From Vibrio cholerae ATCC 14035 (lineage in GTDB: Bacteria > Pseudomonadota > Gammaproteobacteria > Enterobacterales > Vibrionaceae), in NCBI RefSeq assembly GCF_000621645.1, contig NZ_KK211324.1, forward strand, positions 1 to 27,577: a stretch of DNA of 27,577 nucleotides, given 5' to 3'. This document shows positions 1-27,577 of the stretch, one piece after another; position 1 is the stretch's first letter, and each line of letters begins with the position of its first letter. Below the pieces are notes generated by a model. The model was not told where the DNA came from. It ran no database searches and was given only the letters and a program-made list of their open reading frames with translations. A program made the position numbers and the translations under genes.

Positions 1-235
1 GCCTGTTGAGGCATCGATTTGGCTGTGAGCCCTTGCTGCGTCAACGAGGGCGCATTATAGAGATCCGCTTCACACTGGCAAGTGTTTTTTGAGAAGATTT
101 ATAGAAATAGCGCTTAATCGCTGCATTTGCGCGCAAGGGCTTATTTATCCCACTTTACTCAGAGTTTGATGACAACTTATCCACAGAGTTATTCTTTTTA
201 AGCTTTTGCTCTAGTCTATCTATAAAGAGAAAGTC

Positions 236-268
236 ATAAAAAAGCCCAACGATTTAGCGTTGGGCTTT
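236..268 (-). terminator. Rho-independent terminator downstream of fre
   Basis: Inverted repeat agcccaacg (243-251) / cgttgggct (258-266). The adjoining A-run on the + strand gives a U-run after the hairpin on the - strand. It lies about 30 nt past the fre stop. Confidence 0.6.
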
Positions 269-295
269 GTCTTGTATCTTGTTTATAGCTGCGCG

Positions 296-1006
296 TTAAA
301 TAAAGGCGTAAGCATCGGCAAACATTCGATCGCGTCGAGCTTGTTTGTTTTGAGTAAATTGCTCACGTGCGGCTCCAGCCATCTCAAAGCGACCTGCTAT
401 ATAGATGTCAAATGCTTCTAAACTTGCAAAGTCGTTGTTAATCGCTTGCAGTACATTGCCAACTTTTCCAGCCCAGTCATCTTGTGCTTGCTCGACCACT
501 GGAACAACCTGCAAATGAGCATGTTGCTTGGCAAGCTCTTGCAACTCATTCAGTGCGTACAGCTGAGCTGCATCACGCGCGCCCCAATACAGGTAGATAG
601 GCTGAGTTTTACCTTGCGAGAGGCAATGATCTAAGATGGAACGCACATAGCTAAAGCCGGTCCCGCCAGCGATTAAGAGTAGAGGTCGCTCACTCTCTTG
701 TAATGCGGCATTGCCATGTGGCACATCTACTTCAACCCATGTCTGATTAAGATGGGCTTGCTGAAATTTTTCCACGACTTGGTGGGCAAAGGCGCTGTGA
801 TCCGCCGCACCAATATGCAGTTCGAGCTCGCCATTGCTACGGCAAGGACTACTGGCAAGTGAAAATGGTCGCTTATCTTTTTCGCCCATCACCACCATTA
901 AATACTGCCCGGCTTGGTAAGCCACCGCGTGCTCGGGTTGTAATAGGATTTGGTAAGTATGCGTCGCCAGCGGCTGCACAGACTTAACTTGGCATTGAAT
1001 TATCAT
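296..1006 (-). CDS. fre: NAD(P)H-flavin reductase (Fre)
   Basis: 236-aa ORF collinear with remembered E. coli Fre. Shared segments include [51 protein letters not shown] and the C-terminal FADAYAFI. Good SD (gaggaag) upstream of the ATG. Confidence 0.95.
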
Positions 1007-1021
1007 TGAACTTCCTCTGGC

Positions 1022-1291
1022 TTACTCTTCAAAAGTCAGCACTAAATCAGTAATTGCGCAGGCTTGGCAGGCAAATATCCACCCTGTCGCTTTTTCTTGT
1101 TCGGTCAATAACGGTTCGAGTTCATACTCCACCTCACCTTCAACCAACTTACATAAGCAAGCGGCACAGGCGCCGATTCGGCAGCGGTGGGGAAAGGCTA
1201 TTTGCTGGTTGAGCGCAGCATCAAGCACCGTTTCACCTGAGTGAATTATAAATTGTCTATCATTAGGCACGATGCGGACGGTATAGGTCAT
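1022..1291 (-). CDS. Small plant-type 2Fe-2S ferredoxin
   Basis: 89-aa ORF with the cluster motif C-x4-C-x2-C (CRIGACAAC) plus distal cysteines (FACQAC). Its ATG overlaps the ubiD stop as ATGA (1288-1291). It ends 15 nt before the fre start. Confidence 0.8.
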
Positions 1292-3129
1292 ACAATGCCT
1301 AACTCATCCCATAACGAATCGATTTTCGCGACTAGCTTAGGATCTTTTCGGATCGGAGTACCCCATTCACGTTCGACTTCGTCAGGCAGTTTATTGGTTG
1401 CATCAAAGCAGATCAAATCTTGGCCAACGATTCGTAAGCTATCACGTGCCGGATCCATGCGTGTGGTCATTGCCCAGATCACATCATTCCAGTCATGGAT
1501 ATTCACGTCATCATCGCACAAGATCACAAACTTAAGCGGCGAGTCACCATTGAGTTTATCGACTACACGCTGTAACAGTTGCTGTGCCTGCCCTGCTTCC
1601 TGCTTATTAATAAGTAGAAGAACCAACTTATCATTCGCCGCCTCCGGTAATGCAACATCCAACACATCCGCTTCATCACTCAAGCAGGCTTTTAGCGCTT
1701 CCAGTGAAAGTTCCGTTGTCTTGTCACTCTGGTCAGAATTAGAAACCGCCAGCTCTGCAGGCCATTTGGCGGTGGCATCCAAACCGATTTTTGAGCCTAA
1801 ACCCACCACTGGTGAAGCAAAATCCAGCGAGTCAATCGGCGTATGCTCAATAAATAGAGTATCGCGCAGAGGCGACATGTGATTGACCATAGCGGCAATC
1901 ACTTGTGGCCAATCGCGCGCATTCACTTGTTCATCACACACAATCACAAACTTGGTGTACATAAATTGACGTAGGAATGACCACACACCCAGCATCACCC
2001 GCTTAGCGTGTCCCGGATACTGTTTCTTAAGTGTCACTATCGCCATGCGATACGAGCAGCCTTCTGGCGGCAGATAAAAATCGGCAATTTCAGGAAACTG
2101 CTTTTGCAAGATAGGTACGAAGACTTCGTTAAGCGCCACACCAAGCACGGCGGGTTCATCGGGCGGACGCCCTGTATAGGTGCTGTGATAAATCGGCTTA
2201 TTACGCATGGTCACATGAGTGACAGTGAACACATGATGGCGCTCAACCTCGTTGTAATAACCCGTGTGGTCACCATAAGGACCTTCATCTGCAAATTCGT
2301 TAGGATCGATATAGCCTTCGAGCACGATTTCAGCACTTGCGGGCACTTCCAGATCGTTACTGATCGACTTGACCACTTCAGTACGACTGCCACGCAACAG
2401 TCCAGCAAACGCGTATTCAGATAAGGTATCTGGGACGGGTGTTACTGCACCGAGAATGGTCGCCGGATCGGCACCAAACGCCACGCTGACAGGAAAAGGC
2501 TCTCCGGGATGTTTTTCCATCCAATCCCGCAAGTCTAATGCCCCTCCGCGATGGGCTAACCAACGCATGATGACTTTATTACGGGCGATTTTTTGCTGAC
2601 GATAGATCCCAAGGTTTTGGCGCTTTTTATGTGGGCCACGCGTAATGGTTAAACCCCAAGTTAAAAGTGGTGCAACATCGTCCGGCCAGCAGCTCATCAC
2701 AGGGATTTTATCGAGATCAACCGCATCACCCTGCCACACGATTTCTTGGCAAGGAGCACGACGCAAGCGCTTAACTGGCATATTGAGCACTTGTTTAAAA
2801 ACGGGCAGCTTTTCAATCAGCTCTTTTAAACCACGAGGCGGTTCTGGCTCTTTAAGATAAGCCAACCACTGACCGACATCACGCAGCTCTTGAACCTGCT
2901 GTCGCCCCATGCCCATAGCAACGCGTTCTGGCGTACCAAACAAATTGGTTAGCACTGGAAAGTCGTAACCTAGCGGATTTTCAAACAACAACGCTGGGCC
3001 TTTAGCACGTAACGTCCGGTCGCTGATCTCGGTCATTTCATAATGCGGATCAATCGGATGGGTAATACGTTTTAGCTCACCACGTTGCTCTAAATAGTCA
3101 AGAAAATCCCGTAAGTCCTTAAAATTCAT
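1288..3129 (-). CDS. ubiD: 4-hydroxy-3-polyprenylbenzoate decarboxylase (UbiD), long Vibrio-type form
   Basis: Strong similarity to E. coli UbiD from [22 protein letters not shown] onward, so the start is placed at the ATG at 3129 rather than the track start at 3177. About 115 aa longer than E. coli UbiD because of an internal partially duplicated segment near the C-terminus. Confidence 0.9.
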
Positions 3130-3210
3130 AGGTCTACTACTCGTTGACAGCGATAGCGGCAGTATAACAAACCTCAAGATTGTTCTGCGCCATTTTCTTA
3201 CATTTGTTGG

Positions 3211-3672
3211 TTATGGATTCAGTACCGCTAAAATCGCTTGCTGTTTCACCGCTCGATTCGAGCTGACTAACTCATGCAACCATCCTTGATAACCCGATTG
3301 AGCAAGCATACTCGCAACCTGAGAGGCATTTTCACTTTGTCCTAGTTTCTCAATTAAGAATTGCTCAACCTCCATCGACATAGGGCGTATTTCAATCAAT
3401 GCTTGCAGTGCCTCTTGCTTAAGGCTGGGATTTTCGACAGCAAGCATTAATTGCTGTTTAGCAAAACCATCGGCTTGCGCCCCTAAACGAGCAACCTCTT
3501 GCCTAATTTCATCATTAGCCTTCATTAACCAAAGCCTTTGATACAAGGCATGGCTTTGACTACGCCGCGCAAATTGCACCATCACCGTTGCCGAGGGCAG
3601 CCAACTCGTCACCTGCTCAGTAGTAATTTGGGCAATCAAACGCTCCATGGCTTGCGGTGATAAACGATGCAA
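3211..3672 (-). CDS. Hypothetical helical-repeat protein, possibly the C-terminal part of a TAG-interrupted gene
   Basis: 153-codon ORF whose only upstream start candidate is a TTG without a usable SD. It is in the same frame as ORF 3733..4206, separated from it by one TAG and 20 open codons. Confidence 0.4.
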   Translation of the reverse strand: MHRLSPQAMERLIAQITTEQVTSWLPSATVMVQFARRSQSHALYQRLWLMKANDEIRQEVARLGAQADGFAKQQLMLAVENPSLKQEALQALIEIRPMSMEVEQFLIEKLGQSENASQVASMLAQSGYQGWLHELVSSNRAVKQQAILAVLNP

Positions 3673-3732
3673 CTCTGTGAGTAATAAGCGCTGACGAACA
3701 TCTACTGATTGAGCCGAAGAACCAGAAATCCA

Positions 3733-4206
3733 CTACTCACGCAGATTGAGTTCGCCATTTTCTGCTTGTAACACAAACATCATGATATCTTGTTGCTGCT
3801 GTGCTTGTTTTAACAGTCGATGGGCGATAGCGGCATAATCAAAAGCGGGGACAGAGAACTCATAACCGTCGCCCCGTTCAGCAATCAAATAATTGGGTGT
3901 CTGTGATTTTTGAGCAGCAATGAATACGGCAAGCTCCTCCGTTAAGATCAACTGGCCTTGTTCAAATTTTTGCAATAGAAGAAAACGCACGACTTCTTGT
4001 GCGGGATAACTGATACGCTGCAAATTGAACTGTAAGCGATCTACTTCATTGTGCAGTGCGAGCAGATAAAGCTCTTCGGCTTTCTGTTGGGTCTGTGGCT
4101 CCGCAAGCCAAAGCTCACGCTCTGTTGCCGTGATATCACCACCAAGCGCGTAAGGCGGCAAACCTAACAAAAAGAGAAGAACGAGGCACAACCATCCTTG
4201 TTGCAT
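3733..4206 (-). CDS. Hypothetical exported protein with an N-terminal signal peptide
   Basis: 157-aa ORF. The N-terminus MQQGWLCLVLLFLLGLPPYALG looks like a Sec signal peptide. SD-like aaggagga lies just upstream of the ATG. No family recognised. Confidence 0.6.
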   Translation of the reverse strand: MQQGWLCLVLLFLLGLPPYALGGDITATERELWLAEPQTQQKAEELYLLALHNEVDRLQFNLQRISYPAQEVVRFLLLQKFEQGQLILTEELAVFIAAQKSQTPNYLIAERGDGYEFSVPAFDYAAIAHRLLKQAQQQQDIMMFVLQAENGELNLRE

Positions 4207-4260
4207 ATACTCCTCCTTGTTCGTTCTACATCAGTGTGGACACCACTGGTCTAGAACGCA

Positions 4261-4290
4261 AACAAAAACACCACCGCAAGGGTGGTGTTT
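4261..4290 (-). terminator. Rho-independent terminator downstream of rho
   Basis: Arms acaccacc (4268-4275) / ggtggtgt (4281-4288), followed on the - strand by ttttgtt. It lies 15 nt after the rho stop. Confidence 0.6.
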
Positions 4291-4304
4291 GAGATAACGT
4301 TCAA

Positions 4305-5564
4305 TTACTGTCGACGCATCGCGTCAAAGAACTCATCGTTGGTTTTGGTCATGGCTAACTTATCAATCAGGAATTCCATCGCATCGGTTTCGCCCATTGG
4401 GTGAACGATCTTGCGTAGAATCCACATCTTTTGTAGCTCATCGGTCTTAGTCAGTAACTCTTCACGACGCGTACCTGAACGGTTGAAGTCGATAGCTGGG
4501 AAAACACGTTTTTCAGCAATCTTACGGTTCAAGTGCAGTTCCATGTTACCTGTACCTTTGAACTCTTCATAAATCACTTCATCCATCTTAGAACCGGTAT
4601 CAACCAGTGCAGTAGCGATGATGGTCAAGCTACCACCTTCTTCTACATTACGTGCCGCACCAAAGAAACGCTTAGGACGATGCAATGCGTTCGCATCCAC
4701 ACCACCGGTCAGTACTTTACCTGATGCAGGAACCACAGTGTTGTAGGCACGCGCTAGACGAGTAATTGAATCCAGTAGGATCACCACGTCTTTCTTGTGT
4801 TCAACCAGACGTTTGGCTTTTTCAATCACCATTTCTGCCACTTGTACGTGGCGCGATGCTGGCTCATCAAAGGTTGAAGCAACCACTTCACCTTTTACTA
4901 GGCGCTGCATCTCAGTCACTTCTTCTGGACGCTCGTCAATCAGCAGTACCATCAGCACACACTCAGGGTGATTGCTGGCGATGCTTTGAGCGATGTTTTG
5001 TAGCAGCATGGTTTTACCCGCTTTTGGCGGAGCAACGATCAAACCACGTTGACCTTTACCAATCGGTGCTGCCAAATCGAGAACACGCGCCGTGATGTCT
5101 TCTGTGGAGCCATTGCCACGTTCCATCACCATACGTTCATTGGCGTGTAGAGGAGTTAAGTTCTCGAAAAGGATTTTGTTGCGGGCGTTGTCTGGACGGT
5201 CATCGTTTACAGTGTTCACTTTGAGCAATGCAAAGTAACGTTCACCCTCTTTCGGCGGACGAATTTTCCCGGCAATTGAGTCGCCTGTACGTAGGTTAAA
5301 GCGACGAATTTGGCTAGGTGACACATAGATGTCGTCAGGGCCAGCAAGGTATGAACTGTCTGCACTACGTAAGAAACCAAAACCGTCTTGAAGAATTTCC
5401 AGAACCCCATCGCCAAAAATGTCTTCACCACTTTTTGCGTGTGCTTTGAGGATTGCGAAAATAATGTCTTGTTTGCGTAGGCGTGCCAGGTTTTCAAGGC
5501 CCAGACTTTCGCCAAGCTTAACCAGATCAGACACAGGGGTGTTCTTCAGTTCTGTTAGATTCAT
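4305..5564 (-). CDS. rho: Transcription termination factor Rho
   Basis: 419 aa, near-identical in layout to E. coli Rho: [15 protein letters not shown]-terminus, Walker A PPKAGKT, and C-terminal FFDAMRR. Confidence 0.98.
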
Positions 5565-5710
5565 TGTGGTGGATACTTAGTTAGTCAAAAAGGATCGTTG
5601 TTAAGTTAAGATGGATATGGTCTCAGGATTGACCAAGAAGTGAACAACTGTTTAATTAACGTGCGATAAACTAGCACTAAATATTAGCCTAGTCTAGAAA
5701 TTGTTTTTTG

Positions 5711-5744
5711 CCAAAAACAAAACCGTACATATTGCTATGTACGG
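5711..5744 (-). terminator. Rho-independent terminator downstream of trxA
   Basis: Arms ccgtacat (5723-5730) / atgtacgg (5737-5744), followed on the - strand by ttttgttttt. Confidence 0.65.
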
Positions 5745-5761
5745 CTTGGCGGTCTGACTCA

Positions 5762-6088
5762 TTACAGGTTCGCGTCTAGGAACTCTTTCAGTTGAGTCTT
5801 TGATAGCGCACCAACTTTAGTCGCTACCACACTGCCATCTTTAAACAGCAGCAGTGTTGGGATGCCGCGGATACCAAACTTAGGTGGTGTTCCCGCGTTA
5901 TGGTCAATATTCAGTTTACCGATAGTGAGTTTGCCTGCGTATTCGTCAGCCACTTCATCTAGGATCGGGGCAATCATCTTACAAGGACCACACCACTCCG
6001 CCCAAAAGTCAACTAGAACCGGGCCTGCAGCTTTGATTACATCGTTCTCGAAACCGTCATCGGTCAGCTGCAAAATTTTGTCACTCAT
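5762..6088 (-). CDS. trxA: Thioredoxin 1
   Basis: 108 aa with the WCGPCK active site and the E. coli TrxA-like ends SDKI...LDANL. Confidence 0.97.
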
Positions 6089-6199
6089 CTTTCACTCCAA
6101 TGTGATTTTCTGCACTGGTGATAACTCAACCAGTAAATAGATGCTCTATTGGAATGTATTTACTTCCGTATTGCAAGCGTAAGCTGATATTCTATAGCC

Positions 6200-7516
6200 A
6201 TGAAAAAGACGCATATCACAGAGCATAAGTTCGCCGACTTTGGTTTACAGCCACAAGTTATTGATGGACTGGAAAAAAAGGGGTTTGTTTACTGCACCCC
6301 TATCCAAGCATTGGCGTTGCCGGTACTGCTCTCCGGCCAAGACATCGCAGGCCAGGCCCAAACAGGGACTGGTAAAACGCTCGCGTTTCTTACTGCTACC
6401 TTCAACCATTTATTGACCACACCAGCCGCTGAAGGCCGAGCAGAAACTCAGCCACGCGCCATTATTATGGCCCCGACTCGCGAACTGGCAATTCAGATCT
6501 TTAATGATGCCGAGCCTTTGTTGGCCTCCACTGGTCTGAAAGCAGCTTTGGCTTATGGTGGCGAAAGCTATGATAAGCAACTCGCAAAATTGCAAAGTGG
6601 CGTCGATATTCTGATCGGGACCACCGGCCGCATTATCGATTTCTACAAACAGCGTGTATTCAACCTCAATCACATTCAAGCAGTGGTACTGGATGAAGCA
6701 GATCGCATGTTTGATCTCGGCTTTATTAAAGACATTCGTTTCTTGTTCCGCCGTATGCCTGAGCCCAAAGATCGTCTCAACATGCTGTTCTCTGCCACCC
6801 TCTCTTACCGCGTGCAAGAGCTGGCTTTTGAACACATGAACAATCCTGAACATGTGGTGGTAGAACCTGAGCAAAAAACCGGTCATCGCATTCAGGAAGA
6901 GCTGTTCTACCCATCGAACGAACACAAGATGGCGCTGCTACAGACTCTTATCGAAGAAGAGTGGCCAGATCGCGCAATCATTTTTGCTAACACTAAGCAC
7001 CGCTGTGAACAGATTTGGGCACATTTGGCGGCCGATAACCACCGTGTTGGCCTACTGACTGGTGATGTACCGCAGAAAAAACGTGAGCGTATTTTAGAGC
7101 AGTTCACCCAAGGTGATGTGGACATTCTGGTTGCGACCGACGTTGCGGCGCGCGGCTTGCACATTCCTCAAGTGACCCACGTGTTTAACTACGATTTGCC
7201 TGACGATTGTGAAGACTATGTACACCGTATTGGCCGTACGGGTCGTGCGGGCGCAAGTGGCCACTCGATAAGCTTTGCGTGTGAAGAGTACGCGATTAAT
7301 TTGCCGGCGATCGAAAGCTACATTGAGCATGCGATTCCAACCTCAGACTACGATCCTTCAGCTCTGCTGACGGACTTACCTGCGCCTCTGAGCCTACGTT
7401 CGTCGCCACAACAGCGCCGCACCAATACCGCAGGTTCTCGCAATAGCAATAATGGTGGCAATCGCAAACCTCAGCAACGCCGCCCACGCGCACCACGCCC
7501 GAAAAAGGAAGCCTGA
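6200..7516 (+). CDS. rhlB: ATP-dependent RNA helicase RhlB (DEAD-box)
   Basis: 438 aa with [12 protein letters not shown] (VLDEADRMF), [13 protein letters not shown] and an Arg/Pro-rich C-terminal tail. Conserved position between trxA and gppA. Confidence 0.95.
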
Positions 7517-7523
7517 TTTCGCT

Positions 7524-9017
7524 ATGAGCCAAGCCGTTTCTTCACCCTTGTATGCTGCCATTGATTTAGGTTCCAACAGTTTTCACATGTTGGTCGTGCG
7601 TCATATCGATGGCAGTGTGCAGACAATGGCAAAAATCAAACGTAAGGTGCGTCTGGCAGCCGGTCTAGATGAACACAACGCCTTGAGCTTAGATGCGATG
7701 CAAAGAGGGTGGGATTGTCTCAGCCTTTTTGCCGAGCGACTGCAAGATATTCCCGCAGAGAATATCCGAATTGTAGGGACCGCAACCCTGCGTACCGCCA
7801 CCAATGCCGGTGAATTTATCGCTAAAGCGAACCAGATTTTAGGCCATCCGATCGACGTTATTTCCGGTGAAGAAGAAGCGGCCACTATCTATAAAGGAGT
7901 CGCGCACACTTCGGGAGGTTTAGGGCGTCGCTTAGTAGTGGATATTGGTGGTGCGAGTACCGAGCTGATTATCGGTGAAGGTTTTGAAGCCAAAGCCCTC
8001 ACCAGCTTGAAAATGGGTTGTGTGACTTGGTTAGAGCGCCATTTCAAAGATCGTCAGCTGACGGCCACCAACTTTAATAACGCCATTTTAGCCGCCAAAC
8101 AGATGCTGGATCCGATCCTCACTCAATACACTGAGCTTGGCTGGAATGTGTGTGTTGGAGCCAGTGGTACGGTACAAGCACTGCAAGAGATCATGCTGGC
8201 GCAAGGCATGGATGAAGTCATTACGCTGACCAAACTCAAGCGTTTACAAAAGCAAGCCATGCTGGCCGATCATCTCGAAGAGCTGGATATCGAAGGGTTA
8301 ACGCTGGAACGTGCTCTGGTTTTCCCAAGTGGCCTATCGATTCTGATTGCGATTTTTGAATCACTGAACATCGAAGCGATGACGCTAGCGGGCGGTGCTC
8401 TGCGTGAAGGTCTCGTCTATGAGATGGTTCAAGACCTACGCCAAGAAGATATTCGAGCGCGCACCATTCGCTGTGTACAAACCCGTTATCAGATCGATAG
8501 CGCTTATGGTGATCAAGTCGCCACTCTCGCCAGTAAACTGCTCGCGCAATGTGGCGGTGAAGCGTGGATCAATGAACCACAAGCAGAGATGTTGCTGCGT
8601 ACGGCAGCTAAGTTGCATGAAATTGGTCTCACCATCGATTTCAAAAAAGGGGGGGAGCACAGCGCTTACCTACTCCAACATCTTGATCTGCCCGGTTATA
8701 CCCGCGCCCAAAAACATTATTTAGGTGAAATCGTACGTCGCTATCGCGAACAGTTAACTTCGTTACCTGAACAATATGCACTGTCAGGCACCAGTGGTAA
8801 ACGCGTACTGCGTTTGCTGCGCCTTGCTGTCCTCTTAAGCCATCGACGCAGCCCGGCGTTAGAGCCGATGGTAGAATTGAGCGCACAAGAGGACAAGCTG
8901 ACGCTCACGCTTGACGGTGAATGGCTGGCAAAAAATCCACTGACTCGTACAGAGTTAGAGTTAGAAGCCAACCGTCAAACCGATATTGGCTGGCCTCTGT
9001 CGATTGAATGCCACTAA
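7524..9017 (+). CDS. gppA: Guanosine pentaphosphate phosphohydrolase (GppA, Ppx/GppA family)
   Basis: Collinear with remembered E. coli GppA from [17 protein letters not shown] through WPL..E.H. The start is set at the ATG at 7524, 7 nt after the rhlB stop, rather than the track start at 7452, which overlaps rhlB. Confidence 0.9.
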
Positions 9018-9025
9018 GCACTCAT

Positions 9026-9059
9026 AAGTATTAAGCCCTCATCTGAGGGCTTAATACTT
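9026..9059. terminator. Long perfect hairpin between convergent gppA and the sensor kinase gene
   Basis: 16-bp inverted repeat aagtattaagccctca / tgagggcttaatactt. There is no strong U-run on either side, so terminator function is inferred from its position only. Confidence 0.5.
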
Positions 9060-9139
9060 ACTGTACCTTCAATATTCCTAAACGACTTGAAGTTGCAAGT
9101 AGGCAGCGTATAGACGGTTGTTTTGAACAGACCATCGGC

Positions 9140-12100
9140 TCAAGACAGACTATTCAGTAAGGCTCTCAGTTTGAGGGGCTTAATGGGTTTAGCCATAAAG
9201 CGAAAACCGCTTGATTCAATCCCATCCAAGATATCGGGATTGCGATCGGCACTGATGATCACGCCAGCGAAACAATCCCCCAAACGCAAGCGGCACTGCT
9301 GCAGCACTTCAAGCCCTGTCCGTCCGTTATCCAAGCGGTAATCAGACAAAATCACATCGGGGATCCATTGCCCTTCCAAGGCTTTGAGGCTGCCATGAAT
9401 ATCGGTCGCGGTTTTGACTTCACACCCCCAACGCTCCAGCAAATCACGCATCCCAACCAAAATATCTGGCTCGTTATCGACACACAGCACACGCAGATGT
9501 TGCAGCTCTGAACCTTTCTCATTGACCATCGCAACCGTCTGAGTGAGTGACGACGGCATGGGTTGAGCGCGATCTAAAGTAATCGAGAAAACACTGCCCT
9601 GCCCCGGCCAAGAGCGCATCGAAATGTGATGACCCAGTACATGGGCAATCCCTTTCGAAATCGCCAGCCCAAGCCCTAGACCTTGGTCGGAGCGTACCTG
9701 CCCACCGCGGTTAAACTCCTCAAAAATTTCCTGCTGCTTATCTTGCTCAATACCAATCCCATTATCCCACACATCAATACGCACTTGCCCGGTGGCGACT
9801 CTGCGCACCCCGAGAATCACTTTGCCGTTCGGGTTATAACGAAACGCATTAGTCAGGAAATTTTGGATTACTCGGCGCAGCAATTTGGGATCTGAATGCA
9901 CCCAAAGTAATGATGGCACTAGGCTAAATTGCACACCTTGTTTAGCGGCGAGGGCACTGAACTCGGCATTGAGATTCGACAATACATCCATAATCGCAAA
10001 ACTGTGCGGATGCAGATCGATTTTGCCGGACTCCAAACGCGAAATATCCAGCAAATCGCTGATCAAATCCTCCGCCGCGCCCAAAGCACTTTCAATATGG
10101 TGGGCAAGTTTCTGCACCTCCGCCTCTTTAGCCACTTCAGATAAAGATGAGGCAAACAGGCGTGCGGCATTCAATGGCTGCATCAAATCATGGCTGACCG
10201 CCGCCAAAAAGCGCGATTTGGATTGCGACTCGCGCTCCGAACGCTGGGTCGCGGTGACTAACTGTTTATTGAGCTTTTCTAGCTCCAAGGTACGCTGCAG
10301 TACACGCTCTTCTAGCGTTTCGTTGGCCATTTTCAGGCTTTGTTCCGCTTCTCTAAACACCGTAATGTCAGTAAAGCTCATCACAAATCCACCGCCGGGC
10401 ATCTGGTTCCCCTGCACCTCAATCACTCGCCCATCCGCCCGCACTCGCGAGGAGGTATGACTTGTCCCTTGCTCTAAGTGGTAGACCCGTCGCCGTACGT
10501 GATCTTCTGGATCGCCCGGCCCACATAAACCTTGCTGCGCGTTATGGCGGATCACATCCGCAATCGGCCGTCCCACTTGAATCAATCCCGGCGGAAACTC
10601 AAACAGCTCAAGATAGCGCTGGTTCCATGCCACTAAACGTAACTGTTTATCCACCACGGCAATACCTTGGCCGATGTGTTCAATCGCCCCTTGCAACAAG
10701 CCGCGGCTGAAATCGTACAGCTCGGACGCCTCATCGACTATGGTCGCCACTTCCTCAAGCTGCATTTTACGTCCTTGCAGCGCCGAGGTGAGCACCAACT
10801 TAGCGGACGAAGCACCAAATACCCCAGCCAGTACGCGTTCGGTATGGCGGATCAAGGCGGAAGAGGCTTGCTGATTCGGTAGCAAGGTTTCACGCTGCTG
10901 ACTCCAGTATTGAGCAAAGGCGTTGCGTACCCGAGTCCGCCCCACAAAACGTGAGGCCAACATTTCAAGCTCACCCACAGTCACGCGACTTTGGTAAAGG
11001 CTCATGTTTTCGTTTTCGGGCAGCGGAGTACCGACAAACGCCGCGGCTTGCAAACGCTCACTTAAGCTGGCGCGCGTCACCAAAGACACACCGATATAGC
11101 ACAAGGTATTAAGGGTCACGCTCAGTAGCATGCCCCAATCCGCACTTTTTAACCCTAGAGCCACCAACCAATCTGGTGGAGTGATCACCCACAGCAAGAC
11201 GTTATTGCTGGCATCGCCCGCCAGCATATCGGTGGCACTCATCAAGGTGATAAGCCACAGGGTAAAACCGACCGCTAAACCAACATAAACCCCTTTACGA
11301 TTGCCTTCTCGCCAGTACATACCGCCAAAAATCGCAGGGGCAAACTGGGTAATCGCTGAAAACGATAGAAACCCAATCGCCGATAACGAAGGAATGCTGT
11401 CGAGTACCAGATAAAAACCCCATGCACCGAACAGCAAAAGTAGGATTAAGGTGCGGCGGATCACCACCAACAAACCGGAAAAATGTCGATGAGTGCGCTG
11501 CGACAAGCGCATCCGGCGTAGTAGTAAAGGCATCACTAAATCATTGGATACCATGATCGCAAGGGCAATGGTCGAGACAATCACCATCCCCGAAGCTGCC
11601 GATGTTCCGCCCAAAAAAGCCAACAATGCTATATCGTGAGCCCCAGCAAACACAGGTAGGCTAATCACAAACGTATCGGGTGAGGTGTTTGGCAGTAAAC
11701 CTTGTCCCGTCCAAGCAATCGGCAACACAAACAGGCTCATTAAGAGAAGATAAACGGGAAAGAGCCAGCGCGCGGTGTGCAGATCTTGCGGGCGCTCGTT
11801 TTCAACGACCATGGTATGAAACTGGCGCGGCAGACACACAATCGCAATCATGGTCAGCAAGGTATGAATCAATAAGGTCGGCCAGTTTGGGGCTTGGTAA
11901 GTGCTGGCCGCAATTGTTGAAAGCTCTAATCCATCGGTACGCCACGCCAGATACGCGATAAATACCCCAACGCAGAGAAAGGCCACCAATTTGACGATCG
12001 ATTCAAACGCAATCGCCATCATCATTCCGCGGTGATGCTCGGTATTATCAATATGCCGAGTGCCAAACAGCATGGTAAACAGAGCCAGCGCCAATACCAC

Positions 12101-12583
12101 AAACCAAGATACATGCGATTCTTGGTAGCCGTACACTGTCATTAAATCGGGAGCGACAATGTTCAATCCCATCGTAATGCCGCGCAGTTGTAGCGCGATA
12201 TACGGCAAAATACCCAAGACCGCGATCACCGTCACCGCCACGGCCAAACCCTGCGATTTACCATAACGGGCGGCAATAAAATCGGCGAGCGAAGTAATGT
12301 GCTCACGTTTAGCAATCAAAATCAGCCGCGCTAAAACTCGCCAACCAAACACAAACATCAAGATCGGGGCGATATAGATAGGCAGAAACGACCAAGGATT
12401 GACACTCGCCTGCCCGACTGTGCCGTAAAACGTCCACGAGGTACAGTAAACCGCAATCGACAAGCTATAGATCCACGGCCGCCAATTGGCGAGCCAACGA
12501 GTTTGCCTGTCACCATACCACGCAATCAAAAACAGCACGCCGAGATACGCGAGCGAAACGGGAATTACCAACCAACCTTGCAT
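9140..12583 (-). CDS. crbS: Hybrid sensor histidine kinase with an N-terminal sodium:solute-symporter-like membrane domain (CrbS/CbrA type)
   Basis: 1147 aa. About 500 aa of multi-TM SSS-like domain is followed by a PAS-like region, the H-box SHDLMQPLNAARLF, ATPase boxes (DNGIGI, GLGLGLAI) and a C-terminal receiver (VILSDYRLDNG...KP). Its location near acs matches the V. cholerae CrbS locus as I remember it. Confidence 0.8.
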   Translation of the reverse strand: MQGWLVIPVSLAYLGVLFLIAWYGDRQTRWLANWRPWIYSLSIAVYCTSWTFYGTVGQASVNPWSFLPIYIAPILMFVFGWRVLARLILIAKREHITSLADFIAARYGKSQGLAVAVTVIAVLGILPYIALQLRGITMGLNIVAPDLMTVYGYQESHVSWFVVLALALFTMLFGTRHIDNTEHHRGMMMAIAFESIVKLVAFLCVGVFIAYLAWRTDGLELSTIAASTYQAPNWPTLLIHTLLTMIAIVCLPRQFHTMVVENERPQDLHTARWLFPVYLLLMSLFVLPIAWTGQGLLPNTSPDTFVISLPVFAGAHDIALLAFLGGTSAASGMVIVSTIALAIMVSNDLVMPLLLRRMRLSQRTHRHFSGLLVVIRRTLILLLLFGAWGFYLVLDSIPSLSAIGFLSFSAITQFAPAIFGGMYWREGNRKGVYVGLAVGFTLWLITLMSATDMLAGDASNNVLLWVITPPDWLVALGLKSADWGMLLSVTLNTLCYIGVSLVTRASLSERLQAAAFVGTPLPENENMSLYQSRVTVGELEMLASRFVGRTRVRNAFAQYWSQQRETLLPNQQASSALIRHTERVLAGVFGASSAKLVLTSALQGRKMQLEEVATIVDEASELYDFSRGLLQGAIEHIGQGIAVVDKQLRLVAWNQRYLELFEFPPGLIQVGRPIADVIRHNAQQGLCGPGDPEDHVRRRVYHLEQGTSHTSSRVRADGRVIEVQGNQMPGGGFVMSFTDITVFREAEQSLKMANETLEERVLQRTLELEKLNKQLVTATQRSERESQSKSRFLAAVSHDLMQPLNAARLFASSLSEVAKEAEVQKLAHHIESALGAAEDLISDLLDISRLESGKIDLHPHSFAIMDVLSNLNAEFSALAAKQGVQFSLVPSLLWVHSDPKLLRRVIQNFLTNAFRYNPNGKVILGVRRVATGQVRIDVWDNGIGIEQDKQQEIFEEFNRGGQVRSDQGLGLGLAISKGIAHVLGHHISMRSWPGQGSVFSITLDRAQPMPSSLTQTVAMVNEKGSELQHLRVLCVDNEPDILVGMRDLLERWGCEVKTATDIHGSLKALEGQWIPDVILSDYRLDNGRTGLEVLQQCRLRLGDCFAGVIISADRNPDILDGIESSGFRFMAKPIKPLKLRALLNSLS

Positions 12584-12606
12584 CAGACATCCTTGCTGTT
12601 GCGAAA

Positions 12607-12634
12607 TGAAAAAAGCCTCTCGATTGAGAGGCTT
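12607..12634 (-). terminator. Rho-independent terminator downstream of the MFS gene, abutting the crbS start
   Basis: Arms aagcctctc (12613-12621) / gagaggctt (12626-12634), followed on the - strand by tttttt. Confidence 0.6.
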
Positions 12635-12675
12635 CTATTAAAACGAGGTTGTTTTTTGAACTCAATCAGCACGAC

Positions 12676-13866
12676 TTAATTCTGTGCTTCAGGCTCCGCT
12701 TTCAGTGCATTGCCATCTTGTACCGTTGAAGGCGGAGTATCAACGCGGATCAATAATGCCAATCCGCCCATTGCGGCCATCGCCCAGAATACGGCTGCGC
12801 CCCAATGCTCATAGCCCCAACCACTGAGAGTGGTCACCGCCGCAATCACCGCGCCGAGTGGAATCGCGTTATACAGAGCTTGCAGTGCCACCATTTTATT
12901 TTGCGGCGCATGCTGGATGTACTGAATCGCGGCGATGTGCGCGATAGCAAACGTGACCCCATGCAGCAGTTGAATCGCCACTAAGGCCAGAATGGTGGTC
13001 GTGGAGGCGGTTAAACCCCAACGTGCAATAACCCCCAACGACGCTACGAAGAATAGTGTGCGCAAACTCCAGCCCGCGAACCAGCGCTTACTGAAAGCAA
13101 ACACCAAGACTTCCGCGACCACACCTAAGCTCCATAAGTAACCGATGATATCTTCTGAGTGACCCGCTTGTTTCCAATAAATCGAGCCGAAACTGTAATA
13201 CGCCGCATGACTGCCTTGGATTAAGGCCACCAGCAGCAGAAATTTCACCACAGGCCACTCGGTAAGAAGCTCCTTCAGCTTCGGGCGCACCGCATGAGCC
13301 TCGTGCTCAGTGACTGGCATCGGTGTAATTTGGCGCAAACTCAACAGCCAAGAGACGGCGACCCCCACCAGCGCCGTGTACAAAATCATCAAGCTGCCCC
13401 ACTTGGCGACCAAGAATCCGACCACAGTCGATCCGGCAATAAACGCGATCGACCCCCACAAACGAGTACGGCCATAGTCGAGCATTTTCAGCTTGGCGTA
13501 GTAGTTGGCCATGGCATCAGAAATCGGCACCACAGGGCCACAGCATAAGTTAAACAGCACAGTGGCCAGCGCCATCAGCCAAAAACTGCCGCCCGTAAAA
13601 AAGTGAAAACCGACAAACAGCATTGCCGCGAAACTGAGCCAACGCAGCGCGGGCATCAGTTGCTCAACACGGTGTAAACGCGGCGTCAGCACCAAATTCG
13701 CTACACAGCGCGTCGCAAAGCCTATCCCAACCAAGACACCTATGTCGGTCGCTGAAACGCCTTGGTCTTCAAACCAGAGTGACCAAAATGGCAAATACAC
13801 GCCGTAAGCAAAGAAAAAACCGATGAAATATTGCGAAATCCAACCATAGGGAGTGGGGGTAAACAT
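12676..13866 (-). CDS. MFS transporter, HcaT (3-phenylpropionate permease)-like family
   Basis: 396 aa and 12-TM-like. Collinear with remembered E. coli HcaT: YGRTRLWGSIAFI, LIQGSHAAYYSF, GYLWSLGVVAEV. Confidence 0.8.
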   Translation of the reverse strand: MFTPTPYGWISQYFIGFFFAYGVYLPFWSLWFEDQGVSATDIGVLVGIGFATRCVANLVLTPRLHRVEQLMPALRWLSFAAMLFVGFHFFTGGSFWLMALATVLFNLCCGPVVPISDAMANYYAKLKMLDYGRTRLWGSIAFIAGSTVVGFLVAKWGSLMILYTALVGVAVSWLLSLRQITPMPVTEHEAHAVRPKLKELLTEWPVVKFLLLVALIQGSHAAYYSFGSIYWKQAGHSEDIIGYLWSLGVVAEVLVFAFSKRWFAGWSLRTLFFVASLGVIARWGLTASTTTILALVAIQLLHGVTFAIAHIAAIQYIQHAPQNKMVALQALYNAIPLGAVIAAVTTLSGWGYEHWGAAVFWAMAAMGGLALLIRVDTPPSTVQDGNALKAEPEAQN

Positions 13867-14125
13867 GATCGTTCCTAATCAAAAAGGGAGGTATAAAGCG
13901 CGCACATTATGCATGTGGATTCGCGTCTAAAAAAGGGAAGATTACGCAACTCATCGTTTCCCGATTGCTTATATCAACAGATTCACCGTCAAGTTACCGG
14001 TGCCAATCGGCGGATCATCGCAGCGTAGAAAAGCCTTTGTTGCCTGCATTAGACCAAAGTCGTCTGGAGGGGCAGGGGAAATTTGTCACACTTAGTGAAC
14101 CTGTCCCGATGATGAGTGCCACCTC

Positions 14126-15949
14126 ATGCCTGATAAATTCAATATGCAGTCACCACCGTTTAATCGACTGACGGCTGAGCAGCAACATCAATTGCGCAGT
14201 GCTTTGGATGTCGCCTATTTCCGCCAACGCGATGTGTTGATTGATGCGCAGCACCCTGTGACTCATCTGCATATTCTGATCAAAGGCACGGTAGAGGAAC
14301 GCAGCCCCGACGGCAAAGAGGTGTTTGCACACTACGCCAATGATGATCTGTTTGATGTACGCGCCATGTTTGAAGAACTGAGCAAACATCAATATATGGC
14401 GCTCGAAGACACCCTCTCCTACTTGCTGCCCAAATCGATTTTTTTGCAGCTGTACGAGCAAAATGGCGAGTTCGCCGCCTATTTCGATAATAACCTCGCC
14501 AAACGGCAAGAGTTGATTGAAGCCGCGGCTCAGCAGAAAAACATTGCCGAATTCATTCTGACCAAAGTCGACCGTTCCATTTATCACCCGCCTTTTATTC
14601 TGTCGCCGGAGCAGCCGATCCACAGCGTCACACAACAACTCAAAGAGCGCGGGATTGATGCGGCTTTAGTCGAACTCCATCCCAGCGACCCAAGATTGGC
14701 GCACAACCACGCTCACCCTTATGCGATTGTAACGCGAACCAATATGCTGCATGCAGTGATGCTTGAAGGCCGCCCTTTGGATACGCCCGTCGGCGAGATT
14801 GCCACTTTTCCGGTATTGCACGTGGATGAGGGTGACTTCTTGTTCAATGCCATGGTGATGATGACGCGCCAACGCATCAAGCGAGTCATGGTGTGCCTGG
14901 GCAATCAAGCCGTGGGTTTACTGTCGCTGATTCAAATACTGAGCGCCTTCTCTACTCACTCTCATGTTTTGACACTGGCGATTGCGCGTGCAGCCTCGAT
15001 TGATGAACTGGCACTTGCCGCCAACAAACAGCGCGAACTGGTCGAAAGCCTGATGTCACGAGGGGTTCGCACCCGTTTTGTGATGGAACTGATTGCCGCA
15101 GTCAATGAGCAGATCATCGAGAAAGCCTTTGAGTTAGTGGTTCCTCCAGCGTTGCACGATCAGTGCTGCCTAGTAGTGCTCGGCTCGGAAGGACGTGGCG
15201 AGCAGATCCTCAAAACCGATCAAGACAACGCGCTCATCATTCAAGATGGTTTGGAATGGCACCAGTGCCAGCCCATCATGGAGACGCTCACCCATACCCT
15301 GCTGCAGCTCGGCTATCCCCTGTGTCCCGGCAAAGTGATGGTCAATAACCCGAAATGGGTGCGCAGCCAGAGCGATTGGAAACGCACTCTGACTGATTGG
15401 GTAAAAGCCGCTCGCCCCGAACAAGTGATGGATATTGCCATTTTTGCTGACGCGCATGCGGTGGCAGGAAATCGTGCGCTGCTTGCGCCTGTGAAAGCGC
15501 ATTTGCAGCACTTGATGGCCGGTCAAGAGCTCATCTTGGCGGAATTTACTCGCCCAGCACTCAATTTTTCCGTACCGCTGACCCTGTTTGGTAACGTAAA
15601 AAGCAGCAAGCAAGGGATTGATATAAAGCAAGGCGGGATTTTCCCTATCGTACACGGCGTGCGCGCTTTAAGTTTGGAGCACGCGATTGATGCCAATAAC
15701 ACCTTTGATCGGATTGAAGCTTTAGTCAAAAAACGAGTTTTAGAACAAGAGACTGGCGATAACTTAAGTGAAGCCTTTAAGCTGTTTTTAAAACTGCGCC
15801 TTGCCCAGCAGCTTGGCAATCAGCACAGCACCAACCAACTCGACTTCAAACAACTCGACCGCACTGAACGCGATTTATTGCGCCATAGCCTGCATGTGGT
15901 GAAAAAATTTAAGCAGTGGCTCGGTTATCACTATCAAATTCGCGATTGA
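14126..15949 (+). CDS. cNMP-binding / tandem-CBS / DUF294-type putative nucleotidyltransferase
   Basis: 607 aa. An N-terminal cyclic-nucleotide-binding-like fold is followed by a CBS-pair-like middle. The nucleotidyltransferase core has GSEGRGEQILKTDQDNALI (the G-S-x-G...D-x-D signature), with a helical substrate-binding C-terminus. An alternative ATG at 14144 is possible. Confidence 0.75.
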   Translation: MPDKFNMQSPPFNRLTAEQQHQLRSALDVAYFRQRDVLIDAQHPVTHLHILIKGTVEERSPDGKEVFAHYANDDLFDVRAMFEELSKHQYMALEDTLSYLLPKSIFLQLYEQNGEFAAYFDNNLAKRQELIEAAAQQKNIAEFILTKVDRSIYHPPFILSPEQPIHSVTQQLKERGIDAALVELHPSDPRLAHNHAHPYAIVTRTNMLHAVMLEGRPLDTPVGEIATFPVLHVDEGDFLFNAMVMMTRQRIKRVMVCLGNQAVGLLSLIQILSAFSTHSHVLTLAIARAASIDELALAANKQRELVESLMSRGVRTRFVMELIAAVNEQIIEKAFELVVPPALHDQCCLVVLGSEGRGEQILKTDQDNALIIQDGLEWHQCQPIMETLTHTLLQLGYPLCPGKVMVNNPKWVRSQSDWKRTLTDWVKAARPEQVMDIAIFADAHAVAGNRALLAPVKAHLQHLMAGQELILAEFTRPALNFSVPLTLFGNVKSSKQGIDIKQGGIFPIVHGVRALSLEHAIDANNTFDRIEALVKKRVLEQETGDNLSEAFKLFLKLRLAQQLGNQHSTNQLDFKQLDRTERDLLRHSLHVVKKFKQWLGYHYQIRD

Positions 15950-15957
15950 GGTGGCTG

Positions 15958-16587
15958 ATGAACTGGTTATTACGCCGTTATTGGCACGCGAAACTCAAAG
16001 GTTCTCCCTATCAACGGCTGTTTGAAACCGCGCGCCATCACGAGTACGTCTCGCTCGACTGTGAAACCACCAGCTTAGATCCTAAACGCGCTGAGTTAGT
16101 GACCATCGCCGCAACCAAGATCGTTGATAACCGCATTATCACCAGTCAACCCTTTGAGGTGCGCCTGTGCGCGCCACAATCGCTCGACTCGGGTTCAGTG
16201 CGGATTCACCGTATCCGCCACCAAGATCTGCACGATGGTCTGAGCGAAAAAGAGGCGCTTCTCCAACTGATTGAGTTTATTGGCAATCGTCCCTTGGTCG
16301 GCTACCACATTCGTTACGATAAGACGATTTTGGATATCGCCTGTCGTAAACATCTCGGGTTTCCACTCCCCAACCGACTGATTGAGGTGAGCCAGATCTA
16401 TCACGATAAACTGGAAAAACACCTGCCCAATGCCTATTTCGATCTCAGTTTAGAGGCGATCTGCCGCCATCTGGATCTGCCACTGCAAGACAAACATGAT
16501 GCGCTGCAAGATGCGATTGCCGCCGCTTTGGTGTTTGTGCGTTTAACCAAAGGCGATCTGCCACAATTTATTGCACCGGGTGTGTAA
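15958..16587 (+). CDS. DEDDh 3'-5' exonuclease (DnaQ/epsilon-like)
   Basis: Exo I motif SLDCETTSLD, Exo II-like GYHIRYD, Exo III HDALQDA. The ATG at 15958 is preceded by gaggtgg and lies 8 nt after the upstream stop. The track start at 15916 overlaps the upstream gene. Confidence 0.85.
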   Translation: MNWLLRRYWHAKLKGSPYQRLFETARHHEYVSLDCETTSLDPKRAELVTIAATKIVDNRIITSQPFEVRLCAPQSLDSGSVRIHRIRHQDLHDGLSEKEALLQLIEFIGNRPLVGYHIRYDKTILDIACRKHLGFPLPNRLIEVSQIYHDKLEKHLPNAYFDLSLEAICRHLDLPLQDKHDALQDAIAAALVFVRLTKGDLPQFIAPGV

Positions 16588-16789
16588 CGCCGAAAGTCGG
16601 CGGCGAGATCTCTCCCGCTTGTTTGCCGCTTATTCGCCTTGCACACATATCCCATCAGGCTTTCATCCTAAAGTCTAATTGTAGAAATCCCTGCTCTGAC
16701 TGAGAGTTATAAACGAAACGAATTTCCTCCTCTCGTGTTTGAAACGCGCCCTTTCAGGAAATTTGCCGAATTCACAAGGAGAACCCGTA

Positions 16790-18739
16790 ATGAGTGAAGC
16801 CCATATTTATCCGGTCAAACAGAACATCAAAGCGCATACGCATGCCGATAACGACACCTATCTGGCGATGTATCAACAGTCCATCAAAGATCCGGAAGGC
16901 TTTTGGAGCGAACACGGCAAAATCGTCGACTGGATTAAACCTTTCACCAAGGTGAAACACACCTCTTTTGACCCAGGGCACATCGATATCCGCTGGTTTG
17001 AAGATGGCACGTTAAACGTTTCTGCCAACTGTATTGATCGCCATTTGGCGACCCGTGGCGACCAAGTCGCGATCATTTGGGAAGGCGACGACCCGACTCA
17101 AGACAAAACTCTGACGTATAAGCAACTGCACCAAGAAGTGTGCCGTTTTGCCAATGCGCTGAAAGAGCAAGGCGTACGCAAGGGTGATGTTGTCTGTATC
17201 TACATGCCTATGGTGCCAGAAGCGGCGGTTGCTATGTTGGCTTGTACCCGTATTGGCGCAGTGCACACTATCGTCTTTGGTGGCTTCTCGCCAGAAGCAC
17301 TGGCTGGACGCATTATCGACTCGAACGCCAAATTAGTGATCACTGCCGACGAAGGTGTTCGCGGCGGCCGCGCCGTCCCCCTAAAGAAAAACGTCGATGA
17401 AGCACTGTGCAATCCAGAAGTCAAAAACATCAGTAAAGTGATGGTTCTTAAGCGTACTGGCGGCAATGTCGCTTGGCATGAACACCGTGACATTTGGTGG
17501 CATGAAGCAACCGCAAAAGCCTCCGATAATTGTCCACCAGAAGAGATGAAAGCCGAAGATCCGCTGTTTATCCTCTACACCTCTGGCTCAACCGGTAAAC
17601 CGAAAGGCGTATTGCACACCACTGGCGGTTATTTGGTTTATGCGACTATGACCTTCAAATATGTATTCGACTATCAGCCCAATGAAGTGTTCTGGTGTAC
17701 CGCTGATGTGGGTTGGATAACGGGTCACTCCTATCTGGTGTATGGCCCATTGGCGAATGGCGCAAAAACCATTCTGTTTGAAGGCGTGCCAAACTACCCC
17801 ACCACCGCACGCATGAGCGAGGTGGTAGACAAGCATAAGGTCAATATCCTTTACACTGCGCCAACGGCGATCCGTGCGCTGATGGCCAAAGGTGATGAAG
17901 CGATTAAAGGCACTAGCCGTGACAGCTTGCGCATTATGGGCTCTGTGGGTGAACCGATTAACCCAGAAGCGTGGGAGTGGTACTACCGCACGATCGGTAA
18001 CGAAGAATCGCCGATTGTCGATACTTGGTGGCAAACCGAAACCGGCGGTATCTTGATCACACCACTGCCGGGGGCAACGGCGTTGAAACCGGGTTCGGCC
18101 ACACGCCCCTTCTTTGGTGTGCAGCCAGCGTTAGTCGATAACATGGGCGAAATCGTGGAAGGCGCAACTGAAGGCAACTTGGTGCTGCTCGATTCATGGC
18201 CGGGTCAAATGCGCACTGTGTATGGCGATCACGACCGCTTTGAACAAACCTACTTCTCTACCTTTAAAGGCATGTACTTTACCGGTGACGGTGCGCGTCG
18301 CGATGAAGACGGTTACTACTGGATCACAGGCCGTGTCGATGACGTACTCAACGTTTCGGGTCACCGTATGGGAACGGCAGAAATTGAATCCGCACTGGTG
18401 GCATTCAATAAGATTGCAGAAGCCGCCGTGGTCGGTGTTCCACACGATATCAAAGGCCAAGCGATTTACGCTTACATCACACTCAATGATGGGGTGTATC
18501 CGAGCGCTGAACTGCATAAAGAAGTGAAAGATTGGGTACGCAAAGAGATTGGCGCTATCGCGACACCGGATGTCCTACACTGGACCGATGCGCTACCGAA
18601 AACCCGTTCAGGTAAAATTATGCGCCGTATTTTGCGTAAAATTGCCACCGGCGATACCAGCAACTTGGGGGATACCTCAACGCTGGCCGATCCAAGCGTG
18701 GTTGACCGCCTGATTGCCGAAAAAGCCCAACTTAAATAA
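16790..18739 (+). CDS. acs: Acetyl-CoA synthetase
   Basis: 649 aa from MSEAHIYPV with SD aaggaga. Motifs include the AMP-binding [19 protein letters not shown] and the C-terminal [17 protein letters not shown]. Confidence 0.97.
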
Positions 18740-18803
18740 CAAACCCTGTGGTTTGAGGTTGTAGCCTCAAGTCACAAGGGAATACACATTTGCTTGCGCT
18801 TTC

Positions 18804-18840
18804 AAACTCCGGTGCACCTCATGGCCGGAGTTTTTGTTTT
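18804..18840 (+). terminator. Rho-independent terminator downstream of acs
   Basis: Arms aaactccgg (18804-18812) / ccggagttt (18825-18833), followed by tttttgtttt. Confidence 0.7.
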
Positions 18841-19118
18841 CTCTCGCCTATCTTCTGGGAACATGCGCTGAACTTTCCTGTTCAAGCCGATTAGGCGATG
18901 GCAAATCCCTCTAGCCCCCTATTTTGTTCACTTCCTTACCCATTTCACGCCCGAAACTAGGTGATTAGACCAGTAAATTGCTGCCATTTGTTATGAATTG
19001 GCTATAATCGTGGGCAATTTAATAAAATCCGCGAACTTTTGACAAAAACTTTATGTCGAATAAGTAAATTTGTGGGAAACTGCTTATTCACCACACAATA
19101 AAGGAAGATGACTACACA

Positions 19119-19571
19119 ATGACTGCAAAATCTCGCATTCTTGTTCTTAACGGACCAAACCTCAATTTATTAGGTTTGCGTGAACCTACCCACTACGGCT
19201 CACAAACCTTAGAACAGATCGTAGCAACATTGCGCGATCAAGCGCAAAAAGCAGACATTGAGTTAGAACATCTGCAATCTAACCGCGAATATGAGTTGAT
19301 TGAAGCCATTCACCAAGCCTTCGGCAAAGTGGATTTCATCATTATCAATCCGGCGGCCTTTACTCATACCAGTGTGGCGTTACGCGATGCACTGCTTGGG
19401 GTGGCGATTCCTTTTATTGAAGTGCATTTGTCCAACGTTCATGCACGCGAGCCCTTCCGTCATCACTCTTACTTGTCTGATAAAGCACAAGGGGTGATTT
19501 GCGGTTTAGGTGCCCAAGGTTACGAATTCGCTTTGTCTGCTGCAATCCGAGCATTGCAGGCCAAGCAATAA
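19119..19571 (+). CDS. aroQ: 3-dehydroquinate dehydratase, type II
   Basis: 150 aa with [27 protein letters not shown] and [17 protein letters not shown]. Conserved position upstream of accBC. Confidence 0.95.
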
Positions 19572-19627
19572 AGACACTCTGCGGCCCATTTGGGCTGTCT
19601 TATTCACAAGATAAAAGAGAAAGAAAC

Positions 19628-20089
19628 ATGGATATCCGCAAAATCAAGAAGCTTATCGAGTTAGTTGAAGAGTCTGGCATCGCAGAACTGGAAATTTCTG
19701 AAGGTGAAGAGTCAGTACGCATCAGTCGTTATGGCCAACCAGCTCCAGCACCTCAAGTGCACTACGCAGCCGCTCCAGCGCCAGTGGCTGCACCAGCACC
19801 GGTAGCTCAAGCAGCCGCGGTAGCAGAAGCACCAGCAGCCGCAAAAGTGCCAGCAGGCCATAAAGTGCTTTCTCCAATGGTAGGCACTTTCTACCGTTCA
19901 CCAAGCCCAGATGCGAAAGCGTTTATTGAAGTGGGCCAAAGCGTTTCTGTTGGCGATACCCTATGTATCGTTGAAGCGATGAAAATGATGAACCAGATCG
20001 AAGCCGACAAATCTGGCGTTGTGACCGCGATTCTTGTTGAAGATGGTCAGACCGTTGAATTCGACCAACCGCTTGTTGTTATCGAATAA
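19628..20089 (+). CDS. accB: Biotin carboxyl carrier protein of acetyl-CoA carboxylase
   Basis: Begins [18 protein letters not shown], with an Ala/Pro-rich linker and the biotinylation motif EAMKMMN. The track start at 19499 overlaps aroQ and is rejected. Confidence 0.95.
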
Positions 20090-20103
20090 TCGAGGCCACC
20101 TTT

Positions 20104-21447
20104 ATGTTAGATAAAGTTGTCATCGCGAACCGAGGCGAAATTGCGCTTCGTATTCTCCGCGCTTGTAAAGAATTAGGCATTAAAACGGTTGCCGTGCACT
20201 CCACGGCTGACCGCGACTTAAAACACGTACTGCTGGCGGATGAGTCTATCTGTATCGGTCCTGCCAAAAGCATCGACAGTTACCTGAACATTCCACGCAT
20301 TATCTCTGCGGCGGAAGTGACGGGCGCGGTAGCTATCCACCCGGGTTACGGCTTTTTGTCTGAAAACGCGGATTTTGCTGAGCAAGTGGAGCGCAGCGGC
20401 TTCATTTTTGTCGGCCCTCGCGCCGAAACCATCCGTTTGATGGGTGACAAAGTCTCCGCCATCAACGCGATGAAAAAAGCGGGCGTACCTTGTGTACCGG
20501 GTTCAGACGGCCCACTGGATAACGACGAAGCGAAAAACAAAGCTCACGCAAAACGCATCGGCTACCCAGTTATTATCAAAGCCTCTGGCGGCGGCGGTGG
20601 TCGCGGTATGCGTGTCGTACGTAACGAAGCCGAATTGACCAAATCTATCCAGATGACGCGTGCGGAAGCGAAAGCCGCCTTCAACAACGACATGGTGTAC
20701 ATGGAGAAATTCCTAGAAAACCCACGTCACGTTGAAGTGCAAGTGATCGCTGACGGTCAAGGCAATGCAATTCACCTCGCTGAGCGTGACTGTTCCATGC
20801 AGCGCCGTCACCAGAAAGTGGTGGAAGAAGCACCCGCACCGGGTATCACTGAAGAAATGCGTAAGTTCATCGGTGAACGTTGTACCCGTGCGTGTATCGA
20901 AATCGGCTACCGCGGCGCTGGTACCTTTGAATTCCTGTACGAAAACGGTGAATTCTACTTCATTGAGATGAACACGCGTATTCAGGTTGAGCACCCAGTA
21001 ACAGAAATGATTACTGGCGTTGACCTGATCAAAGAGCAGCTGCGAATCGCCGCGGGTCAACCGCTGTCTTTCAAACAAGAAGACATCAAAATTCGCGGCC
21101 ATGCCGTTGAGTGTCGTATTAACGCGGAAGATCCAGAGCGCTTCCTACCTTGCCCAGGCAAGATTGAACGCTTCCATGCACCTGGCGGCATGGGTGTGCG
21201 TTGGGAATCACACATTTACTCTGGCTACACCGTACCCGCGCATTACGACTCGATGATCGGCAAACTCATCACTTACGGTGAGAACCGCGATGTGGCGATT
21301 GCTCGTATGCGTAACGCACTCAATGAGATGATTGTGGAAGGGATCAAAACCAATATCCCACTACAACAAGCTATCATGGCAGATGAGAACTTCCAGAAAG
21401 GCGGTACCAACATCCACTATCTGGAGAAAAAACTCGGCATCAAGTAA
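20104..21447 (+). CDS. accC: Biotin carboxylase
   Basis: 447 aa: [26 protein letters not shown], the ATP-grasp loop [10 protein letters not shown], and [14 protein letters not shown]. Confidence 0.97.
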
Positions 21448-21531
21448 GCCGCCGTTTTTACTCTCATCGCGCATAACCCAATCAATCATACCCAAACTAC
21501 TTGGATTGGCTGATTGCACTAGGAATACGAT

Positions 21532-21560
21532 AAAGCCCACTCCGGTGGGCTTTTTGTTTT
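21532..21560 (+). terminator. Rho-independent terminator downstream of accC
   Basis: Arms aaagcccac (21532-21540) / gtgggcttt (21545-21553) with loop tccg, followed by tttttgtttt. Confidence 0.75.
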
Positions 21561-21655
21561 GCTTTTTGTTTTAAATCCGCCCACTTTCTGGCCTGAACAT
21601 CAGTGGCAAATCTGCTACACTCTGCGCCAATCTAAACCCGATGAGATCTTAAGCC

Positions 21656-22543
21656 ATGCCTTGGATTCAAATTAAACTCAATGCGACCAACGACAATGCA
21701 GAAGCAATTGGCGATATGCTGATGGAAGAAACTGGTGCTGTGTCAGTCACTTTCCTCGATGCCAAAGATACCCCTGTATTTGAACCTCTACCGGGCGAAA
21801 CCCGCCTATGGGGTGATACCGATGTCGTCGCACTGTACGAAGCGGATATGGATACCTCGCTGATCCTTCAGCAAATCAAAGCCAGCAACATGCTGGCTGA
21901 AGGTTTTGCTCACAAAGTGGAGCAAGTGGAAGATAAGGACTGGGAACGCGAATGGATGGATAACTTCCACCCAATGCAATTTGGCCGTCGCCTCTGGATT
22001 TGCCCAAGCTGGCGTGAAGTGCCAGACCCACAAGCGGTGAACGTGATGCTCGACCCGGGCTTGGCTTTTGGTACCGGCACGCACCCAACCACCGCACTGT
22101 GCCTAGAGTGGCTGGATAACCTCGACCTGACTGGCAAAACCGTGATCGATTTTGGTTGTGGCTCGGGCATTCTGGCGATTGCCGCCATCAAGCTTGGTGC
22201 CGCAAAAGTGATCGGGATTGATATCGATCCACAAGCTCTACTCGCGTCCAAAGACAACGCTGCGCGTAACGGCGTGGAAGATCAAATCGAAGTTTATCTG
22301 CCAAAAGATCAACCCGAAGGCTTGGTGGCTGACGTGGTGGTCGCGAACATTTTGGCTGGCCCACTGCGTGAGCTTTCGCCCACCATCAAAGGACTCCTGA
22401 AGCCCGGTGGCCAACTGGCCATGTCTGGCATTCTGGATACGCAAGCCGAAAGCGTGGCGGAATTTTACCGTGACGATCTGGAACTTGACCCAATCGCAGA
22501 GAAGAGCGAATGGTGCCGCATTTCTGGCCGCAAGCTAGGCTAG
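21656..22543 (+). CDS. prmA: Ribosomal protein L11 methyltransferase
   Basis: 295 aa: MPWIQIKL N-terminus, the SAM-binding [13 protein letters not shown], and conserved placement before dusB-fis. Confidence 0.95.
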
Positions 22544-22618
22544 ATAAGACTTTGCGGCCTAATTGACTGATAAATCGACTATTTGGCAAAACAATTTGCC
22601 AATGCTCAAATATTAGTC

Positions 22619-22655
22619 TTTTCAGGCATCAAAAAAATGCGTAAAATGCGCGCCC
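22619..22655 (+). promoter_or_regulatory. Candidate dusB-fis promoter with a GC-rich discriminator
   Basis: -35-like ttttca (22619-22624), a 17-bp spacer, and -10 taaaat (22642-22647). The -10 is followed directly by gcgcgccc, the GC-rich discriminator expected for a stringently controlled fis promoter. Pattern match only. Confidence 0.4.
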
Positions 22656-22682
22656 TTGCTGGTACGAAGCTGTGAAGACGTT

Positions 22683-23651
22683 TTGAAAATCGGAAATCAT
22701 CAACTTAAGAACAATCTGATCGTCGCCCCGATGGCGGGTGTCACCGACAGACCCTTTCGAGAGTTGTGTTTACGCTACGGGGCAGGAATGGCGGTCAGTG
22801 AAATGATGTCATGCAATCCTGCGTTGTGGAAAACGGCCAAATCGCAAAACCGCATGGTACATGAAGGCGAATCGGGCATTCGCTCAGTACAAATTGCGGG
22901 CAGCGATCCACAGCTGATGGCCGAAGCAGCGCAGTTCAGCGTTGAAAACGGTGCGCAAATCATCGATATCAACATGGGCTGCCCAGCCAAAAAAGTAAAT
23001 AAAAAGCTCGCGGGCTCTGCACTGCTGCGCTATCCGGATGTGATTGAAGACATCTTGAAAGCGGTAGTGAATGCAGTGAATGTGCCAGTCACACTCAAAA
23101 CCCGAACGGGTTGGGATACAGACAATAAAAACTGTCTCTCGATTGCTCAATTAGCCGAAGACTGCGGCATACAAGCACTGGCTCTCCATGGACGAACTCG
23201 TGCCTGCATGTACAAAGGTGAGGCGGAATACGACAGCATTAAAGCGGTCAAAGCGGCTGTGAGCATTCCGGTTATCGCTAACGGTGATATCGATAGCCCG
23301 GAGAAAGCACGCTACGTACTGGAGTACACCGGTGCAGACGCTTTAATGATTGGCCGTCCTGCCCAAGGACGACCATGGATTTTTCAGGAAATCCAACACT
23401 TTTTGGAACACGGCACCACAATGCCAGAACTTCCAATTTCGGAAGTGAAAGACATCATGCTTGGTCATGTAACCGCACTCCATCAGTTTTATGGAGAGTA
23501 CTTAGGCCCACGAATTGCGCGCAAACACGTGAGTTGGTACCTGCAAGAGCATGAACAAGCGAGTGCGTTTCGCCGTACCTTCAACGCCATTGAGACTGCT
23601 GACCAGCAACTCGATGCGCTCGAAGGGTATTTTGATAACGTTGCATCATAA
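22683..23651 (+). CDS. dusB: tRNA-dihydrouridine synthase B
   Basis: Collinear with E. coli DusB (IGxxQLxNxLIxAPMAGxTDRPFR ... [10 protein letters not shown] ... FDN). By alignment the start is the TTG at 22683 ([11 protein letters not shown]). The track start is the TTG at 22656. The start codon remains uncertain. Confidence 0.88.
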
Positions 23652-23674
23652 TTAAGAGAAGAGCTAGACCGAAT

Positions 23675-23971
23675 ATGTTCGAACAAAATCTGACTTCAGA
23701 AGCTTTAACCGTTACTACCGTAACTTCACAAGACCAAATCACGCAAAAGCCACTGCGTGACTCTGTTAAAGCGTCTCTTAAAAACTACTTGGCTCAACTG
23801 AATGGCCAAGAAGTGACTGAACTGTATGAATTAGTTCTAGCTGAAGTTGAACAACCACTTCTGGACACCATCATGCAATACACTCGCGGTAACCAAACTC
23901 GCGCAGCAACTATGATGGGTATCAACCGCGGCACTCTTCGTAAGAAACTGAAAAAATACGGCATGAACTAA
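23675..23971 (+). CDS. fis: DNA-binding protein Fis
   Basis: 98 aa: MFEQ...LRDSVK...[29 protein letters not shown], essentially the canonical Fis sequence. Confidence 0.98.
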
Positions 23972-23997
23972 TTAACATTAGTTAACTAGCTGATTTT

Positions 23998-24033
23998 AAA
24001 GTCGCTTTTCATTAATGGAGAGCGACTTTTTTG
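23998..24033 (+). terminator. Rho-independent terminator of fis
   Basis: Arms aaagtcgct (23998-24006) / agcgacttt (24021-24029), followed by a T-run to about 24032. Confidence 0.75.
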
Positions 24034-24035
24034 TT

Positions 24036-24059
24036 ATATGTACCCCCATATGTACCCCA
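24036..24059. repeat. Tandem 12-bp direct duplication at the core/island junction
   Basis: atatgtaccccc (24036-24047) is followed immediately by atatgtacccca (24048-24059). It begins 3 nt after the fis terminator T-run. Confidence 0.7.
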
Positions 24060-24200
24060 GACGTTTTCCTAATTCCCCCTCACCATCTAAATCTTACTGA
24101 CAGACTTTTAAAGACCCATCGTTTAGAGCCTTTACCAACAAGCCTCCATTTTGTTCAAGCAAAAGCCGTCAAAGCACAATGATTAAGGTTAACCAAGTGA

Positions 24201-24320
24201 TCTAAGAGGATTCTAGAGGATTCTAGAGGATTCTAGAGGATTCTAGAGGATTCTAGAGGATTCTAGAGGATTCTAGAGGATTCTAGAGGATTCTAGAGGA
24301 TTCTAGAGGATTCTAGAGTA
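24201..24320. repeat. 10-bp tandem repeat array: 11 perfect units plus degenerate flanking copies
   Basis: The unit agaggattct repeats perfectly from 24205 to 24314, which is 11 units. A variant copy lies on each side (tctaagagga at 24201-24210 and ttctagagta at 24311-24320). Each unit recreates the palindrome tctaga. Confidence 0.95.
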
Positions 24321-24469
24321 AATTAGGATAAATAATCATACAAAACAACAACTAACAAAAACAAATCCATAAATAATTTATTCAATTTCGGCATCCAGAT
24401 CACTGAAATAACCATTACTAATGGGAACAATTAGCTACTTTGAAAACCAAATGAACACGGGTACTGTCT

Positions 24470-25105
24470 ATGTCATCACTAATTGAACGAGCAATGGTGA
24501 TTATCTCAGGATTAGGAAGTCGAGAACCTCTTCGTCTAGTTGAGGATCTTTTTTTAAGACCTAACACATGGAAGCGTTCTTGTAATCCTGTAGAGCGATT
24601 TGTCATTGAGACTGCTGATGCACTGGGCTACAGCCATGATGCTAGCTCGACAAACAAACTGTGCATCTCCTTAGATAGGTCCGACAGGTTTCACCAAATG
24701 TGCATGTTCAACCAATCATTAGATGAAGCGACCAAGAAAGAGCTGACGATTTTGATCAAGCAAAAATGGGCGGGTATCACTTCAAAGAAGCCACATACAA
24801 ACCGGGCTCTCGACGTCATCATTCCTATAGCAAAAGCGTTTTTTAGTCACCAGAGCAGTGTCATTGTCGCTATCGGTTTATTTGTAGAGCGTTTAGTTGA
24901 GCATGTATCTAAAATGCACCCCACTCCCCCTGCCCTAAAACCATTACTCCAACGTTCCGAGAGAAAATTAGCGGAAGGTTTGAGAGCGGTACTTGAAGGA
25001 GGGAGCTATTGTGAATCAAAAAGTGGCAAGGGCGCAGAAATCCTAGTTGATCAGTTTATTGCCTCAAAACTTATCGAATTTTACCCTGAACCCGCTTTGG
25101 CATAG
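24470..25105 (+). CDS. Hypothetical protein (orphan, no family recognised)
   Basis: 211-aa ORF and the only long ORF in this stretch. The SD is weak, and an alternative ATG at 24494 is possible. It is co-oriented with the downstream alpA-like genes. Confidence 0.5.
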   Translation: MSSLIERAMVIISGLGSREPLRLVEDLFLRPNTWKRSCNPVERFVIETADALGYSHDASSTNKLCISLDRSDRFHQMCMFNQSLDEATKKELTILIKQKWAGITSKKPHTNRALDVIIPIAKAFFSHQSSVIVAIGLFVERLVEHVSKMHPTPPALKPLLQRSERKLAEGLRAVLEGGSYCESKSGKGAEILVDQFIASKLIEFYPEPALA

Positions 25106-25171
25106 CGATCGACATGAATAATTAAAACCTCTATGGCAGCCTATATACGAACCTCAACCACGGAGCACAGT

Positions 25172-25405
25172 ATGACTGCCATAGAAAAACTCACCCAACC
25201 TAACCAACTCTCTTGTGACCGATTTGTCCGAGAAGCAGAACGTCGCCGTATCACCGCCATTTCACGCAGCCAAGCTTGGAAGCTTGAAAAAGAAGGTCGC
25301 TTCCCTCCTCGTATCAAGTTAGGTAGCCGTTCCGTCGTTTGGCGACTTTCTGACCTTACACAGTGGCTAGACAAACAAGCAGGCCAATATTCGGAAGAAG
25401 CATAA
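25172..25405 (+). CDS. alpA: AlpA-family (prophage CP4-57 regulatory / excisionase-like) HTH protein
   Basis: ISRSQAWKLEKEGRFPPRIKLGSRSVVWRLSDLTQWL matches the AlpA signature (xSRSTxYRLxxxGxFPxPxKLGxRxVxWxxSExxxWL). The ATG at 25172 is preceded by ggag with a 6-nt spacer. The track start at 25133 is less likely. Confidence 0.8.
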   Translation: MTAIEKLTQPNQLSCDRFVREAERRRITAISRSQAWKLEKEGRFPPRIKLGSRSVVWRLSDLTQWLDKQAGQYSEEA

Positions 25406-25626
25406 TGACCTTCGATCTCTCTCGTCAGTGTAATAAGGCGGCAATGCCACTACACATCATCAGCAAAAAAGAGCTCGCCAATCTGCTGCATGTCAATGAG
25501 CGCACAATCCATCGCATGGTCAAGGATAAGCGCTTACCTGAGCCTATGCGTACCGTAGGTGGCAATAATGGTGGATGGCTTCTAACTACAATCCTAGAGT
25601 GGCAAAAAAGTCAAAAAGGGCATTAA
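25405..25626 (+). CDS. Second small HTH protein (excisionase/MerR-like HTH_17 type)
   Basis: ISKKELANLLHVNERTIHRMVKDKRLPEP...WLLTTILEWQ resembles Xis-type winged HTH proteins. Its ATG overlaps the alpA stop (TAATG at 25403-25407), and ggaag lies 8 nt upstream. Confidence 0.65.
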   Translation: MTFDLSRQCNKAAMPLHIISKKELANLLHVNERTIHRMVKDKRLPEPMRTVGGNNGGWLLTTILEWQKSQKGH

Positions 25627-25638
25627 TCGCCCTTTTTT
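25613..25638 (+). terminator. Rho-independent terminator after the HTH gene pair
   Basis: Arms aaaaagggc (25613-25621) / gcccttttt (25629-25637) with a T6 run. It overlaps the stop codon. Confidence 0.7.
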
Positions 25639-25778
25639 ATATACTGATGTCCGCTTTAGGCCGGAATTGTCTATAAAAACACGAAGTTTCTAGATAAGCA
25701 CAAATGAGAACAACCCAGTAAAAACGCGGCACTGCGTGAAATACTGGCGACAAAGTTCGCAGGTATAAAGATATTGTT

Positions 25779-26429
25779 ATGAGAGCTCGCATCCTTCTTC
25801 ACCCGACTAAATCCAAACTAGCGCTTTACCGTCACGGTGATCAGGTGTATCAAATTTTCCACCGCGCAACAGGTGTTGATCAAAACATCCTCCAATCCAG
25901 TTTTGATTTGGCAAAAAGTTGGAGAAATCACTATTCCAAGTTTTGCGGGGTCATCCTACAACTTCACCAGAATCAGCCCAGTGACAACAACCAGCAATTA
26001 AGCACATTCCTCATCAAGCTGATGCAAGCTTTGCAGAAACATTACAACACGCCCAATATCGGTTACTTCTGGATTCGTGAACAGAGTGGCAGGGATAAAC
26101 AACACTATCATCTGGCCGTATTTATCAGTGGTCATTGCTGCCAGCACAGCGGCACCATAGATACACTCGCCAACACACTTTGGAAGCAGCAAGACGAGCG
26201 CAATTTTAGTTATCAGGTCAAAAATAGAATCTACAAAGTTAATCGCTATGGCTTCGATAAGGAATGGCCATCCCTGCTAACTCGACTAAGCTACTTCGCC
26301 AAAAACGACACCAAAAGCCGCAGCCCTTCGCGAAATAGCTACGGTCGCAGCCAGCTTTTGAAAACGACAACTCAAGCAAAAACACTGAAAAATGCAAAAG
26401 TGATCAGTTCCAGTGATCACTTTTACTGA
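25779..26429 (+). CDS. YagK/YfjJ (inovirus Gp2) family protein, candidate replication initiator
   Basis: The segment IGYFWIREQSGRDKQHYHLAVFISG matches the family hallmark remembered from E. coli YfjJ/YagK (YxWVREQ....HYHLLLLLNG). The SD is weak, so the start is uncertain. Confidence 0.65.
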   Translation: MRARILLHPTKSKLALYRHGDQVYQIFHRATGVDQNILQSSFDLAKSWRNHYSKFCGVILQLHQNQPSDNNQQLSTFLIKLMQALQKHYNTPNIGYFWIREQSGRDKQHYHLAVFISGHCCQHSGTIDTLANTLWKQQDERNFSYQVKNRIYKVNRYGFDKEWPSLLTRLSYFAKNDTKSRSPSRNSYGRSQLLKTTTQAKTLKNAKVISSSDHFY

Positions 26430-26537
26430 TCATCTGAACTGATCACTTTTAAACTGCGCAAATTTTACTGATCACTTCTGAAAATCATATTACAAACAAT
26501 CACATAAACAAAAACCATCACTACTGGTCACTTTTTT
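26401..26537. repeat. Iteron-like direct repeats with a TGATCA core (candidate replication origin)
   Basis: TGATCA occurs at 26401, 26414, 26427 and 26440, exactly 13 bp apart, and again at 26469. A degenerate tggtca lies at 26525. The longer consensus is (t/a)actgatcactt(t/c)t. An A/T-rich stretch follows (26481-26520). The cluster straddles the stop codon of the Gp2-family ORF. Confidence 0.7.
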
Positions 26538-26613
26538 CGTCACCGTTTCAAAATTAAAAAAGTACACATCGTGAGAGTGTATTTGCGCATTTTTAGGGGA
26601 TTTTGAGCCCAAA

Positions 26614-27309
26614 TTAGCGGCTTGAATAAGTAAACCTCATCAATTCAAAAGCAAGCAGAGCATGACCATTGGGGCAGAGATACTTCCGCTCTACACGCCC
26701 ACAAAGGTTGACCGATTTCTCTTGAAGTTGACCCGTTTCAATTTCGTCATGGCAGACAGAACAGCGTACAAGGCCGATATTGTGTGCAATTAAATCATCC
26801 GCCAAGTAAGAAAACCTCGACCACATTGGCGGCACATCGACAGGCTCTTGCAGCGACTCATCACGGCTTTGCACCCAAGCCAACAGTTTCCCCTCATCAT
26901 TGCCTTGTAGATGAGGCGATTGACGCAGTCGCTCAATTAACTGCTTCTCAAGCAAAGCGCTAGGAAAAATAAACTCACCGTAGCTGTTGTCACAAATCCC
27001 CTCTGGTTTAGGTTTATAGCTAACATAAGCGCCACAGGTTTTCAGTTCTCGATAGGCACGTTCCATTTCTCGGTAATAATCGGCACGATTAGCCGTAGGT
27101 TTCAGCCAATCAGCCCAATTAGGCCTGCCCTGTTTTACCCAACCAAACAGCATTAAAGGCCAGAACAACACCATAAACACAAAATGAAACCAGATGTCGC
27201 CTTTGTCCCACTGCCAATCATGCTTATCCAAGTGCCTGACCATCACCCACAGCAAGCCGCACGCCACCAGCGCAGCCCCAAGCAAATAACCCTGTAGTAG
27301 AATCATCAT
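26614..27309 (-). CDS. Hypothetical membrane-anchored protein with a C-terminal zinc-ribbon-like motif
   Basis: 231-aa ORF with a good SD (gagggg). It has two N-terminal hydrophobic helices (LLGAALVACGLLWVMV, IWFHFVFMVLFWPLMLFGWV). The C-terminus has CSVCHDE...(x)...LCGRVERKYLCPNGH (CxxC ... C ... CxxxH). No family recognised. Confidence 0.6.
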   Translation of the reverse strand: MMILLQGYLLGAALVACGLLWVMVRHLDKHDWQWDKGDIWFHFVFMVLFWPLMLFGWVKQGRPNWADWLKPTANRADYYREMERAYRELKTCGAYVSYKPKPEGICDNSYGEFIFPSALLEKQLIERLRQSPHLQGNDEGKLLAWVQSRDESLQEPVDVPPMWSRFSYLADDLIAHNIGLVRCSVCHDEIETGQLQEKSVNLCGRVERKYLCPNGHALLAFELMRFTYSSR

Positions 27310-27421
27310 ATCGCCCCTCTATTCAGTAAATTCAACATTTAATTCGCAATAACTTTCCTAACTTATCCGTCATTTCCATATCCGGCTCACTGATAACTCA
27401 AAGATTAAGCCTATATAAAAC

Positions 27422-27577
27422 TCTGTAATCCAACCTGCGTGGGGAAGACTTAACGTCACCGTTATGGAATTCGATTAAAGAGGAAACACACCCCACCTGC
27501 GTGGGGAAGACTTTGTATTCTTTGCCGCTTGCATGGATGTTGTAGAAACACCCCCACCTGCGTGGGGAAGACAATCG
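27422..27577 (-). CRISPR. Type I-E CRISPR array, trailer end, continuing beyond the window
   Basis: Repeat 3 (27545-27572) is gaaacacccccacctgcgtggggaagac. Repeat 2 (27483-27511) has one extra base. Repeat 1 (27422-27449) is degenerate and keeps only acctgcgtggggaagac. The two complete spacers are 33 bp each (27450-27482 and 27512-27544). The reverse complement GTCTTCCCCACGCAGGTGGGGGTGTTTC has the same stem-loop-plus-handle layout as the E. coli I-E repeat. The array is therefore read on the - strand, and the degenerate copy is the leader-distal terminal repeat. Confidence 0.9.

Follow-up and report, generated by a model that had tools for sequence, protein, structure and literature searches.

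GI-24, a genomic island of classical Vibrio cholerae, entered the literature in 2019 with a description of the integrase, the att sites and excision, the attB and attP products being detectable only by nested PCR (PMC6360697). The accounts of GI-24 that we found are silent on AlpA, an excisionase, replication and Fic, and we found no paper naming GI-24 and the PICMIs together. In the PICMIs, which also integrate at fis, AlpA is both necessary and sufficient for excision (PMC10803314). The E. coli K-12 elements CP4-57 and CP4-6 (IntA-AlpA-YfjI-YfjJ; YagK) likewise combine an AlpA gene with a P4-type integrase carrying an arm-binding N-terminal domain, and with a YagK/YfjJ-family protein. AlpA triggers the excision of CP4-57; we know of no role for YfjJ or YagK.

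Here we analyse a stretch of 27,577 nucleotides from V. cholerae ATCC 14035 (contig NZ_KK211324.1; hereafter the window), which runs from a housekeeping block through fis and into a CRISPR array. Positions 23972-27577 are the fis-proximal (attL) arm of GI-24, an integrative island of about 17 kb. We consider it likely that GI-24 is a member, rich in cargo, of an island family targeting the 3' end of fis, in which the PICMI attachment site is used and an HUH nickase replaces the primase.

Identity and boundaries of the island

Over 11,799 alignment columns, the window matches classical strain O395 (CP001235.1) with 0 mismatches and one 10-bp gap, equal to one VNTR unit, and the proteins of the window are present verbatim in CP001235.1. 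Given this near-identity over 11.8 kb, the element is GI-24, the published island with demonstrated excision, as the initial annotation had suggested. It agrees with the published account in position (VC0289-VC0290/fis), type I-E cas order, integrase, att sites and excision (PMC6360697; PMC12409358), and the sole sequence difference is the VNTR AGAGGATTCT, with about 11 units here and 12 in O395. Copy number ranges from 3 to 14 in other V. cholerae loci, and the VNTR was not found in V. natriegens.

To the left, Pfam labels on identical loci confirm the housekeeping block acs-aroQ-accB-accC-prmA-dusB-fis, and Fis is the same protein across all Vibrio loci fetched. The insertion point of GI-24 is the final 17 bp of fis, so that the island has fis on one side and the gntR/LacI-type gene VC0289 on the other, and the expected A/T-rich composition is evident in a G+C content of 43.4% in 23972-27577 against 49.7% in 1-23971. 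El Tor-type genomes have an empty site after fis, so these genes are not a feature of all Vibrio. El Tor-type sequence diverges from the window immediately past the fis stop codon, and GI-24 strains have the native El Tor-type terminator 17 kb further along, beyond attR; island DNA therefore begins at 23972. The initial annotation had placed the start after the fis terminator, at 24034, but the junction lies 62 bp further left and the hairpin belongs to the island; a different hairpin lies downstream of fis in El Tor. The same core-terminator-repeat layout recurs in V. natriegens (L042) and in a 6-kb island (L046).

Followed beyond the contig, the element yields the cas operon, the integrase and the direct repeat of 16-17 bp that had been anticipated. 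The window holds one copy of the att core; in loci L035-L040 the second is found immediately beyond the integrase end, and native El Tor fis-downstream sequence follows it. The core, AATACGGCATGAACTAA, is letter for letter the direct repeat published for PICMI115 and other PICMIs, and fis is indeed the PICMI site. The integrase (P0242 in O395, ABQ22067/ACP08342) lies at the opposite end of the island, some 17 kb off, and is directed towards fis; a gene overlaps it. Its absence from the fis-proximal end, initially judged atypical, is the normal PICMI layout (PMC10803314).

From the fis end, GI-24 thus comprises the attL core, its own fis terminator, two arm-type repeats, ORF211, alpA and an Xis-like HTH gene; then an HUH nickase gene with iterons, ORF231, the CRISPR array and cas2 to cas3; and finally a SoFic-like Fic gene, the P4-type integrase, further arm repeats and the attR core (Table 1).

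Table 1. Features of fis and the adjoining arm of GI-24 in the window
Feature	Position	Strand	Evidence or remarks
fis (98 aa), host gene; 3' end is the attachment site	23675..23971	+	PF02954 HTH_8, 2.1e-14
attL core/direct repeat AATACGGCATGAACTAA(T); last five codons and stop of fis	23955..23972	.	second copy beyond integrase end
Island-borne intrinsic terminator replacing native fis terminator	23998..24035 (hairpin 23998-24029)	+	14-bp stem, T run
Pair of direct ATATGTACCCCC repeats, putative arm-type sites for integrase binding (P' arm)	24036..24058	+	
10-bp tandem repeat AGAGGATTCT (VNTR), 11.4 copies	24205..24318	.	TRF score 228, 100% matches
ORF211, conserved backbone gene	24470..25105	+	no family assignment
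alpA, predicted recombination directionality factor (excision trigger)	25172..25405	+	PF05930 2.6e-19
Second Xis-like HTH gene, 73 aa	25405..25626	+	overlaps alpA, TAATG junction
Hairpin with T runs, end of alpA-HTH pair	25613..25637	.	terminator-like; also read directly in sequence
Predicted YagK/YfjJ (inovirus Gp2-type) HUH nickase, 216 aa	25779..26429	+	PF11726 (YagK_YfjJ_C) 4e-12; PF23343 (REP_ORF2-G2P) 1.7e-7
Iteron/inverted-repeat cluster, CTGATCACTT, GATC in each copy; proposed HUH nick/origin site	26396..26535	.	
ORF231, two-TM membrane protein, conserved CxxC...CxxxH tail; backbone gene	26614..27309	-	
Type I-E CRISPR array, trailer end	27421..27577	-	repeats 27421-27449 (degenerate last), 27483-27511, 27544-27572

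The motif ATGTACCCC matches twice in the window, at the ATATGTACCCCC pair only, against 0.11 matches expected. At the far end this pair recurs next to the int start codon, together with an inverted copy, and arm repeats are located at the two outer ends of the island only. In L046, whose integrase is 62% identical, TCTACCCC takes their place on both arms with the spacing unchanged. From this pattern we infer that the repeats would be bound by the integrase.

Gene content of the fis-proximal arm

The two AlpA/Xis-like HTH proteins, Gp2/YfjJ-family protein, iterons, orphan genes and type I-E trailer of the initial annotation are all present. Between V. cholerae and V. natriegens, the comparison to which all substitution ratios given here refer, every backbone gene of GI-24 shows purifying selection. 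AlpA (dN/dS = 0.20) matches phrog_2790, 'excisionase and transcriptional regulator', at 1e-17 and shares 30% identity with PICMI115 AlpA (E=4e-8). The second HTH protein (dN/dS = 0.13) is 29% identical to the same protein (E=2e-7) and is listed among its structural matches in the PICMI paper's own data; its matches to HTH_17 (2.4e-5), Xis_Gifsy_1 (1.5e-5) and TIGR01764 'excise' (1.3e-4) all fall under curated cut-offs.

Neither ORF211 nor ORF231 has a match in Pfam, PHROGs, NCBIfam or PADLOC. ORF211 has a V. natriegens orthologue of 211 aa in the same position (47% identity; pN 0.31 vs pS 0.81). ORF231 (dN/dS = 0.07) is 45% identical to a gene adjoining the same module in L043, and is retained both where the island has different cargo (L021) and in variants without the module (L002).

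In the predicted nickase (dN/dS = 0.12), the motifs QHYH (H109, Y110, H111) and RLSY..K (Y172, K175) are invariant in 13 relatives with identity down to 24%. Its structure model has a pLDDT of 66, the fold search returned generic ferredoxin-like folds only, and no solved structure of a relative was found. Five copies of CTGATCACTT, allowing up to 1 mismatch, lie in 26398-26533; across the 27.6 kb window there are 7 matches against 1.56 expected, a number reached in 0 of 100 shuffles. The cluster also contains a 24-nt inverted repeat of 88% complementarity. A cluster of the same motif stands 3' of the homologous gene in L042 (protein 80% identical) and L043 (64%), where the intervening DNA differs.

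The three CRISPR repeats in 27421-27572 are spaced 61-62 nt apart, and the stretch exactly matches the first three repeats of the O395 array, which has 40. The outermost repeat is degenerate, and this is therefore the trailer end; in O395, cas2-cas1-cas5-cas7-cas6-cse2-cse1-cas3 lies beyond the array, with cas2 at the array's other end.

Comparison with related elements

PICMI115 of V. chagasii and its relatives share with GI-24 the repeat at the 3' end of fis, a fis-distal integrase with transcription towards fis and a gene that abuts or overlaps int, an AlpA homologue, and defence cargo. At the same time, judged by its gene content GI-24 is not a PICMI, because it has no primase: an HUH nickase with iterons stands in place of the DUF3987/DUF5906 primase of the PICMIs. 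The two also differ in that alpA and the nickase gene of GI-24 point away from int, in cargo position (between nickase and int in GI-24, between prim and fis in PICMIs), in size (17 kb against 5-8 kb) and in copy number, since GI-24 relatives can form tandem copies (L031) whereas PICMIs never exceed one a genome.

Other systems share parts of this plan. CP4-57 and CP4-6, whose proteins give their name to the Pfam family matched here, use another attachment site, and their integrase adjoins alpA. The cf-PICI-type satellites of IMG/VR (for example L057) have an integrase 51-57% identical, an overlapping downstream gene and AlpA, and the fis core motif is present in 43 of the best 80 loci; but they encode a capsid, a protease and an AAA_25 replication protein, whereas GI-24 carries no virion gene and its nickase differs. 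With rolling-circle HUH initiators (inovirus gpII / REP_ORF2-G2P, RepB-type) the GI-24 protein shares the HUH and Y..K motifs, the PF23343 match and gene-adjacent repeats; unlike them, it is a predicted enzyme lacking a solved relative, and its relatives co-occur with Rep_3/RepM on plasmids.

Discussion

Overall, we envisage that the far-end integrase would recombine the 17-bp core and that AlpA, perhaps aided by the second HTH protein, would shift the reaction to excision, as PICMI AlpA does by experiment. The HUH protein would nick the iteron/inverted-repeat cluster adjoining its own gene, either to initiate rolling-circle copying of the circle released by excision or to ready that circle for transfer, CRISPR-Cas and Fic being cargo between the two backbone ends. 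In keeping with this, the backbone is found elsewhere with different cargo or next to none (L046, 6.0 kb; L031, 3.3 kb; L031-34, with type I RM; L042).

It is possible, though we lean against it, that the backbone is a fossil and the fis-VC0289 gap a defence-island hotspot, the contents of which are exchanged through homologous recombination following natural transformation, the flanks being provided by fis, ORF231, Fic-int and VC0289. GI-24 is said to have been moved into El Tor by natural transformation by Box et al. in 2016, and identical ORF231 and Fic ends enclose either CRISPR-Cas or type I RM plus Abi_2. Variants lacking int or the module occur (L021, L002, L025/26; a V. albensis variant has no integrase, PMC6360697): L002 and L021 have ORF231 and cargo but are missing 24110-26499, the 2.4 kb block from ORF211 to the nickase, and L021 is also without integrase, so that the backbone is dispensable for island retention. 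Excision, moreover, is very rare. It does take place, however (PMC6360697); neither end has lost its att core or its arm repeats, and the backbone genes are intact under their cross-species constraint. Movement by the hotspot route does not exclude an island with a working backbone.

Rather unlikely, in our view, is a true phage satellite, PICMI-like with a nickase for a primase, in which a helper phage would induce alpA, leading to excision, rolling-circle copying, packaging in the capsids of the helper and delivery of CRISPR-Cas to new hosts. The shared att core, the fis-distal int with its overlapping gene and the AlpA homologues all fit such an element, as do relatives of PICMI size with the AlpA-HTH-nickase backbone at the fis site (3.3 kb in L031, 6.0 kb in L046), and PICMI copying is described in the literature as rolling-circle-like. 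IMG/VR contains 401 relatives of the integrase; among the best 80, AlpA lies beside int in 79, and one locus inspected is cf-PICI-like, with an HK97 capsid and prohead protease. Against this, GI-24 lacks the mandatory PICMI marker, is two to three times PICMI size and directs alpA and the nickase gene the other way; the nickase family has 0 matches among 50,697 phage records and 4, all distant, in the 2.9 million contigs of IMG/VR; the attP junction was not found in viral or metagenome collections; and, unlike for PICMIs, there is no evidence of a helper phage.

The scarcity of the nickase in viral collections would also suit an integrative mobilisable element, moved as a circle by a co-resident conjugative element, with the HUH protein as relaxase and the inverted repeat at 26396-26450 as oriT. 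Two small plasmids with a relative of the nickase also encode their own Rep_3/RepM initiator, an arrangement that fits the classic Rep plus Mob layout; the HUH protein therefore does not have to be what initiates replication, and 'replication module' is a presumptive label. An inverted repeat beside the nick site, as proposed here, is typical of oriT. We nonetheless regard this as unlikely: the profile matches of the 13 HUH relatives are to Rep-type families only (PF23343 in 13/13, PF01719 weakly in one), with no relaxase family among them, no coupling protein or other mobilisation gene was found in the island, and MOB-suite rates pA22P3 non-mobilisable, although a new relaxase family would escape its typing.

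That chance placed a separate small AlpA-nickase element or remnant next to fis, ahead of an independent CRISPR-Cas island, is very improbable: L002 and L021 do dispense with the module, the AlpA-HTH-nickase-ORF231 block does occur in L043 at another site beside an unrelated integrase (25% identical; int directly adjoins alpA there), and tandem islands are real in L031, but the L031 units are separated by an att core, whereas GI-24 has none between module and array, the arm repeats mark its outer ends alone, and the layout of fis-end module, middle cargo and far-end int recurs in L042, L046 and, with type I RM as cargo, L031-34.

A fis-targeting island with rich cargo thus remains our preferred reading. 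The element itself is already known as GI-24; what seems to be new is that GI-24 uses the attachment site of the PICMIs, and that its AlpA/nickase backbone is common to islands of 3-6 kb.

Identity of the island downstream of fis

Exact-sequence look-ups with ORF231, one of the family-less backbone genes, and with the YagK/YfjJ-type HUH protein (hereafter the nickase) led to V. cholerae chromosomes with the same gene order, including that of the classical strain O395 (CP001235.1), and loci whose proteins are identical to those of the window continue into cas2-cas1-cas5-cas7-cas6-cse2-cse1-cas3. The window and O395 align over 11,799 columns with 0 mismatches and a single 10-bp gap, equal to one unit of a tandem repeat. 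The element is GI-24, a 17 kb island whose neighbours are VC0289 and VC0290 (fis): fis lies at its left end and a LacI-type VC0289 homologue beyond attR. The initial annotation had named GI-24, and the O395 match and cas gene order show that it was right to do so. GI-24 carries an integrase and att sites, and its excision and circularisation have been detected by nested PCR (PMC6360697); its position beside fis has since been restated (PMC12409358). The element itself is thus already known. In our literature search, AlpA, an excisionase, replication and Fic were found unmentioned in publications on GI-24, and no publication was found that names GI-24 and PICMI, the phage satellites of Vibrionaceae integrated at fis, together.

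Features of the fis-proximal arm

The G+C content of the window falls from 49.7% up to the end of fis to 43.4% downstream of it, and the G+C, gene, iteron and CRISPR data bear out every feature that had been described for this stretch from sequence alone. Rfam gave no match in 23600-27577, and a promoter scan returned fewer sites than in shuffled sequence. The short versions of ORF211 (133-135 aa) found in some strains reflect the choice of start by the gene caller, and we rejected a frameshift as their explanation. The tandem repeat AGAGGATTCT is a VNTR, present in 11 copies in the window, 12 in O395 (CP001235.1), 3-14 in other V. cholerae and none in V. natriegens. Iteron-like half sites in inverted orientation bracket it, one at 24187-24203 and the other at 24397-24413.

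Features at the right end of the window, from fis into the CRISPR array
Feature	Position (nt)	Remarks
fis	23675-23971	left-end flank of island
Hairpin terminator	23998-24029	island-supplied
Two ATATGTACCCCC repeats	24036-24058	
10-bp tandem repeat, perfect	24205-24318	
ORF211	24470-25105	no family match
alpA	25172-25405	PF05930, 2.6e-19
Second HTH gene, overlaps alpA	25405-25626	weak HTH_17, Xis and 'excise' matches
Hairpin	25613-25637	
YagK_YfjJ_C / REP_ORF2-G2P protein	25779-26429	216 aa
CTGATCACTT iterons and inverted repeats, clustered	26396-26535	
ORF231	26614-27309	minus strand
Three CRISPR repeats	27421-27572	

The array is of type I-E, with a period of 61 nt and the minus-strand repeat GTCTTCCCCACGCAGGTGGGGGTGTTTC(Y), in keeping with the 28-29 nt repeats and 32-33 nt spacers of that type; I-E cas genes neighbour it, Cse1, Cse2 and Cas3_HD being encoded near the array in loci that share the window proteins. 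Given a degenerate outermost repeat and cas genes past the opposite end of the array, the window ends in the array trailer. ORF231 follows the last repeat on the same strand after a gap of about 110 bp (27310-27420), and read-through of the array transcript could extend into it.

Island ends, integrase and attachment core

In El Tor-type genomes the site is empty, with 138 bp from fis to the LacI-type gene, and their sequence departs from that of the window right after the fis stop codon and includes a different terminator. The proposed insertion downstream of fis therefore stands, its junction lying at the fis stop codon, where El Tor diverges, and not after the fis terminator, where it had been placed. 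The first view of an integrase and att site came from a 9.7 kb contig (L029), found with a Cse1 cluster representative. The O395 integrase (P0242 = ABQ22067/ACP08342; PF13356 and PF00589), located at the far end of the island, was then reached via cluster members; a search of GTDB species genomes with Cas3 for the far end returned only two non-Vibrio loci. In the orientation of the window, the far end reads cas3, the Fic gene, the integrase and then ...TTTAGTTT[A/C]TACGGCATGAACTAA, a core that continues as the exact El Tor fis-downstream sequence. The last 16-17 bp of fis (23955-23972) therefore make up the direct repeat, so that island DNA starts at 23972 and the hairpin terminator belongs to the island; the distance from core to core is ~17 kb. 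Rightward extension thus supplied the cas operon, integrase and direct repeat that the initial annotation expected of a mobilisable element. Its remark that an integrase missing from the fis-proximal end is atypical was mistaken; a fis-distal integrase is the normal PICMI layout.

The core, terminator and two repeats occur in the same order in a V. natriegens locus (L042) and in a 6-kb island (L046). In GI-24 a pair of ATGTACCCC repeats lies by attL, and a pair with an inverted copy lies beside the integrase start codon at the other end; in L046, whose integrase is 62% identical to that of O395, TCTACCCC occurs on both arms with the same spacing. We infer that these arm repeats are candidate arm-type integrase sites. 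The attP junction was not found in viral or metagenome collections. With no att core between the module and the cargo, we rejected a reading of the island as a tandem composite.

Relation to the PICMI satellites

The PICMI family is defined by int, alpA and a DUF3987/DUF5906 primase beside fis; int is fis-distal, often with a gene overlapping it, AlpA is necessary and sufficient for excision, and more than one PICMI per genome was never seen in that study (PMC10803314). GI-24 resembles these satellites in several respects. Its core is letter-for-letter identical to AATACGGCATGAACTAA, one of the two forms of the PICMI direct repeat, AATACGGCATGAACTAA or AATACGGCATGAA, in Supplementary Data 3 (PMC10803314), which confirms the earlier statement that the fis locus is the PICMI integration site. 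A tyrosine integrase and an AlpA, which PICMIs have together (AlpA as PF05930 or PF12728), share this island, where AlpA matches PF05930. The window AlpA shares 30% identity (E=4e-8) with the AlpA of PICMI115, a V. chagasii example, and the second HTH protein 29% (E=2e-7); judged by these alignments, both are remote homologues of the PICMI115 protein, and the second HTH protein is also present among the structural matches in a data file of the PICMI paper (PMC10803314). As with 'iolg' in PICMIs, the Fic gene of GI-24 adjoins int: across comparison loci the Fic gene (PADLOC SoFic defence model, 7e-43; L035 11242-12225, L037 11233-12225) abuts the 3' end of int or overlaps it (ATGA).

At the same time, GI-24 differs from the published PICMI model in lacking the primase, which is mandatory there, and in its size of ~17 kb against about 5-8 kb for Vibrionaceae PICMIs, although relatives of PICMI size do exist (L046, 6.0 kb; L031, 3.3 kb). 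No window ORF matched the primase domains DUF3987 (PF13148) or DUF5906 (PF19263), and the remainder of GI-24 consists of cas genes, Fic and int. As for induction and packaging by a virulent helper phage, a further PICMI trait, the indirect signs are negative, viral collections having no attP junction and almost no relatives of the nickase. Neither classical strains nor GI-24 appear in the published PICMI list (PMC10803314). With no primase and no place in that list, GI-24 is therefore an island with the PICMI site and PICMI-like recombination parts, and not a member of the family. Integrase look-ups aimed at a PICMI (P0144, P0229) returned restriction-modification (RM) islands or a truncated contig, so that the identical att core is the only ground for regarding the integrases of GI-24 and PICMIs as homologous.

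The predicted HUH nickase and its iterons

The nickase carries both the metal-binding HUH motif and the catalytic tyrosine motif of the HUH superfamily: QHYH and RLSY..K are invariant across 13 relatives, down to 24% identity, with H109-Y110-H111 and Y172..K175 as the invariant residues. The Rep-type profile PF23343 matched all 13 of these relatives, and relaxase families none. A structure model (pLDDT 66) matched only generic ferredoxin-like folds and does not decide whether the protein has the HUH fold, a central sheet with the HUH strand beside the Tyr helix. The window contains seven iteron matches against 1.56 expected, a count that no shuffle reaches, and five of the seven fall within 136 bp; in the V. 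natriegens loci L042 and L043, where the DNA around it diverges, the cluster stays beside the nickase gene. The conserved motifs, the Rep profile and the gene-linked iterons fit an initiator that would nick beside its own gene. A GATC (Dam) site occurs in four of five iteron copies (26398-26533), the distal copy at 26524 reading GGTC, and five TGATCA sites fall within a span of 70 bp; such a pattern is known from methylation-controlled origins.

A simple 'Rep' label is nonetheless weighed against by the company the protein keeps elsewhere. The only plasmids with a relative, pA22P3 of Psychrobacter and a metagenome contig of 3.9 kb, both encode an initiator of their own (Rep_3/RepM), and the family is nearly absent from phage and viral collections, with 0 matches in phage records and, in IMG/VR, 0 close and four distant relatives; the plasmid search gave one match. 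The nickase may instead have a relaxase-like role in mobilisation. In pA22P3 (L041, 1647-2435) and in L144 (1323-2075), the YfjJ-type protein stands beside the RepM/Rep_3 gene, with two or three small ORFs after it; a 127-bp terminal overlap makes the metagenome contig probably circular. We found no useful literature on YfjJ/YagK function or on plasmid pA22P3.

A shared backbone with exchangeable cargo

Elsewhere the backbone runs in the order ~200-aa ORF, AlpA, small HTH, YfjJ-type nickase, cargo and an integrase facing back. The cargo is CRISPR-Cas in V. natriegens L042, type I restriction systems in islands L031-34, and a two-gene HAD/PRTase and DprA/SLOG cassette in L046 (1-6118), a complete 6.0 kb island between fis cores. 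In several runs of a single sequencing project L046 was assembled as a stand-alone contig whose ends coincide with the island borders, which may reflect mixed occupied and empty sites, or free circles. In L031 (4501-7815) two islands lie in tandem at the same site, the outer 3.3 kb unit, between two fis cores, comprising int, orf134, a YfjJ-type nickase and AlpA. In V. natriegens L043 (7704-11542) an AlpA-HTH-nickase-ORF231-type (ORF230) block is 64-68% identical to the window; it adjoins an unrelated integrase of only 25% identity at a non-fis site, which makes the block portable. The same island has a P4 cII-like gene near the block. In comparisons of V. cholerae with V. natriegens, purifying selection is seen on each of the five backbone genes, with dN/dS of 0.07-0.20 and, for ORF211, pN 0.31 vs pS 0.81. 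IMG/VR holds 401 relatives of the GI-24 integrase; among the best 80, which are 51-57% identical, AlpA stands beside int in 79 and the fis core is present in 43, and one that we inspected has capsid and protease genes and is cf-PICI-like.

Other comparison loci carry parts of the island. In L002 and L021 the ORF211-AlpA-HTH-nickase block (about 24110-26499) is missing and ORF231 is kept; L021 in addition has a type I RM system and Abi_2 replacing CRISPR-Cas, a truncated Fic and no integrase. At the L002/L021 junction the iteron-like CTGACAGACTTTT lies on the left and the iteron region on the right. In L025 and L026 (10298-11650), from V. cholerae, the interval from fis to the LacI-type gene contains only an island-type terminator and Fic and lacks an integrase, which looks like an island remnant at this site. 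These four variants look like decay products, and the variants show cargo exchange between conserved ends.

Implications

The details added here, namely the exact att core and its identity to the PICMI core, the island-borne fis terminator and the arm repeats, together with a nickase-type sister group of small islands recognised at the fis site, leave the element itself as already described. A more novel reading, which we consider unlikely, is that GI-24 belongs with its 3-6 kb relatives to a sister family of the PICMIs, phage-inducible, integrated at fis, switched by AlpA and copied by an HUH nickase in place of the primase. [quoted passage not shown] The published PICMI search model requires the primase and thus misses parallel defence-carrying islands at the fis site.

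The only native chromosomal CRISPR-Cas system in pandemic-lineage V. cholerae comes from GI-24, and the understanding of how this island moves stops at rare excision. With the shared core, the AlpA/Xis-like/HUH-nickase backbone and the 3-6 kb relatives in hand, the description of GI-24 as a 'mobilisable island' becomes an experimentally specific question.
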